Positions 1 to 64,000 of a stretch of 64,000 nucleotides of DNA are shown one piece after another (the stretch's first letter is position 1; every line of letters begins with the position of its first letter). A program made the position numbers and the translations under genes. Location of the stretch: NCBI GenBank assembly GCA_017991675.1, contig JAGOQB010000011.1, positions 1,236 through 65,235 on the forward strand. Reading direction: 5' to 3'. The stretch comes from Phenylobacterium sp. (GTDB taxonomy: Bacteria > Pseudomonadota > Alphaproteobacteria > Caulobacterales > Caulobacteraceae). The notes below the pieces were generated by a model, which saw only the letters and a list, made by a program, of their open reading frames with translations, did no database searches and was not told the DNA's origin.

Positions 1-17
1 TCGGCCTGAACGCCCAT
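1..17 (-). CDS. 5' end of a gene running off the window edge (MGVQA...), possibly the CcrM DNA adenine methyltransferase
   Basis: ATG at 17 with GAGGTGAG RBS (complement of 21-28). Three GANTC sites lie in the leader, and ccrM neighbours rnhB in Caulobacter. Only 5 full codons are visible. Confidence 0.4.
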
Positions 18-36
18 AATCTCACCTCGATGTCCG

Positions 37-110
37 GAGTCAGAATCCTGAGTCCTCGTGGTGAACGCGGCTTTACCGAACGTGGTTAACGGCCGTTGAT
101 CTTGGTTAAC
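37..110 (-). promoter_or_regulatory. GANTC cluster plus CtrA-like TTAACC half-sites
   Basis: GAGTC 37-41, GAATC 43-47, GAGTC 50-54. TGGTTAAC occurs at 83-90 and 103-110. Confidence 0.55.
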
Positions 111-1158
111 CGGTCCACCGGGCCGAGGCGCCGTGGGCGTGAACGACCGCCAGGACCCGCTCCGCGCCGCCCGGCCACATCGTAAGCCGGACCTCCATGA
201 TCGCCATGTTCTCGGGCGGGGGCTCCATGCGCAGCCAGGCGAGCGGGGCGTCGTTCGTGGCGGAGGCGCCAAGATATTCAATGGCTTGGCGTAGCGCGAC
301 CTGGCTTTCGGCGGGCATGTATTGCCAAAATACCGAGTGGTAGATGACGCTCGCCGCGCCCGGGGAAGGAGCCGCCGAGCGCGCGGTCCACTCGACGGCG
401 TCGGCCGCCTCGACAGTGACCTCGTTGGCCAGCGCGACGTCGATCGCCGCGCGAATGCGCTGCAGCCGGTCGAACTGATCGGGCCAGACATAGGCCGCCA
501 GACGTCGGCGCTGGACGGGGTCCTTGAGGTTCACCGGGCGGCGGTCGCAGGCTTGGCGATGGATAACGTCGACCCGGGCGTCCAGCGGCGGCAAGTCGCC
601 GGACCAGTCGGAGGGCAGCAGCACCGGGCTCTCCGGGCCCCAGGGCGTTCCGGAGAGGTCGTAGCGATAGCGGTCCCAGGAAAGGTTGAGGCCGGCGCTG
701 GCGGCGATCTCGAAACAGCGCAGCGGCAGGCCGGTCTCGTGGGCCACGGTAAGGAAGCCGCCGAGCAGGGCGGCCGAGCGGCGGACCTCGTTGGTCTGCG
801 GCTCGTGGTCCATGAAGGCGGCGAGACGCTTGGCGTGGTCGGTCATGGCGCGGCGCACTTCGGGCCAGGCGGTGGCGGCGTCGAAGACCTTGCCAGGCTG
901 GGGATAGACGGCGGCGAGGGCGGGATACTCGCCGCTCAGCACCAGGTCGTGCAAGGCCCCGACCAGTCGCAGCGGGACGGCGGCGGCCATCAGCGCGCGG
1001 AGGTCCTGACCGGTCCAGGGGGCGAGCAGGGCCGCGGTCGGACCGCCGGCGTCCAGGTCGTCGGCGGCGAGGTCCAGCAGCCCGGCGTGGAACGGCGAGC
1101 CGAGCGCGAGACAGGCCTTGGCCTGCAGGCGGAGCGATGCGGAGAGGGCGCTGTCCAT
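106..1158 (-). CDS. DUF2332 family protein
   Basis: 350-aa ORF with PQTNEVRRS, EIAASAGLNL and YVWPDQ.R..R motifs. Confidence 0.8.
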   Translation of the reverse strand: MDSALSASLRLQAKACLALGSPFHAGLLDLAADDLDAGGPTAALLAPWTGQDLRALMAAAVPLRLVGALHDLVLSGEYPALAAVYPQPGKVFDAATAWPEVRRAMTDHAKRLAAFMDHEPQTNEVRRSAALLGGFLTVAHETGLPLRCFEIAASAGLNLSWDRYRYDLSGTPWGPESPVLLPSDWSGDLPPLDARVDVIHRQACDRRPVNLKDPVQRRRLAAYVWPDQFDRLQRIRAAIDVALANEVTVEAADAVEWTARSAAPSPGAASVIYHSVFWQYMPAESQVALRQAIEYLGASATNDAPLAWLRMEPPPENMAIMEVRLTMWPGGAERVLAVVHAHGASARWTG

Positions 1159-1208
1159 ATCCCCGCGATCGATCCGCAGGGGCGGGACGTCAAGATTGAT
1201 TCAATTGA

Positions 1209-1826
1209 TCAATCGGCGAGCTCGCCGCGCTCGATCAGGGCCAGGCGGATCGGCTCCCAGCCGCGGCGGTGGATCGGGCAGGGGCCGAGGGTCCGCAGCG
1301 CCTCGACATGGACCTGGGCGTGGTAGCCCTTGTGGCCGGCGAAGCCGTAGCCGGGATAGAGGCCGTCCATCTCGACCATCAGCCGGTCGCGGGCGGTCTT
1401 GGCCAGGATCGAGGCCGCGGCGATCGAGGCGCTGATCGAGTCGCCCTTGACCACGGTCTTGATTTCGCAGGGTAATTTGAACTTGTAGTTGCCGTCCACC
1501 AGGGCGAAGGCCGGGGCGATGGCCAGCGCCTCGACGGCGCGGCGCATGGCGAGGCCCGTGGCGTGCAGGATGTTCAGCTCGTCGATCTCGTCGACCGAGG
1601 CGAAGCCGACGCCCCAGGCCAGCGCACTCTGCTTGATCTCAAGTTCGAGGGCGTCGCGGGCCTTGGCGCTGAGCTTCTTTGAATCGTTGAGGCCTTCGGG
1701 CACCCGGTTCGGATCGAGGATCACCGCGCCGGCGCTGACCGGTCCGGCCCAGGGGCCGCGGCCGGCCTCGTCCACCCCGCAGACAGGGCCGATCGGACAG
1801 GCCAGTTCGAGCATCATGTCGGGCAT
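1209..1826 (-). CDS. rnhB: ribonuclease HII
   Basis: [23 protein letters not shown] and HKGY motifs. Confidence 0.97.
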
Positions 1827-1827
1827 A

Positions 1828-2418
1828 CTAACGCACCAGCAGTTTGACTTGTTCGTGGCGGTGGCAGCAGGTCAGGTGGTCGTTGACGATGCCGGTGGCC
1901 TGCATGAAGGCGTAGACGATCACCGGGCCGACGAACTTGAAACCCTTGGCTTTCAAGGCCTTGGCCATCTCCTCGGCGACGCGGGTCTGGGCCGGCACCT
2001 GGCCGATCTCGGACCATTTGTTCTGGACCACCCGGCCGTTGGTGAAGCTCCAGATGAACTGGCTGAAGTCCTCGCCCTGCTCGCGCATGTCGAGATAGAT
2101 CCGCGCGCCGGAGATGGCCGCGTCGATCTTGGCGTTCGAGCGGACGATGCCGGGATTGGCCATCAGGGCGGCGCGCTCGGCCTCGCCGAAGCGGGCGACG
2201 ACGTCGGGATCGAAGCCGGCGAAGGCCTCGCGGAAGGCGTCGCGCTTTCGCAGGATGGTGATCCAGGCGAGCCCGGCCTGGAAGCCGTCGAGCACCAGCT
2301 TTTCCCAGAGGGCGCGGGAATCGTACTCCGGCACGCCCCACTCGGTGTCGTGATAGGCCTCGTAGAGCGGGTCGCCGGCCATGCCGCGCCAGCCGCATCG
2401 AATCAGGTCGCCGGTCAT
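1828..2418 (-). CDS. tag: DNA-3-methyladenine glycosylase I
   Basis: [28 protein letters not shown] and NDHLTCC (Zn ligands). Confidence 0.95.
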
Positions 2419-2688
2419 GGGGCGCAGTCTTGGCTTTCGGCAGGGAGGGCTTCAAGCGCCGCCGATAGCAGCCCTATCGGCAGGTTTCGCCGCCGACCTT
2501 GCAGCAAGCCGCCGCTAGCTGCGCCAGGGCGCGGTTTGTCGCGGGCGTTTCAATGTCTATCGGCGCCTATCGGCGCGCGGCAGGTATTTGTCGGTCCTGA
2601 CGAATGGCCGCAACACGAGCGACGGAAACTCCCTCATCCCCCGTTCAGGAGGATAGGGGCAGTTAGTCGCACGCCTCGATCCTCCCCA

Positions 2689-5217
2689 ATGACTGGAACG
2701 TACCTCGTGAGTGCATCGCCTTCTCCACGCCGTATCGCCGTCCGCCTGATGTGCGGGGTTGCGGCGGCCACGCTCTGCGCCGGAACTGCCCTGGCCCAGA
2801 CCAGCCAGCATGACGGCGAGACCGAGGTCGAGGAACTGGTGGTCGTCGCTGGCAGCGGCAACATGCCGGGCTCGGCGATCGGCGACATCACCCCGGAGCT
2901 GTCGATCTCGCCGCGCGAGATCCGGGCCTATGGCGCGGCCAGCGTCACCGAGCTGCTCGACGCGCTGTCGCCGCAGCTGACCAGCGGCCAGGGTTCGGGC
3001 GGACGGCCGGTGGTGCTGATCAACGGCGGGCGGGTCACCGGCTTCGCCGAGATCCGCGACCTGCCGACCGAGGCGATCGCGCGGGTCGACATCCTGCCCG
3101 AAGAGGTGTCGCTGAAGTACGGCTATCCGGCCGACCAGAAGGTCGTGAACTTCGTGCTGCGCCAGCGCTTCAAGGCGACGCTCGCCGAGGCGTCGGGTTC
3201 GACCCCGACCCAGGACGGCGGCGGCCAGAGCGCCATGGCGCACGGTTCGGTGCTGAACATCCTGCGCGGCCAGCGGCTGCTGCTGGACGCGCGGCTGACC
3301 GACACCCAGCCGATCTACGAGGGCGACCGCGACATCGAAGGCGGCGAGGGCGACCTGCGCACGCTTACCTCGGACACCACCGCCCTGTCGCTGAACGGGG
3401 TCTATGCGCGGCCGCTGGGCGAGGGCGTCAACGGCACCATCAACGCCGGGCTCGACTTCACCGACAGCCAGGGCAAGCTCGGCCTGTCGCCGTTCTCGGA
3501 CGACGCGCTGCTGCGCCGCTCGGAGACCACGTCGGGGCGGCTCGCAGCCGCCGCGGCCGGCGCCTATGGCGGCTGGCAGTGGTCGTACACCGGCGAGTTG
3601 ACCCAGGACGTCGCCAAGTCCTCGACCGACCGCGACTTCAGCGGCGTGCCCTATACCGACCGCACCAAGAGCACGACCACCACGGCGCAGTCCGACATCG
3701 TGCTGAACCGCGCGCTCTGGGAGCTGCCGGCCGGCAAGGTCAGCACGACCCTGACCGCGCGGGCCTCGGCCACCCAGTTCGAGAGCGAGGCTGACCGCTT
3801 GGGGGTGTCTGCGTCCAACACCCTGGACCGCAACATCGGCCAGCTGCAGGCCAATGTCGACGTGCCGCTGATGCGCGCCGGCGAAGGGCTGGGCGAGCAC
3901 CTGGGCAAGCTGTCGGCCAATGTGAACCTCGGCTACCAGAACCTGTCGGATTTCGGCGACCTGCAGACGCTCGGCGGCGGCCTCAACTGGACCCCGATCA
4001 AGCCGCTGCGGGTGCTGGCCTCGTTCACGCGCAGCGACCAGGCCCCGACCATGAACCAGCTGGGCGACCCGCTGACTTCGACGCCGGGCGTGCGGGTGTT
4101 CGACTTCCAGACCGGCCAGACCGTCGAGGTGACCCGCGTCAGCGGCGGCCTCTCGACCCTGGACGCCAGCCAGCGCGACACCTTCAAGCTGGGCGTCACC
4201 TACAAGCCCTGGGACAAGGTCAACCTGAACTTCCAGGCCAACTACGTCTCGACCCGCACCGACGACGCGATCGCCGCCTTCCCGTCGGCCTCGACCCAGA
4301 TCGAGGCGGCCTTCCCCGACCGCTTCGTGCGCAACGGCGCCGGCGAGCTGACCCTGATCGACGCGCGGCCAGTGAACTTCGCGCGGCAGTCGCGCGACGA
4401 GCTGCGCTACGGCTTCACCTATTCGCGCCCGGTCGGCCCGCAGCCGACGCCCGAGCAGATCGCGGCCATGCGCCAGCGGTTCCAGGCCGAGCGGCAGGCC
4501 CAGCAGGCTCAGGGGCAGCAAGGTCAGGGCCAGCAAACCCAAGGCCAGCAGACTCAGGGCCAGCAGACGCAGGGCCAGCGCCAGGGGGAAGGCCCGCCGG
4601 ACGGTCCGCCGCCTGGAGAGGGACCGCCGCCCGGAGGCGGCCCGGTCTTCCTCAATCCTGGCGGTGGGGGGGCTGGCGGCGGGGGGCCGGGCGGCGGCGG
4701 TCCGCGGATGGGCGGCTTCGGCCCCGGCGGACCGCGCAGCGGCGTGTTCCAGGTCGGGCTCTATCATACCGTGGCGTTCAAGGACGAAGTGGAGATCCGG
4801 ACGGGCGTGCCGACCCTCGATCTGCTGGACGGCGGGGCGCTGGGCTCGGGCGGCGGCTCGCCGCGCCACCAGGTCGACCTGCAGGCCAACTACACGCGCA
4901 GCGGGCTGGGCGTCGCGGCGAACGCCAAGTGGCGGAGCGCGACCAAGGTGGTCGGCCTGACCGCGGCGGACGACCTGGAGTTCTCGGACCTGACGACCGT
5001 GAACCTGCGGCTGTTCGCGGACCTCGGCCTGCAGCCGATCGCCCGCGAGCAGAAGTGGCTGCGCGGCATGCGCGCCACCCTGTCGGTCGACAACCTGTTC
5101 GACGCCCGCCAGGACGTGAAGACCCCGCAGGGGACCACGCCGATCAGCTATCAGCCGGACCTGATGGACCCGGTCGGCCGCTCGGTGAAGTTCACGGTGC
5201 GCAAGCTGTTCTTCTGA
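2689..5217 (+). CDS. TonB-dependent receptor-like outer membrane protein with a Q/G/P-rich insertion (start uncertain: 2689, 2707 or 2749)
   Basis: Signal peptide ...AGTALAQ, TonB-box-like VEELVV, plug motif VLING...IARVDIL, C-terminal Phe. The ORF track's 1489 start is an antisense extension. Confidence 0.8.
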   Translation: MTGTYLVSASPSPRRIAVRLMCGVAAATLCAGTALAQTSQHDGETEVEELVVVAGSGNMPGSAIGDITPELSISPREIRAYGAASVTELLDALSPQLTSGQGSGGRPVVLINGGRVTGFAEIRDLPTEAIARVDILPEEVSLKYGYPADQKVVNFVLRQRFKATLAEASGSTPTQDGGGQSAMAHGSVLNILRGQRLLLDARLTDTQPIYEGDRDIEGGEGDLRTLTSDTTALSLNGVYARPLGEGVNGTINAGLDFTDSQGKLGLSPFSDDALLRRSETTSGRLAAAAAGAYGGWQWSYTGELTQDVAKSSTDRDFSGVPYTDRTKSTTTTAQSDIVLNRALWELPAGKVSTTLTARASATQFESEADRLGVSASNTLDRNIGQLQANVDVPLMRAGEGLGEHLGKLSANVNLGYQNLSDFGDLQTLGGGLNWTPIKPLRVLASFTRSDQAPTMNQLGDPLTSTPGVRVFDFQTGQTVEVTRVSGGLSTLDASQRDTFKLGVTYKPWDKVNLNFQANYVSTRTDDAIAAFPSASTQIEAAFPDRFVRNGAGELTLIDARPVNFARQSRDELRYGFTYSRPVGPQPTPEQIAAMRQRFQAERQAQQAQGQQGQGQQTQGQQTQGQQTQGQRQGEGPPDGPPPGEGPPPGGGPVFLNPGGGGAGGGGPGGGGPRMGGFGPGGPRSGVFQVGLYHTVAFKDEVEIRTGVPTLDLLDGGALGSGGGSPRHQVDLQANYTRSGLGVAANAKWRSATKVVGLTAADDLEFSDLTTVNLRLFADLGLQPIAREQKWLRGMRATLSVDNLFDARQDVKTPQGTTPISYQPDLMDPVGRSVKFTVRKLFF
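4501..4587 (+). repeat. 15-bp coding tandem repeat encoding (QQxQG)x5 plus QRQG
   Basis: cagcaggctcagggg cagcaaggtcagggc cagcaaacccaaggc cagcagactcagggc cagcagacgcagggc. Confidence 0.9.
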
Positions 5218-5235
5218 TCGGGCGCGCCTTTCCGC

Positions 5236-5380
5236 CCCCCTCCCCTTGCGGGAGAAGGTGGACGCCGTAGGCGGCCGGATGAGGGGACTGCGTTTGGACC
5301 GGGCGCGGCGGGATCGGAGAGGGCGTTTCCCCCTCATCCGACCCGCTTCGCGGGCCACCTTCTCCCGCGAGGGGAGAAGG
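5236..5380. repeat. family C intergenic palindromic element (two inverted arms)
   Basis: CCCCTTGCGGGAGAAGGTGG..CGGATGAGGGG and CCCCTCATCCG..CCACCTTCTCCCGCGAGGGG form inverted arms. Confidence 0.8.
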
Positions 5381-5451
5381 AGCCCGTGTCCTCCCGCTAC
5401 GCAGGCGGGCAAAAGTCGGTCATGGTGCGGCCCCAGCAAGGGAGACCGCCC

Positions 5452-5982
5452 ATGGCCAGGCTCGTCTTTGGCATGAACCAGTCGCTGGACGGCTATGTCG
5501 ACCACATGCGCTTCGCGCCCGATCCGGCGCTGTTCCAGCACTTCGTCGAGCAGGCGCGCGAGCAGACCGGCGCGATCTACGGGCGCGGGCTCTATGATCT
5601 GATGCGCTATTGGGACGATGACGACGCGGGCTGGAGCGCGGCCGAGCGCGACTTCGCGCAGGCCTGGCGGGCGCAGCACAAGTGGGTGGTGTCGCGCTCG
5701 CTGACGACCGTCGGGCCGAACGCCACCCTGGTCGGCGAAGACTTCGAGGCGGTGCTGCGCAAGGTGAAGGCCGAGCAGCCGGGCGAGATCGAGGTCGGCG
5801 GCCCGGTGCTGGCCAAGAGCCTGGGCGAGCTCGGGCTGATCGACGCCTATCGGATCTATCTGCATCCCGTCGTGCTGGGCGACGGCAGTCCCTACTTCGT
5901 CGGCCCGCGGCCGCGACTGCGGCTGGCAGCGCATGAGCGGATCGGCCCGGACGCGATCCGGCTGACCTACGTGCCGGCGTGA
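5452..5982 (+). CDS. dihydrofolate reductase/RibD C-terminal domain protein
   Basis: SLDGYVD, YGRGLYDLM.YW, GG..LA and HPVVLGDG motifs. GGAG RBS before ATG 5452. Confidence 0.85.
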   Translation: MARLVFGMNQSLDGYVDHMRFAPDPALFQHFVEQAREQTGAIYGRGLYDLMRYWDDDDAGWSAAERDFAQAWRAQHKWVVSRSLTTVGPNATLVGEDFEAVLRKVKAEQPGEIEVGGPVLAKSLGELGLIDAYRIYLHPVVLGDGSPYFVGPRPRLRLAAHERIGPDAIRLTYVPA

Positions 5983-5992
5983 ACAGCTAAGC

Positions 5993-6133
5993 TGTCATCC
6001 CGGTTTCGGCGCAGCCGAATACAGGGACCCATTCGCGCCGCACCGGGGGGAATGGGGCGAGGGCGAGCCGATGCTTGTTGGCCCAGTGTTCATGGGTCCC
6101 GGTCTTTGGCCTGCGGCCAAAACCGGGATGACG
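5993..6133 (+). repeat. family A REP doublet (GTCATCCCGG...CCGGGATGAC), copy 1
   Basis: Left arm ends CCATTCGCGCC and right arm starts GTTCATGGGTCCCGG. Homologous to 17950, 27519 and 39662. Confidence 0.9.
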
Positions 6134-6155
6134 GCTTAGCTTTGCAGGGGAGGAA

Positions 6156-7031
6156 ATGATGGCCTTCGAAGGCTTCAAGCTCGAGCGGATGAGCACCGGC
6201 GAGGCGGTGCTGCGGTTTCGGATCGGCGGCTCGGGGCCGCCGCTGCTGCTGCTGCACGGCTATCCGCAGACCCACATGATGTGGGGCCAGATCGCCGGCG
6301 AGCTGGCCAAGGACTTCACGGTGGTGGCCCCGGACCTGCGTGGCTACGGCGGCAGCTCGGGGCCGCCGACGACGCCGGACCACGAGCCCTATTCGAAGCG
6401 GGCGATGGCGCGCGACGTGGTGGCGCTGATGAAGCTCCTGGGGTTCGCGCGGTTCGACGTGGTCGGCCACGACCGCGGCGGGCGCACCGCCTATCGGCTG
6501 GCGCTGGATACGCCGCAGGCGGTCGGCAAGCTGAGCATCCTCGACATCATTCCGACCGCCGACGTCTGGCGGCTGGCCGATAGGCGGTTCGCGTTGGGCT
6601 ACTGGCACTGGAGCTTCCTGGCCCAGGCCCATCCGTTCCCCGAGCACTTCATCGCCGCCGACCCGGTGCATTTCGCCTTCCGCATCGCCCAGGGCGCGAC
6701 CTATTTCGAGCCGGCCGCCTATGCCGACTATGTCGCCGCCCTGGCCGACCCGGCGGTGATCCATGCGATGTGCGAGGACTACCGGGCGGGGGCGACCTAC
6801 GACGTGAAGGCCGACGAGGCCGACCGCGGGGTCAAGAAGATCGCCGCCCCGACCCAGGTGCTGTGGGGCGCCAAGGGAGCGGTGGGCCACTGGTACGACG
6901 TGCTGGAGGTCTGGCGGCCCTGGTGCGAGGACCTGCGCGGCCAGGCGATCGAGGGAGCCGGGCACTTCCTGGCCGAGGAGAAACCTGCCGAGACGCTGGC
7001 GGCGCTGAGGGGGTTTTTGCTTGGCGGGTGA
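6156..7031 (+). CDS. alpha/beta hydrolase, haloacetate (fluoroacetate) dehalogenase-like
   Basis: HGYPQT, GHDRGGR, YWHW, CEDYRA and GHF motifs. Confidence 0.8.
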   Translation: MMAFEGFKLERMSTGEAVLRFRIGGSGPPLLLLHGYPQTHMMWGQIAGELAKDFTVVAPDLRGYGGSSGPPTTPDHEPYSKRAMARDVVALMKLLGFARFDVVGHDRGGRTAYRLALDTPQAVGKLSILDIIPTADVWRLADRRFALGYWHWSFLAQAHPFPEHFIAADPVHFAFRIAQGATYFEPAAYADYVAALADPAVIHAMCEDYRAGATYDVKADEADRGVKKIAAPTQVLWGAKGAVGHWYDVLEVWRPWCEDLRGQAIEGAGHFLAEEKPAETLAALRGFLLGG

Positions 7032-7141
7032 AGTGCGCGAGAGGCTGGTCTTGATCGCGGCCTGATCGTGCTGGTGGCGGGGGCGGTGTTGTCGGCGTCG
7101 GTCAGCGTGGCGCCGGGGCAAGCTAGGGTCCTGCGTCGACG

Positions 7142-7170
7142 AAAAAGGGCGCCGGGAGCCGGCGCCCTTT
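7142..7170 (-). terminator. intrinsic terminator, possibly bidirectional
   Basis: AAAAAGGGCGCCGG-GAG-CCGGCGCCCTTT hairpin downstream of the PEP-CTERM gene. Confidence 0.75.
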
Positions 7171-7193
7171 GCATGCGGCGGCAGGCGGAGACG

Positions 7194-7706
7194 TCAGGCG
7201 GCGAGCACCGTTGGCCTGCGCCGCCGAACGGCGGCGCCGACGATGCCGAAGCCGGCGATCATCATCGCCCAGGTCGCCGGCTCGGGGATGGCGCTCGTCG
7301 GGGAGAAGGTGGCTAAGGTGTAACCTTCGTCCGACCAGGGGAATCCGTTTGGAACCCCATAGGCGTCGGCAGCTAGCCATCCTCCCGCGATTTCAACGTA
7401 GAAGCCCCTTTCATCGAAGGAATGGGGAACCAGCACGCCCGCGAATTCCTCGTACGGGAAGAACGCCTGGAACTCGGAGCTGGCGAGGATGGCGGCAAGC
7501 GCCTCGACGGCTTGCTCGCGAGTGGTGAAGGTCAGGTTCCCGTCGAAGGCGTCGCCGGTGAACGTGACGTCGTACTTCGCGCCGCCAATCGAAAGGTTGT
7601 GCAGGGTGACGCCGTCCAGAAGCGTGGCTGCGTTCGCCGAGGTTGAGGCGAACGCCAACATCATTGAGGCGAAGGCTCCCGCGACCGTCGACTTCAATTT
7701 GAGCAT
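7194..7706 (-). CDS. PEPxxWA-CTERM sorting domain surface protein
   Basis: Signal peptide, then C-terminal IPEPATWAMMIAGFGIVGAAVRRRR. Confidence 0.92.
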   Translation of the reverse strand: MLKLKSTVAGAFASMMLAFASTSANAATLLDGVTLHNLSIGGAKYDVTFTGDAFDGNLTFTTREQAVEALAAILASSEFQAFFPYEEFAGVLVPHSFDERGFYVEIAGGWLAADAYGVPNGFPWSDEGYTLATFSPTSAIPEPATWAMMIAGFGIVGAAVRRRRPTVLAA

Positions 7707-7892
7707 AGGTTTCCCCCTGTTGGGCCGCGCTCGGCGCGAGCGGCCGTGTCCCTGCCCACGTCAGTGGACCAGCGTTGGCCAGAGCCGAACTGCGAAAAGA
7801 CTCGGGGCGTCTCAGCGGAACCGTCGATTCCCGCGATCTGTCTCATTCCGCGGAAAATAGTTGGCCGGACGATCGTCGGCTGAGCCGGGGAA

Positions 7893-8693
7893 TTAGTCGG
7901 CCTCAAGCCAGTCCGGTCTTTCCGCGCGGGCTGCGCGACCGTCGGCGGTGAGGGGGCCGTCGAGGCGGTCGAGGCGGACGAGGGCGATGGCGCGGGTTCC
8001 CTGGCTGGAGAGGACCTCGCCGGCGCGGCGTTCGCCGTCGAGCAGGAGTTCGGCGCCGGCGGCGGGGGGCGGTCCGTCGAAGGCCAGGGGCAGCATGCGG
8101 TTCTTGATCTGGCCGCGGCGCTTCATGCGCGAGGTGGTCTCCTGGCCGATGAAGCAGCCCTTGTGGAAGTCGATGCCGTGCAGCAGGTCGAAATTGGCCT
8201 CGATCGGATAGGTCTGCTCGACGCCCCAGTCGGCGGGGCCGGGCACGCCGAGCGCCAGGCGGTGGGCGTCATAGGCGGCTTCGTCGGCGGTCGGCGCGGC
8301 CTCCAGGCCGTAGCCGCGCCAGCCGAGCGCGGCCAGCCGCGGGTCGGGCGCCCAGCCGGGACCGGGGTCGGCGCCCCAGGCGGCGAGCACCGGGGTCTCG
8401 TCGGCGGCGATCGTGACCTTGGCCCGCAGGCGGTACATGGTCAGCCGCAGGATCAGGGCCTCGCGGCTGGTCCGTTCGACGTCGAGGAAGGCGCCGTCAT
8501 CCCGTCCGACCACGAACAGATCGAACAAAAGCCGTCCCTGGGGGTTCAGGAGAGCGCCGAACCGAACCTCGCCCGGCGCGAGGGTCTCGACGTCCTGGGT
8601 GATGAGGCCGTGCAGGAAACTGCGCCAATCCTCGCCCGCGACGGCGATCAGGGCTCGGCTGGAGAGGGCTGCGATCGGGGGCTGCGTCGACAT
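7893..8693 (-). CDS. ygfZ: folate-binding Fe-S cluster repair protein, YgfZ/GcvT family
   Basis: KGCFIGQE signature. Confidence 0.92.
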   Translation of the reverse strand: MSTQPPIAALSSRALIAVAGEDWRSFLHGLITQDVETLAPGEVRFGALLNPQGRLLFDLFVVGRDDGAFLDVERTSREALILRLTMYRLRAKVTIAADETPVLAAWGADPGPGWAPDPRLAALGWRGYGLEAAPTADEAAYDAHRLALGVPGPADWGVEQTYPIEANFDLLHGIDFHKGCFIGQETTSRMKRRGQIKNRMLPLAFDGPPPAAGAELLLDGERRAGEVLSSQGTRAIALVRLDRLDGPLTADGRAARAERPDWLEAD

Positions 8694-8754
8694 GGAACAG
8701 GAGTTAAGGGCTGGGCGGGTGGAGCGCCAGCGTCAGGAGCCCTATAGAAGGACG

Positions 8755-9729
8755 ATGGCGCACGGGTCCTTCCCGATTCTGTTCATCACCGCGACCCGGA
8801 TCGGCGACGCGGTGCTGTCGTCCGGCCTGATCAAACGATTGCTGGACGAGGTTCCGAACGCGCGCTTCACGATCGTCGCCGGCAAGGCCGCCGCCCCGCT
8901 GTTCGCCGAGGTTCCGCACCTCGACCGCCTGATCGTGCTGGAGAAGGCCAAGAACGGCGGCCATTGGCTGAAGCTGTGGCGCGAGGTGCGCCATCGCAAA
9001 TGGGGGCTGATCGTCGACCTGCGCGGTTCGGCGATCTCGCAGTTCCTGCGCCGCGAGCGGCGGGCGGTGTACAAGCGCGGCTCCGGCGGCGGGGTCCACA
9101 AGGTGATCGAGGCGGCCCGGCTGCTGAAGATCGAGGACGAGCCGCCGGCCCCGTACCTGTTCACCTCGGCGGCGACCGAGGCCTATGCCGACGAGCTGAC
9201 CGCCGGCAAGGGGCCGATCCTGGCCATGGCCCCGGCCGCCAACTGGGTCGGCAAGACCTGGCCGGCCGAACGCTTCGCGCAAGTGGCGATCCAGCTGCTG
9301 GGCGGGCCGATGGCCGGCGGGCGGCTGATGCTGCTGGGCGGGCCCGACGACAGCCAGGCGGTCAGCGCCCTGCGCAACGTGGTCCCGCGCGAGCGGACCA
9401 TCGACCTGGCCGGCAAGGTCGAGCTGTTGGCCAGCTACGCCTGCCTGAAGCGCGCCCAGCTGTTCATCGGCAACGACAGCGGGCTGATGCACATGGCCGC
9501 TGCGGCCGGGACCCCGACCATCGGGCTGTTCGGGCCTTCGGACGACAAGCTCTATGGGCCGTGGGGTGAGAATACGCGGATCGTGCGCGGCATTCGCAGC
9601 CTGGACCAGATCCGCGAGGTTGACCCGGGGCTCTCGCAGGCGCTCTGTCACATGATGGACCTGCCGGTGGACTGGGTGACCAACGCCGCTCGGGACCTGC
9701 TCGCCCAAACCAGTTCCAAAGCCAGTTAA
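8755..9729 (+). CDS. glycosyltransferase family 9 (LPS heptosyltransferase-like)
   Basis: RIGDAVL, KTWPAERF and FIGNDSGLMHMAAAAG..TIGLFGP motifs. Confidence 0.9.
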   Translation: MAHGSFPILFITATRIGDAVLSSGLIKRLLDEVPNARFTIVAGKAAAPLFAEVPHLDRLIVLEKAKNGGHWLKLWREVRHRKWGLIVDLRGSAISQFLRRERRAVYKRGSGGGVHKVIEAARLLKIEDEPPAPYLFTSAATEAYADELTAGKGPILAMAPAANWVGKTWPAERFAQVAIQLLGGPMAGGRLMLLGGPDDSQAVSALRNVVPRERTIDLAGKVELLASYACLKRAQLFIGNDSGLMHMAAAAGTPTIGLFGPSDDKLYGPWGENTRIVRGIRSLDQIREVDPGLSQALCHMMDLPVDWVTNAARDLLAQTSSKAS

Positions 9730-9744
9730 GCCCAGAGACGCAAC

Positions 9745-11079
9745 ATGCCCGAGACCTTCGACCTCATCGTGAGGGGCGGCGAGGTGGTGAACCATGCCGG
9801 CCGCGGCCTGGCCGACGTCGGCGTGCGCGCGGGCAAGATCGTCGAGATCGGCGACCTCTCCCAGGCCAGCGCCGGGCAGGTGTTCGACGCTATGGGGCTG
9901 ACCGTGCTGCCGGGGGTGATCGACACCCAGGTCCACTTCCGCGAGCCGGGCCTGGAGTGGAAGGAAGACCTGGAGACCGGATCGCGCGCCGCGGCGATGG
10001 GCGGGGTCGTGGCGGTGTTCGAGATGCCGAACACCGAGCCGACCACCACCGACCCGGACGCCCTGGCCGACAAGCTGCATCGCGCCGCCGGCCGCATGCA
10101 CACCGACCACGCCTTCTATGTCGGCGGCACGCACGAGAACGCGCAGTTCCTGGGCGAGCTGGAGCGGCTGCCCGGCTGCTGCGGCATCAAGGTGTTCATG
10201 GGCGCCTCGACCGGCAGCCTGCTGGTGCAGGACGACGAGGGCATCGAGCAGGTGCTGCGCCATGTGAACCGCCGCGCGGCGTTCCACTCCGAGGACGAGT
10301 ACCGACTGGCCGAGCGTCGGCCGCTGGCCCGCACCGGCGACTGGACCAGCCACGAGGAGGTGCGCGACGCCGCCTCGGCGCTGGAATCGACGCACCGGCT
10401 GGTGCGGATCGCCAAGGCGCTGGGCAAGCGCATCCACGTGCTGCACGTGACGACGCGCGAGGAGATCGAGTTCCTGGCGCTGCACAAGGACGTGGCCAGC
10501 GTCGAGGTGACCCCGCAGCACCTGACCCTGACCGCGCCGGAAGCCTATGAGCGGCTGAAGGGCTACGCCCAGATGAACCCGCCGATCCGCAACGCCTATC
10601 ACCAGGCCGGCCTGTGGCACGGGATCGCCGCCGGCATCGCCGACGTGTTGGGCTCGGACCACGCGCCGCACACCAAGGACGAGAAGGCCCGGCCCTATCC
10701 GGCCTCGCCGTCGGGCATGCCCGGCGTGCAGACCCTGGTGCCGGTGATGCTGACCCACGTGAACGAGGGGCGCCTCAGCCTGGAGCGCTTCGTCGACCTG
10801 ACCAGCCATGGCGCCAACCGGGTGTTCGGCATGGCCGACAAGGGCCGGCTGGCGGTCGGCTACGACGCCGACATCACCGTGGTCGACATGAAGGCCCGCC
10901 GCACGATCAAGCACGAGGACATGTCGACCCGCGTCGGCTGGACCCCGTTCGACGGCTTCGAGGCCAAGGGCTGGCCGGTGGCGACGATCATCCGCGGCAC
11001 GGTGGTGATGCGCGACGACGAGCTGGTCGCCCCGAGCCTCGGCCAGCCGGTGCGCTTCGCCGAGACCCTGGGCGGGTAG
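9745..11079 (+). CDS. pyrC: dihydroorotase
   Basis: PGVIDTQVHFREPG, EMPNT, MNPPIR and GSDHAPH motifs. Confidence 0.9.
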   Translation: MPETFDLIVRGGEVVNHAGRGLADVGVRAGKIVEIGDLSQASAGQVFDAMGLTVLPGVIDTQVHFREPGLEWKEDLETGSRAAAMGGVVAVFEMPNTEPTTTDPDALADKLHRAAGRMHTDHAFYVGGTHENAQFLGELERLPGCCGIKVFMGASTGSLLVQDDEGIEQVLRHVNRRAAFHSEDEYRLAERRPLARTGDWTSHEEVRDAASALESTHRLVRIAKALGKRIHVLHVTTREEIEFLALHKDVASVEVTPQHLTLTAPEAYERLKGYAQMNPPIRNAYHQAGLWHGIAAGIADVLGSDHAPHTKDEKARPYPASPSGMPGVQTLVPVMLTHVNEGRLSLERFVDLTSHGANRVFGMADKGRLAVGYDADITVVDMKARRTIKHEDMSTRVGWTPFDGFEAKGWPVATIIRGTVVMRDDELVAPSLGQPVRFAETLGG

Positions 11080-11082
11080 GGG

Positions 11083-11766
11083 GTGCTGGCGGCGATGGTC
11101 GCCTCGCTGGCCATGCCGACCGCCCCGCCGGGCGAATGCGTAGTGCTGCTCCACGGCCTGGGGCGCAGCGCGGCCTCGATGGCGCCGATCGGCCGTGATC
11201 TGAGCCGGCGCGGCTATACGGTCGTCGCCCGCAGCTACCCCTCGACGCGGCTCAGCATCGAGGCCGCGGCGGCCGGCGTCGAGCAGGACATCGCCCGCTG
11301 CCGGCGGGTGAAGGCCACGCGCATCCACTTCGTGACCCATTCGCTCGGCGGGCTGCTGCTGCGCGGCTACTTCCAGGACCACGAGCTGCCGGAGGCCGGG
11401 CGGGCGGTGATGCTGGGACCGCCGAACGGCGGCAGCGAGATCGCCGACGAGCTCAAGCATCATTGGTGGTTCCGGCGCGCGCTCGGTCCCGCCGGCCAGG
11501 CCCTGGGCACGCACGAGCCGGTGGCCTTCGCCCGGCCGCTGCCGCTGGAGGTCGGGGTGATCGCCGGCACCCGCAATTACGAGCCCTGGTTCGCCGGCTG
11601 TTTCGGCGGGCGGCCCAACGACGGCAAGGTGAGCGTCGAGAGCACGCGGCTGCCGGAAATGGCCGATTTCCTGACCGTGCGGGCCGGCCACACCTTCATG
11701 GCCCGCTCAGGCCTGGTGCAGAACCAGGTCGCCGCCTTCCTGCAGGACGGCCGCTTTACGCCTTAG
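11083..11766 (+). CDS. secreted alpha/beta hydrolase (esterase/lipase-like)
   Basis: VVLLHGL, THSLGG nucleophile elbow, DGKV, HTF. Confidence 0.8.
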   Translation: MLAAMVASLAMPTAPPGECVVLLHGLGRSAASMAPIGRDLSRRGYTVVARSYPSTRLSIEAAAAGVEQDIARCRRVKATRIHFVTHSLGGLLLRGYFQDHELPEAGRAVMLGPPNGGSEIADELKHHWWFRRALGPAGQALGTHEPVAFARPLPLEVGVIAGTRNYEPWFAGCFGGRPNDGKVSVESTRLPEMADFLTVRAGHTFMARSGLVQNQVAAFLQDGRFTP

Positions 11767-11890
11767 TTCCCGCAGCGGGCGAAGCTGCGGGCGCGAAGTT
11801 CGGGTCTCGGCAATACTTTCAACCCCATACTACCGTCAGTGGGAAGTAACCGGCGCACTCGCGCGCCGCAGGCTCGTCGCGGGGGAGTAG

Positions 11891-12958
11891 ATGTCGCGAT
11901 CGTACGCCGCCGGGTCGGGCGGCCCGAGTCTGACGCTCGTGCAGAAGCTGGATGCACGGGCCTTCCTGTCGCTGACCGTGCGCCACGGCGTGCTGAACTT
12001 CCTCACCCTTGGACTGCACGGATTTTGGGGCCGCAGCGCGATGCGCCGGCGGCTGTGGGCGGCCACCGATCTGAACGGCGAGCCGCTGGACTATGGCGGG
12101 CTGGGGATCGAGCTGCTGATCGGCGCGCTGGCCAAGCTGCTGGTCGTCGCCGCGGCGTCGGCGGCGGCCTTGGCGGCGGTGCAGGGGCTGGGCCTCTGGG
12201 GCGCGCCGGTGGCGCTGATCGCGGCGGCGAGCGTGGGGCTGTTCCTGGGGTTCTGCCGTTTCGTGGGCTTCGTCTATATGGCGACCCGCACCGAGTGGCG
12301 CGGGCAGGTGTTCGAGGTCGACGGCTCGCCCGCGGCCTTCGCGCTGGGCGAGCTGCGCGACGGCGCGCTCAACGTGCTGACGCTCGGCTGGCGGCGGCCG
12401 GCGGCCGACCGGCGCCGCGACGCGGTGCTGTGGGGCGGCCTGCATCATCCGCATCGCCCGGCCGCCTATGACGCCGCCGCGGCCGCGCGCCGCCCACTCT
12501 ACAGCGCCTTTGCGATCGGCTGGTTCGCCAGCGTGATGATCGGCCTGTTCGCGGGCGGAGTGGCGGCCGGGCTGGCGGCCGGCTTCCTGCCGACCCCGGC
12601 GCTGGGAACTGCGCCGACCCTGGTCGAGGCCGCCGCGCTGGGCGCGCTGGCGCTCGGCCTGTGGCTGGCGCTGACGGTCGCCTGGGCGCCGTACCAGGCG
12701 GCGCGGCGCACGGCGACGGCGGCGGGGCTGGGGCTGAGGCTGCCGCTCTGCTGGCGGGCCTGCGCGCGGCTGCAGGCCGGCAACACCGCGCTGCACATCG
12801 TCTCGCTGGGCGCGCTGGCGCCCTATGCGGCGGCGCGCGAGAGCGCCTTCGTGTTCGCCCGGCTGGAAGAGGCGCGGCGGCTGTCGAAACGGGCGCGGGC
12901 CGCGCGTCTATCGGCTGGCGTGAGGTTCACGCCGCTGGAGCTGAAGGCCGGCTCCTAG
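11891..12958 (+). CDS. YjgN/DUF898 family membrane protein
   Basis: Repeated LN.LTLG and IVSLG..PYA motifs, several TM segments. Confidence 0.65.
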   Translation: MSRSYAAGSGGPSLTLVQKLDARAFLSLTVRHGVLNFLTLGLHGFWGRSAMRRRLWAATDLNGEPLDYGGLGIELLIGALAKLLVVAAASAAALAAVQGLGLWGAPVALIAAASVGLFLGFCRFVGFVYMATRTEWRGQVFEVDGSPAAFALGELRDGALNVLTLGWRRPAADRRRDAVLWGGLHHPHRPAAYDAAAAARRPLYSAFAIGWFASVMIGLFAGGVAAGLAAGFLPTPALGTAPTLVEAAALGALALGLWLALTVAWAPYQAARRTATAAGLGLRLPLCWRACARLQAGNTALHIVSLGALAPYAAARESAFVFARLEEARRLSKRARAARLSAGVRFTPLELKAGS

Positions 12959-13019
12959 GCGGCGATTCGCTTTGATGGGATGACATCCCCGGCGCTCGCC
13001 CGTTAAGGCTATAGGCATC

Positions 13020-14789
13020 ATGGACGCCAGAATCCGCCCCACAGACGCCCCGTTCCGCGACGCGCGCTATGCGCCGCCGCAGCTGGACATCGAGGAGAGG
13101 GGCGGCGGCGAGCTGATCCTCACCAATCCGACGCCGTTCTCGGGCGAGTTCACCACCATGACCCAGGCGCTGGACCGCTGGGCGGCCGAGGCGCCGGGGC
13201 GGACCTGGCTGGCCGAGCGGTCGGGCGAGGGCTGGCGGCGGACCAGCTTCGGCGAGGCGCGCGAGCAGGTGCGGGCGATCGCCGGGGGCCTGCGCGAACT
13301 GGGCGTGGTCGGGACGCGGCCGCTGCTGATCCTGGCGCGCAACGGCGTCGACCACGGGCTGGTCGGCTACGCGGCGATGAGCCAGGGCATGCCGATCGCG
13401 CCGGTCTCGCCGCAGTACGGCCTGCCGGGGGCGAACCTGACGCGGCTGGCGCATGCGGTCGAGGTGCTGAGGCCCGCGGCGGTCTATACCGAGGACGCAG
13501 GCCTGTTCTCCGAGGCGCTGGAGGCGCCGTTCCTGGCCGGGCTGCCGGTGATCGCCGGCAAGAACCCGCGGCCGGGCGACTTGGCCCTGGCGCGGCTGCT
13601 GGCCGCGGCCGGCGTCGACGCCGTCGCCCAGCCGGACGACCATGCCAAGTACCTGCTGACCTCCGGCTCGACCGGCCTGCCCAAGGCGGTGATCTGCCTG
13701 CATCGCGGCATCGCGCTGAACTCGGCCCAGATCGCGGCCTGCTACGCCGACGACGAGCCGCCGGTGATGGTCAATTCGGCGCCCTGGAGCCACAGCCTGG
13801 GGGCCAACTCGATCCTGCACATGGCGCTGCACCGCGGCGGCACCTTGCACATCGACGCCGGCCAGCCGGTGGCCGGGCGGTTCGGCGAGACATTGCGCAA
13901 CCTGAAAGAGGTGGCGACCACCTATCACAACATGGTCCCGGCCGGATGGATGCTGCTGGCCGGCGAACTGGAGCGGGACGAGGATCTGGCCAGGACCTTC
14001 TTCGAGCAGGTGCGGGTGCTGCAGTACGGCGGCGCGGCGCTCGGCCAGGACGCCTGCGACCGCATCCAGGCCGTCGCGGTGGCGAGCGTCGGCGAGAAGA
14101 TCAGCTTCGCCTCGGGCTATGGCGCGACCGAGACCGGGCCGACCGCCTGCAACGTCCACTGGCGCAACGACCGGATGGGGCTGATCGGCCTGCCGGTGCC
14201 GGGTACTTCCGTCAAGCTGACGCCGGCGGCGGGCAAGCTGGAGTTCCGGGTGAAGGGGCCGCAGGTCTCGCCCGGCTATCTGGGCCGCCCGGAGCTGTCG
14301 GCGCAGAGCTACGACGCCGACGGCTTCTACCTGCTGGGCGATGCGGCGCGGTTCGTGGACGCGGCGAGCCCGAAGGCGGGCCTGGCGTTCGACGGGCGCA
14401 TCTCGGAGAACTTCAAGCTGGCCAGCGGCACCTTCGTCACGGTCGGCGACCTGCGGGTGAAGGCGGTCTCGGCGGTGGGCGATGCGGTCACCGACGCGGT
14501 GGTCTGCGGCGAGGGCCGCGAGGCGGTCGGCCTGCTGTTCTATCCCAATCCGAGCATGGACCGCGACGCGATCGAGGCAGCGGTGCGGGCCGGGATCGAA
14601 CGCTTCAACGCCGGGGCCAAGGGCTCAGGCGGCAAGGTGGCCCGCGCCCTGGTGCTGGCCACGCCGCCGGACGCCAACGCCGGCGAGATCACCGACAAGG
14701 GCTATATCGCCCAGCCCGTCGCCCGCGCGCTGCGGGCCAGCGAGGCCGAACGACTGTTTTCCGATGCTGCTGATGTGATGGTGTTCTGA
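13020..14789 (+). CDS. AMP-binding acyl-CoA synthetase, feruloyl-CoA synthase-like
   Basis: LLTSGSTGLPKAV, YGATET, FDGRISENFKL and GEITDKG motifs. Confidence 0.85.
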   Translation: MDARIRPTDAPFRDARYAPPQLDIEERGGGELILTNPTPFSGEFTTMTQALDRWAAEAPGRTWLAERSGEGWRRTSFGEAREQVRAIAGGLRELGVVGTRPLLILARNGVDHGLVGYAAMSQGMPIAPVSPQYGLPGANLTRLAHAVEVLRPAAVYTEDAGLFSEALEAPFLAGLPVIAGKNPRPGDLALARLLAAAGVDAVAQPDDHAKYLLTSGSTGLPKAVICLHRGIALNSAQIAACYADDEPPVMVNSAPWSHSLGANSILHMALHRGGTLHIDAGQPVAGRFGETLRNLKEVATTYHNMVPAGWMLLAGELERDEDLARTFFEQVRVLQYGGAALGQDACDRIQAVAVASVGEKISFASGYGATETGPTACNVHWRNDRMGLIGLPVPGTSVKLTPAAGKLEFRVKGPQVSPGYLGRPELSAQSYDADGFYLLGDAARFVDAASPKAGLAFDGRISENFKLASGTFVTVGDLRVKAVSAVGDAVTDAVVCGEGREAVGLLFYPNPSMDRDAIEAAVRAGIERFNAGAKGSGGKVARALVLATPPDANAGEITDKGYIAQPVARALRASEAERLFSDAADVMVF

Positions 14790-16330
14790 TGAACGGCGCC
14801 GACGCCCTGATTACCACCCTCGTCGAGAACGAGGTCACCGCCTGCTTCGCCAATCCCGGCACCAGCGAGATGCAGTTCGTCGCCGCGCTGGACCGCGAGC
14901 CGAAGATGCGGCCGGTGCTGTGCCTGTTCGAAGGCGTGGCGACCGGGGCCGCCGACGGCTATGGCCGCATCGCCGAAAAGCCGGCCTGCACCCTGCTGCA
15001 CCTGGGCCCTGGCTACGGCAACGGCCTGGCGAACCTGCACAACGCGCGGCGGGCGTTCACGCCCATCGTCAATGTGATCGGCGACCACGCCACCTATCAC
15101 CGGCAGTACGACGCGCCGCTGAACTCGGACATTCCGACCATCGTCGGGCCGAACTCGCTGTGGGTGAAGTCGGCCGACAGCCCCGACACCGTGGCGCAGC
15201 TGACCGCTGAGGCGGTGACCGCCAGCTACGGCGCGCCGGGCGGTCCGGTCAGCCTGATCCTGCCGGCCGACTCGGCCTGGCTGGAGACCGCCAACGGCGC
15301 GGTGAAGGCGAGCGTGCCGACCCGCGCGGCCCCGGCCGGCGGCGTGGTCGAGGACGTCGCCAGGAAGGTCCGCGCGGCGGCCAAACCCGTCGTGCTGCTG
15401 GGCGGGCAGGGGACCAGCGCCCAGGCCCTGGAACAGGCCGCGCGCCTGCAGGCCGCCGGCGTGCGGGTGATGGCCGACACCTTCTGCGCGCGCCAGCCGC
15501 GCGGGGCCGGCGTCTTCCAGCCGGCGCGGATGCAGTATTTCGGCGAGGCGGCGCTGGCCGACCTCGAAGGCACGGACCTGATGGTGTTCGTCGGGACGGT
15601 GACGCCGGTGGCGTTCTTCGCCTATCCCGACCGCCCCAGCGTGCTGGTCCCGGAAGGCTGCGAGACCATGACCCTGGCGCAGCGTTCGGAAGACGCGGTC
15701 GCGGGCCTGGCGGCGCTGGCCGACGCCCTGGGCGCGCCGGCGAGCGGCCCGTCGCAATCCTACAAGGTCGCGGGCGCGGCCCCGACCGGACCGTTGACCC
15801 CGCAGTCGGCGGGGGTGTCGGTGGCCCGCCACCTGCCGGAAGGCGCGATCATCTGCGACGACTCGGTGACCTCGGGCGGCGGCATCGCCGTGCCCTGCGC
15901 CACCGCCAAGGCGCATGACGTGCTGGCCCTGACCGGCGGAGCCATCGGCATCGGCGGACCGCTGGCGATCGGGGCGGCGGTCGCCGCGCCGGACCGCAAG
16001 ATCGTCTCGCTGAACGGCGACGGCTCGGCGATGTACACGGTGCAGTCGCTATGGACGATGGCGCGCGAGCAGCAGGACGTGACGGTGGTGGTGTTCGCCA
16101 ACCACTCCTACCGCATCCTCAACATCGAGATGGGCCGCACCGGCTCGGGCAATCCGGGGCCGTCGGCCAGCAAGCTGCTCGACCTGGGCGATCCGAAGAT
16201 CGACTGGGTGTCGGTGGCCAAGGGGCTGGGCGTGCCGGCGGTGCGCTGCGAGACGGCCGAAGAGTTCGACGCCGCCTTCGCCAAGGCGATGGCCGAGCCG
16301 GGGCCGAAGTTCATCGAAGCTGCGATCTAG
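14789..16330 (+). CDS. thiamine-diphosphate enzyme, acetolactate synthase large subunit-like
   Basis: FANPGTSE and GDGSAMY...N ThDP motif. Start overlaps the upstream stop (TGATG). Confidence 0.85.
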   Translation: MNGADALITTLVENEVTACFANPGTSEMQFVAALDREPKMRPVLCLFEGVATGAADGYGRIAEKPACTLLHLGPGYGNGLANLHNARRAFTPIVNVIGDHATYHRQYDAPLNSDIPTIVGPNSLWVKSADSPDTVAQLTAEAVTASYGAPGGPVSLILPADSAWLETANGAVKASVPTRAAPAGGVVEDVARKVRAAAKPVVLLGGQGTSAQALEQAARLQAAGVRVMADTFCARQPRGAGVFQPARMQYFGEAALADLEGTDLMVFVGTVTPVAFFAYPDRPSVLVPEGCETMTLAQRSEDAVAGLAALADALGAPASGPSQSYKVAGAAPTGPLTPQSAGVSVARHLPEGAIICDDSVTSGGGIAVPCATAKAHDVLALTGGAIGIGGPLAIGAAVAAPDRKIVSLNGDGSAMYTVQSLWTMAREQQDVTVVVFANHSYRILNIEMGRTGSGNPGPSASKLLDLGDPKIDWVSVAKGLGVPAVRCETAEEFDAAFAKAMAEPGPKFIEAAI

Positions 16331-16504
16331 GGCCGAACGACGGAGGCTCCCCTCGGGTCTGGTCGAGTGCTCTCGACCGGTCTCCGTCATTCGCCAGGTC
16401 CGCGCTCAGGTGGACCAGCGCTGCTGCTCAGGTGTCGGCGCGAGTGACTTTGCCATTGCCGGGCGATGTAACACGGGACGGACATCACCTCTGAGGAGAC
16501 CTGC

Positions 16505-17086
16505 ATGCGCGCCCTTCTGCTTGCACTCGCCACCATCGGCAGCTTGGCCGCTGCAGCGCCATCCGTCGCTCAGACCTTGAAGGTGAACCCAAACCTCAGC
16601 ATCGACGTCACCGGCTTTAGCGGCGATCCGAATATCCTGCCCGACCTGGTGACCCAGATTGAGGCCCGGAACGGCGGGCGAGTGGCCGCGATAGCCTTTA
16701 GCAACGTCGCTGGCGCCCCGGGTTACGCCGCCATCGTGTTGAATGGATCGGACGTCAGGTTCTGGCGGCTCGACAAGCCGACCGCCGAAGCCGTTGAACT
16801 TACCGGTGCGTCGATTCCGTCATGGATGTTGTCCTGGCGCAATCAGCGCCGCGCGGAAGCGGTGAAGGACGCCAAGATTTCGCTGGCTGACGCGATCCGT
16901 ACGGCTGAAGCCTCGAAGCGGGGCGCGCCGGCGGTCGTGGCCGGCATCGCGAGAAGCGCCTCCAACCCCACCTCGGACGTCCAGGCCTACACGGTCGGGA
17001 TCCTGAAAAACGGCCGGCTGGAGCGCGTCGCGGTGGATTCGCAATCGGGAAGGCCGATCGAGAACCCCGAGGCGCTGGATTGGTGA
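16505..17086 (+). CDS. secreted PepSY-domain protein
   Basis: Signal peptide, AKISLADAIRTA...VAVDSQSG PepSY pattern, GAGGAG RBS. Confidence 0.65.
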   Translation: MRALLLALATIGSLAAAAPSVAQTLKVNPNLSIDVTGFSGDPNILPDLVTQIEARNGGRVAAIAFSNVAGAPGYAAIVLNGSDVRFWRLDKPTAEAVELTGASIPSWMLSWRNQRRAEAVKDAKISLADAIRTAEASKRGAPAVVAGIARSASNPTSDVQAYTVGILKNGRLERVAVDSQSGRPIENPEALDW

Positions 17087-17129
17087 GGCCGGAAATGGCG
17101 CCCGGGCCTCGCCCAGCGCCGGCGGCTCG

Positions 17130-17181
17130 CCCCCTCCACCACCCTGCGGGCGGTCCCCCTCCCCCGCTGCGCAGGGGAGGA
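17130..17181. repeat. family C single arm
   Basis: CCCCCTCCACC-hairpin-GGTCCCCCTCCCCCGCTGCGCAGGGGAGGA. Confidence 0.7.
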
Positions 17182-17295
17182 AAGGGCGTTCGGGTGCTGC
17201 AACGGCGAACAGGTCTGCGCCGGGCGCGGCAGGGGGTTTTCGCCGTTCAGCTATGATCTGCTCCGATTCACATTTTTCATCACAATCGGAAATAT

Positions 17296-17336
17296 TGCGC
17301 CGCACCATTGATCTTGTGTGCGTCGCAGCATAGATA
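17296..17336 (+). promoter_or_regulatory. sigma70-like promoter overlapped by two PhaR-like boxes
   Basis: TGCGCCGCACCA 17296-17307 and TGCGTCGCAGCA 17319-17330. TTGATC-N17-TAGATA at 17308-17336. Confidence 0.55.
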
Positions 17337-17359
17337 GGCTTCAGCATTTGGAGGCGATC

Positions 17360-17485
17360 ATGCTGTTTGCTGAATACGAAAACGTCGAAGGCCAGCTGGC
17401 TTTCTACCGCGCGGTCAACGCGTTCGTGGGCAAGGTCGTGGCGCGCCTGCGCGGCGACGCCGAGCACCTGCTCTCGCACGCCTGA
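17360..17485 (+). CDS. 41-aa small protein (MLFAEYENVEGQLAFYRAVNAFVGKVVARLRGDAEHLLSHA), absent from the ORF track
   Basis: GGAGG RBS at 17350-17354, host-like GC3 codons, own promoter and terminator. Confidence 0.75.
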   Translation: MLFAEYENVEGQLAFYRAVNAFVGKVVARLRGDAEHLLSHA

Positions 17486-17508
17486 GGCGCGCCCCCCGAA
17501 CTGACGAG

Positions 17509-17544
17509 AAAGGCCCGCGGAGCGATCCGCGGGCCTTTTCGTTT
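17509..17544. terminator. bidirectional intrinsic terminator between the sORF and the GIY-YIG gene
   Basis: AAAGGCCCGCGGA-GCGA-TCCGCGGGCCTTTT. Confidence 0.85.
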
Positions 17545-17560
17545 GGGGCGTCTCGCTGTG

Positions 17561-17869
17561 TCAGACGAGTGGCGGCTGATCCGGCGTCATCATCGCCGGA
17601 TAGAGATCTCCCCATTCCGGGTTTTCCGTCTCGATCAGTCGGACCTTCCACTCCCGTCGCCAGCGCTTGAGCTGCTTTTCGAAGTGGATCGCCTCGGCGA
17701 TCTCGCCGTATCCCCGCCACCACACCAAGCGGTCGACGCCATATCGCTTGGTGAACCCGGCGATTTCCTTGGCCTTGTGCTGGATCACGCGGCTCTCAAG
17801 GCTGTTGGTCACCCCGACGTACAGCGTTCCGTGCCGCCCGCTGGCGAGGATGTAGACGAAGTAGCTCAT
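17561..17869 (-). CDS. stand-alone GIY-YIG nuclease (102 aa)
   Basis: YFVYILAS..GTLYVGVT..LESRVIQH, FTKRYGV, EAIHFEKQLKRWRREWK..LIE..NPEW.DL. GAGG RBS before ATG 17869. Confidence 0.92.
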   Translation of the reverse strand: MSYFVYILASGRHGTLYVGVTNSLESRVIQHKAKEIAGFTKRYGVDRLVWWRGYGEIAEAIHFEKQLKRWRREWKVRLIETENPEWGDLYPAMMTPDQPPLV

Positions 17870-17880
17870 CCCCGACCTCA

Positions 17881-17928
17881 GGCGCGAATGGGTCCCGGAC
17901 AAGCCCTGCGGGCTTTCCGGGATGACAC
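17881..17928 (-). repeat. family A left arm directly upstream of the GIY-YIG gene
   Basis: Minus strand reads GTGTCATCCCGG-AAAGCCC-GCA-GGGCTT-GT-CCGGGACCCATTCGCGCC, ending 11 nt before the ATG. Confidence 0.9.
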
Positions 17929-17949
17929 TCTGTGGTCAAGCTCCCGCCC

Positions 17950-18086
17950 GTGTCATCCCGGTTTCGGCGCAGCCGAAGACCGGGATCCATTCGCGCCCGG
18001 GTTCGTCGAATTGGCGAGGCGCGAGCCACTTCCTGAGCCATCCGGTGTTTATGGATCCGGTCTTGCTTCGCAAACCGGGATGACAC
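17950..18086 (+). repeat. family A REP doublet, copy 2 (extra terminal fragment GGGATGACAC at 18102-18111)
   Basis: GTGTCATCCCGG..CCGGGATCCATTCGCGCC...CATCCGGTGTTTATGGATCCGG..CCGGGATGACAC. Confidence 0.9.
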
Positions 18087-18139
18087 GGAGGGGCGCCACG
18101 GGGGATGACACTGGTGGGGCAAGCTGACAGAGCTTGGGC

Positions 18140-19525
18140 ATGAAGACGCTCATCGATCCGCGCAATGCGCTGAGCCAGGGGCTGGTTGCGTTGCGCGCCC
18201 GCTTCAAGGTCCCGGAAGGCTTTCCGCCGGAGGTGGTGGCGGCGGCGCAGGCCGCGGCGCAGCGGGCGCCGAGCGACCATGTCGACCGCACCGAGCGGCC
18301 GTTCGTGACCCTGGACCCGGCCAGCTCCACCGATCTCGACCAGGCGTTCGCGATCGAGGCCAGCGGCGCGGACCTGCTGCTGCACTACGCCATCGCCGAC
18401 GTGTCGTGGTTCGTGCGCGACGGCGACCTGCTGGACGTCGAGGCCTGGAAGCGCGGGGCGACGCTGTACCTGCCGGACGGCAAGGCCAGCCTCTATCCGC
18501 GCGAACTGAGCGAGGGCGCCGCCAGCCTGCTGCCGAGCGGGCCGCGGCCGGCCGTGGTGTTCACGGTGCGGGTCGACCCGGACGGCGAGGCGAGCCTGGA
18601 CGGGGCCGAGCGGGCGATCATCCGCAGCGTCGCCAAGCTGGGCTATGAGCGGGTGACGGCCGCCGAGCTGCCGGCCGGGTTCGCCGAGCTGGCCGAGCGG
18701 GTGCGCGCGGCCGAGGCGCGGCGCGGGGCCTCGCGCGTCGATCCGCCGGAGCAGGAGGTGGCGCGGCTGGACGACGGGCGGCTGCAGCTGCGGTTTCGGC
18801 CGCGGACGCAGGCCGAGGACCAGAACGCGGCGCTGTCGCTGGCGACCAACCTGGCGATCGCCCAGGTGCTGCTGGCCCATCGCACGGGGTTGTTCCGGGT
18901 GATGCCCGAACCTGACGCGCGGGCGGTTAAGCGCCTGCGCCAGACCGCGCGGGCATTCGGCCTGGAATGGCCGGAGATGGCCAGCCTGGCGCAGTACGAA
19001 CTGACGCTCGACCCGGGCGAGGCCAAGCAGGCGGCGTTTATGATGGCGATCCGGCGGGCCAGCACGGCGGCGTCGTACGTGCCCTATGTCGAGGGCGAGA
19101 TCCCCTGGCATGCGGCGATGGCGGCGACCTATGCGCATGCGACCGCGCCGCTGCGGCGGCTGGCCGACCGCTACGTGGTCGACACCGTGCTGGCGATCGC
19201 CAACGGCCGGCCGGCGCCGTCCGCCGCGACCGCGGCCTTCGTCAAGCTGCCCAAGGTGATGGCGCGGGCCGACAACCAGGCCGGCCAGATCGACCGCGTG
19301 GTGATCGACATGGCCGAGGCCGCGATGCTGCAGGGTCAGATCGGCGAGGCGTTCGCGGCGGTGGTCACCGACATCGACGAGCGCGGGGCGCGGATGCAGC
19401 TGTGCGAGCTGCCGGTGGTGGCGCGGGTGACGGCCCACAAGGTCGAGGTCGGCGACCGGCTGGTCGTGCGGCTGACCGCCGCCGACCCGGCCCAGGGGAC
19501 GGCGCAGTTCGAGCGGGTGGCTTAG
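18140..19525 (+). CDS. RNB-domain (RNase II/R family) ribonuclease
   Basis: FVTLDPASSTDLDQAF, YAIADV, RGATLYLPD, YAHATAPLRRLADR, C-terminal S1-like segment. Confidence 0.9.
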   Translation: MKTLIDPRNALSQGLVALRARFKVPEGFPPEVVAAAQAAAQRAPSDHVDRTERPFVTLDPASSTDLDQAFAIEASGADLLLHYAIADVSWFVRDGDLLDVEAWKRGATLYLPDGKASLYPRELSEGAASLLPSGPRPAVVFTVRVDPDGEASLDGAERAIIRSVAKLGYERVTAAELPAGFAELAERVRAAEARRGASRVDPPEQEVARLDDGRLQLRFRPRTQAEDQNAALSLATNLAIAQVLLAHRTGLFRVMPEPDARAVKRLRQTARAFGLEWPEMASLAQYELTLDPGEAKQAAFMMAIRRASTAASYVPYVEGEIPWHAAMAATYAHATAPLRRLADRYVVDTVLAIANGRPAPSAATAAFVKLPKVMARADNQAGQIDRVVIDMAEAAMLQGQIGEAFAAVVTDIDERGARMQLCELPVVARVTAHKVEVGDRLVVRLTAADPAQGTAQFERVA

Positions 19526-19534
19526 GCCCAATAG

Positions 19535-19642
19535 CGCTCATCCCGGCGAAGGCCGGGACCCAAGCAGCGCTCTGGTCATGGCTGGAGCCTTGCGGGCTTG
19601 TTTGCGATTCAGCTTGGGTCCCGGCCTTCGCCGGGATGAGCG
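19535..19642 (+). repeat. family B REP doublet, copy 1 (overlaps the LysR 3' end)
   Basis: CGCTCATCCCGGCGAAGGCCGGGACCCAAGC and its perfect inverse, with GATTC at 19606-19610. Confidence 0.9.
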
Positions 19643-20553
19643 GAGGAGGGGGAGGCCTCCAGCGCGGCGAACCGCTCGGCCAGGAAGTCGACCAGCGCGC
19701 GCACCGAGGGCATCAGGCCGCGACGGGTCGGGAACACCGCATGGATCACGCCGCTGCGCGGGGCCCAGCCGGCGGGGACTGCGACCAGCGCGCCGGTGCT
19801 GAGCGTGTCGCCCAGCATCAGGGTCGGCAGCTGGGCCACGCCGGCGCCGGCCAGGGCGGCGGCGCGCAGGGTTTCGAAATCGTCGGTGGTCAGCACCGGC
19901 TCGTGGCGCACCTCGGCCACCGCGCCGCCCGGCCCCTCCAGCCGCCAGGCGTGCTCGCCGCTGGCCGGGCCCCAGTCGAGGCTGGGCGCGCCGTGCAGGT
20001 CGGCGGGGACGACGATGTCGCCGAGCAGGGCGAGCAGGGCGGGCTGGGCGACCAGGCGCTGGGGGCTCTCGCCGAGCACCCGGTGGGCCAGGTCGCTGTC
20101 GGCCAGCGGCGGGAAGCGGACGCGCAGGGCGAGGTCGAAACGCTCGCCGACCACGTCGACATGGCGGTTGGTCGCCTCCATCTGGAGCTTCACGCGCGGA
20201 TAGCGGATCAGGAACTGGGCCAGCATCGGGGCGACCTGGGCGTGCAGCAGGGCGATGGGGCAGGCCATCCGCACGGTGCCGCACGGCTCGGAGCGTACCT
20301 GGTCGACGGCGTCCTGGGCGGCCTCGGCCTCGATCACCATGGCCCGGCAGTGGCGATAGAACTCCTCGCCGACCTCGGTGATGGCGAACTGGCGGGTGGA
20401 GCGCTGGATCAGCCGCACGCCGAGCCGCTCCTCGAGCCCTGAGATTCGCCGACTGAGCTTGGACTTGGGCACGCCGAGCGCGCGGCTGGCCGGGGCGAAG
20501 CCGCCGTGATCGATCACCTGGGCGAAGTAGTAGAGGTCGTTCAGGTCCTGCAT
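19609..20553 (-). CDS. LysR family transcriptional regulator
   Basis: DLNDLYYF..V...GGF..A..LGVPKS.LSRRI..LEERLGVRL..RSTR HTH. Divergent from pirin. Confidence 0.95.
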   Translation of the reverse strand: MQDLNDLYYFAQVIDHGGFAPASRALGVPKSKLSRRISGLEERLGVRLIQRSTRQFAITEVGEEFYRHCRAMVIEAEAAQDAVDQVRSEPCGTVRMACPIALLHAQVAPMLAQFLIRYPRVKLQMEATNRHVDVVGERFDLALRVRFPPLADSDLAHRVLGESPQRLVAQPALLALLGDIVVPADLHGAPSLDWGPASGEHAWRLEGPGGAVAEVRHEPVLTTDDFETLRAAALAGAGVAQLPTLMLGDTLSTGALVAVPAGWAPRSGVIHAVFPTRRGLMPSVRALVDFLAERFAALEASPSSAHPGEGRDPS

Positions 20554-20672
20554 GATCGTTCTATTGGTGGAACTCTGAGGTCGGAATTCGACGCCTACCG
20601 CTGTTATCGTCCCGGGTCTACCTCCTGAACCAACGCGACCGGGGCCAGCTCCCCGATCCTCAGGAGACCACC

Positions 20673-21536
20673 ATGAAGAAGATACTCGGCGTCTACAGCG
20701 CCCCCCGCCCGCACTGGGTCGGCGACGGCTTTCCGGTGCGCTCGCTGTTTTCCTACGACAGCCATGGGCGGCACATGAGCCCGTTCCTGCTGCTCGACTA
20801 CGCCGGCCCGGCGAAGTTCGAGCCGGCGGCCAAGCCGCGCGGGGTCGGCCAGCATCCGCACCGCGGCTTCGAGACCGTCACCATCGTCTATGACGGCGAG
20901 GTCGAGCACCGCGACTCCACCGGCGCCGGCGGCAAGATCGGTCCCGGCGACGTCCAGTGGATGACCGCGGCCTCGGGCATCCTGCACGAGGAGTTCCATT
21001 CGCACGACTTCACCCGCACCGGCGGGACCCTGAAGATGGTGCAGCTGTGGGTGAACCTGCCGGCCAAGGACAAGCTGGCGGCGCCTGGCTACCAGACCCT
21101 GCTGGACGCCGAGATCCCGACAGTCGCGCTGCCGGACGGCGCGGGCCAGGTGCGGGTGATCGCCGGCGAGTACGGCGGCGGCCGCGGTCCGGCCAGGACC
21201 TTCACGCCGATGGACGTCTGGGACATGCGCCTGACCCAAGGCGGGGTCAGCCGGTTCGAGATCGAGGAAGGCCGGACCCTGGCGCTGATCGTCCTGGACG
21301 GGGCGATCAACGTGAACGGACAGGACGTCCGCGAAGCCCAGATGGTGATGCTCGACCGCGACGGCGAAGGCCTCGAGGTCCGCGCCGACACCGACGCGGT
21401 GGTGCTGCTGCTCAGCGGCGAGCCGATCGACGAGCCGATCGTCGGCTACGGCCCGTTCGTCATGAACAGCGAGGACGAGATCGCCCAGGCGGTCAGCGAC
21501 TTCAACCGCGGCCAGTTCGGCCAGATCGCCCACTAA
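20673..21536 (+). CDS. pirin family protein
   Basis: HPHRGFETVT, WMTAASGILHEE, QLWVNLP and GPFVMN motifs. Confidence 0.95.
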   Translation: MKKILGVYSAPRPHWVGDGFPVRSLFSYDSHGRHMSPFLLLDYAGPAKFEPAAKPRGVGQHPHRGFETVTIVYDGEVEHRDSTGAGGKIGPGDVQWMTAASGILHEEFHSHDFTRTGGTLKMVQLWVNLPAKDKLAAPGYQTLLDAEIPTVALPDGAGQVRVIAGEYGGGRGPARTFTPMDVWDMRLTQGGVSRFEIEEGRTLALIVLDGAINVNGQDVREAQMVMLDRDGEGLEVRADTDAVVLLLSGEPIDEPIVGYGPFVMNSEDEIAQAVSDFNRGQFGQIAH

Positions 21537-21607
21537 CCCCTCTCTCCCTTGGGCGTCGCCGGTCCCCCCGGCCGGCGGCGCCCTCCTTCCCCTGAAAGGA
21601 ACGACCC

Positions 21608-22252
21608 ATGACCAGCGAACCCATCCGCGATCCCGCCAGCGACCACCTGCTGACGCCGCAGAACGCCGCCTTCGTGATCATCGACTACCAGCCGGTGCAG
21701 GTGAACTCGATCGCCTCGATGGACCGCCAGCTTCTGGTCAACAACATCGTCGGGACCGCCAAGGCGGCGGTGGCCTACGGCCTGCCGATCGTCCACTCGA
21801 CGGTCAATGTGAAGACCGGGCTGAACAAGCCGCCGATCGGCCAGCTGCGCAAGGTGCTGGACGGCTATCCGACCTATGACCGCACCACGATCAACTCGTG
21901 GGAGGACGTCGAATTCCGCAAGGCGGTGGAGGCGACCGGCCGCAAGAAGCTGATCATGACGGCGCTGTGGACCGAGGCCTGCCTGACCTTCCCGGCGCTG
22001 GACGCGCTGAAGGAAGGCTATGAGGTCTATGTGGTCGCCGACGCGGTGGGCGGCACCTCGGTCGCCGCGCACGACATGGCCCTGCGCCGCATCGAACAGG
22101 CCGGGGGCAAGATGATCAGCGTGCCGCAGCTGTTCTGCGAACTGCAGCGCGACTGGTCGCGGGCCGAGACCGTCCCGGCGTTCATGAACCTGTTCATCGA
22201 GACCGGCGGCACGGCCGGGATCCAGTTCTCCTACGACCGGACGGAAGGTTGA
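21608..22252 (+). CDS. isochorismatase-family (YcaC-like) cysteine hydrolase
   Basis: [26 protein letters not shown]. Confidence 0.9.
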
Positions 22253-22257
22253 GCGCC

Positions 22258-22938
22258 ATGAGCACGCCTGCAAACTTCGACGGCGCGCGGCCGGTCATCG
22301 ACCCGAACGACGCGGTCATGCTGCTGATCGACCACCAGAGCGGCCTGTTCCAGACCGTCGCTGACATGCCGATGACCACGCTGCGCTCGCACGCCACGGC
22401 GCTGGCCAAGATGGCGACCCTGGCCAAGATCCCGGTGATCACCACCGCGTCGGTGCCGCAGGGGCCGAACGGGCCGCTGATCCCTGAGATCCACGCCCAC
22501 GCGCCCCACGCCCAGTACGTGGCCCGCCGCGGCGAGATCAACGCCTGGGACAATCCCGACTTCGTGGCGGCGGTGAAGGCCACCGGCCGCAAGACCCTGA
22601 TCATCGCCGGCACCATCACCAGCGTCTGCATGGCCTTCCCGGCGATCAGCGCGGTGCAGGAGGGCTATAAGGTGTTCGCGGTGGTCGACGCCTCGGGCAC
22701 CTATTCGAAGATGGCCCAGGAGATCACCCTGGCCCGGGTGGTGCAGGCCGGGGTCGTGCCGATGGACACCGCGGCGGTGGCCTCGGAGCTGCAAAAGACC
22801 TGGCATCGCGACGACGCCCAGCAATGGGCCGAGGTCTACACCCACATCTTCCCGCCCTATCAGCTGCTGATCGAGAGCTACGCCAAGGCGCAGGAGGTGG
22901 CGACCAACCACGAGGTGCTGGACTCCCAGCGCGGCTAG
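22258..22938 (+). CDS. isochorismatase-family (YcaC-like) cysteine hydrolase, second paralog
   Basis: [33 protein letters not shown]. Alternative TTG start at 22249. Confidence 0.9.
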
Positions 22939-22954
22939 TCCGCGCCGGCCAAAG

Positions 22955-22991
22955 AAAAAGGCCCGGGGTCGCCCCCGGGCCTTTCGCTTTT
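22955..22991. terminator. bidirectional intrinsic terminator
   Basis: AAAAAGGCCCGGGG-TCGC-CCCCGGGCCTTT between convergent genes. Confidence 0.85.
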
Positions 22992-23008
22992 GGCTTGGCT
23001 GGCTGGGC

Positions 23009-24331
23009 TTAGACGTTGCCCGGCAGCTTGCACTGGCCCGAGAAGGCGCAGCCGATGGCTTCGACCGGCTTCAGGTCGGCGGTGTACTCAAGCACGTAGC
23101 CCTTCAGGCCGTCCGAGCAGGCGACTTCCATGTAGGTCGTGCCCTTGGCGGACTTGCCGATGATGCGGGCGTTGGACACCGTGCAGGAGTCCTTGCCGGC
23201 CGCCTTCAGGTCGGCGGTGACCGAGCTGTAGCTGTTGGTGTCGAGCTTGGTGAACGAGCAGCGGTAGCCGGCGATCGGGGCGCGGGCGCAGTCGTAGACG
23301 ACCGGCTTGTCGTTCGGGCCGCCGAAGACGCCGACGCCGCCGTCGGGACGGTTCGAGCAGGCCATCTCGACGATGTCCTTGTTGTTGGCGCTCGGGAACG
23401 GCGCGTACTTGGAGACGTCGCAGTTGAAGCCCGCCGACTTGGCCAGCTTGGTGTAGAGGCCGTTCTGCTCGGTGACCGCTTCCTTGGTGTCGGTCAGGGT
23501 GCAGCCGCCCATGACGCCCTGCGCCTTGGCGCATTCGTAGGTCTGGGTCAGCTTGCCGGCGTCGACGCGGTAGAGGTAGCCCTTGCCGTCGGCGCAGGCG
23601 GCTTCGAAGAACGACGAGCCGGTCTGGGACATGCCCAGGTACTTCTTGTCCTTCACGGTGCAGCCGTTGTTGGCCTGGGCCGCGAAGGTGTCGATCACCG
23701 CCAGGCGCTGTTCCTTGGTGCGCAGGTTGCAGGAGATGTTCGACTGGCCGCCGTCATAGAGCATGCAGTCGGTGGCCTCGACCGGCTTGGCCGCATCGAT
23801 CGGCGCGCTGGTCTTCAGGACGTAGCCCTGGGCCGAGCCCTGGCAGGCGACTTCGAGATAGGTGGCGGTGGCGCTTTGGCCGATGCCGCGGGCGGCCTCG
23901 GGGGTGCACTGCACCTTGCCGGCGGCGAGCACGCCAGCCAGGTCGGCCTTCGGATCGGCGTTGCCGGGCAGCTTGCAGGCCAGGTTCGAGGCCTTGCCGT
24001 CCGGACCGGGGGTGCCCGCTTCGATGCAGGTGAACGAGGTGGTCGCGCCGCCCTCGACCGCCGACAGCACGAAGCCGACGCCCTGGTCGCAGTCGATCTC
24101 GTAGTAGCTGGTGTTGGTCTTGGTCTTCTTGTCGCTGGTCTTGCCGACGAACAGCGCGTCGGTGACGTTGCAGGAAATGCCCGCGGCCTTGGCGAGGGCC
24201 GGAGCCTCGGCCATCCCCTGGGTGCGCGCCTTATCCGAGATCTCGGCGGCTTTCTTGCCTTGCGAGACGGCGGCCGGCGCCAAGGCCAGCACGGCCAAGG
24301 TGGCGGCCAGCCCCGTGATGAATGGCCTCAT
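23009..24331 (-). CDS. secreted cysteine-rich repeat protein (hypothetical, 440 aa)
   Basis: Signal peptide MRPFITGLAATLAVLALAPAAVS, five 4-Cys modules with an E.(A/D)C core, strongly biased codons. Confidence 0.85.
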   Translation of the reverse strand: MRPFITGLAATLAVLALAPAAVSQGKKAAEISDKARTQGMAEAPALAKAAGISCNVTDALFVGKTSDKKTKTNTSYYEIDCDQGVGFVLSAVEGGATTSFTCIEAGTPGPDGKASNLACKLPGNADPKADLAGVLAAGKVQCTPEAARGIGQSATATYLEVACQGSAQGYVLKTSAPIDAAKPVEATDCMLYDGGQSNISCNLRTKEQRLAVIDTFAAQANNGCTVKDKKYLGMSQTGSSFFEAACADGKGYLYRVDAGKLTQTYECAKAQGVMGGCTLTDTKEAVTEQNGLYTKLAKSAGFNCDVSKYAPFPSANNKDIVEMACSNRPDGGVGVFGGPNDKPVVYDCARAPIAGYRCSFTKLDTNSYSSVTADLKAAGKDSCTVSNARIIGKSAKGTTYMEVACSDGLKGYVLEYTADLKPVEAIGCAFSGQCKLPGNV

Positions 24332-24491
24332 GGTTGAAAAACTCCTGGGTGGTTCCCTATTGCGCGGACATAAGCCCCCACAGCGCCAGTGGGTCAAGTT
24401 CGTCGTGAACGACGTCTGAACCGGGCTGGGGTTGCATTTGCCCTGATCAGTTCTGCGGTCAAAAATGGGGCGGAGAAAGAGGGGGACGGCT

Positions 24492-25556
24492 TTGCGCGAC
24501 GGTTTCGAGGAGACGCAGGAACAGGCGGCGAGGGTGCGGCTGAGCTATCCGTTCGCCGAGGGGCCAGAGCTGGGCGAGGCGGTGGACGTGGCGCCGGGGG
24601 TCAAATGGCTGCGGATGCCGCTGGGCGGCTCGCTGGCCTTCATCAACGTCTGGGCGATCGAGGACGGCGAGGGCTGGGCGATCGTCGACACCGGCATGGG
24701 CGGATCGGACACCCAGCAGACCTGGCGCAAGGCGTTCGCCGGCGCCCTGGGCGGCAAGCCGGTGACCCGGGTGTTCGTCACCCACATGCATCCCGACCAT
24801 ATCGGCATGGCCGGCTGGCTGACCCGCAAGTTCCAGTGCCGGCTGTGGATCAGCCGGCTGGAGTTCCTGATGTGCCGCTCGCTGGCGGCCGACACCGGGC
24901 GCGAGGCGCCGGCCGAGGCCCTGGATTTCTACCGCGCCGCCGGCTGGGACGAGGAGGCGCTGGAGAACTACCGCGCCAAGTTCGGCGGCTTCGGCAAGGG
25001 GCTGCATGCGCTGCCCGACACCTTCCGGCGGCTGTCCGACGGCCAGGTGGTGGAGATCGGCGGGCGGCCCTGGGAGGTGGTGGTCGGATCGGGCCATTCC
25101 CCCGAGCATGTCTGCCTGTGGCAGAAGGACCTGAAGCTGTTCATCAGCGGCGACCAGGTGCTGCCGAAGATCTCCTCGAACGTCTCGGTGTTCCCGACCG
25201 AGCCGGACGGCGACCCGCTGACCGAATGGCTGACCACCCTGGCGGCGATCAAGGATCGGGTGGACGACGAGGTGCTGGTGCTGCCGGCGCACAACGAGCC
25301 GTTCTATGGCCTGCACGCGCGCATCGACCATCTGATCGGCGGCCACGAGCGCGGGCTGGCGCGGCTGCGCAAGCTGATCGCCGAGCCCAAGCGGGCGGTC
25401 GACGTGTTCCCGGTGCTGTTCCGCCGCAAGATCGACCAGTGGGTGCTGGGCATGGCCACCGGCGAGAGCTTGGCGCACCTCAACTGCCTGATGACCCGCG
25501 GCGAGGCGACGGCGCAGGCCGACGAGGCCGGGGTGATCTGGTACCGGGCGGCGTAG
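24492..25556 (+). CDS. MBL-fold metallo-hydrolase
   Basis: THMHPDH, GHSPEH, SGDQVL, PAH. TTG start at 24492 after a purine-rich RBS; alternative ATG at 24465. Confidence 0.9.
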   Translation: MRDGFEETQEQAARVRLSYPFAEGPELGEAVDVAPGVKWLRMPLGGSLAFINVWAIEDGEGWAIVDTGMGGSDTQQTWRKAFAGALGGKPVTRVFVTHMHPDHIGMAGWLTRKFQCRLWISRLEFLMCRSLAADTGREAPAEALDFYRAAGWDEEALENYRAKFGGFGKGLHALPDTFRRLSDGQVVEIGGRPWEVVVGSGHSPEHVCLWQKDLKLFISGDQVLPKISSNVSVFPTEPDGDPLTEWLTTLAAIKDRVDDEVLVLPAHNEPFYGLHARIDHLIGGHERGLARLRKLIAEPKRAVDVFPVLFRRKIDQWVLGMATGESLAHLNCLMTRGEATAQADEAGVIWYRAA

Positions 25557-25563
25557 GGCGCAC

Positions 25564-25691
25564 TTAGATCCTCCCCCGTTGGGGGAGGTGGCGCGCGAAG
25601 CGCGACGGAGGGGGAACGCTCTCAAGCTAGGGAGTCAAAGTCCCCCTCAGTCCGCCATTCGGCGGACAGCTCCCCCAGAGGGGGAGCATCT
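25564..25691 (+). repeat. family C doublet, inverted homolog of 54794-54916
   Basis: TCCTCCCCCGTTGGGGGAGGTGG-hairpin-ACGGAGGGGG...GTCAAAGTCCCCCTCAG-hairpin-ACAGCTCCCCCAGAGGGGGAGCATCT. Confidence 0.85.
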
Positions 25692-25763
25692 GGGCGAAAA
25701 TTCCGCTTCGATCAGCGCTCCCCGCCGCGTTAGCATACGGCGTAAGTTTAGGAGCGCATTTCA

Positions 25764-26543
25764 ATGTCCGACCATATTCTGATCGAGAAGTCCGGCGGGG
25801 TCCTGACCCTGACCATGAACCGTCCCGACAAGAAGAACGCCCTGACCCGGGCGATGTACCAGGCGCTGGGCGACGCCATCGATCAGGCCGAGTTCGACAA
25901 GGACGTGCGCTGCGTCCTGATCCAGGCCAACGGCGACATGTTCACCGCCGGCAACGACATCAGCGACTTCGCGGCGGTCAACGCCGGCGACTCGTCGGCC
26001 AACGAGGCGCGGCGCGGCGGCAATCCGCTGCTGGCGGCGCTGGCGCGGGCCAAGACCCCGCTGATCGCGGCGGTGAACGGCCGCGCGGTGGGCGTGGGCA
26101 CCACCATGCTGATGCATTGCGACCTGGTCTATGTGGCCGAGAACGCGCTGCTGACGACCCCGTTCGTGAACCTGGCGCTGGTGCCGGAGGCGGCCTCCAG
26201 CATCACTCTGCCGAGCCGTATCGGCCACGCGCGGGCGTTCGCGATGTTCGTGCTGGGCGAAGCGGTCGACGCCAAGAATGCGGTCGACTGGGGCATCGCC
26301 AACGAGGTCGTGCCGCTGGACCAGCTGCGCGCCCGGGCCCGCGCGGCGGCCGAGGCGGTGGCGGCGCGTCCGCCGGCCGCGGTGGTGATCACCAAGGCGC
26401 TGATGCGCGACGAGACGGGCCTGGCCCAGCGCATGGACGAGGAGGGCGCGCACTTCGCCGCCCAGCTGAAGTCCGCCGAGGCCAAGGAGGCGTTCGCCGC
26501 CTTCGCCGAGAAGCGCGTTCCCGACTTCAGCAAGGTGTCCTGA
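25764..26543 (+). CDS. enoyl-CoA hydratase/isomerase (crotonase) family
   Basis: NRPDKKNAL, FTAGNDI, AAVNG.AVGVG and PF..LALVPE motifs. Confidence 0.92.
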   Translation: MSDHILIEKSGGVLTLTMNRPDKKNALTRAMYQALGDAIDQAEFDKDVRCVLIQANGDMFTAGNDISDFAAVNAGDSSANEARRGGNPLLAALARAKTPLIAAVNGRAVGVGTTMLMHCDLVYVAENALLTTPFVNLALVPEAASSITLPSRIGHARAFAMFVLGEAVDAKNAVDWGIANEVVPLDQLRARARAAAEAVAARPPAAVVITKALMRDETGLAQRMDEEGAHFAAQLKSAEAKEAFAAFAEKRVPDFSKVS

Positions 26544-26546
26544 CCG

Positions 26547-27506
26547 ATGATCCGCTCCCGCTTCGGCGCCTTCACCCCCGCCCGCGTGGTGGCCGGCGAC
26601 CACGATCTCTCCGGCCGCAACGTCATCGTCACCGGCGGGGCGAGCGGGATCGGCTACGAGACGGCCAAGGCGCTGGCCGCGGCGGGGGCGGACGTCATGC
26701 TGGCGGTCCGCGACCGTTCGGCCGGCGAGAAGGCGGCGGTGGCGATCAACGAGGCGATCGGGGCCGACAATGTCGTGGCCGGGACGCTGGACCTGGCCAG
26801 CCTGGCGAGCGTCGGCTCGTTCGTCGACGCCTGGGGCGACCAGCCGCTGGACATCCTGATCAACAACGCCGGGGTGATGGCCACGCCCTTGCTGCGCACG
26901 GCCGAGGACCTGGAGCTGCAGATCGGCACCAACCACTTCGGCCACTTCGTGCTGGCCGTGGGGCTGACGCGGGCGCTGCTGAACGCCGCCGAGGACGAGC
27001 GCACGGCGCGGGTGGTGGCGCTGTCCTCGATCGGCCACCGGCGCAGCGACATCCATTGGGACGATCCCAACTATCTGAGCCGGCCCTACGACAAGTGGGA
27101 GGCCTATGGGCAGTCGAAGACCGCCAACTCGCTGTTCGCGGTCGGCTACAACGCCCGCTTCGAGGAGCACGGGATCACCGCCAACGCGGTGATGCCGGGC
27201 GGCATCATGACCCCGCTGCAGCGTTACCTGCCCAAGGAGGAGATGGTGGCGATGGGCTGGATGGACGAGGAGGGCAATGTCCGCGAGGGCTTCAAGACCC
27301 CCGAGCAAGGCGCCTCGACCAGCGTCTGGGCCGCGGTCGGCGAGGAGCTGGAAGGGATCGGCGGGCTCTACCTCGAGGACTGCGCCGAGGCGCCGCCGTG
27401 GAGCGCCGACAACCCGATGAAGGGCGTGATGCCCTACGCCATCGATCCCGAGGCCGCCGACCGGCTGTGGGCGCTGTCGGAAGAGATCACCGGGGTGTCG
27501 GTTTAG
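26547..27506 (+). CDS. SDR family oxidoreductase
   Basis: TGGASGIG, NNAG and YGQSK motifs. Confidence 0.92.
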   Translation: MIRSRFGAFTPARVVAGDHDLSGRNVIVTGGASGIGYETAKALAAAGADVMLAVRDRSAGEKAAVAINEAIGADNVVAGTLDLASLASVGSFVDAWGDQPLDILINNAGVMATPLLRTAEDLELQIGTNHFGHFVLAVGLTRALLNAAEDERTARVVALSSIGHRRSDIHWDDPNYLSRPYDKWEAYGQSKTANSLFAVGYNARFEEHGITANAVMPGGIMTPLQRYLPKEEMVAMGWMDEEGNVREGFKTPEQGASTSVWAAVGEELEGIGGLYLEDCAEAPPWSADNPMKGVMPYAIDPEAADRLWALSEEITGVSV

Positions 27507-27518
27507 GATTTTCCAAGG

Positions 27519-27651
27519 GTGTCATCCCGGTTTGCGCAGCAAGACCGGGATCCATTCGCGGTGGGCTGGCAGGATGGGGCGGGGCCGAGCCGGGTCCTGC
27601 CCTATCCGGTGTTCATGGGTCCCGGTCTTGCTGCGCAAACCGGGATGACAC
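27519..27651 (+). repeat. family A REP doublet, copy 3
   Basis: GTGTCATCCCGGTTTGCGCAGCAAGACCGGGA and its perfect inverse, with inner CCATTCGC and TATCCGGTGTTCATGG. Confidence 0.92.
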
Positions 27652-27656
27652 TTGGC

Positions 27657-27998
27657 TTATGGCTTCTTCTTCCCCGCCTTGGCGCGGAGGGCCGCGTCGA
27701 GCGCCCGCCTCGTCCAGGCGGTCATTTCGTCGGGGTCTTCGAGGGCTTCGAGCGGAACGGTCCAGTAGCTCATCGCCTTGTCGCCGCCGAACGGCTTGAA
27801 GGGCTCGCAGCCGGCGGCCTCGAAGTCGGGGACGCTGACTGGGTCCGCCTTGAAGTAGAGCACGTCGTCGGCGATGAGGGCGAAGAACAGCTCATGGCGC
27901 GAAAGGCCGACCCCGCCGAACATGCGGCGGTGGGTGATCCCGCCGAGGGGATGCAGCTGCTCGAGCACGTAGTCGAGGAAATCGGGAGAGACGGGCAT
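27657..27998 (-). CDS. TfoX/Sxy N-terminal domain protein
   Basis: RRMFGGVGL..FFALIADDVLYFKAD...MSYW.VP...LED. Confidence 0.88.
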   Translation of the reverse strand: MPVSPDFLDYVLEQLHPLGGITHRRMFGGVGLSRHELFFALIADDVLYFKADPVSVPDFEAAGCEPFKPFGGDKAMSYWTVPLEALEDPDEMTAWTRRALDAALRAKAGKKKP

Positions 27999-28503
27999 GG
28001 GCCAGGAGAAGACCGCTGCGGCGGCCAAGGTGCAAGTGCGGCCGGCGGGCCCCGCCGACGCCAGCCTGATCTACGGCTTCATCCGCGGCCTGGCCGAGTA
28101 CGAAAAGCTGCTGCAAGAGGTCGAGGCGACGCAGGCCGACGTCGAGGCGGCGCTGTTCGGGGAGACCCCGCGGGCGTTCTGCGACATCGCCGAGGCCGAC
28201 GGGACGCCGGTCGGTTTTGCGCTGTGGTTCTACAACTATTCGACCTTCCGCGGCCGGCACGGGATCTATCTGGAGGACCTGTTCGTGGTCCCGCAGGCGC
28301 GCGGCCTGGGGGCCGGCAAGGCGCTGCTGCGGCGGCTGGCGCAGCGTTGTCAGGACGAGGGGCTGGCGCGGCTGGAATGGTCGGTGCTGGACTGGAACGC
28401 GCCGTCGATCGCGTTCTACGACTCGCTGGGCGCCAGCGCGCAGACCGAGTGGATCGTGCGGCGGCTGACGGACGGGCCGCTGAAGGCGCTGGCGGAGGGG
28501 TAG
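27997..28503 (+). CDS. GNAT N-acetyltransferase (spermidine/diamine acetyltransferase-like)
   Basis: LAEYEK, YSTF.G..GIYLEDLFV...RGLGAG and WSVLDWN motifs. Alternative GTG start at 28030. Confidence 0.9.
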   Translation: MGQEKTAAAAKVQVRPAGPADASLIYGFIRGLAEYEKLLQEVEATQADVEAALFGETPRAFCDIAEADGTPVGFALWFYNYSTFRGRHGIYLEDLFVVPQARGLGAGKALLRRLAQRCQDEGLARLEWSVLDWNAPSIAFYDSLGASAQTEWIVRRLTDGPLKALAEG

Positions 28504-28512
28504 TCCCTCGAT

Positions 28513-28644
28513 CTCCTCTCCCCGCTTGAGGGGAGAGGGTGGGGTGAGGGGAGGCGGCGCGGAGCGGCGCTCTGTTGAGTTGGCGGTGGTGCGTCGGATG
28601 GGCCGCCCCCTCACCCTAGCCCTCTCCCCCGCGGGGGAGAGGGA
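28513..28644 (+). repeat. family C doublet, inverted homolog of 30022-30155
   Basis: CCTCTCCCCGCTTGAGGGGAGAGGGTGGGGTGAGGGG...CCCCTCACCCTAGCCCTCTCCCCCGCGGGGGAGAGGGA. Confidence 0.88.
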
Positions 28645-28650
28645 ACCCGA

Positions 28651-29337
28651 CTAAGCCGCTTGCAGCCGCAATTCCCCGCGGGCCTGGCGGATGATCGACG
28701 AGGCGGTCGAGAGGAACAGGCTGGCCATGATCGCGGCGACCGCCAGGTCGGCCCATTTCGTGCCGGTGTAGGCGACGATCCCCGCGGCGCAGAGCACCGC
28801 GACATTGCCGATGGCGTCGTTGCGCGAGCAGAGCCAGACCGAGCGGACATTGGCGTCGCCGTCGCGGAAGCGCAGCAGCAGCAAGGCGGAGATGACGTTG
28901 GCGCTGAGCGCCAGCGCCCCGACCCAGCCCATGGTCACCGCGTCGGGCGAGCCGTCGACGAAGGTGCGCCAGAGCGCGGCGGCCAACACATAGACGCCCA
29001 TCAGCCCGAGGCTGACGCCCTTGACCAGGGCCGCCTTCGACCGGAACGCCAGGCTCTGGGACAGGGCGAACAGCGACAGGCCGTAGGTGGCGCTGTCGCC
29101 GGCGAAGTCGAGGGCGTCGGCCTGCAGCGCCATGGAGCCGGCCAGCTGCCCCTGGACCACCTCCAGCGCGAACATGCCGGCGTTGAGGCCGAGTACGATC
29201 CAGACGGCTCGGCGGAAGGCCGGGGAGCCGTTCTCGACGGCGGCGGCGGTGGCTTCGCAGCCGCAGCCGGCGGCGGCGCAGGCGGCCCCTTCGGGAGCGG
29301 GCGGCGGCGCCTTTCGGTGGACGATCTCGTAGGTCAT
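28651..29337 (-). CDS. cation efflux (CDF-like, short form) transporter
   Basis: Cys-rich N-terminus (CAAAGCGC), GS.ALQADALDF.GD and SVWLCSRND.IGN motifs. Confidence 0.88.
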   Translation of the reverse strand: MTYEIVHRKAPPPAPEGAACAAAGCGCEATAAAVENGSPAFRRAVWIVLGLNAGMFALEVVQGQLAGSMALQADALDFAGDSATYGLSLFALSQSLAFRSKAALVKGVSLGLMGVYVLAAALWRTFVDGSPDAVTMGWVGALALSANVISALLLLRFRDGDANVRSVWLCSRNDAIGNVAVLCAAGIVAYTGTKWADLAVAAIMASLFLSTASSIIRQARGELRLQAA

Positions 29338-29351
29338 GCCTAAGTGATGGA

Positions 29352-29374
29352 TCCTATAGTCACTATAGGAGCAA
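29352..29374 (-). promoter_or_regulatory. MerR-type (CadR/PbrR-like) operator within the promoter of the cation transporter
   Basis: Perfect dyad TCCTATAGT-C-ACTATAGGA (29352-29370) overlapping a minus-strand TTGCTC -35. Confidence 0.85.
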
Positions 29375-29381
29375 GCGGCGA

Positions 29382-29804
29382 ATGACGGGCGACCTTTCGA
29401 TCGGCGAACTCTCGCGCCGGGCTGGCGTGAAAGTGACCACCATCCGCTTCTACGAAGGCGCCGGGCTGATGCCCAAGCCGCCGCGCAGCGAGGGCGACCG
29501 GCGGCTCTATGACGACGGGCACGTGCGGCGGCTGAGCTTCATCCGGCACGCCCGCGAGCTGGGCTTCGAGATGGACGACCTGCGCACGTTGCTGGAGCTC
29601 AGCGACAGTCCGGACGGGTCCTGCGGGCCGGTCGACGAGATCGCCGGCCGGCACCTGGCCGCGGTCGAGGCGAAGATCGCCAAGCTGACGGCGCTGAAGG
29701 GCGAGCTGGCGCGGATGCTGAAGAGCTGCAGCCATGGGGCGGTGGCCGAGTGCCGGGTGATCGAGGCGCTGGCCGACCATTCGCACTGCGGCGGGGAGCA
29801 CTGA
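29382..29804 (+). CDS. MerR family heavy-metal-responsive regulator
   Basis: SIGELSRRAGV..TIRFYE, SC..VD.IA..HL, C......CRVIEAL.DH.HC. Confidence 0.92.
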   Translation: MTGDLSIGELSRRAGVKVTTIRFYEGAGLMPKPPRSEGDRRLYDDGHVRRLSFIRHARELGFEMDDLRTLLELSDSPDGSCGPVDEIAGRHLAAVEAKIAKLTALKGELARMLKSCSHGAVAECRVIEALADHSHCGGEH

Positions 29805-29810
29805 CCAACC

Positions 29811-29916
29811 CCGCTCATCCCGGTGAACCCAAGCGGGCTATCCGGTGCGCTCAGATGGCCGAGTGAAGCGTGACCGCTGACTCGGCTTGGGCCCCGGCCT
29901 TCGCCGGGGTGAGCGG
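29811..29916 (+). repeat. family B doublet, copy 2 (left arm has an ~8-bp deletion)
   Basis: CCGCTCATCCCGGTGAA/CCCAAGCGGGCTA...GACTCGGCTTGGGCCCCGGCCTTCGCCGGGGTGAGCGG. Confidence 0.85.
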
Positions 29917-29956
29917 AGTGGGGGCGATCTCCGCCGCGCTGGCGGGATGGCTGCGG

Positions 29957-29995
29957 CCCCCTCACCCTAGCCCTCTCCCCCGCGGGGGAGAGGGG
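29957..29995. repeat. family C single arm
   Basis: CCCCCTCACCCTAGCCCTCTCCCCCGCGGGGGAGAGGG, identical to the right arm at 28606-28643. Confidence 0.88.
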
Positions 29996-30021
29996 AAGAT
30001 GAAATGGGGCGACAGGATGCG

Positions 30022-30155
30022 TCCCTCTCCCCCGGCGGGGGAGAGGGCTAGGGTGAGGGGGCTCGGGCGGATCGGTTTTCACCGAGGTTGAAGGGCGTCG
30101 CTGGGCGACGCTTACCCCTCACCCCAACCCTCTCCCCTCAAGCGGGGAGAGGGAG
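30022..30155 (-). repeat. family C doublet
   Basis: Both arms are near-exact reverse complements of the arms of 28513-28644. Confidence 0.88.
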
Positions 30156-30707
30156 CTACCCAGCCTCAACGATCGCCAGCTTGAGGTTGGTCTCCAGCAG
30201 TTCGTCGGCCAGCGGCCCGTCGGGGACGGCTCTGGCCAGCATCAGGGCGCCGGCCATGCGGGTGACGACGCCCAGGGCGCGGGCGCGGCGGTCGGGGGTG
30301 TCGGGGAGGCGGGCCTCCACCGAGGCGATCATCTGCGCGACGCCGCCGGCGAAGGCGGCCTTCACATGGTCTGATCCGCGGCCGACGTCGCCGCCGAGCG
30401 CGGCGGCGGGGCAGCTCTTGCCCGGGGCCTTGCGGGCGGCCTGCGAGAGGTAGTGCGTCAACATCTCGGCCAGGTCGCGGGCGCGTTCGCGGTGGCCGGC
30501 CATGGTGACGAACGCGCTCTCCAGCGCCTGGGCGGCCAGGGCGTCCTTGGACGTAAAGTGATTGTAGAAGCCGCCGTGGGTGAAGCCGGCCGCCTTGGAG
30601 AGGTCGCCGACGCTGACCCCGTCGAAGCCGCGCTCGCGGAACAGCGTCGAGGCCGCCCCGACGATCCGTTCGCGGTTTTCCTGCGCCTGCGCCTTGCTGA
30701 TCTTCAT
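30156..30707 (-). CDS. TetR/AcrR family regulator
   Basis: LFRERGFDGVSV..L..AAGFTHGGFYNHF.SK HTH. Confidence 0.93.
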   Translation of the reverse strand: MKISKAQAQENRERIVGAASTLFRERGFDGVSVGDLSKAAGFTHGGFYNHFTSKDALAAQALESAFVTMAGHRERARDLAEMLTHYLSQAARKAPGKSCPAAALGGDVGRGSDHVKAAFAGGVAQMIASVEARLPDTPDRRARALGVVTRMAGALMLARAVPDGPLADELLETNLKLAIVEAG

Positions 30708-30737
30708 CGCCCTGCCTCTTGACGTCGCTGCGGACTC

Positions 30738-30756
30738 AATGATGATAATCATCATT
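30738..30756. promoter_or_regulatory. probable TetR operator
   Basis: Perfect dyad AATGATGAT-A-ATCATCATT between divergent TetR and tautomerase genes. Confidence 0.8.
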
Positions 30757-30778
30757 ATTGAAGTCAAGGAGCCGGCCC

Positions 30779-31216
30779 ATGCCGCTATGGAAAATCTATC
30801 ACCCGGTGGGTACGTTCAGCCTGGAGGACAAGAAGGGGCTGTCGGAGGCGATCACCGCGCTCTACGCCCGCGGGCTGCCGAAGTTCTATGTCGGGGTGGT
30901 GTTCCAGGAAGTGGCCGCCGACTCGTTCTTCATCGGCGGCGAGAGCGTCGACAACTTCGTGCGGATCTGGATCGACCACATCGCCCGGACCATGCCGACG
31001 GCGGAGATCCGGGCGAAGTTCATCGAGATGGTCGACGCGGCGCTGGCCCCCTATGTGCGCGACCGGGGGCTGAACTGGGAGTACCACATCGACGAGACGT
31101 CGTATGAGCTGTGGTCGATCCAGGGCTACCGGCCGCCCTTGCCGGGGACGGAGGACGAGGTGCGCTGGCGGAGCGAGAACCGGCCGAGCCCGGTGGGGCC
31201 GCGGGAGACGGCGTGA
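30779..31216 (+). CDS. tautomerase superfamily protein (N-terminal Pro)
   Basis: MPLWKIYHP, LPKFYV.V.F, FVRIWIDHIAR, WEYHIDE. AAGGAG RBS. Confidence 0.85.
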   Translation: MPLWKIYHPVGTFSLEDKKGLSEAITALYARGLPKFYVGVVFQEVAADSFFIGGESVDNFVRIWIDHIARTMPTAEIRAKFIEMVDAALAPYVRDRGLNWEYHIDETSYELWSIQGYRPPLPGTEDEVRWRSENRPSPVGPRETA

Positions 31217-31224
31217 CCCCGCCA

Positions 31225-31338
31225 CCGCTCGTCCCGGCGAAGGCCGGGATCCAAGCGGGCTACCCGATGCGCTCAGATCGCCAAGGCAAGCGCGGCTGTT
31301 GACTCGGCTTGGGCCCCGGCCTTCGCCGGGGTGAGCGG
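31225..31338 (+). repeat. family B doublet, copy 3
   Basis: CCGCTCGTCCCGGCGAAGGCCGGGATCCAAGC...GACTCGGCTTGGGCCCCGGCCTTCGCCGGGGTGAGCGG, spacer homologous to copy 2. Confidence 0.9.
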
Positions 31339-31346
31339 TGGGATGT

Positions 31347-31745
31347 TCAGACCGAGATGTCGATGATCATCGGCTTGGCCGGTTCGCCGCGCTTGGCGGC
31401 TTCGGCGGCCTCGGTCTTGAGGGCCTGTTCCATGGCCTCCTTCACCAGCCGGGCGACCTCGCTTTCGATGGTCGCCGGGTCGGCGTCGGGGTTGGCCGAG
31501 CGGACCTCGGCCTCGATCTTTTCCTTCAGCTTTTCGAGCTTCTGCTCCTGGGCCCAGGCGTAGATGCCCTTTTCGCGGATCTCGTCGAGGACGGCGCGCT
31601 GGCTGGACTTGGAAAGCTCGGCCTTGCGCGCGGCTTCGGCCGCGGCGGAGGGTTTTGCCGAGTCGGTTTTGCCGAGCTGGCCGATCTTGCTCAGCGTGTC
31701 GGTGGCGAAAAGGCTGTCTACGAGGCTTGAACTGCCGACTTGCAT
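31347..31745 (-). CDS. hypothetical helical protein (132 aa, ends IIDISV)
   Basis: GGGAG RBS, sigma54 motif upstream, host-like codons. Confidence 0.75.
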   Translation of the reverse strand: MQVGSSSLVDSLFATDTLSKIGQLGKTDSAKPSAAAEAARKAELSKSSQRAVLDEIREKGIYAWAQEQKLEKLKEKIEAEVRSANPDADPATIESEVARLVKEAMEQALKTEAAEAAKRGEPAKPMIIDISV

Positions 31746-31774
31746 GCGAAGGCTCCCTGACTGGGCTATGCTGG

Positions 31775-31791
31775 AGCAAAGGCCGGGCCAA
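31775..31791 (-). promoter_or_regulatory. sigma54 (-24/-12) promoter
   Basis: Minus strand TTGGCCCGGCCTTTGCT (GG-N10-GC). Confidence 0.75.
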
Positions 31792-31814
31792 CCGGCGGTA
31801 GAGGAGGAAACGCC

Positions 31815-32417
31815 ATGAGCGCCCCGCCCATGACGGTGCTGCAGGTCAGCACGGAGGAGGAGGCGGCGATCCGCGCCGCGGTGCGCGGCGCCGGCGGCGC
31901 GGAGATGGTCATCGCCGGGCGCCAGCACGTGGCGGGGCTGACCGTGCTGCTGGCCGACCCGAAGGTCTCGGACCCGATCTACGACCTGCCGCGGCCGATC
32001 AACGAGACCAATGTCGGCCGCTGGGTGGCGGACAGCGAAGCGCTGCGCCAGCAGGGCGAGTGCATCCTGAGCGTGTCGCTGGACGAGGCCGGGGAGGTCG
32101 CCGGCTATTCACGGTTCACGGTCTGGCCGGACCGCTCGGCGGCCGAGATCGCCGGGGCGCGGCGGGCGGACCTGCAGAATTCGCACAGCGGCAAGGCCGG
32201 CGTGGCGCGCTCGATCGCCTTCATGTTCGAGCAACTGGGCGTGAGGCTGATCGCGCTGACCGCGGCGCTGGACAATGTGCGCTCGGCCGCCTCGATCGAC
32301 GCGGCGGGCTTTCGGCGGATGGGCGAGATCGACAGCGTGCGGCCGGACGGTACGACGCGCCGCTCGCTCTACTGGGAAATGACCCGCGAGGAGTGGGTGC
32401 GACGGCACCGGCTGTAG
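31815..32417 (+). CDS. GNAT family (RimJ/RimL-like) protein
   Basis: F.QLGVRLI.LTAALDN..S......GF...G. Confidence 0.75.
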   Translation: MSAPPMTVLQVSTEEEAAIRAAVRGAGGAEMVIAGRQHVAGLTVLLADPKVSDPIYDLPRPINETNVGRWVADSEALRQQGECILSVSLDEAGEVAGYSRFTVWPDRSAAEIAGARRADLQNSHSGKAGVARSIAFMFEQLGVRLIALTAALDNVRSAASIDAAGFRRMGEIDSVRPDGTTRRSLYWEMTREEWVRRHRL

Positions 32418-32708
32418 TCAGACGCGCAGGTCGACGACCGCCCCGGACGGATCGCGGCCCTGGGCGGCGCGCTGGTCGGCCGCACGCCGGGCGTCCTCCT
32501 CAAGGATCTTCTGGAAGTCGCCGGCGGCCATGCCGGCGAGGGTCTTTTTGAGCTTCTCTTCCTCTGCCGGGGTCAGCGTCCGGTCGGGCCTGGCCGGCTC
32601 CTCGATGCGCAGCTTGCCCGAGCTCTCGCCCTCCTTGGGCTTGCCGGCCGGGGAGGCGAACTGCGGCTGGGCGTACCCGCCGGCGGGGCCGACGCTGCTG
32701 ACGGACAT
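32418..32708 (-). CDS. hypothetical small protein (96 aa, ends GAVVDLRV)
   Basis: AGGAG RBS before ATG 32708, sigma54 motif upstream. Confidence 0.7.
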   Translation of the reverse strand: MSVSSVGPAGGYAQPQFASPAGKPKEGESSGKLRIEEPARPDRTLTPAEEEKLKKTLAGMAAGDFQKILEEDARRAADQRAAQGRDPSGAVVDLRV

Positions 32709-32742
32709 GGGGCGCTCCTGGCGAAAGGGACGCCGGTCGTTA

Positions 32743-32758
32743 AGCAAGCTTCGGGCCA
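32743..32758 (-). promoter_or_regulatory. sigma54 (-24/-12) promoter
   Basis: Minus strand TGGCCCGAAGCTTGCT (GG-N10-GC). Confidence 0.75.
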
Positions 32759-32804
32759 CAATTCCTTGCAGCGTAAGCGGTTGCATGCACGCAACCGGTT
32801 GCGA

Positions 32805-33368
32805 TCAGGCCTTGGCGCCGAACAGCCGGCTCAGCCATCCGCCGCTGCGGGCCGCCTGAGGCGCCTCGACGGCGATGAACTCGGCGCCGCTATCCTCGTC
32901 GTAGCGATAGCCGGTCACCGCCTTGCCCAGTTCGATGGGAATGTCGAAGATCAGGTCGAGCCTCAACTCGTCGTCGCTTGCGTCCTCGGCGGCCTGTTCG
33001 GCGACCAAACGGTCATGGATCGCCTGATACTCCGCCGGCGGGGCGCCGGTGACCTCGGGCGCGCCGTTCTCGCAATCGTAGTCGACGCGCCAGGCGACCC
33101 GCCCGCCGTCGTAGAGCGTCGTTGTCGCGCACATGACGGTCTCGGAGAGCTGGCATTCGACCATGGCGCAGGTGGTCGAGAGCGGCAGCAGCCGTTCCTC
33201 CGATGCGAAGCGCGAGTCCGCGGAGAGAAGTATCGTCCAGCCGGTCGGCGACTCGCCGATCCAGGCGGCGTGCCGGCGACGTGACGGCGGCGCCTCCGCC
33301 ATGCCGAGGAGGTCCAGCGCCTGCGCGCGTCCGAGGCCCTTGAGGCCGATCCAGGAGAGGCTTGCCAT
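32805..33368 (-). CDS. hypothetical protein
   Basis: 187-aa ORF with globular composition filling the gap between neighbours. Confidence 0.7.
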   Translation of the reverse strand: MASLSWIGLKGLGRAQALDLLGMAEAPPSRRRHAAWIGESPTGWTILLSADSRFASEERLLPLSTTCAMVECQLSETVMCATTTLYDGGRVAWRVDYDCENGAPEVTGAPPAEYQAIHDRLVAEQAAEDASDDELRLDLIFDIPIELGKAVTGYRYDEDSGAEFIAVEAPQAARSGGWLSRLFGAKA

Positions 33369-33469
33369 GGCCGAGCTTTACGCGTGGCGGCGTCGCATGC
33401 AACCTAAAGAAAAGCGGCGGCCCCGTGAGGAGCCGCCGCCGGTCGTTCCAGTCTTGTCTCGACCTAGCC

Positions 33470-34378
33470 TCAGCCTTGGCTGGCCGGGGCCGGGCGCGCG
33501 AGCGGGAAGAACTTGCTCGACATGGCCGGCATGGCTTCCGACAGGATGGTGTCGACGCTCCAGCCGGTTTCCTTGGTCTGGGTGTCGATCGGGCGCGGCT
33601 GGCTGTAGAGGATGATGTCCTCGCCCGAGGCGCCGAAGATCTGACCCGAGACGTTGGCCGCGGCGGGCGAGACCAGGGCCACCGAGAGGCGGGCAGGCTG
33701 GTCGGGGCGGATCTTCTCGGCCATCACCGCACGGCGGGCGGCGGCGGCTTCGTCCTTCACCGGCACCGACTGGGTCATGCGGGTCCAGGCGATCGGAGCC
33801 AGGCAGTTCGAGCGCACGTTGTTGCGCGCGCCTTCCATGGCGATGATCCGCGACATGCCGGCGATGCCCATCTTGGCCGCGCCGTAGTTGGCCTGGCCGA
33901 TGTTGCCCAGCAGGCCCGAGGTCGAGGTGAAGAACATGTAGGCGCCGTCGTTCTGTTCACGGAACAGCTCGATGGTGGCGCGGGCGACGTTGAACGAGCC
34001 GCGCATGTGGACGGCGATGACCGCGTCCCATTCGGCTTCGGTCATCTTGTGGAACATGACGTCGCGCAGGATGCCGGCCGGGTTGATCACCGCGTGCAGA
34101 CCGCCGAATTCCTTCTTGGCCTGCTCGACCATGCCGTAGACGGCGTCGAGGTCGGTGACGCTGTCGGAGTTGGAGACCGCCTCGCCGCCCGCGGCGCGGA
34201 TTTCCTGAGCGACCGCTTCGGCCGGACCCGCCGAGCCTTCGTCGCCGCCGGCCAGACCGCCGCCGAGGTCGTTGACCACGACCTTCGCGCCTTCCTGAGC
34301 CGCGATCAGCGCGCAATCGCGCCCAATGCCGTTGCCGCCGCCCGTGACGAGGACGACCTTGCCTGAAAGAGCACCCAT
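33470..34378 (-). CDS. SDR family oxidoreductase (3-hydroxyacyl-CoA dehydrogenase-like)
   Basis: TGGGNGIG, VVVNDLGG, AGILRD and GNIGQANYGAAK motifs. Confidence 0.92.
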   Translation of the reverse strand: MGALSGKVVLVTGGGNGIGRDCALIAAQEGAKVVVNDLGGGLAGGDEGSAGPAEAVAQEIRAAGGEAVSNSDSVTDLDAVYGMVEQAKKEFGGLHAVINPAGILRDVMFHKMTEAEWDAVIAVHMRGSFNVARATIELFREQNDGAYMFFTSTSGLLGNIGQANYGAAKMGIAGMSRIIAMEGARNNVRSNCLAPIAWTRMTQSVPVKDEAAAARRAVMAEKIRPDQPARLSVALVSPAAANVSGQIFGASGEDIILYSQPRPIDTQTKETGWSVDTILSEAMPAMSSKFFPLARPAPASQG

Positions 34379-34411
34379 CAAACCTATCTCCCTAAAAGAA
34401 TGGCGTTGTTG

Positions 34412-35671
34412 TTATTCGAGCCGGTCGGCCTTGCGCAAGGCGGGAAACAGCTTCGCCCAGACGCCGGTGACGATCAGCGCCGCCACGCCGCCCGAGACCG
34501 CCGCCCCGACCGCGCCCATGAAGCGGGCCGCCACGCCGGTGCGGAACTCGCCCAGCTCGTTCGAGGCGCCGATGAACAGCGAGGAGACGGCGGCGACCCG
34601 GCCGCGCATCTGGTCGGGGGTGACGATCTGCACCAGGGTCTGGCGGACATAGACGCTGAGCATGTCGGCGCCGCCCAGCACGGCCAGGGCTACGACCGAC
34701 AGCCAGAAGGTCTGCGACAGGCCAAAGACGATGGTGGCGAGCGCGAAGATCGCGACGCCGACGAACATGATCGGGCCGGCCTTGGTGCGGATCGGATTGG
34801 CGGCCAGCCACATGGCCACCAGGGTGGCGCCGATGGCCGGGCCGGCGCGCAGCATGCCGAAGCCCTCGGCCCCGACATGCAGGATGTCGCGGGCGTAGAC
34901 CGGCAGGAGGGCGGTGGCCCCGCCCAGCAGCACCGCGAACAGGTCCAGCGAGATCGCCCCGAAGACGATCTTGTTATGCCAGACGTAGCCCAGGCCCTCC
35001 TTGATCAGGGTCCAGCGCGAGCCGGCCTGGGCCACCGGCTTGGTGTTCATGGCGATCAGCGAGACGGTCAGCACGGCGACCAGGTAGAGGCCGCTGGTGG
35101 TCCCGTAGGCGACGGCCGGCGAGATCGAGACCAGCGCCCCGCCGAGCGCCGGGCCGATGATCGAGCCGCCCTGCCAGGCCAGCGAGTTCCAGGCGATGGC
35201 GCGCGGCAGCAGGCTGCGCGGCACCAGCATCGGCCCCATGGCGGTGCCGGCCGGGCCCATGAAGGCGCGCGAGGTCCCGAACAGAACGGCGACGCCCAGC
35301 AGCAGCGGGATGGTGGCGAAGCCCAGCAGGCTGGCGGCCAGCAGCAGCAGCACCGAGGCGATCTCGCCGGCGTAGCAGAGCTGGAGGATGCGCTTGCGGT
35401 CGTAGCGGTCGGCGGCCTCGCCGGCCCACAGCGCCAGCAGCAGCACCGGGATGAAGGTCACCAGCCCGATCATGCCGACATAGAAGGCCGACTGGGCGAC
35501 GCTGTGGGTCTCGCGGGCCACGGCGTAGACCTGCCAGCCGAGCGCCACGCTCTGGATCTGCACGCCCAGCGTCGAGGCCACGCGGGTCGACCAGAACAGC
35601 ATGTAGTCGCGGTGGGCGAGGAGCTCGCGGGCGGTGGTCGGCTGGTCGGCGGCGTCGGTCGATTCGGACAT
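34412..35671 (-). CDS. MFS transporter
   Basis: About 12 TM segments, GEAADRYDRK loop motif, TPDQMRGRV. Confidence 0.9.
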   Translation of the reverse strand: MSESTDAADQPTTARELLAHRDYMLFWSTRVASTLGVQIQSVALGWQVYAVARETHSVAQSAFYVGMIGLVTFIPVLLLALWAGEAADRYDRKRILQLCYAGEIASVLLLLAASLLGFATIPLLLGVAVLFGTSRAFMGPAGTAMGPMLVPRSLLPRAIAWNSLAWQGGSIIGPALGGALVSISPAVAYGTTSGLYLVAVLTVSLIAMNTKPVAQAGSRWTLIKEGLGYVWHNKIVFGAISLDLFAVLLGGATALLPVYARDILHVGAEGFGMLRAGPAIGATLVAMWLAANPIRTKAGPIMFVGVAIFALATIVFGLSQTFWLSVVALAVLGGADMLSVYVRQTLVQIVTPDQMRGRVAAVSSLFIGASNELGEFRTGVAARFMGAVGAAVSGGVAALIVTGVWAKLFPALRKADRLE

Positions 35672-35807
35672 GCGAGCTTGGTACTCGAGGACGGCGAAGG
35701 CCGGGCAACTTGGACCGCGACGACCTGCGCCGCAACGCGCGATTGACGTGGGCCCGTCATGGCCTTATGCGCCGCGCTTCTGATGTGAACGACCTGGAAG
35801 CCGTCTC

Positions 35808-35852
35808 ATGCGACGCCAGCGACGAACCGGGCGCGCCCGCCGCGCCAGCTAG
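35808..35852 (+). CDS. candidate 14-aa Arg-rich leader peptide (MRRQRRTGRARRAS)
   Basis: Lies downstream of TTGACG-N17-TATGCG (35743-35771). 7 Arg codons including 3 CGA; overlapping alternative hairpins follow. Confidence 0.35.
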   Translation: MRRQRRTGRARRAS

Positions 35853-35920
35853 AGCCCCGCTCGCCTGCGCCGATGCGCGTTGGCGGCGGCCCCCGTCGCC
35901 TTCCGCCTGCAAAGACGTTC

Positions 35921-36406
35921 ATGATCGTTCCCGCCGAACAGGCCCTTATCTACACCCAAGAAGACCCCGCCGACGACGCCGCCATCGCGGCGCTGCTGGA
36001 CCACGCCTTCGGACCCGGCCGCTTCGTGAAGGCGTCCGAGCGCGTGCGCGAGTTCGCCGAATTCCGCCCGGAGATGTCGTTCTGCGCCTGGGACGGCGCG
36101 GAGCTGGTCGGCGTCGTGCGGATGTGGAAGGTGCATGTGGGCGGCGCGCCTGCGATCTTCCTGGGGCCGCTGGCGGTGCAGGCCGAGGGCCGGAAGTTCG
36201 GGGTCGGCGGCGAGCTGGTGCAGCGCGCCTGCGCCGCGGCGCAGGCCGCCGGCTATCCGGTGCTGCTGGTCGGCGATGAGCCCTATTTCAGCCGCTTCGG
36301 CTTCTCGGCCGCGCCCTGCAAGGGCGTGCGGATGCCCGGGCCGGTCGACCAGCGCCGGGTGCTGGCCCGCGGCGCGGACCTGCTGGACGGGCCGGTCACG
36401 GCCTGA
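35921..36406 (+). CDS. GNAT N-acetyltransferase (YhbS-like)
   Basis: AFGPGRF.K.SERVRE, LGPLAV and LLVGDEPYF.RFGF motifs. Confidence 0.88.
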   Translation: MIVPAEQALIYTQEDPADDAAIAALLDHAFGPGRFVKASERVREFAEFRPEMSFCAWDGAELVGVVRMWKVHVGGAPAIFLGPLAVQAEGRKFGVGGELVQRACAAAQAAGYPVLLVGDEPYFSRFGFSAAPCKGVRMPGPVDQRRVLARGADLLDGPVTA

Positions 36407-36409
36407 TCG

Positions 36410-36811
36410 TCACCCCCTTTTGGGCTTCTTCTTCGAGGCGCTGTTGAGCGCGGCGGCGGCTTGGATCAGGGCCTTGAAGGCCGCTTCGTCCGGGGCTGCG
36501 TCCTGCGGGAGGTCGATGGCGCGGCGGACGTTTCCCTCGAGGCTGGAGTTGAACAGGCCGGCGGGGTCGTCGAGGGCCGCGCCCTTGGCGAAGGTCAGCT
36601 TGACGTAGGCCTTGTAGGTCTCACCCGTGCAGATGATGCCGTCCGAGGACCAGACCGGGGTGCCGCGCCACTTCACCTCCTCGACCACCTCGGGAACCGC
36701 CTGGTGGATCAGGGCGCGGACGCGGGCCAGGGTCTCGCCGCGCCAGTCGCCGAGCGCGGCGATGCGGGCGTCGATCTCCGTCGAGGCGGAGGAGGGCTCG
36801 GGCGTGGTCAT
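36410..36811 (-). CDS. DUF1801 domain protein
   Basis: DWRGETLARVR.LI, EVKW.GTPVW, VKLTFAKGA.L.DP..LFN. Confidence 0.88.
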   Translation of the reverse strand: MTTPEPSSASTEIDARIAALGDWRGETLARVRALIHQAVPEVVEEVKWRGTPVWSSDGIICTGETYKAYVKLTFAKGAALDDPAGLFNSSLEGNVRRAIDLPQDAAPDEAAFKALIQAAAALNSASKKKPKRG

Positions 36812-36935
36812 GGGCTTGTCCTTCGGCGGGCCTGCTACTTTGCGGCGAACGGAACGGCGCTGTCGAGAACACGATCGCCGCCGCTCGTGGAAGAACCCCG
36901 TTGAGGCGACGCGCGCGGGTCCTTACCTTTGCTGC

Positions 36936-37511
36936 ATGGGAGAGACGACGACGAAGCCCGGCCTTGAGGGCGTGATCGCGGCGGCCAAGCAGGCGCCTGG
37001 GCGCGGATTGCCGCCGGTGCATCTGTGGCACCCGGCCCACTGCGGCGAAATCGACATCGTGATCCGCAAGGACGGGACCTGGTTCCACGAGGGTTCGCCG
37101 ATCGGGCGCGAGGCGCTGGTGCGATTGTTCTCGACCGTGCTGCGCAAGGACCCCGACGGCTTCCACCTGGTGACCCCGGTGGAGAAGATGAAGATCAGCG
37201 TCGAGGACGCGCCTTTCATCGCCACGCGGGTGGATCGCGAGGGCGAGGGGCTGAGGTTCCTGACCAATGTCGGCGACGAGGTGGTCGCCGGTCCCGAGAA
37301 CGAGATCCGGGTGGAGATGGACGCCGTGACCGGCGAGCCGCGGCCCTATCTGCATGTGCGGCGCGGGCTGGAGGCGCTGATCGCCCGGCCGGTGTTCTAT
37401 GAGCTGGTCGAGCTGGCGCAGGAGCGCGACACCCCCGAGGGGCCGCGCCTGGGGGTCGAATCGAACGGCGCCTGGTTCCCGATCGGCCCGGCCGGAGCCC
37501 ACCAGCTGTGA
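36936..37511 (+). CDS. DUF1285 domain protein
   Basis: PPVHLW.P.HCGEIDI.I..DGTWF, LVTPVEK..I.VEDAPF. Confidence 0.88.
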   Translation: MGETTTKPGLEGVIAAAKQAPGRGLPPVHLWHPAHCGEIDIVIRKDGTWFHEGSPIGREALVRLFSTVLRKDPDGFHLVTPVEKMKISVEDAPFIATRVDREGEGLRFLTNVGDEVVAGPENEIRVEMDAVTGEPRPYLHVRRGLEALIARPVFYELVELAQERDTPEGPRLGVESNGAWFPIGPAGAHQL

Positions 37512-38149
37512 GCCCGAACGCGCCGCCGGACGAAATGCGCGAATGGATCGCCGGCCATCTCGATCCGCTCGACGGCGAGCCGGCGAGCACGGCCGCGTCC
37601 GATTTCGACCTGGGGCCCAACGCCTTTCCCAACGAGCCGGTCAGCCTGAAGCCGGCGGCGGTGCTGGTCGGGCTGATCGAGCGGCCCTTCGGCTATTCGG
37701 TGCTGCTGACCCGGCGGGCCGACACCCTGCGCAGCCACACCGGCCAGATCGCGCTGCCGGGCGGGCGCTCCGATCCGGGCGAGACCAGCCCGATCACCGC
37801 CCTGCGCGAGGCGCACGAGGAGGTGGGGCTGGCCCCCGACTACGTGACCCTGGCGGGGCTGTCCTCGCCCTACCGGACGGGGACGGGGTTCCTGGTGACC
37901 CCGGTGGTGGGGTTCATCCAGCCGGGGTTCTCACTGACGCCCAATCCGGCCGAGGTGGCCGACATCTTCGAGACGCCGTTCGGGTTCCTGATGGACCCGG
38001 CCAACCATGAGCGGCACGAGCGCCAGGGACCTGACGGGCAATTGCGCCGTTTCTACGCCATGACCCACGAGGATCGTTTCATCTGGGGCGCGACGGCCGG
38101 GATGCTGCGGGCGCTCTACGACCGGCTCTACGGGGCGGCGGTTGCTTAG
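37508..38149 (+). CDS. CoA pyrophosphatase (Nudix)
   Basis: LLTRR...L..H.GQIALPGG...TALREAHEEVGL, NP.EV, IWGATA. Confidence 0.92.
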   Translation: MSPNAPPDEMREWIAGHLDPLDGEPASTAASDFDLGPNAFPNEPVSLKPAAVLVGLIERPFGYSVLLTRRADTLRSHTGQIALPGGRSDPGETSPITALREAHEEVGLAPDYVTLAGLSSPYRTGTGFLVTPVVGFIQPGFSLTPNPAEVADIFETPFGFLMDPANHERHERQGPDGQLRRFYAMTHEDRFIWGATAGMLRALYDRLYGAAVA

Positions 38150-38417
38150 GGAGCTGGCCCCGCGGCTGCTGCTGATCGCGGCTCCCTTCGTCATCTGGTT
38201 CATCTGGCGCGGCGTGGCGCTGCGCACGGGGCGGCCGATGGGCGCGACGCCCTGGACCTGGCTGGTGGCGATCGCAGGCGTGCTGCTGGCGGTTTCGCTG
38301 CTGGCGACCGGTCTTTTCCATGGCGACAACCGCGGCGAGACCTATGTTCCTGCCGAGGTCGAGGCCGGCGGCCATGTGGCGCCGGGACATTTCGAGAAGA
38401 AGGCGCCCGTAAAGTGA
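38142..38417 (+). CDS. small two-TM membrane protein (DUF6111-like)
   Basis: Two TM segments then YVPA....G.V.PGHF, translationally coupled to neighbours. Confidence 0.7.
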   Translation: MLRELAPRLLLIAAPFVIWFIWRGVALRTGRPMGATPWTWLVAIAGVLLAVSLLATGLFHGDNRGETYVPAEVEAGGHVAPGHFEKKAPVK

Positions 38418-39658
38418 CGCAGAGCATCGGCGAGAAGCCCTGGATGAAGCCCGCCGCGCCGGTGATGACGGCGCTGGAGGCGGTCGGCGGGCCGGGCTGC
38501 GCGCGGTTCGTCGGCGGGGCGGTGCGCAACGCCCTGCTGGGCGCGCCGGTCGACGATGTCGACATCGCCTGCACCCTGACGCCGGAGGAGGCGACCAAGG
38601 CGCTGCAGGACGCCGGGATCAGGGTCGTCCCGACCGGGGTCGAGCACGGCACGGTCACCGCGATCATCAAGGGCGAGCCGTTCGAGGTGACCACCCTGCG
38701 CCGCGACGTCGAGACCGACGGGCGACGGGCGGTGGTGGCCTTCACCCAGGACTGGGGCGAGGACGCCCAGCGGCGCGATTTCACGATGAACGCGGTCTAT
38801 GCCGACCGGCTGGGGAACCTGAGCGACCCGACCGGAACCGGCGTCGCCGACGCCCAGGCGGGGCGGCTGGTGTTCGTGGGCGAGGCGGCGACCCGCATCG
38901 CCGAGGACAGCTTGCGCATCCTGCGCTACTTCCGGTTCCTGGCCTGGTACGGCAAGGGCGAGCCGGACGCCGCGGCGCTGGCCGCCTGCGAGGCCGGGCG
39001 CGAGCGGATGGGCAACCTGGCGGCCGAGCGGGTGGCCAAGGAGCTGCTGAAGCTGCTGGCGGCCTATGACCCGCGCCCGGCGACGGCGCTGATGGCCAAG
39101 ACCGGGGTGCTGAGCCAGCTGCTGCCCAGCGCCGCGGACCTGGCCAGCTTCAATCAGCTGGTCGAGGTCGAGACCGAGCAGCTGTTCACCTGCGATGCGC
39201 TGCTGCGCCTGGCGACCCTGCTGCCTGACAACGAGGTCGGCGTCGGCAAGGCGGCCGAGGGCCTGCGGCTCTCCAACGACCAGCGCGACCGGCTGGTGGC
39301 GGCGATGGGCAAGACCCCGCGCATCACCTCGTGGATGAGCCCGCGCGAGAGCCGCCGGGCGGTTTATAAGATCGGCGTGCAGGCGTTCAGCGACCGCATC
39401 AAGCTGGCCTGGTCGCACTCGGAGCGGTCGGCGGCCACCCATCAGTGGCGCGGCCTGCTGGCCCTGGCCGAAAGCTGGACCCCGCCGCCGTTCCCGCTGA
39501 CCGGCGAGGACGTGATCAAGTCGGGCGTGCCCAAGGGGCCGATGGTCGGCCAGGTGCTGCGCGAGGTCGAGGACTGGTGGATCGACCACGACTTCATCGA
39601 CGACAAGTTCTCGGCCATCGAGAAGCTGAAGGCCGTGGCCCAAGGCATGGCGTATTAG
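38414..39658 (+). CDS. cca: CCA tRNA nucleotidyltransferase
   Basis: FVGGAVRN.LLG...DDVDIA, EVTTLR, DAQRRDFTMNA, EDSLRILRYFRF. Confidence 0.88.
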   Translation: MTQSIGEKPWMKPAAPVMTALEAVGGPGCARFVGGAVRNALLGAPVDDVDIACTLTPEEATKALQDAGIRVVPTGVEHGTVTAIIKGEPFEVTTLRRDVETDGRRAVVAFTQDWGEDAQRRDFTMNAVYADRLGNLSDPTGTGVADAQAGRLVFVGEAATRIAEDSLRILRYFRFLAWYGKGEPDAAALAACEAGRERMGNLAAERVAKELLKLLAAYDPRPATALMAKTGVLSQLLPSAADLASFNQLVEVETEQLFTCDALLRLATLLPDNEVGVGKAAEGLRLSNDQRDRLVAAMGKTPRITSWMSPRESRRAVYKIGVQAFSDRIKLAWSHSERSAATHQWRGLLALAESWTPPPFPLTGEDVIKSGVPKGPMVGQVLREVEDWWIDHDFIDDKFSAIEKLKAVAQGMAY

Positions 39659-39661
39659 GAC

Positions 39662-39804
39662 GTGTCATCCCGGCTGGAGCGAAGCGGAAGGCCGGGATCC
39701 ATTCGCACCGTTCGCGCTGATCAGGGCGCGGATTGCGCCTTATCCTGGTCCATCCGGCGTTCATGGGTCCCGGTCTTCGGCCAAAGGCCGAAACCGGGAT
39801 GACA
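39662..39804 (+). repeat. family A REP doublet, copy 4
   Basis: GTGTCATCCCGG..CCGGGATCCATTCGC...CATCCGGCGTTCATGGGTCCCGG..CCGGGATGACA. Confidence 0.9.
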
Positions 39805-39827
39805 ATTGAGTTTGAGGTTCAAGATCC

Positions 39828-40526
39828 ATGAAGCTCGGCATTCTGGAGACCGGCGCGCCGCCGGAGGAGATCCGCGGACGCTTTGGCGGCTATCCGTCGA
39901 TGTTCCGGCGGCTGTTCGGCGAGAACGCCTATGACTACGCCGTCTATGACGTGGCGGCGGGCGAGATGCCGGCGGGCGTCGCCGAGTGCGGGGCGTACCT
40001 CGTCACCGGCTCGTCGGCCGGGGCCTATGACCCCGAGCCGTGGATCGCGCCGCTGGAGGACTTCCTGCGCGCCGCCAAGGGCCAGGCGCCGCTGGTCGGC
40101 ATCTGCTTCGGCCACCAGATCATGGCCCAGGCGTTCGGCGGCAAGGTGATCAAGTCGCCGAAAGGCTGGGGGCTGGGCCTGCAGCGCTATCGGCTGGCGC
40201 AGAGCCTGCCCTGGATGGACAGCGGCGAGCCGATCGCCGTGCCGGGATCGCACCAGGACCAGGTGGTCGAGGCGCCGCCCGGCGCGCGGGTGATCGGCGG
40301 CAACGACTTCTGCGAGTTCGGGATGCTGGACTATGGCGAGGACCGGGCGATCTCGCTGCAGCTGCACCCGGAGTTCGAGCCCGACTACGCCAAGGCGCTG
40401 ATCGAGACCCGGCGCGGGACGCGGCTGACGGCGCAGGAGGCCGATCGCGCGGTGATGAGCTACGAGCAGCCCGACGACCGCCAGCGGGTCGGCGCGTGGC
40501 TGCAGCGGTTTATCGCCGGCGCCTGA
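39828..40526 (+). CDS. type 1 glutamine amidotransferase domain protein
   Basis: TGS, GICFGHQ and Q.HPE catalytic motifs. Confidence 0.9.
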   Translation: MKLGILETGAPPEEIRGRFGGYPSMFRRLFGENAYDYAVYDVAAGEMPAGVAECGAYLVTGSSAGAYDPEPWIAPLEDFLRAAKGQAPLVGICFGHQIMAQAFGGKVIKSPKGWGLGLQRYRLAQSLPWMDSGEPIAVPGSHQDQVVEAPPGARVIGGNDFCEFGMLDYGEDRAISLQLHPEFEPDYAKALIETRRGTRLTAQEADRAVMSYEQPDDRQRVGAWLQRFIAGA

Positions 40527-40553
40527 CGATCTTGTTTCCTGCACGTCTGATTG

Positions 40554-40596
40554 TTGCAACTCAGTCGCAATTGCCCTAGATGCGACTAAGTTGCAA
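40554..40596. promoter_or_regulatory. two Caulobacter-type Fur-like boxes in inverted arrangement
   Basis: TTGCAACTCAGTCGCAA (40554-40570) and ATGCGACTAAGTTGCAA (40580-40596) upstream of a siderophore-type receptor. Confidence 0.65.
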
Positions 40597-40619
40597 AATC
40601 AATATGTGTCGGGGTGCGT

Positions 40620-42725
40620 ATGAAGGATCTGGTGAAGCCGGCGCTGCTGGCGGGTGCGGCGTGGAGCGCGTTGGCGGGCGGGGCGTGGGCCGAGGAGGGA
40701 ACTGTCGAGGAACTGGTGGTCACCGGCCGCGCGCAGCGGCTCTACCGCACCGTGGAGACCACGGTCGGCAAGATCGCCGAGACCCCGCTCGATATTCCGC
40801 AGTCCATACAGGTGCTTAACGCCGACCTGATCGCCGACCAAGGCGCGCGCGACATCACCGACCTCTATCGCAACATCGCCGGGGTCACGACCTTCGCCTA
40901 TTCCGGCGTCACCTTCCGCGGCTTCCGTCAGGACGAGGTCTATTACGACAGCGTACGGGGCAATCCGTTCAACGCCTTCTCGACGCCGCAGCTGTTCAAC
41001 ATCGAGCGCGTCGAGGTGCTGAAGGGGCCGGCCGGCATGCTCTACGGCCCCGGCTCGCCGGGCGGGCTGATCAACTACGTCACCAAGACCCCGGGCGAGG
41101 CGCGCTCCCTCGAAGCCTCGGCCACGGTGGGCAGCTACGACCGGCGCGGGGTTTCGCTGGCGGCCGAGGGCCGGATCGCCGGCCCGGTGCTGGGCCGCCT
41201 TGGCGGGTTCTACGAGGAGATGAAGCCGTTCCGCCGCAACTCCGGCTCGGAAATCCGCATCCTGGACGGCGGGCTGACGATCGAACTGGGCGAGCGGGCG
41301 CAGCTGGTGCTGCAATCGACCCGCTACGACCAGGCCCTGCAGGGCAACCGCCTGCGCGGCGTGCCGGCCGACAATTCCGGTGCGTTCCTGACCGACATCT
41401 CCTGGAACCACAACGAGGCCAGCGACTACCTGGTGCTGGGCGCCACCACCTATCAGGCGCGGCTGTCGGGCGAGATCGGCGCGCGGCTGTCCGGCGACCT
41501 GACGGTGCGCAGCTTCGATTCCAGCGAGAAGCAGCAGTACCACGAGCCGTTCGGCCTGGTGGACACCGACCGCGACGGGCAGGTCGACGCCACGCGCCGG
41601 CAGTTCCGCGACCAGGTGCGGCGGGCCGACGGGCTGGCGCTGGCCGGCAATCTGCGCGGCGAGTTCGAGACCGGGCCGCTGACCCACCGGGTGTTGGCGG
41701 GCGGCGACTGGTATCGCGAGAACGCCTGGTCCTACGGCCGCTCGCTGACCGCCGGGGTGCCGAACCTGTCGTTGCGCAACCCGGTCTACGGCGTGGTCTC
41801 GAGCCGCACCTACAACCTGCTGTCGGTGGCGCCGAGCTATACCGACAGCACCTCGCTGCGCTGGGGCGCCTACATCCAGGACCAGATCGCCTTCGGCGAG
41901 CGCTGGATCGTGGTCGGCGGCGTGCGGTTCGACCGCTTCGAGGACGAGGACAAGCGGAGCCGGCAAGTCTATGCCGACGACGACCTGACCTTCCGGGCCG
42001 GCGTGATCTACAAGGCGCGGCCGGACCTGTCGGTGTATGCGAGCTGGTCGGAGGGCTTCGAGCCGCAGGCGGTGTCGAGCCAATCGACTGTGGTCGGCGG
42101 GCCGTTCGCGCCGGTGACCGGCCAGCAGATCGAGGCCGGGGTGAAGGCCGAACTGCTGGACGGCCGCATCCAGGCCAACGCGGCGGTGTTCGAGATCGTC
42201 CGCGAGAACCTGCTGCAGATCGACCCGACCCGCCCGCCGGTGAACGGGCGCGACCAGATGGCGCCGATCGGCGAGGTGACCAGCCGCGGCTTCGAGACCG
42301 ACCTGTCGGTGGACGTGACGCCCAACTGGGTGGTGACCGCCAACTACGCCTACAACCACGTGCGGGTGACCAAGTCGGCGCCGGGCCGGGTGCTGAGCAA
42401 CGCGGTCGGCGACCGGTTCGCCAACGCCCCGGCGCACGAGGCCGGGTTCTGGACCCGCTACCAGATCGCCGCCATCGACACGGCGATCGCCTTCGGCGGC
42501 GAATACGTGGGCGAGCGCATCAGCATCGACGGTCAGCAGGTCAAGCCCTACACGATCTTCGACGTCTCGATCATCAAGACCTTCGGCCCGGTGCGGGCGA
42601 TGCTGCGGATCGACAACCTGTTCGACAAGACCTATGCGGCCTCGGGCTTCATCACGCGTTCGGGGCACTTCCCGGGCGAGCCGCGGTCGGTGTTCCTGGA
42701 ACTGCGGACCCGGTTCGGCGGCTGA
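40620..42725 (+). CDS. TonB-dependent siderophore receptor
   Basis: Signal peptide, VEELVVTG TonB box, DIPQSI, IERVEVLKGPA..LYG..SPGG.IN.VTK, NLFDKTY..PGEPR. Confidence 0.93.
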   Translation: MKDLVKPALLAGAAWSALAGGAWAEEGTVEELVVTGRAQRLYRTVETTVGKIAETPLDIPQSIQVLNADLIADQGARDITDLYRNIAGVTTFAYSGVTFRGFRQDEVYYDSVRGNPFNAFSTPQLFNIERVEVLKGPAGMLYGPGSPGGLINYVTKTPGEARSLEASATVGSYDRRGVSLAAEGRIAGPVLGRLGGFYEEMKPFRRNSGSEIRILDGGLTIELGERAQLVLQSTRYDQALQGNRLRGVPADNSGAFLTDISWNHNEASDYLVLGATTYQARLSGEIGARLSGDLTVRSFDSSEKQQYHEPFGLVDTDRDGQVDATRRQFRDQVRRADGLALAGNLRGEFETGPLTHRVLAGGDWYRENAWSYGRSLTAGVPNLSLRNPVYGVVSSRTYNLLSVAPSYTDSTSLRWGAYIQDQIAFGERWIVVGGVRFDRFEDEDKRSRQVYADDDLTFRAGVIYKARPDLSVYASWSEGFEPQAVSSQSTVVGGPFAPVTGQQIEAGVKAELLDGRIQANAAVFEIVRENLLQIDPTRPPVNGRDQMAPIGEVTSRGFETDLSVDVTPNWVVTANYAYNHVRVTKSAPGRVLSNAVGDRFANAPAHEAGFWTRYQIAAIDTAIAFGGEYVGERISIDGQQVKPYTIFDVSIIKTFGPVRAMLRIDNLFDKTYAASGFITRSGHFPGEPRSVFLELRTRFGG

Positions 42726-42727
42726 GC

Positions 42728-43915
42728 ATGGCGGCCAAGCGGCGTTCGTTGTGGTGGTCGGTCCATAGCTGGGCCGGGCTGAAGTTGTCGGTGCTGATGA
42801 GCTTCGTGCTGATCACCGGCACGCTGGCGGTGGTGGCGCACGAGATCGACTGGCTGGCCAACCCGGCCATGCGTGTGGCGCCGCGGGCCGAGCCCTATGT
42901 CTCGTGGGGAACCCTGGCGCAGGCCGCCCAGGCCGCCGTGCCCGGCGGACGCGTCGCCTCGCTGCACGCCCCGATCGATCCCTGGTTCGCGGCCGAGGCG
43001 CTGGTGGAGAGCGGCGGCTCGCGGTCGACGCGGGTGTTCGTCGACCCCTATAGCGGCGAGGTCGCCGGAACCGGCGGCTGGGCCAACGCGCAGCGGTTCC
43101 TGCGCCAGACCCACCGTCACCTGATGCTGCCCACCAAGGTGGGGGTGCCGATCGTCAGCGCCCTGAGCTTCCTGCTGCTGGCCTCGCTGATCACCGGGAT
43201 CGTCACCTACAAGAAGTGGTGGCGCGGCTTCCTCCGCCCGCCGCGGGCAGGGGATGCGCGCCGGTTCAATGGCGATCTGCACCGGCTGGCGGGGCTGTGG
43301 AGCCTGTGGTTCGTGGCCCTGATTGTGGTCACGGGCCTCTGGTACCTGGTGGAATCGCTGGGCGGCGGGGCCCCGCGCCTGCCGCAGCCGACGGCGAAGA
43401 TCAGCCAGGCGCCGACGCTGTCGGGTCCGGCGCTGGATGCGGTCGTGGCGCGCGCGCAGGCGGCCTATCCGGAGCTGGAGGTGCGCGAAGTGCGGCTGCC
43501 GGGCGACGGCGATCGCGGGGTGGCGGTGCTGGGCCAGGCGGGCGCGATGCTGGTTCGCGATCGGGCGAACGCGGTCTGGCTCGACCCGCGCGACGGCAAG
43601 GTGCTGCTGGTGGCCCGCGGCGAGGCGCTGAATACGCACCAGCGGATCTCGGAAATGGCCGACCCGCTGCACTTCGGGACCTTCGGCGGGCTGACGACCA
43701 AGCTGATCTGGCTGGCGGCCGGAGCGTTGCTGAGCGCGCTGTCGGTGACCGGGGTGGTGATCTACAGCCTGCGCCTGGCCAAGGCGGCGCGCGAGGCGCC
43801 GGCAGGCGGCTGGCTGCACGCCTGGCGCGGCATGGGCTGGTGGGTCTATCCGGCCCTGGGCCTGATTGCGCTGAGCCTTGCGCTGACGCCGTCAGGCCTG
43901 GCCGGGGCGGGCTAG
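42728..43915 (+). CDS. PepSY-associated TM helix (iron-uptake/reductase) protein
   Basis: HSWAGL, ITG...V..HEID, VDPYSG, DLHR..GLW, LHFGTFGG. Confidence 0.9.
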   Translation: MAAKRRSLWWSVHSWAGLKLSVLMSFVLITGTLAVVAHEIDWLANPAMRVAPRAEPYVSWGTLAQAAQAAVPGGRVASLHAPIDPWFAAEALVESGGSRSTRVFVDPYSGEVAGTGGWANAQRFLRQTHRHLMLPTKVGVPIVSALSFLLLASLITGIVTYKKWWRGFLRPPRAGDARRFNGDLHRLAGLWSLWFVALIVVTGLWYLVESLGGGAPRLPQPTAKISQAPTLSGPALDAVVARAQAAYPELEVREVRLPGDGDRGVAVLGQAGAMLVRDRANAVWLDPRDGKVLLVARGEALNTHQRISEMADPLHFGTFGGLTTKLIWLAAGALLSALSVTGVVIYSLRLAKAAREAPAGGWLHAWRGMGWWVYPALGLIALSLALTPSGLAGAG

Positions 43916-44790
43916 ATCCAGCTGACCATCGGCGGCATCGAGGACAGGATGGTGTCGATGTTGCCGCCGGCCTTGAGACCGAACATGGTGCCGCGGTCGT
44001 AGAGCAGGTTGAACTCGACGTAGCGGCCGCGGCGGACCAGCTGTTCCTGGCGGTCGGCCTCGGTCCAGGGTTCGTCCATGTGGTGGCGGACGATCTTCGG
44101 GTAGACGTCGAGGAAGGCCTCGCCGACCGCGCGGGTGAAGGCGAAGTCCTTCTCGAAGTCGCCGCTGTTGTGGCGGTCGTAGAAAATGCCGCCGATGCCG
44201 CGCGGCTCCTTGCGGTGCGGCAGGTAGAAGTACTCGTCGCACCAGGCCTTGTACTTGCCGTACCACTCCGGATCGTAGGGATCGCAGGCGGCCTGCATGG
44301 CTGCGTGGAACAGCTTGGTGTCGTCGGCCTCCTGGTTGCGCTGAGCATCGAGCATCGGCGTCAGGTCGGCGCCGCCGCCGAACCAGCTTTCCGCCGTCGA
44401 CAGGAAGCGGGTGTTCATGTGCACGGTCGGCACGCGCGGCGAAACCGGGTGCACGATCAGGCTGATGCTGGCCGAGACGTAGGTCGGGTCCTGGTCGGCG
44501 CCGGGCATCTGGGCCGCCATCTCGGGCGAGAAGCGGGCGAGGGCCGCAGAGGTGTGCACCCCGGCCTTTTCGAACAGCCGGCCCTTGAGGTGGCCGCCGA
44601 TCCCGCCGCCGGTCCCGGTCTCACGCGTCCAGGGGCGGGCTTCGAACTGGCCGGGCGCGCCGGGATAGAGGTCGGCCGGAGCTTCCTCTTCCAGCCGCTC
44701 GAGCTCGGCGAAGATTCGAGTCTGCAGACTTTCGAACCATTCCTTGGCGCGGTCGCGCCGGGTTTCGATCTCGGGAGAAATGTTGGTCAT
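43912..44790 (-). CDS. hemF: oxygen-dependent coproporphyrinogen III oxidase
   Basis: FEKAGV, PTVHMNTR, WFGGGADLTP, KAWCDEYF, RRGRYVEFNLLYDRGT. Confidence 0.96.
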   Translation of the reverse strand: MTNISPEIETRRDRAKEWFESLQTRIFAELERLEEEAPADLYPGAPGQFEARPWTRETGTGGGIGGHLKGRLFEKAGVHTSAALARFSPEMAAQMPGADQDPTYVSASISLIVHPVSPRVPTVHMNTRFLSTAESWFGGGADLTPMLDAQRNQEADDTKLFHAAMQAACDPYDPEWYGKYKAWCDEYFYLPHRKEPRGIGGIFYDRHNSGDFEKDFAFTRAVGEAFLDVYPKIVRHHMDEPWTEADRQEQLVRRGRYVEFNLLYDRGTMFGLKAGGNIDTILSSMPPMVSWI

Positions 44791-44802
44791 CGCGTACCGC
44801 AG

Positions 44803-45270
44803 TCAGGAAATTTGCATGGGCTTAGGAAATTGATCGGTCTGCCGCAACGCCTCGGAAAGGCCGATGGCGGCCGAAACGGTGACGTTCAGCGAGCGCCGGC
44901 CGGGCGTCAGCGGAATGAAGACGCGGGCGTCGGAAGCGTCGTGAACCTCGTCCGGAACGCCGAGGCTTTCGCGGCCGAACAGCAGGATGTCGTCGGGCCG
45001 AAAGGCGAATTCGTGCAATGGCTGCGCGGCCTTAGTGGAGAACAACACTATGCGAGCGCGCCCCTTGGCGGCCTGAAAGTCGCTCCAGCCGGCATGGCGC
45101 ACGACATCGGCAGGTTCGCCGTAATCCATCGCCGCACGGCGGATCGCCTTGTCGGAAAGCGGGAAACCACAAGGCTCTATGACGTGTACGGGCACCCCCA
45201 TACAGGCGCCGAGGCGAAGGGCCGCGCCAAGGTTTTGCGGAATGTCCGGTTGAAAAAGCGCGAGCAGCAT
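44803..45270 (-). CDS. trmL: tRNA (cytidine(34)-2'-O)-methyltransferase
   Basis: PDIPQNLG, IEPCGF, RRAAMDY, FGRES.G, RSLNV. Confidence 0.93.
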   Translation of the reverse strand: MLLALFQPDIPQNLGAALRLGACMGVPVHVIEPCGFPLSDKAIRRAAMDYGEPADVVRHAGWSDFQAAKGRARIVLFSTKAAQPLHEFAFRPDDILLFGRESLGVPDEVHDASDARVFIPLTPGRRSLNVTVSAAIGLSEALRQTDQFPKPMQIS

Positions 45271-45501
45271 TCTAAGCGGTCCAGCCACGGGATTAGCCGG
45301 GGCCAGGGGCGAATCACGGAAGGGTGGGGTGCGAGATGCAATCCGACTGTTCTTCCGCGGGTTTGCCCGGCGCCCAGCGTTCAGTTCCGGTGGCCCTTAC
45401 CAGAACCGCTGGCAGGGGTCGAAGGCTGGATCACTCCGGAATTATCCGTAGTGATCTGACGGGCCGCGGTCGCGCGGCCCCAAACGAAGGGTAGCTTTAA
45501 G

Positions 45502-46056
45502 GTGGCCGACACCGTCGCGGGCGCAAATCCCGATACGCATGCCGCGGGCGACGACCCGAACCGGCGTGATTTCATTCATATTGCGGCGGCGGCCGCGGCT
45601 GGCGGTGCTGTCGCGGGCCTCGCATGGCCGTTCATCGACCAGATGAACCCGTCCGGCGATACGCTGGCCCTGGCGTCGGTCGAATTCGACCTGACCAAGG
45701 TCGAGGAAGGCCAGCAGGTCACCATCAAGTGGCGCGGCAAGCCGCTGTTCATCCGCAATCGGACTGGCGCGGAGATCGCCAAGGCCATCAAGGATGACGG
45801 CGAGAGCATGCCCGATCCGCAGAAGGACGAAGACCGTCACAAGCCGGGCAAGGCCCAATGGCTCGTGCTGGTCGGCACCTGCACGCACCTCGGCTGCGTG
45901 CCGACGTTCGGCGGCGGCGATTACGGCGGCTGGTTCTGCCCGTGCCACGGTTCGCACTACGACGTGTCGGGCCGCATCCGTAAGGGTCCGGCGCCGAAGA
46001 ACCTGGCGGTGCCTGACTACACCTTCCTTTCCGACACCAAGGTCAAGGTGGGCTGA
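45502..46056 (+). CDS. petA: ubiquinol-cytochrome c reductase Rieske Fe-S subunit
   Basis: Tat motif RRDF, CTHLGC and CPCHGS. Confidence 0.97.
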
Positions 46057-46061
46057 CCCAG

Positions 46062-47381
46062 ATGAGCGGACATTCCAATTACGAACCGAAGACCGGCATC
46101 GAGCGTTGGCTCGACACCCGTCTGCCTGTCGTGCGCCTGGCGTACGACTCGATGATCGACTTCCCGACCCCGAAGAACCTGAACTACTGGTGGACCTTCG
46201 GCGGCATCCTGGCGGTCTGCCTCGGCATCCAGCTGGTCACCGGCATCGTGCTGGCCATGCACTACGTGCCGCACGTCGATCACGCCTTCGCCTCGGTCGA
46301 GCGCATCATGCGTGACGTCAACTACGGTTGGCTGATCCGCTACATGCACGCCAACGGCGCCTCGATGTTCTTCATCGCGGTCTACATCCACATGTTCCGC
46401 GGGCTGTACTACGGCTCGTACAAGGCTCCGCGCGAAGTGCTGTGGATCCTGGGCTGCGTGATCTACCTGCTGATGATGGCCACCGCCTTCATGGGCTACG
46501 TGCTGCCCTGGGGTCAGATGTCCTTCCACGGCGCCGTCGTGATCACCAACCTGTTCGGCGCGCTGCCGGTCGTGGGCGAAGCGATCACCACCTGGCTGTG
46601 GGGCGGCTTCGCGGTCGACAACCCGACCCTGAACCGCTTCTTCTCGCTGCACTTCCTGTTGCCGTTCATGATCGCGGGCGTCGTCGGCCTGCACATCTGG
46701 GCGCTGCACGTCCCGGGCAACAACAACCCGACCGGCGTGAACGTGAAGTCGAAGGAAGACACCGTTCCCTTCCACCCGTATTACACGGTGAAGGACGGCT
46801 TCGCGATCGTGGTGTTCCTGATCCTGTTCGCGACCTTCGTGTTCTACAATCCGAACGCGCTCGGCCACGCCGACAACTACATCCCCGGCAACCCGCTGGT
46901 GACCCCGGCGCACATCGTTCCCGAATGGTACTTCCTGCCGTTCTACGCGATCCTGCGCGCGGTTCCCGACAAGCTGGGCGGCGTGATCCTGATGTTCGGC
47001 GCCATCGCGGTGCTGTTCGTCCTGCCCTGGCTCGACACCTCCAAGGTGCGCTCGATGCGCTACCGGCCGACGGCGAAGCTGTACTTCTTCATCTTCCTGC
47101 TGGCCTGCCTGGTGCTCGGCTACTGCGGTGGTCAGCTGCCGGACAACCACGTGATCCCGGGTCTGTCGACCTTCAAGCTGGGCGACGCCGACCTGAACTC
47201 GATGGTGTGGCTGTCGCGGGTCGCGACCCTGTACTACTTCGCTTACTTCCTGGTCGTCCTGCCGATCCTGGGCCTCACCGAGACCCCGCTTCCGCTGCCG
47301 GAATCGATCAGTGAACCTGTGCTTTCGCATCCTGCCAACGCGCCGGCCGGCGCCGCGGCTTCGCCTGAAAAGAGGGGTTGA
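46062..47381 (+). CDS. petB: cytochrome b
   Basis: [32 protein letters not shown]. Confidence 0.98.
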
Positions 47382-47388
47382 GCCTAAG

Positions 47389-48237
47389 ATGCTGCGTAAA
47401 GGTATCGCGCTCGCGGCGCTTGGCTTGGCCGTTCTCGCGGCCCCGGCGGCTCAGGCCGCCGGCGGCGCCCTGCCGCCGAAGCATGTGGAATTCAGCTTCG
47501 AAGGTCCGTTCGGCAAGTTCGATCAGGCTGAGCTGCAACGGGGTTACAAGGTCTATCGGGAGGTCTGCTCGGCCTGCCACTCGATGAACCTGATGTACTT
47601 CCGGAACCTCGGCCAGAAGGGCGGGCCGTTCTACGATCCGAAGTACAAGAACCCGAACGACAACCCGTATGTGAAGTCGATCGCCAAGGACTATCAGATC
47701 AAGGACATCGACTCGGAAACGGGTGATGTGATCGAGCGTCCGGGCACCTCGGCCGACAAGTTCCCGTCGCCCTTCCCGAACGAAGCGGCGGCGCGGGCCT
47801 CGAACGGCGGCGCCTTCCCGCCGGACCTGTCGGTGATGGCCAAGGCGCGTCACCACGGGCCGCAGTACATCTACTCGCTGCTGACCGGCTACAAGAACCC
47901 GCCCGCGGGTCTGAAGGTCGGCGTCGGCCAGCACTACAACCCGTACATGGCCGGTGACGTCACCGCGTCGTGGTCGGGCCCGCACGACAAGGTCCCGCCC
48001 GGCGGCTTCATCGCCATGGCCCCGCCGCTGGCGGCCGGCCAGGTGACGTTCGACGACGGCACCAAGTCGACGCTGGAACAACAGTCCAAGGACGTTGCGG
48101 CCTTCATCGCCTGGGCTTCCGAGCCCAAGATGGAAGAGCGCAAGGCCTTCGGCATGGCCGCGATGATCTACCTCTTCATCTTCGCGGGTCTGCTGTACGC
48201 CAGCTACCGCAAGATCTGGAAGAACGTCGCCCACTAG
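47389..48237 (+). CDS. petC: cytochrome c1
   Basis: QRGYKVYREVCSACHS (CxxCH), PPDLS, MAPPL, C-terminal TM anchor. Confidence 0.97.
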   Translation: MLRKGIALAALGLAVLAAPAAQAAGGALPPKHVEFSFEGPFGKFDQAELQRGYKVYREVCSACHSMNLMYFRNLGQKGGPFYDPKYKNPNDNPYVKSIAKDYQIKDIDSETGDVIERPGTSADKFPSPFPNEAAARASNGGAFPPDLSVMAKARHHGPQYIYSLLTGYKNPPAGLKVGVGQHYNPYMAGDVTASWSGPHDKVPPGGFIAMAPPLAAGQVTFDDGTKSTLEQQSKDVAAFIAWASEPKMEERKAFGMAAMIYLFIFAGLLYASYRKIWKNVAH

Positions 48238-48262
48238 GGCGTCGCGCTTTCGACGAATTGGG

Positions 48263-48292
48263 AAAGGCCCCGGAGCGATCCGGGGCCGTTTT
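48263..48292 (+). terminator. petABC intrinsic terminator
   Basis: AAAGGCCCCGGA-GCGA-TCCGGGGCCGTTTT. Confidence 0.8.
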
Positions 48293-48365
48293 CGTTGCGC
48301 GGGCCTTGCTTGACTTCGGCCGTCCGGAAACCAACGATACGCCAAATGGCTGGCGGAGGTCCGCG

Positions 48366-50135
48366 ATGGGTACCGGGTTCAAGACTGCGGCGCTCGCCGG
48401 GTTGGGGTTGTCGCTCACCAGTCTTTCCTTCGAGGCGCCGATCTCGCCGCAGGTGCTGGCCGCGCTCGATCCGACGCTGATCGCCTCGTCGATCTGCGGA
48501 AACCCCAAGGCGGGCGGGGGGCTGACCCGCAGCCTGCTGCTGGCCCAGGCGGCGGCCGCGCCGGCCAGCCAGGCCGGGCCGATCCCGCTCTACGAGGACC
48601 TGACGGCCTCGCCGTTCCCGCTGAGCACGGCCAATCCCCAGGCCAAGCGGTACTTCAGCCAGGGCCTGCTGCTGACCTACGGCTTCAACCATGCCGGGGC
48701 GGTCCGTTCGTTCCGCGAGGCCCAGCGCCTGGACCCGTCCTGCGCCATGTGCTGGTGGGGCGAGGCGATGGCCCTGGGGCCCAACATCAACGCGCCGATG
48801 GACGAGCGCGACCGCGACGCGGCGCTGGCGGCGATGGACAAGGCCATGGCGCTGCGCGAGCGCGCCTCGCCGATGGAGCGGGCGCTGGTCGAGGCGGTGG
48901 CGAAACGCTATTCGCGCGATCCGAAGGCCGACCGCGCGGCGCTGGACGGCGCCTATGCCGACGCCATGCTCGAGGTCGCCCGCCGCTTCCCGGCCGACGA
49001 CGACGTGGCGGTGCTGGCCGCCGAGGCGGTGATGGACACCACGCCCTGGAACTACTGGGAGCCGGACAAGAAGACCCCGGTCGGGCGCAGCGGCGAGGCG
49101 GTGCGGCTGGTCGAGACGGTGATCGCTCGCAATCCGGCCCACGTGCAGGCCGGCCACCTCTATATCCACCTGCTGGAGGCCGCCGACGCCCAGCGGGCGG
49201 AGGCCGCGGCCGACCGGCTGGGGACCCCGAGCGCGCCCAGCGCCGGGCACCTGGTGCACATGCCCTCGCACATCTATCAGGCGCGCGGCCGCTACGCCGA
49301 TTCGATGCGGGTGAACGTCGCGGCGGCGCGGGCCGACGAGGCGTATATCCGCAGCGCCGGCGACCACAGCCTGGTGCGCTACGGCTACTATCCGCACAAC
49401 GTCCACTTCATCGTCACCTCGGCCCAGCTGGCCGGCGACATGGACACGGCGATCAGGGAGGCCGAGCGCCTGCGGGCGCTGATGGACATCGACACCTCGG
49501 CCAAGATCGGCTGGGTGCAGATCATTGAGGCCGCGCCCTATCTGGCGATGGCCCAGTTCGCGGCCCCCGAGGCGATCCTGGCGATGCCCGCGCCCGACGC
49601 GCGCCTGCCCTACGCCACGGCGATGCGCCACTACGCGCGGGCGGTCGCCTACGCCGAGCAGCGCGACAAGGCCGGCTTCAGCAGGGAGCTGGCGGCGATG
49701 GACGCCCTGACCAAGGCCGACGCCTTCGCCGACCTGACCGCCCAGCTGGTGCCGGCGGTCGATCTCGTGGCCATGGCGCAGGAGGTGGCCCGCGGGCGCT
49801 TCTCGACCGCCGTGGGCCGCTATGACGAGGCCGCCGGCCACTACCGCCAGGCCATCGCCATCGAAGGCCGCATTCCCTACACCGAGCCGCCGTACTGGTA
49901 CTATCCGGTCCACCAGTCGCTGGGCGCGGCGCTGTTTCTGGCGGGCAAGCCAGCCGAGGCCAGCGAGGCGTTCCGCGCCGCCCTGGTCCAGACCCCACGC
50001 AACGGCTGGGCGCTGTACGGCCTGGCCAGGAGCGAAGAGGCGCAGGGTCGCAAGGCCGAGGCCGAGGCGGCGCGTCAGGCCTTCGTGCGGGCCTGGGCCG
50101 GCCAGCCGCAGTGGCTGAAGATGGAGCGGCTCTAG
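48366..50135 (+). CDS. secreted tetratricopeptide-repeat protein
   Basis: AKRYFSQGL..YGFNH..A..SF, WG.A.ALGPNIN, HLYIH..E, GHLVHMPSHIY, TPR-like C-terminus. Confidence 0.8.
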   Translation: MGTGFKTAALAGLGLSLTSLSFEAPISPQVLAALDPTLIASSICGNPKAGGGLTRSLLLAQAAAAPASQAGPIPLYEDLTASPFPLSTANPQAKRYFSQGLLLTYGFNHAGAVRSFREAQRLDPSCAMCWWGEAMALGPNINAPMDERDRDAALAAMDKAMALRERASPMERALVEAVAKRYSRDPKADRAALDGAYADAMLEVARRFPADDDVAVLAAEAVMDTTPWNYWEPDKKTPVGRSGEAVRLVETVIARNPAHVQAGHLYIHLLEAADAQRAEAAADRLGTPSAPSAGHLVHMPSHIYQARGRYADSMRVNVAAARADEAYIRSAGDHSLVRYGYYPHNVHFIVTSAQLAGDMDTAIREAERLRALMDIDTSAKIGWVQIIEAAPYLAMAQFAAPEAILAMPAPDARLPYATAMRHYARAVAYAEQRDKAGFSRELAAMDALTKADAFADLTAQLVPAVDLVAMAQEVARGRFSTAVGRYDEAAGHYRQAIAIEGRIPYTEPPYWYYPVHQSLGAALFLAGKPAEASEAFRAALVQTPRNGWALYGLARSEEAQGRKAEAEAARQAFVRAWAGQPQWLKMERL

Positions 50136-50908
50136 CCGGCCGGCGCCAGCAGCAGGCGGCCGCCGGGGAAGTCGAAGCGCAGGCGCCAGCGAGCGAGCAG
50201 CGGCGCGCCGATGATCCCGTCGGCCTCCGTGTCGGCGAGCCCGCCCGGAAGGTTCTCGAACAGGGTCCCGGCGAAGGACGCCGCGCGCAGCTGCGCGCGG
50301 GTTTCGCCATAGGGCAGCAGCTCCTGCGGCTTGGCCGCGCCGGGGACCGAGGCGAGGCGCTGGGAGACGCGCACGGCGGCGTCCGAGCCGGTGGCGATCA
50401 CGAAGTCGCCGGCCAGGGCCCTGGGGCCGTCGGCGACCGCTGCGCGGGCGGTGGCGACCCCGTCGGCGAGGCGCAGCGGCAGGGCGCGGACGGCGGCGCG
50501 CACGCGCGGAGCCTGGCCGCGCGGATAGATGGCCACCTTGCAGGGCGCGAAGCTGACCTCGACCACATAGGCCGACAGCAGGTCGGCGCCGATCACGCCG
50601 GCGATCGGGGTCGGGAAGGCGTAGGTCCGGGCGTCCAGGTCGGCGATCACGAACGGCCGGTCGGGCAGGGTGAGGCCGGCGATGCGGACCGGGCCGCGCT
50701 GGTCCGGTTCGACGAGGCCGGCCCCTTGCGCCTTGGTCTCGTGCAGCTGGGTGACGGCGGAGCCGGTGTCGAGGATGTAGTCGCCGGCCAGGCCGTCGAT
50801 GGAGGCGGGCGCGACGATCACCCCCTGCTCGAACCAGCAGGCGGTTTCGCCCGCGTGGGCGGCGACCGGCAGGGCGGCGGCGGCGAGAGCCAGGGCGAGG
50901 GGCTTCAT
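50132..50908 (-). CDS. secreted retropepsin-like aspartyl protease family protein
   Basis: Signal peptide, ILDTGS..GVIGAD in lobe 1, VIATGS..GIIGAP in lobe 2. Confidence 0.75.
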   Translation of the reverse strand: MKPLALALAAAALPVAAHAGETACWFEQGVIVAPASIDGLAGDYILDTGSAVTQLHETKAQGAGLVEPDQRGPVRIAGLTLPDRPFVIADLDARTYAFPTPIAGVIGADLLSAYVVEVSFAPCKVAIYPRGQAPRVRAAVRALPLRLADGVATARAAVADGPRALAGDFVIATGSDAAVRVSQRLASVPGAAKPQELLPYGETRAQLRAASFAGTLFENLPGGLADTEADGIIGAPLLARWRLRFDFPGGRLLLAPAG

Positions 50909-51067
50909 GGGATCCGAGGGGGCGAGAGCGTCGGGGCGTTCTTGGGGCCCCTTCGCGCGCAGCATAGCCGTGGATCGCCGCCGCGGCGACGGGCGGCGCG
51001 CGAGGCGCGGCGGCCAAAGCGGTGATTGGGCCTTAACCCGGCCGCATCGATCCCCTAAGTCGGAGCC

Positions 51068-51544
51068 ATGAGCTTCATCAAGCCCTGGCGGGACTTCCGG
51101 CGGATGCAGGACGTGGCGGTCGGCGCGGCGGTGCTGATCTATGCCGGGGCGGTGGTGAACGCCTTTCGGGTGCTGCCGGGCGGCGCGGAGCTGATCGCAC
51201 AGCGCACCCTGATCTGGCCCGGCGTGTTCCTGATCGCGTCGCTGGCGGCGCCGCTGCTGATCGCGCCGCTGAAGCGCGGGCTGGCGCGCTATGTGTGGCT
51301 GAGCTTCCAGGCCGGGTTCGGCCAAACGCCGGTTTCGGTGCTGACCGGGGTCGGCCTGCTGGCGGCCGCGGCGCTGTTCATCTACTGGCAGGTGTGGGCG
51401 GTCGGCCATGGCGGCCGCTATCCGGCCGGGGTGTTCTCGGGCTATGCGGCCGGAATCGGCATCCTGGCGGCCCAGGCGATCCTGGTGCGGGCGCTGGAGA
51501 CGGTGCCGGAAGTCCGCAAGCAGATCGAGGAGCGCGCGCCCTAA
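51068..51544 (+). CDS. hypothetical membrane protein (~4 TM)
   Basis: GGAG RBS, hydrophobic segments. Confidence 0.7.
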   Translation: MSFIKPWRDFRRMQDVAVGAAVLIYAGAVVNAFRVLPGGAELIAQRTLIWPGVFLIASLAAPLLIAPLKRGLARYVWLSFQAGFGQTPVSVLTGVGLLAAAALFIYWQVWAVGHGGRYPAGVFSGYAAGIGILAAQAILVRALETVPEVRKQIEERAP

Positions 51545-52056
51545 TCCGCTGCGGCGGGCTGGTCGAACTCCAGGTGCAGCCGCAAGGTGGGCAGGCCGAA
51601 CTCGTCCTGCTCCTCGCCGACCACGACGAAGCCCAGCTTTTCCAGGATGCGCCAGGAGGCGAGGTTGGCCGGGTCGATGGTGGCGTCCACCGCCTCGGCC
51701 TCGGGCGAGCAGGCGGCCAGCAGGCCGCGGGCCGCCTCGGTGGCGTAGCCCTGGCCCCAGTAGGCGCGGGCGAAGCCGTAGATCAGCTCCAGGCGGTTGG
51801 GATGCGGCGTGGGGATCAGGCCGACCCAGCCGATCAGGACGTCGCTGTCGCGCAGCACCACGGCGCGGCTGCCGACCTCGCTGATCTTCAGGCTGGCGGC
51901 GGCGTTGTTGATCCAGAGCGCGGTCGCGGCCCGGCTGAGCGGCACGCCGTCGCCGACATGGGCCATGACCTGCGGATCGGCGGCGATCGCGCAGAGGGCG
52001 TCGAGGTCGCTGGTCTCCAGCGGCCGGAGCCGTAGCCTGGTGGTTTCGAGCATCAC
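51541..52056 (-). CDS. GNAT (RimJ/RimL) N-acetyltransferase
   Basis: LETTRLRLRPL, YWGQGYATEA, N.AS.RILEKLGF. Confidence 0.92.
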   Translation of the reverse strand: MMLETTRLRLRPLETSDLDALCAIAADPQVMAHVGDGVPLSRAATALWINNAAASLKISEVGSRAVVLRDSDVLIGWVGLIPTPHPNRLELIYGFARAYWGQGYATEAARGLLAACSPEAEAVDATIDPANLASWRILEKLGFVVVGEEQDEFGLPTLRLHLEFDQPAAAD

Positions 52057-52733
52057 GCCGAACTTCGCCCCCCGCCGTTGTTGGAGAACAGGGCCAGGGT
52101 CCGCAGACGCGCCAGCCGGGCGCTGTCGGCGTCGTAGTCGGCCCGGCGGTCGGACACGAAACCGTGGCCGGCCGGATAGAGGTGGATCGGAATCTCGGGA
52201 TGGCGCTGCCCGATCTCCTCGACCCGTTCGGGCGGGATCGAGGCGTCGGCCTTGCCGAAATGCAGGATGATCGGAACCTGGGGCGTTTCGTCCTTCAGCT
52301 CGCTGATCCGGCGACCATAGAAGCTGGCCGCGGCCGAGAGGCCGGTGCAGCGGCAGGCCGCCAGCCAGGTCGCCGCCCCGCCCCAGCAGAAGCCGGTTAC
52401 GAAAACCGGGGCCTTCAGAGCGTCGATGGCGGCTTGGGCGTCGCCGGCGACCTGGTCCCAGGGCGTTCCTTGCGAGTACTCGACGCCCTTGGCGACGGCG
52501 TCCTGGCTGTAGTCGGCCTGGAAGCCGGGCTCGAGGCGGTCGTAGAACGAAGGGGCGATGGTCTCATAGCCGTCGGCGGCGAAGGCGTCGGCCAGCTCGC
52601 GGATGTGCTCGGTGACCCCGAAGATCTCCTGGATCAGCAGCAGCCCGCCGCGGCGGGCGTCGGTCGGCCGAGCGTGATAGGCGCTAAGCTCGAAGCCGTC
52701 GAAGGGGCTCTTGAGGGTGATCTGCTCGCCCAT
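52053..52733 (-). CDS. dienelactone hydrolase family protein
   Basis: IQEIFGV, GFCWGG, AGHGF. Confidence 0.92.
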   Translation of the reverse strand: MGEQITLKSPFDGFELSAYHARPTDARRGGLLLIQEIFGVTEHIRELADAFAADGYETIAPSFYDRLEPGFQADYSQDAVAKGVEYSQGTPWDQVAGDAQAAIDALKAPVFVTGFCWGGAATWLAACRCTGLSAAASFYGRRISELKDETPQVPIILHFGKADASIPPERVEEIGQRHPEIPIHLYPAGHGFVSDRRADYDADSARLARLRTLALFSNNGGGRSSA

Positions 52734-52736
52734 GCT

Positions 52737-53405
52737 TCACGCGTTCTCGAACAGCTCGCGGGTGCGGGCGCGGGCGAGGTCGGCGGCCTCTTCGTTGTAG
52801 CGTTCGGGGCTGTCGTTGTTGAAGCCGTGGCCGGCGCCTTCGTAGATATAGACCGGGACGTCGGGATTGTGTTCGCGCACGGCCTTCTCAACCTCGTCGG
52901 CCGGGATCCCAGGATCGGTGTGGCCAAGGTGGACGATGGTCGGGCAAAGCGGCCGGAGTGCGGCGTTGGCCTGCACCAGGCTGCCATAATAGCTGGAGGC
53001 CGCGGCGATCCCCTCGACCTTGGCCGCGGTCAGCCAGGTCAGCGAGCCGCCGTAGCAATAGCCGACCACGAACACCTTGCCGCGTTCGGCCAGGAAGTCG
53101 CGGCAGGCGGCGATGTCGGTGAGCGCCTGGTCCAGCGGCGTGGCGCGCGCGTGGGCGACGCCGGCGGTCAGGCCCGCGGCGTCGTGGGCGGCGGTGAAAT
53201 GGCGTTCGCGGCGGTCGTAGAGCGAGGGGGCGATGGCCTCGTAGCCGGCCTTGGCCCAGCGTTCGACGTCGGCGCGGATGTGCCGGTCGATGCCGAAGAT
53301 TTCCTGAAGCACGATGACCCCGCCTTTGCGCGGGGTGAAGGCCTGCTCGTGGTAGGCCGAAAAGTCGAACCCGTCCGCGCCCCGAAGGGTGATCGTCTCG
53401 CCCAT
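52737..53405 (-). CDS. dienelactone hydrolase family protein (tandem paralog)
   Basis: LQEIFGI, GYCYGG, AGHGF. Confidence 0.92.
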   Translation of the reverse strand: MGETITLRGADGFDFSAYHEQAFTPRKGGVIVLQEIFGIDRHIRADVERWAKAGYEAIAPSLYDRRERHFTAAHDAAGLTAGVAHARATPLDQALTDIAACRDFLAERGKVFVVGYCYGGSLTWLTAAKVEGIAAASSYYGSLVQANAALRPLCPTIVHLGHTDPGIPADEVEKAVREHNPDVPVYIYEGAGHGFNNDSPERYNEEAADLARARTRELFENA

Positions 53406-53521
53406 GCGTTTCTCCCGTCTTGTTAGACGCGAGCTAAGCAGAGAACCACAGCAGGGGGGAGGGATGTTCGCGCGTTTTGGGAAGGGCGGCCGACGCCGGT
53501 GTACGCCGCTGTGCGGCGCAA

Positions 53522-53604
53522 CCCCTCACCCCACCCTCTCCCCTCGGGAGGGGAGAGGGAGTAGGGGCCGGGGCAGGCTAGTTCCTCTCCCCCAGGGGAG
53601 AGGG
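53522..53604. repeat. family C arm plus a partial second hairpin
   Basis: CCCCTCACCCCACCCTCTCCCCTCGGGAGGGGAGAGGGA and TCCTCTCCCCCAGGGGAGAGGG. Confidence 0.78.
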
Positions 53605-53617
53605 AAAGCGCCGCGCC

Positions 53618-54715
53618 TCAGACGTTGAAGCGGAAGTTCATCACGTCGCCGTCCTTGACGACGTATTCCTTGCCTTCGGCACGCAGCTTGCCGGCGTCAC
53701 GCGCGCCGGCTTCGCCCTTGAGGTTCACATAGTCCTCAAAGGCGATGGTTTCGGCGCGGATGAAGCCCTTTTCGAAGTCGGTGTGGATCACGCCGGCCGC
53801 CTGCGGGGCGGTGTCGCCCTTGTGGATGGTCCAGGCGCGGGCTTCCTTGGGGCCGACCGTGAAATAGGTCTGCAGGCCGAGCAGGTGGTAGGCCTCGCGG
53901 ATCAGCTTGTTGAGGCCCGGCTCGGTCAGGCCGAGGGTCTCGAGGAACTCGGTGCGTTCGGCCTCGTCCAGCAGGGCGATCTCGCTCTCGATCTGGGCCG
54001 AGATCACCACATGGTCGGCGCCGTCGCGCTTGGCGCGCTCGGCGACCTGGTTCGACAGGTCGTTGCCGGCGGCGGCCGAGGCTTCGTCGACGTTGGAGAC
54101 GTAGAGGGCGGGCTTGGAGGTCAGCAGCTGCAGCATCCGCCAGGCCTTGTCGTCCTCGGCGGAAACCTGCGCCTTGCGGGCCGGGCGGCCGGCGTTGAGC
54201 TCCGCCAGGGCGACATTGACCAGGCGCAGGGTCTGGGCGCTTTCCTTGTCGCCGGTCTTGGCGCGCTTTTCGAGGTTGGCGACGCGCTTTTCGAGGCTCT
54301 CGAGGTCGGCGAGCATCAGCTCGGTCTCGATGGTCTCAAGGTCGGCGAGGGGATCGATCTTGCCTTCGACGTGGGTGATGTCGTCGTCGATGAAGCAGCG
54401 GGCGACGAACGCCACGGCGTCGCAGTCGCGGATGTTGGCCAGGAACTGGTTGCCCAGGCCTTCGCCCTTGGAGGCGCCGCGGACCAGGCCGGCGATGTCG
54501 ACGAAGTTCATCCGCGCCGGAATGATCTCCTTGGACGGGATGATCGCGGCCAGGGCGTTCAGGCGCGGCTCGGGCACGGCCACGTCGCCGGTGTTCGGCT
54601 CGATGGTGCAGAACGGATAGTTGGCGGCCTGGGCCGCGGCCGTCTGGGTGAGCGCGTTGAAGAGGGTCGACTTGCCGACGTTGGGCAGGCCGACGATCGC
54701 GACTTTGAGAGCCAT
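53618..54715 (-). CDS. ychF: redox-regulated ATPase YchF
   Basis: GLPNVGKSTLFNALT, NYPFCTIEPN, DIAGLVRGASKGEGLGN, TGS domain. Confidence 0.98.
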   Translation of the reverse strand: MALKVAIVGLPNVGKSTLFNALTQTAAAQAANYPFCTIEPNTGDVAVPEPRLNALAAIIPSKEIIPARMNFVDIAGLVRGASKGEGLGNQFLANIRDCDAVAFVARCFIDDDITHVEGKIDPLADLETIETELMLADLESLEKRVANLEKRAKTGDKESAQTLRLVNVALAELNAGRPARKAQVSAEDDKAWRMLQLLTSKPALYVSNVDEASAAAGNDLSNQVAERAKRDGADHVVISAQIESEIALLDEAERTEFLETLGLTEPGLNKLIREAYHLLGLQTYFTVGPKEARAWTIHKGDTAPQAAGVIHTDFEKGFIRAETIAFEDYVNLKGEAGARDAGKLRAEGKEYVVKDGDVMNFRFNV

Positions 54716-54793
54716 GGGGAGAGCTGTTCCTGAAATTCGAGCCGGCGACCTAGCACGTTAGGGGGAAAGGCCCAAGGGGCGGGGGCGTCGGGG

Positions 54794-54916
54794 AGATGCT
54801 CCCCCTCTGGGGGAGCTGTCAGCGAAGCTGGCTGAGGGGGACTTTGACGCCTGCCGCAGGCCCCTCCGTCTCGATGCTGCGCATCGATCCACCTCCCCCA
54901 GCGGGGGAGGAATTAG
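54794..54916 (-). repeat. family C doublet, inverted homolog of 25564-25691
   Basis: AGATGCTCCCCCTCTGGGGGAGCTGTC..CTGAGGGGGACTTTGAC is the reverse complement of the 25634-25691 arm, apart from the inner hairpin. Confidence 0.85.
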
Positions 54917-54920
54917 AACG

Positions 54921-55532
54921 TCAGCCGCGGCCTCGCGGCACGTCGCTCTTGTCGGCGGGGGCCAGGCGCATGACTTCGGTCTGGTACTTCTCGTCCTCGC
55001 CCTCGGCGAGCAGGGGGGCGGCGTCGGCGAGCGCGCGCAGCAGCGCCTCGACCCAGGCCTGGTCGACCTTGTGGAAGTCGGAAAGCACGTGGCCCTGGAC
55101 GCGGTCCTTGTGGCCCGGGTGGCCGACGCCTAGGCGGGCGCGTCGGAAGTCGGGGCCGATATGGGCGGTGAGCGAGCGCACGCCGTTGTTGCCGGCCGCG
55201 CCGCCGCCCAGCTTCATGCGGAAACGGCCGGGCGCCATGTCGATCTCGTCGTAGAACAGCACGAGGTCGGCGGGCTTGAGTTTGTAGAACTTCAACGCCT
55301 CGGCCACGGAGCGGCCGCTCTCGTTATAGAAAGTCTGAGGCTTGAGGATCAGGGTGCGGACCGGGCCGCCAGGGGTTTCGATCTCCCCCTCGCGGGCGAG
55401 GGCGGAGAAACGAGAGCGTTCGGGACCGAAGCGCCAGCGGCGCGCGATCTCGTCAACGGCCATGAAGCCGATATTGTGCCGGTTGCCCGCATAGCGGGCT
55501 CCCGGGTTGCCCTGGCCGGCCAGGACGAGCAT
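54921..55532 (-). CDS. pth: peptidyl-tRNA hydrolase
   Basis: GNPG..Y..NRHNIGF, KPQTFYNESG, GG.AGNNG, RLGVGHP. Confidence 0.96.
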   Translation of the reverse strand: MLVLAGQGNPGARYAGNRHNIGFMAVDEIARRWRFGPERSRFSALAREGEIETPGGPVRTLILKPQTFYNESGRSVAEALKFYKLKPADLVLFYDEIDMAPGRFRMKLGGGAAGNNGVRSLTAHIGPDFRRARLGVGHPGHKDRVQGHVLSDFHKVDQAWVEALLRALADAAPLLAEGEDEKYQTEVMRLAPADKSDVPRGRG

Positions 55533-55561
55533 GCGCTGCCCCCCAACCGGCCGTCAGGGAC

Positions 55562-56170
55562 TTAGGCTTCGGCTTCGCCGGCGGCTTCTTCAGCGGCTTC
55601 CGAGGCGCTCGCGGCCGAACCGGCGATGGTGGCGATCACGAAGTCGCGGTCGACGGTCGGGGTGACGCCCTTCGGCAGCTCGAAGGCGCCGATGCGGATG
55701 GTGTCGCCGATTTCCAGGCCGGTCAGGTCGAAGGCCAGCTCTTCCGGAATGGCGTCGGCCGGGCAGGCCAGCTCGACTTCGTGACGGACGACGTTCAGCG
55801 TGCCGCCCTTCTTCAGGCCGGGCGAGGCTTCATGATTCTTGAAGTGAACCGGGATCGAGATCTTGATCGTCTGGTCCGCGTCGACGCGGAACAGGTCGAA
55901 GTGCATCGGCTCGTCGGTGACCGGATGCATGTCGACGACCTTGGCGATCACCGGCTGGGTTTCATTGCCGTGCTTCAGGGTCACCAGGTGGCCGAGCAGC
56001 TTGCCGGTGTAGAGCGCCTTGCGGAACTCGTTCGACTTGACGGTGATCGCCACGGGATCCTTGTCGCCGCCGTACAGCACGCCGGGGACCAGACCCTCAC
56101 GACGGGCGGCGCGGGCGCCACCGGTTCCAATGCGCTCGCGCAGTTCAACGTTCAGGATGATATCGGCCAT
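55562..56170 (-). CDS. rplY: 50S ribosomal protein L25/general stress protein Ctc
   Basis: GTGGARAARREG.VPGVLYG, HPVTD...HFD, PGLKKGG, acidic tail. Confidence 0.96.
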   Translation of the reverse strand: MADIILNVELRERIGTGGARAARREGLVPGVLYGGDKDPVAITVKSNEFRKALYTGKLLGHLVTLKHGNETQPVIAKVVDMHPVTDEPMHFDLFRVDADQTIKISIPVHFKNHEASPGLKKGGTLNVVRHEVELACPADAIPEELAFDLTGLEIGDTIRIGAFELPKGVTPTVDRDFVIATIAGSAASASEAAEEAAGEAEA

Positions 56171-56248
56171 GGCCTCGCCTCAAAACGAAGCCGCCGCGCG
56201 AAGACCCGCGCGGCGACGGAACGACCCGTAAGGGCCGAAAGGTGCGCG

Positions 56249-56277
56249 TAGATACACAAAACCCCCGCCCGTGGCAA
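56249..56277 (-). promoter_or_regulatory. sigma70-like promoter of rplY
   Basis: Minus strand TTGCCA-N17-TATCTA. Confidence 0.55.
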
Positions 56278-56296
56278 CGGGCTGGGGGAAGGATTT

Positions 56297-57340
56297 CTAA
56301 CCCTTTTTCGCCGGCTTCTTCGTCGCAGGCTTCTTGGCCGGGGTCGGCTTGTAGCTGGCGTTCTCGCGGACGGTCGGCACGAAGCGCGGTTCGAAGGGCT
56401 CGGGCTGGCCCGAGGCTTTGATCACGCAGCGGGCGGTGTCCATCATCGCATGCTGGCCCATGCAGAAGACGTCCTCGTAGTGCGGCTTGGACACGGCCAG
56501 ACACTGGTAGAGGTTCAGCTTGGCCATGTTGGCGCAGGAGGCGACGTTCGGCTCGACCATGATGGCGTTGAGCGTGGCGACGTTCGGTTCGCTGGCCTGG
56601 CCGAGCACGGCCAGGGCGGCGACGGCGAGGCTGCGAATCACCGCCGGGGTGAACGGCGGGGCGGCCGAGGTCCCGGTGACGCCGAGCGGCTGGGCGCCGG
56701 CCACCGCCTGCTGCAGGCGGGCGGTCTGGGTGAGGTCGCCGGCGGCGGGGGTCGAGCCAAGCAGCTTGGCCTGGGACAGGCGCGCGTCGCGGCCGACGAC
56801 GTCGGCCTTGGACCAGGACTGCTTCTGCACGTCGTAGGCGGCTTGCTTCACGGTCTTGCCGGCCTGGTAGAACTTGTTTCCGTCCTCGCCGAGGGCGGCG
56901 ATCACGGCGCCGGCGCCGCTGGACGAGCCGGGCAGGCCGACCACATAGGCCGGGTCCTTCATGATCTCGTAGGCGATCTGCTGGCGCTGGGCGGCGGTGC
57001 CCGCGTACTGCCGGACGCCGGCGACGAAGGTCGGGTCCTGCAGGGCGACGATGGCCCCGTAGGCGATGGCGCCCTTCAGGAACTGCTTGGGCTCATAGGC
57101 GGCGGCGACCTTCAGGCCCTCGGCGACCATCTGGCCGTCGACGAAGGCCGGCGAGATCGCGGCGGCCTTGTCCACATAATAGCGGTAGGCCGAGGCCTGC
57201 TCGACGATGCTGGGCGCCAGGCTCACAGCCGGGGCCGGCGGCTCGGCCGGCTTGGGCGGCGGCGGCTCGGCGCACGAGGCCAGAATTGTGGCGAATGCGA
57301 TGGCGACGGCCGTCAGGCCCGCGCGAGAAGCCGAAATCAT
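56297..57340 (-). CDS. hypothetical lipoprotein
   Basis: Lipobox LASC, Pro-rich linker, four Cys near the C-terminus, Lys-rich tail. Confidence 0.8.
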   Translation of the reverse strand: MISASRAGLTAVAIAFATILASCAEPPPPKPAEPPAPAVSLAPSIVEQASAYRYYVDKAAAISPAFVDGQMVAEGLKVAAAYEPKQFLKGAIAYGAIVALQDPTFVAGVRQYAGTAAQRQQIAYEIMKDPAYVVGLPGSSSGAGAVIAALGEDGNKFYQAGKTVKQAAYDVQKQSWSKADVVGRDARLSQAKLLGSTPAAGDLTQTARLQQAVAGAQPLGVTGTSAAPPFTPAVIRSLAVAALAVLGQASEPNVATLNAIMVEPNVASCANMAKLNLYQCLAVSKPHYEDVFCMGQHAMMDTARCVIKASGQPEPFEPRFVPTVRENASYKPTPAKKPATKKPAKKG

Positions 57341-57610
57341 CCAGTGCCTTCCCCAGGATATAAGGCGTGGGAGCCTAGTCCCTCCAGCGGGCGAGAATGT
57401 GACCGCGAGGGGTTAACGAGGCTTAACCAAACCGAGGCTCAGTCAGGGTCTGACGCTTTTGTGACCTGCCGCGCCGACCAGGGTCGCGACCATAGAGGCG
57501 GGGCGGCGGGCGGTCGATGACCGCCGCGGCGGTGGGCCGTTTCGCCGCGGGCGCATCGGGGCCGGCGGCGCGGCTGCGGCGGCGCGGAAGGCCGCCGCAG
57601 GTCGCCTAGG

Positions 57611-58546
<936 letters not shown>

Positions 58547-58705
58547 CGGTCCCCCAGGGGCAGGTATCGGTAATTGCCGGGCTTTTAGCAGGCGAGGGCC
58601 GAGGAGCAAGGGCCCAGAACAGCGCAGGACGAGATCGCATAACAATCTCGCGGGGCGGGAGGGTTCGTCTCGCGGCGTGGCGACGCTTGGTTTACGGTGT
58701 TCGCC

Positions 58706-59782
58706 ATGCCCAAAATCGGACTCCCGGCCTGGACTTGGCTCTCCCCCATCATCGGCTCGCTGCTGCTTTTCGGATCTAAGCTCGGCGGGCCGTACGACAT
58801 AGTCCTGGCGATCGGGCTGGTGGCCTGCGTCCTGGCTGCGGTCCACCATGCCGAAGTGGTGGCCCACAAGATCGGCGAACCCTACGGCACCCTGGTGCTG
58901 GCGGTCGCGGTGACGGTGATCGAGGTGTCGCTGATCGTCTCGCTGATGCTGTCCAGCGGCCCGGCGGGCGCGGGGCTGGCGCGCGACACGGTGTTCGCCG
59001 CGATCATGATCATCCTCAACGGCCTGGTGGGTCTGTGCCTGCTGCTCGGGGGCGCGCGCCACCTGGAGCAGCGTTACGGCCAGGCCGGGGTCAGCGCCGC
59101 GCTGGCGACCCTGGCGGCGCTGGCGGTGCTGACGATGGTGCTGCCGAACTACACGACCAGCACGCCTGGGCCGGTCTATTCCAACAGCCAGCTGGCCTTC
59201 GTCGGCCTGGTGTCGCTGGTGCTCTACGGGACCTTCGTGCTGGTGCAGACCATGCGCCACCGCGACTACTTCCTGCCGTCCGGCGCGGCCGCCCACGACG
59301 AGGAGGCGCACGCTGCGCCGCCGACCGCCCTGGCGGCGTGGTTGAGCCTGGGTCTGCTGGTGGTGGCGCTGGTGGTCGTGGTGCTGCTGGCCAAGGCGCT
59401 GGCCCCGACGCTGGAGTCCGTGGTCGCCAACGTCGGCGCGCCGAAGGCGGTGGTCGGGGTGATCATCGCGGCCCTGGTGCTGGCTCCCGAGAGCCTGGCC
59501 GCCGTGCGCGCGGCGCGGGCCGACCGCCTGCAGACCAGCCTCAACCTGGCCCTCGGATCGGCCCTGGCCTCGATCGGCCTGACCATCCCGGTGGTGGCGG
59601 TCGTTTCGCTGACGATGGGCTGGCCGCTGTCGCTCGGCCTCGACGCCAAGGCGATGGTCCTGCTGATGCTGACGCTGCTGGTCACGACCCTGTCGCTGGC
59701 CACCGGCCGCACCACGGTGCTGCAGGGCGTCGTCCATCTGGTGCTGTTCGCGGTCTACCTGTTCACGACAATTGTGCCTTGA
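58706..59782 (+). CDS. Ca2+/H+ antiporter, CaCA family (ChaA-like)
   Basis: [52 protein letters not shown]. Confidence 0.9.
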
Positions 59783-59857
59783 TCCATTCCTGAGCTGTCG
59801 CGTTTGTTGGCGGACCCAGGCCGGCGCGGCCGGCGCAAGTTCGAGAATAATCGCGAC

Positions 59858-60931
59858 ATGATGGAGTGGATGGAGGGCGTTGCGCCCTCGTGGCTGCCTG
59901 CTTGGCTGCTGAGTCTGGTGGTTCTGGCGGCCGGCGCGGCGATGGCGCTGGCGGCCCACCAGGTGCTGGTGACGATCGTTCGGCGGCTGATCGCCTCGCG
60001 CGACGAGTTCTGGCGCGAGCTGGTGACCCGGACGCGGCGTCCCAGCCGGCTGGCGGCGCTGATCCTGGGCCTCGGCGCGGCCGCGCCGCTGGCGAGGCTG
60101 GGGCCGGCCCAGCTCGACGTGCTCGGCCGCGTGCTGCTGATCGGCTTCATCGTGCTGTGCGGCTGGGCGGCGCTGACCGCGCTGGACATCGCCACCTTGA
60201 TCTATACGCGCCGCTTCCGGGTCGACGTGGAAGACAACCTGATGGCCCGCAAGCACATCACCCAGACGCGCATCCTGCGGCGGACCGCCGCCGGCCTGAT
60301 CGTGATGCTGACCATCGCCTTTGCGCTGATGACCTTCAACGGCGTGCGCCAGTACGGGGTCAGCCTGCTGGCCTCGGCCGGCGCGGCCGGGATCATCGCC
60401 GGTCTGGCGCTGCAGCCGTACCTGACGAACCTGATCGCCGGCATCCAGATCGCCACCACCCAGCCGATCCGGCTGGACGACGCGGTGATCGTCGAGGGCG
60501 AGTGGGGCCGCATCGAGGAGATCGGCTCGACCTATGTGGTGGTCAAGCTGTGGGACTGGCGCAGGATGGTGCTGCCGCTGACCTACTTCATCCAGAAGCC
60601 GTTCCAGAACTGGACCCGCGAGAACGCCTCGCTGATCGGCACGGCGATGGTCTATGTCGACTACTCGGCCCCGATCGAGGTGCTGCGCGGGAAGCTCGAG
60701 GAAATCGCCGCGGCCTCGCCGCTGTGGGACCGCGACGTGGTCAACCTGGCGGTGACCGAACTCAGCGAGCGGACCATGCAGGTGCGCTGCCTGACCAGCG
60801 CGCGCAACGCCGGCGAGGCCTTCGACCTGCGCTGCGAGGTGCGCGAGAAGATGGTCGCCTTCCTGCAGGCCGAACTGCCGCACGCGCTGCCGCGCGAGCG
60901 TTTCGACATGCGGGCGGCCGCGCCCGGCTAG
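59858..60931 (+). CDS. small-conductance mechanosensitive channel (MscS family)
   Basis: SLLASAG.AG...GLA.Q..L.NLIAG.QI...QPIRLDD.V.VEGEWG.IEEI. Confidence 0.92.
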
Positions 60932-61716
60932 GTAAGCGCGATGGCCGACATCAGCCGGCCGAAGTCCGGCTCGCCGCGCTTGAAGGCCCGGCGGTTGGAG
61001 AAGAACAGCGCCTCCTCGGCGCAGGTGTCGCGGCCGAGCCATTCGCAGGAACCGACGCCGGCCTGGCGCAGGCGGTGCAGGACGTAGCCGGGCAGGTCGA
61101 ACATCGCCTTGTCGGCCGTCTCGCCGGGCTTGAAGAACTCGACGTTCTCGGGAGCTTCGGCGGCGAAGGCCTCGAGAAACTCCAGGCCGACCTCGTAGGA
61201 GGCCTGGGCGATGCAGGGGCCGACGACGGCGACGATGTCGGCGGGCCGGGCGCCCAGTTCCTGCATCTTCAGGACGGTGGCCCCGACGATGCCGCCGAGC
61301 GCGCCCTTCCAGCCGGCATGAGCGGCGGCGACCACGCGCGCCTTGGGATCGGCGAACAGGATCGGGGCGCAGTCGGCGGCCAGTGCGCCGCAGGCCACGC
61401 CGGGACGGTTGGCGACCACGCCGTCGGCTTCCGGCCGCTCGCCGTTCCAGGGCCTGTCGGCGATCAGGGCGGTGGCGGAGTGAACCTGGTAGCAGGTGTT
61501 GAGCGCGCCTTCCGGCAGGCCGAAATGCTCGGCGGCGCGGCGGCGGTTCTCGATCACGTCGTCGGGGGCGTCCTTGGAGCCGCGGCCGACATTGAGGCTG
61601 GCGTAAAGGCCGGTCGAGACCCCGCCCTGGCGGGTGAAGAAGGCGTGGCGGATCCCCGCCAGATCGAGCAGCGGCGAGGTCAGGACGGGCAGGGTCTGGA
61701 TAATCTGGTCGGTCAC
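60928..61716 (-). CDS. pgeF: peptidoglycan editing factor PgeF (YfiH/laccase-domain protein)
   Basis: [42 protein letters not shown] start overlaps the upstream TGA. Confidence 0.93.
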
Positions 61717-62768
61717 GTGAGCGTCTCGAAAGCCGGCGGTTCGAAGCCGGCGGAATGAATGCAGGCGGCCTTGAACAGCTCGCCCATCTGGTCGGGCGAG
61801 ACGAGGCGTTCGAGCTGGCGCTCGATGACGTCGCCGAGGTCGGGGCGGGCGTTGGCCAGGGCCTCGGCGCGGGCGCCGACCCCGAGCCGGACGAGCAGTT
61901 CGCCCTGGGTCAGGATCTGCGGCGTCTGGGCGCCGCGCGCGGCGGCGGCGGCCATCACCGCCGGGAAGTCGGCGTGGACGGTGAGGTCGGCCTCGCCCGG
62001 ATTGGCCAGCGGGCTTTCCTTCTGGTGCCGGCGCAGGGCCTGGAGCGTGTCGCCGAAGCCGGGCGCCGCGCGGCCGTAGTCGATGAGCAGGGCCGCGCCG
62101 CCGTCGGCCAGGACGCGCAGGGCCAGCGCCTCGCCCAGCGCGGCCTGGGCCGGGGAGTGCTCGAGGATCGCGCCGACCGGGGCCAGGCGGTCGATGCCCG
62201 GCGCGCCGGCCAGGCCGAAGGCGAGGGCGCCGGCGTCGTCGAGGCCGACCATGCGCTCGGCCCAGCCCTTTTCTGTGCGCACGTACTGGCGGGCCGGCAG
62301 GCAGTCGAGCAGCTCGTTGGCGATGAGGATCAGCGGCGCCTCGCCGGGGACCTCGTCCAGGGCGCCGGCCCAGGAGACATGATCGCCGAGGCTCTGGCGC
62401 TGGCGGTCGCGCAGCGGCTGGGAGACCTCGACCAGCCAGACGTCGGCGGCCTCGGTGAACTCGCGCGAGAGCCGGGCGGCGCGCAGCAGGTCGCTCATCA
62501 GGGTGCCGTCGCCGGGCCCCATCTCGACCAGCCGGAACTGCGCGGGGCGGCCCAGGCGGCTCCAGGTCTCGACCGCCCAGAGGCCGATCAGCTCGCCGAA
62601 CATCTGGCTGACCAACGGGGCGGTGATGAAGTCGCCGGCTTCGCCGAGCGCCGGCCGCGTCGCGTAGTAGCCGTGGTCCGGGTCGTGGAGGCAGACGTGC
62701 ATGTACTGGGCGACGCTCATCGGCCCGCTGGCCCGGATCTGGGCCGTCAGGCGGTCGCGCAGGCTCAT
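61713..62768 (-). CDS. SAM-dependent methyltransferase, MidA/NDUFAF7 family
   Basis: [48 protein letters not shown]. Confidence 0.93.
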
Positions 62769-63619
62769 GGCGTCTCGGTCTTGGCTTGGCCGGGCGGCGA
62801 GGCGGCCTCAGTCGCCAGCGGCTCACGCATGCCGCGCCAGATCAGGAAGAGGCCGCCGATCACCATGGGCGCCGACAGCATCATCCCCATGGTCAGGCCG
62901 AACGGGAAATGCTGCAGGTAGCGGTCCGGCTCGCGGAAGTTCTCCACGAAGGTGCGGAAGACGGCGTAGCCCAGCAGGAAGATCCCGGCCACGACGCCGC
63001 GCCGCTGGAGCAGGCCCGCGCGATGGGTCGCCCAGCGCAGGATGAGGAAGAGAACCACGCCCTCCAGCGCCGCTTCATAGAGCTGGCTGGGATGGCGCGG
63101 GGTGACGCCGTCGGCCTGGGGGAAGATGAACGCCCACGGCACGTCGGACGGCCGGCCCCAGAGCTCGCCGTTGATGAAGTTGGCGATGCGGCCGAAGAAC
63201 AGGCCGATCGGCGCGCAGGCGGTGACCGCGTCGCCCAGGCGCAGCACGTCGATCTTGTTGACGTAGGAAAAGCCGAACACCGCGATCAGCACGCCGAGCG
63301 CGCCGCCGTGGAAGCTCATGCCGCCCTCCCAGACCTTCACGATCTGCAGCGGGTCCTGGAGGACGATCTGGGGCGTGTAGAAGAATACGTGGCCGAGCCG
63401 GCCGCCGAGAATGATGCCGAGCGTGATCCAGAGGATCAGGTCGTCGACCTGGGCCGGCGTGGCCGGCGCGCCGCGCGGGCCCCACAGCGCCTGATTCTTC
63501 ATCATCCCCGCGACATAGCGCCACCCCAGCAGGATGCCGGCCACATAGGCCAAGGCGTACCAGCGGATTGCGAAAGGCCCGATCTGGACGAGGACCGGGT
63601 CAAAATCGGGGAATGGCAA
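62765..63619 (-). CDS. lgt: prolipoprotein diacylglyceryl transferase
   Basis: IRWYALAY, GGMSFHGG, GRIANFINGELWGR, HPSQLYE. TTG start at 63619 has a GGAG RBS; alternative start at 63649. Confidence 0.96.
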   Translation of the reverse strand: MPFPDFDPVLVQIGPFAIRWYALAYVAGILLGWRYVAGMMKNQALWGPRGAPATPAQVDDLILWITLGIILGGRLGHVFFYTPQIVLQDPLQIVKVWEGGMSFHGGALGVLIAVFGFSYVNKIDVLRLGDAVTACAPIGLFFGRIANFINGELWGRPSDVPWAFIFPQADGVTPRHPSQLYEAALEGVVLFLILRWATHRAGLLQRRGVVAGIFLLGYAVFRTFVENFREPDRYLQHFPFGLTMGMMLSAPMVIGGLFLIWRGMREPLATEAASPPGQAKTETP

Positions 63620-63702
63620 GGCGGGCGTCTCCGAATGCTTCGCCGTCAAGGTTTAGACGAGAAGCCCTTCGCTTTCATCCCCCGGCGGGCCATATAGGGC
63701 CC

Positions 63703-63948
63703 ATGCAGACTCAGAACCCCTTTCTGGACGAGTTCGCCAAGCTGACCAGCGCGGCGATGGGCCTGGCCCAGACGGCTGGCGACGAGGCCAAGGCCGCATT
63801 CCGCGCGCAGGCCGATCGCTTCGTGGCCGACTTCGACCTCGTCCGCCGCGACGACCTCGACGCCCTCAAGGCCGAGATCGCGGCGCTGCGCGCCGAGGTG
63901 GCCGCGCTGAAGCAGCCGGCGCCCAAGAAAGCCGCGAAGAAAGACTAG
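63703..63948 (+). CDS. accessory factor UbiK/BMFP family coiled-coil protein
   Basis: MQTQNPFLDEFAKL...DLVRRDD then a coiled coil, divergent from lgt. Confidence 0.8.
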   Translation: MQTQNPFLDEFAKLTSAAMGLAQTAGDEAKAAFRAQADRFVADFDLVRRDDLDALKAEIAALRAEVAALKQPAPKKAAKKD

Positions 63949-64000
63949 GTCTCGATACACGCGAATGTGGCTCGCGCGGGAAAAGAAACCCGATGACGCG

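Follow-up and report, generated by a model that had tools for sequence, protein, structure and literature searches.

In a 64,000-nucleotide stretch of Phenylobacterium DNA (the window), a stand-alone gene for a small GIY-YIG nuclease lies among tagged hairpin repeats (arms), many of them paired into gene-less doublets, which raises the question of whether this nuclease is the enzyme behind the repeats. A preliminary description of the window proposed that it is the cognate enzyme of a REP system without a RAYT transposase, with the doublets as its non-autonomous partners. The idea is not new: the pairing of nuclease and flanking hairpin repeats has been published as the Ssn/SRM system, whose authors also raised the IS200/IS605-REP analogy (Chenal et al., 2025; PMC11893778), and the locus taken alone is therefore ordinary. 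The spread of CGTC-REPs was posed as a question in 2013 and was still a matter of hypothesis in 2025. Added here are linkage and co-occurrence counts for the nuclease clade, the absence of arms from Y1 transposase loci, an allele series of the site, and the homology of the doublet middles.

The nuclease and its locus

Contig C12 of a genome assembly (G000) of 3.03 Mb and 70.7% completeness contains the window. Its ssn gene, read from an ATG at 17869, encodes P0001, a protein of 102 aa in which a Pfam profile search recognized PF01541 as the sole domain; no NCBIfam or PADLOC family was matched, and a defence-system reading was rejected for want of a PADLOC match. P0001 is 48.5% identical to an N. 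gonorrhoeae ORF of 94 aa with NTS repeats at its flanks (E 1e-20; residues 1-99, 97% covered), which was equated with ssnA from its size and flanks and not from the Nm 8013 protein; these values lie within the threshold for Ssn homology (E<1e-10 over >75% of length against Neisseria SsnA). The best PDB match, a UPF0213 protein (E 2e-5), was far weaker. Y6, Y17, G19, R27, E64 and N83 were invariant in all 12 rows of a gap-free alignment; both P0001 and SsnA are small single-domain proteins with Y6, Y17 and E64, the SsnA residues mutated in published work (PMC11893778), at matching positions. The P0001 clade differs in that WWR replaces WYE and HFEK replaces TREK. A poorly resolved quick tree, with one outgroup misplaced, left P0001, the Neisseria protein and long-branch outgroups together in an unresolved group. 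Judged overall, P0001 very probably belongs to the Ssn family (cd10448), with a GIY-YIG fold predicted from the Pfam match and the alignment, and it is a candidate tool: a predicted ssDNA nuclease that would act on another target.

The dN/dS values of 0.06-0.19 against six homologs (a seventh was saturated) indicate that ssn is under purifying selection. Its nearest relatives come from Phenylobacterium records. Phage carriage was rejected, as 50,697 phage records contained no match; a plasmid collection held 33 matching records, 32 of them non-mobilizable and many chromosome-sized. A promoter scan called none for the gene, and three RNA-run assemblies, which contain relatives, showed no coverage of ssn, with joints across the gene in two of them.

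Table 1. Features of the ssn locus and gene-less doublets elsewhere in the window (window coordinates).
Feature	Position	Strand	Basis or comparison
ssn gene, 102-aa single-domain GIY-YIG nuclease P0001	17561..17869	-	Pfam match, alignment to homologs
5' arm: TGTCAT tag, bulged hairpin, CCA-TTCGCGCC tail, 11 nt ahead of ATG	17881..17927	-	
Putative 3' arm remnant: GATCAG (17581-17576), 12 nt, head TGACAC (17563-17558)	17558..17581	-	alignment to six full cassettes
Spacer, head-to-head, 5' arm to doublet	17928..17950	.	comparison with L006
Gene-less doublet, common to sister genome G024	17951..18085 (135 bp)	.	
Old arm-head fragment, present also in genomes without doublet and gene	18102..18111	-	
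Host terminator-like hairpin bordering insertion	17509..17539	.	recognised by eye, not called by scan
Gene-less doublet	5993..6133 (141 bp)	.	absent at orthologous G024 site
Gene-less doublet	27520..27650 (131 bp)	.	orthologous G024 site: no arm found, 975 nt other DNA
Gene-less doublet	39663..39804 (142 bp)	.	common to G024

The features of the locus are collected in Table 1. The upstream arm and the GAGG in the stretch separating it from the start codon were found as first described, the GAGG not being kept in the relatives at loci L007 and L008. On the other side the window copy has lost its arm: relative to six full cassettes, the head TGACAC overlaps and supplies the ssn stop codon, and six codons are added to the frame. 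We infer from this alignment that the segment is a decayed 3' arm and that the last six codons of ssn derive from that arm; the junction is identical in contigs of two runs from two studies. Because the frame and catalytic residues are intact but the 3' arm is lost, the window copy likely acts in trans. A similar spacer precedes the ortholog at L006, at another site. The fragment at 18102, counted by the preliminary description as a member of a dense arm cluster, is real and is older than the cassette, occurring without the gene in G024, G027, G040 and G200. A target-site duplication at the gene junction was rejected, since the shared GTGTCA more plausibly represents the decayed head of the cassette itself. 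Rfam gave no match within 16000-20000. A 41-codon ORF at 17360-17485 (+) has no Pfam match; it is conserved together with the upstream region in sister genomes and is covered by contigs of the relatives' RNA runs.

Arms, doublets and their link to the nuclease

The whole arm pattern matched 69 times in G000 against 0 for a reversed control, and a slightly wider pattern gave 74 arms and 29 doublets of 111-142 bp, in which the heads point outward on opposite strands. The four window doublets reported at 5993, 17950, 27519 and 39662 were recovered within two bases, and the polar layout ascribed to them extends to the genome, where 23 of the 29 doublets set a TTCGC-tailed arm opposite one of the TGAAC type. 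The tag base was T in 69/74 arms and C in 5/74; the unpaired tag and the tail were the most conserved parts, and the window's elements folded strongly (z -3.2 to -10.9). Counting a 10-mer with one mismatch gave 15 occurrences (shuffled mean 9.0; as high in 6/100 shuffles) and was rejected as a significance test, since alone it is not above chance.

The doublet middles, first described as dissimilar, turned out to be homologous, with a median pairwise identity of 53% and a clear consensus over 66 doublets (from G000 and 1.70 of the 4.29 Mb of G024, orthologous pairs included). An ATG stands 18-20 nt past the CCA in 23/66 doublets, compared with a mean of 4.5 and a maximum of 12 over 500 shuffles, and the ssn start has an offset of 19; the end of the doublet consensus resembles the DNA past the stop codon in L008. 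These two features favour an origin of the doublets by internal deletion of the cassette; as a less favoured alternative, the gene may have been captured at a pre-existing ATG. When middles were compared with the 3' end of the gene, using three shuffles and eight CDS rows of which one was in the wrong orientation, the best match fell in the Trp-Gly-Asp bin for 10/54 against 1.7 shuffled; derivation from the gene's 3' end is suggestive and was not accepted, given the GC-rich top bin and the three shuffles. The best identity between non-orthologous middles was 82% and no paralogous doublets were near-identical, so that no very recent burst is visible. Doublets moving with donor flanks were rejected, the flanks of the most similar non-orthologous doublets being unrelated.

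Several copies depart from the common form. At 5985-6141 the flanks of the window doublet prolong the inverted repeat by ~8 bp past the heads, unlike most copies. Collapsed palindromes consisting of the outer half of each arm occur at G000:C7:29663, at L257 and at the G211 site; the one at L257 has flanks in common with the full L245 cassette and probably arose from it by deletion. Along the single contig of G024 (C1), arms are dense at 0-0.65 and 3.3-4.3 Mb and sparse at 1.3-3.0 Mb, a crowding that is possibly origin-proximal.

Removal of duplicates, rows with internal stops and rows <75 aa left 108 distinct homolog loci, 32 of which form the P0001 clade at ≥64% identity and are distributed over at most 20 flank clusters. 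A GTCATCCCG(G/C) arm lay ≤250 bp away in 30 of the 32 (one miss is cut by a contig end), compared with 0.9% of random 300-bp G000 intervals. The gene had been placed in the interior of a doublet; this applies to relatives, 14/32 clade loci being full arm-gene-arm cassettes of ~410 bp, and not to the window copy. The other 76 loci had the same core (20), a CTCA tag (2), another tagged hairpin (35) or none by the detector (19). Sharing of this core among Ssn clades means that nuclease and arm do not pair one to one. Two further Ssn paralogs in G000, L002 (G000:C16) and L003 (G000:C22), each stand beside their own CTCAT-tagged arms (21 copies of the L002 type and 10 of the L003 type); L002 is a clean arm-gene-arm cassette and the L003 ortholog in G024 is frameshifted.

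Across 90 genus genomes, each at least 90% complete, at least 20 arms were present in 26/57 with an Ssn match versus 1/33 without (median 15 versus 0), and in 24/47 versus 1/11 among genomes of at least 3.8 Mb; the compared genomes are kin, and these counts overstate independence. A tight dependence is weakened by G027, with 60 arms and no small GIY-YIG, by G024, with 107 arms, 9 sites absent from G000 and only two Ssn genes, both frameshifted and of other subfamilies, and by 15 genomes with at least 20 arms that lack the P0001 clade. No Y1_Tnp was found in G000 at its 70.7% completeness; 22 of the 90 genus genomes had a match, and none of the 30 Y1 loci fetched across the genus carried the arms, so that no RAYT flanked by them was seen. 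Together with the flanking and co-occurrence counts and with the biochemistry of four Ssn homologs, which cut ssDNA only, a few bases upstream of the hairpin (PMC11893778), this supports a reading of the small GIY-YIG as the cognate enzyme without a RAYT.

Flanking SRMs accompany 71% of Ssn homologs (PMC11893778), and the window gene, flanked by tagged hairpin repeats of 20-50 nt, resembles them in the (C/T)GTCAT tag and short 3' tail of the hairpins beside the gene and in the many gene-less copies; the copies in the window genome differ from those of SsnA/NTS in being dispersed polar doublets, not large clusters. The published SRM pattern matched 0/74 arms, because the hairpin is longer and bulged, and 74/74 once the inner length was freed; the arms are thus SRM-like and not pattern-defined SRMs. 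Supplementary Data 4 of the same article lists a homolog in 7/10 Phenylobacterium genomes and an SRM fold enrichment of ~1 or less in 8/10; as the pattern misses long-hairpin arms, the reach of the Ssn family is undercounted. By sequence, the arms class as TGTC-tagged, CCA-tailed CGTC-REPs, a group described with TGTC variants, CCA tails, dimers and Neisseria copies equated with dRS3, and beside which no transposase was found (Di Nocera, 2013; PMC3733652). They share the TGTC tag, the AT stem start, the CCA tail, the mostly dimeric arrangement, the alphaproteobacterial host and the lack of a nearby tyrosine transposase. The published loops are mostly 4-5 nt (families 1-4), with long-loop exceptions noted, whereas the window's inner hairpin is longer; the main text of that article does not name Phenylobacterium and proposes no partner enzyme (PMC3733652).

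In layout the system resembles RAYT-REPIN: tagged hairpins flank the gene of an enzyme predicted to recognise ssDNA hairpins, and the unit that is dispersed is the gene-less doublet. It is not such a system, though: P0001 has no HUH/Y1 domain, the tag is TGTC and not GTAG, and the ends are ragged. A classical IS MITE was rejected on the lack of fixed ends and of target duplication and on 12-35 nt of unrelated flank. Caulobacter CIRs, as described in a review (PMC2229807), are similarly intergenic elements of ~110-140 bp with two hairpin arms and a linker in the same host family; identity with them was rejected on GANTC alone, a site that CIRs have in the loop of an arm and that occurs in 0/4 window doublets.

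Gain, loss and turnover at intergenic sites

The ssn site is flanked by a small ORF and an RNB-domain gene. Three sister genomes (G200, G040, G027) have an empty site, G024 has only the doublet (94% identical) and G211 has other repeats; the filled and empty sites sought in related strains thus exist, as alleles that are empty, doublet-only or gene-filled. Contigs from two other runs connect 17555 with 17948 and those from one connect 17546 with 18124, skipping what lies between; the run that matches the window contained no excision joint. The nearest ortholog (90% aa) lies ~9 kb away in G211, at a site that has an unrelated gene in the window, and shares the upstream spacer and the C-terminal extension with the window copy. 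Where G211 has this cassette, the window encodes a secreted-looking protein of 170 aa (7194-7706, -) with what we take to be a PEP-CTERM-like end. The direction of change at the ssn site is unpolarised, and loss of the gene in G024 is possible.

A second site, a conserved convergent junction, was followed in 30 genomes and had both flanks in 25. Two of these 25 had a cassette there, two a doublet, one a collapsed palindrome and four CCTCCCCC-type hairpins; in the rest the stop codons overlapped (5) or the junction carried short filler (9) or a large unrelated insert (2). Around the inserts lay 12-35 nt of unrelated flank, and the target was not duplicated. These alleles, with the ATG offset and the cassettes, lend indirect support to the doublets as non-autonomous partners of the nuclease.

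When G000 was compared with the portion of G024 that was fetched, 7/21 and 9/22 sites with orthologous flanks differed (27/48 and 53/75 sites had no usable ortholog), and 6/58 repeat-free gaps changed length by >20 nt in the control. For the 20 nt bordering the heads on the outside, shared sites were 58-75% identical (23 heads compared), and the figure was 86-88% past stop codons in repeat-free gaps, based on crude gene calls. Element sites are intergenic and lie directly after stop codons.

Hairpin families often differ between the sister genomes at one and the same intergenic site (G000 versus G024; L246-L257). By eye, 7/9 family-A sites found only in G024 are occupied in G000 by an element that is CTCAT-tagged or of the CCTCCCCC type. 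At G000:C7:17131 and L207 of G024, the same site holds a doublet in opposite orientations, either by inversion or by independent refill.

A proposed route of spread and its alternatives

Nuclease and arms are linked and co-occur, and ~410-bp cassettes and gene-less doublets, which share ends, are gained and lost at intergenic sites with ragged junctions. On the model of the Neisseria and Wolbachia homologs, P0001 would bind the arm solely as an ssDNA hairpin and hydrolyse upstream of the tag, the predicted ssDNA cut falling a few bases 5' of TGTCAT; with heads outward on opposite strands, the cuts would bracket the element. Hydrolysis by GIY-YIG enzymes involves no covalent intermediate, and movement would for that reason rest on host repair. 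Host recombination or microhomology repair could then cause loss, replacement or copying, would leave ragged, duplication-free junctions and would reuse old sites, and gene-less doublets would arise as internal deletions of the cassette.

The cassette changes place between sister genomes, and we give slightly better than an even chance to its spread, and that of the doublets, by predicted ssDNA cutting and host repair; the nuclease likely drives the movement of gene and hairpins. The best reading, held with modest confidence, is a selfish nick-and-repair element with gene-less derivatives. NTS-ssnA-NTS has been proposed as an IS200/IS605-like element that was later domesticated, in an article whose text presents no filled and empty sites (PMC11893778), and a literature search found no paper testing or showing DNA mobilisation by Ssn. 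More tentatively, and short of an even chance, Ssn, an enzyme of 100 residues, may be the missing transposase of the CGTC-REPs, sufficient together with host repair to copy cassette and doublets to new sites without HUH or DDE chemistry, and several nuclease-hairpin families (three Ssn subfamilies, DUF559) may replace each other at shared intergenic positions.

Ssn might instead cut arms only as a filter used by the host on incoming ssDNA, the repeats turning over by host slippage or recombination with the gene passive. We regard this as possible and rather unlikely. It accords with restriction of transforming DNA in N. meningitidis, the sole in vivo role shown for the family (PMC11893778), with ComEC in 4/4 genomes checked, with the purifying selection on ssn and with the existence of arm-rich genomes without an intact gene. 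ComEC is, however, near universal in controls (10/14), and the patchy presence, changing sites and frameshifted copies suit a mobile gene; spread by the host alone would leave the contrast of 1/33 with 26/57 genomes unexplained, as well as entry into junctions of overlapping stop codons.

Mobilisation of the doublets in trans by a RAYT, an IS200/IS605 or a DDE transposase, with ssn as cargo, is improbable. The host genome is incomplete and Y1_Tnp does occur in the genus, which leaves room for such an enzyme, but Y1_Tnp was not found in G000, the arms are absent from every Y1_Tnp locus fetched, the junctions have neither fixed ends nor target duplications, and CGTC repeats were described without an adjoining transposase (Di Nocera, 2013; PMC3733652). 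A shade less probable still is a role of the arms in RNA, as terminator or stability hairpins kept between genes, to which the nuclease has only a historical link. Strong folding and positions directly past stop codons suit that role; against it, the parts most conserved are the unpaired tag and tail, Ssn homologs do not act on RNA (PMC11893778), Rfam gave no match within 16000-20000 and the sites are freely emptied. For the selfish nick-and-repair element, the comparative series is useful support of an open hypothesis and a ready test system: the genus offers the full allele series (empty, doublet, cassette, collapsed) in harmless, Caulobacter-related hosts, which makes it testable at the bench.

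A separate observation concerns DUF559 genes, which had no match in G000 (70.7% complete) and for whose pairing with C-run/G-run hairpins a literature search found no description. Such hairpins border them at 5/10 loci (L275, L276, L281, L282 and L283), and a hairpin of this kind adjoins the ssn locus at 17130-17190 of the window.
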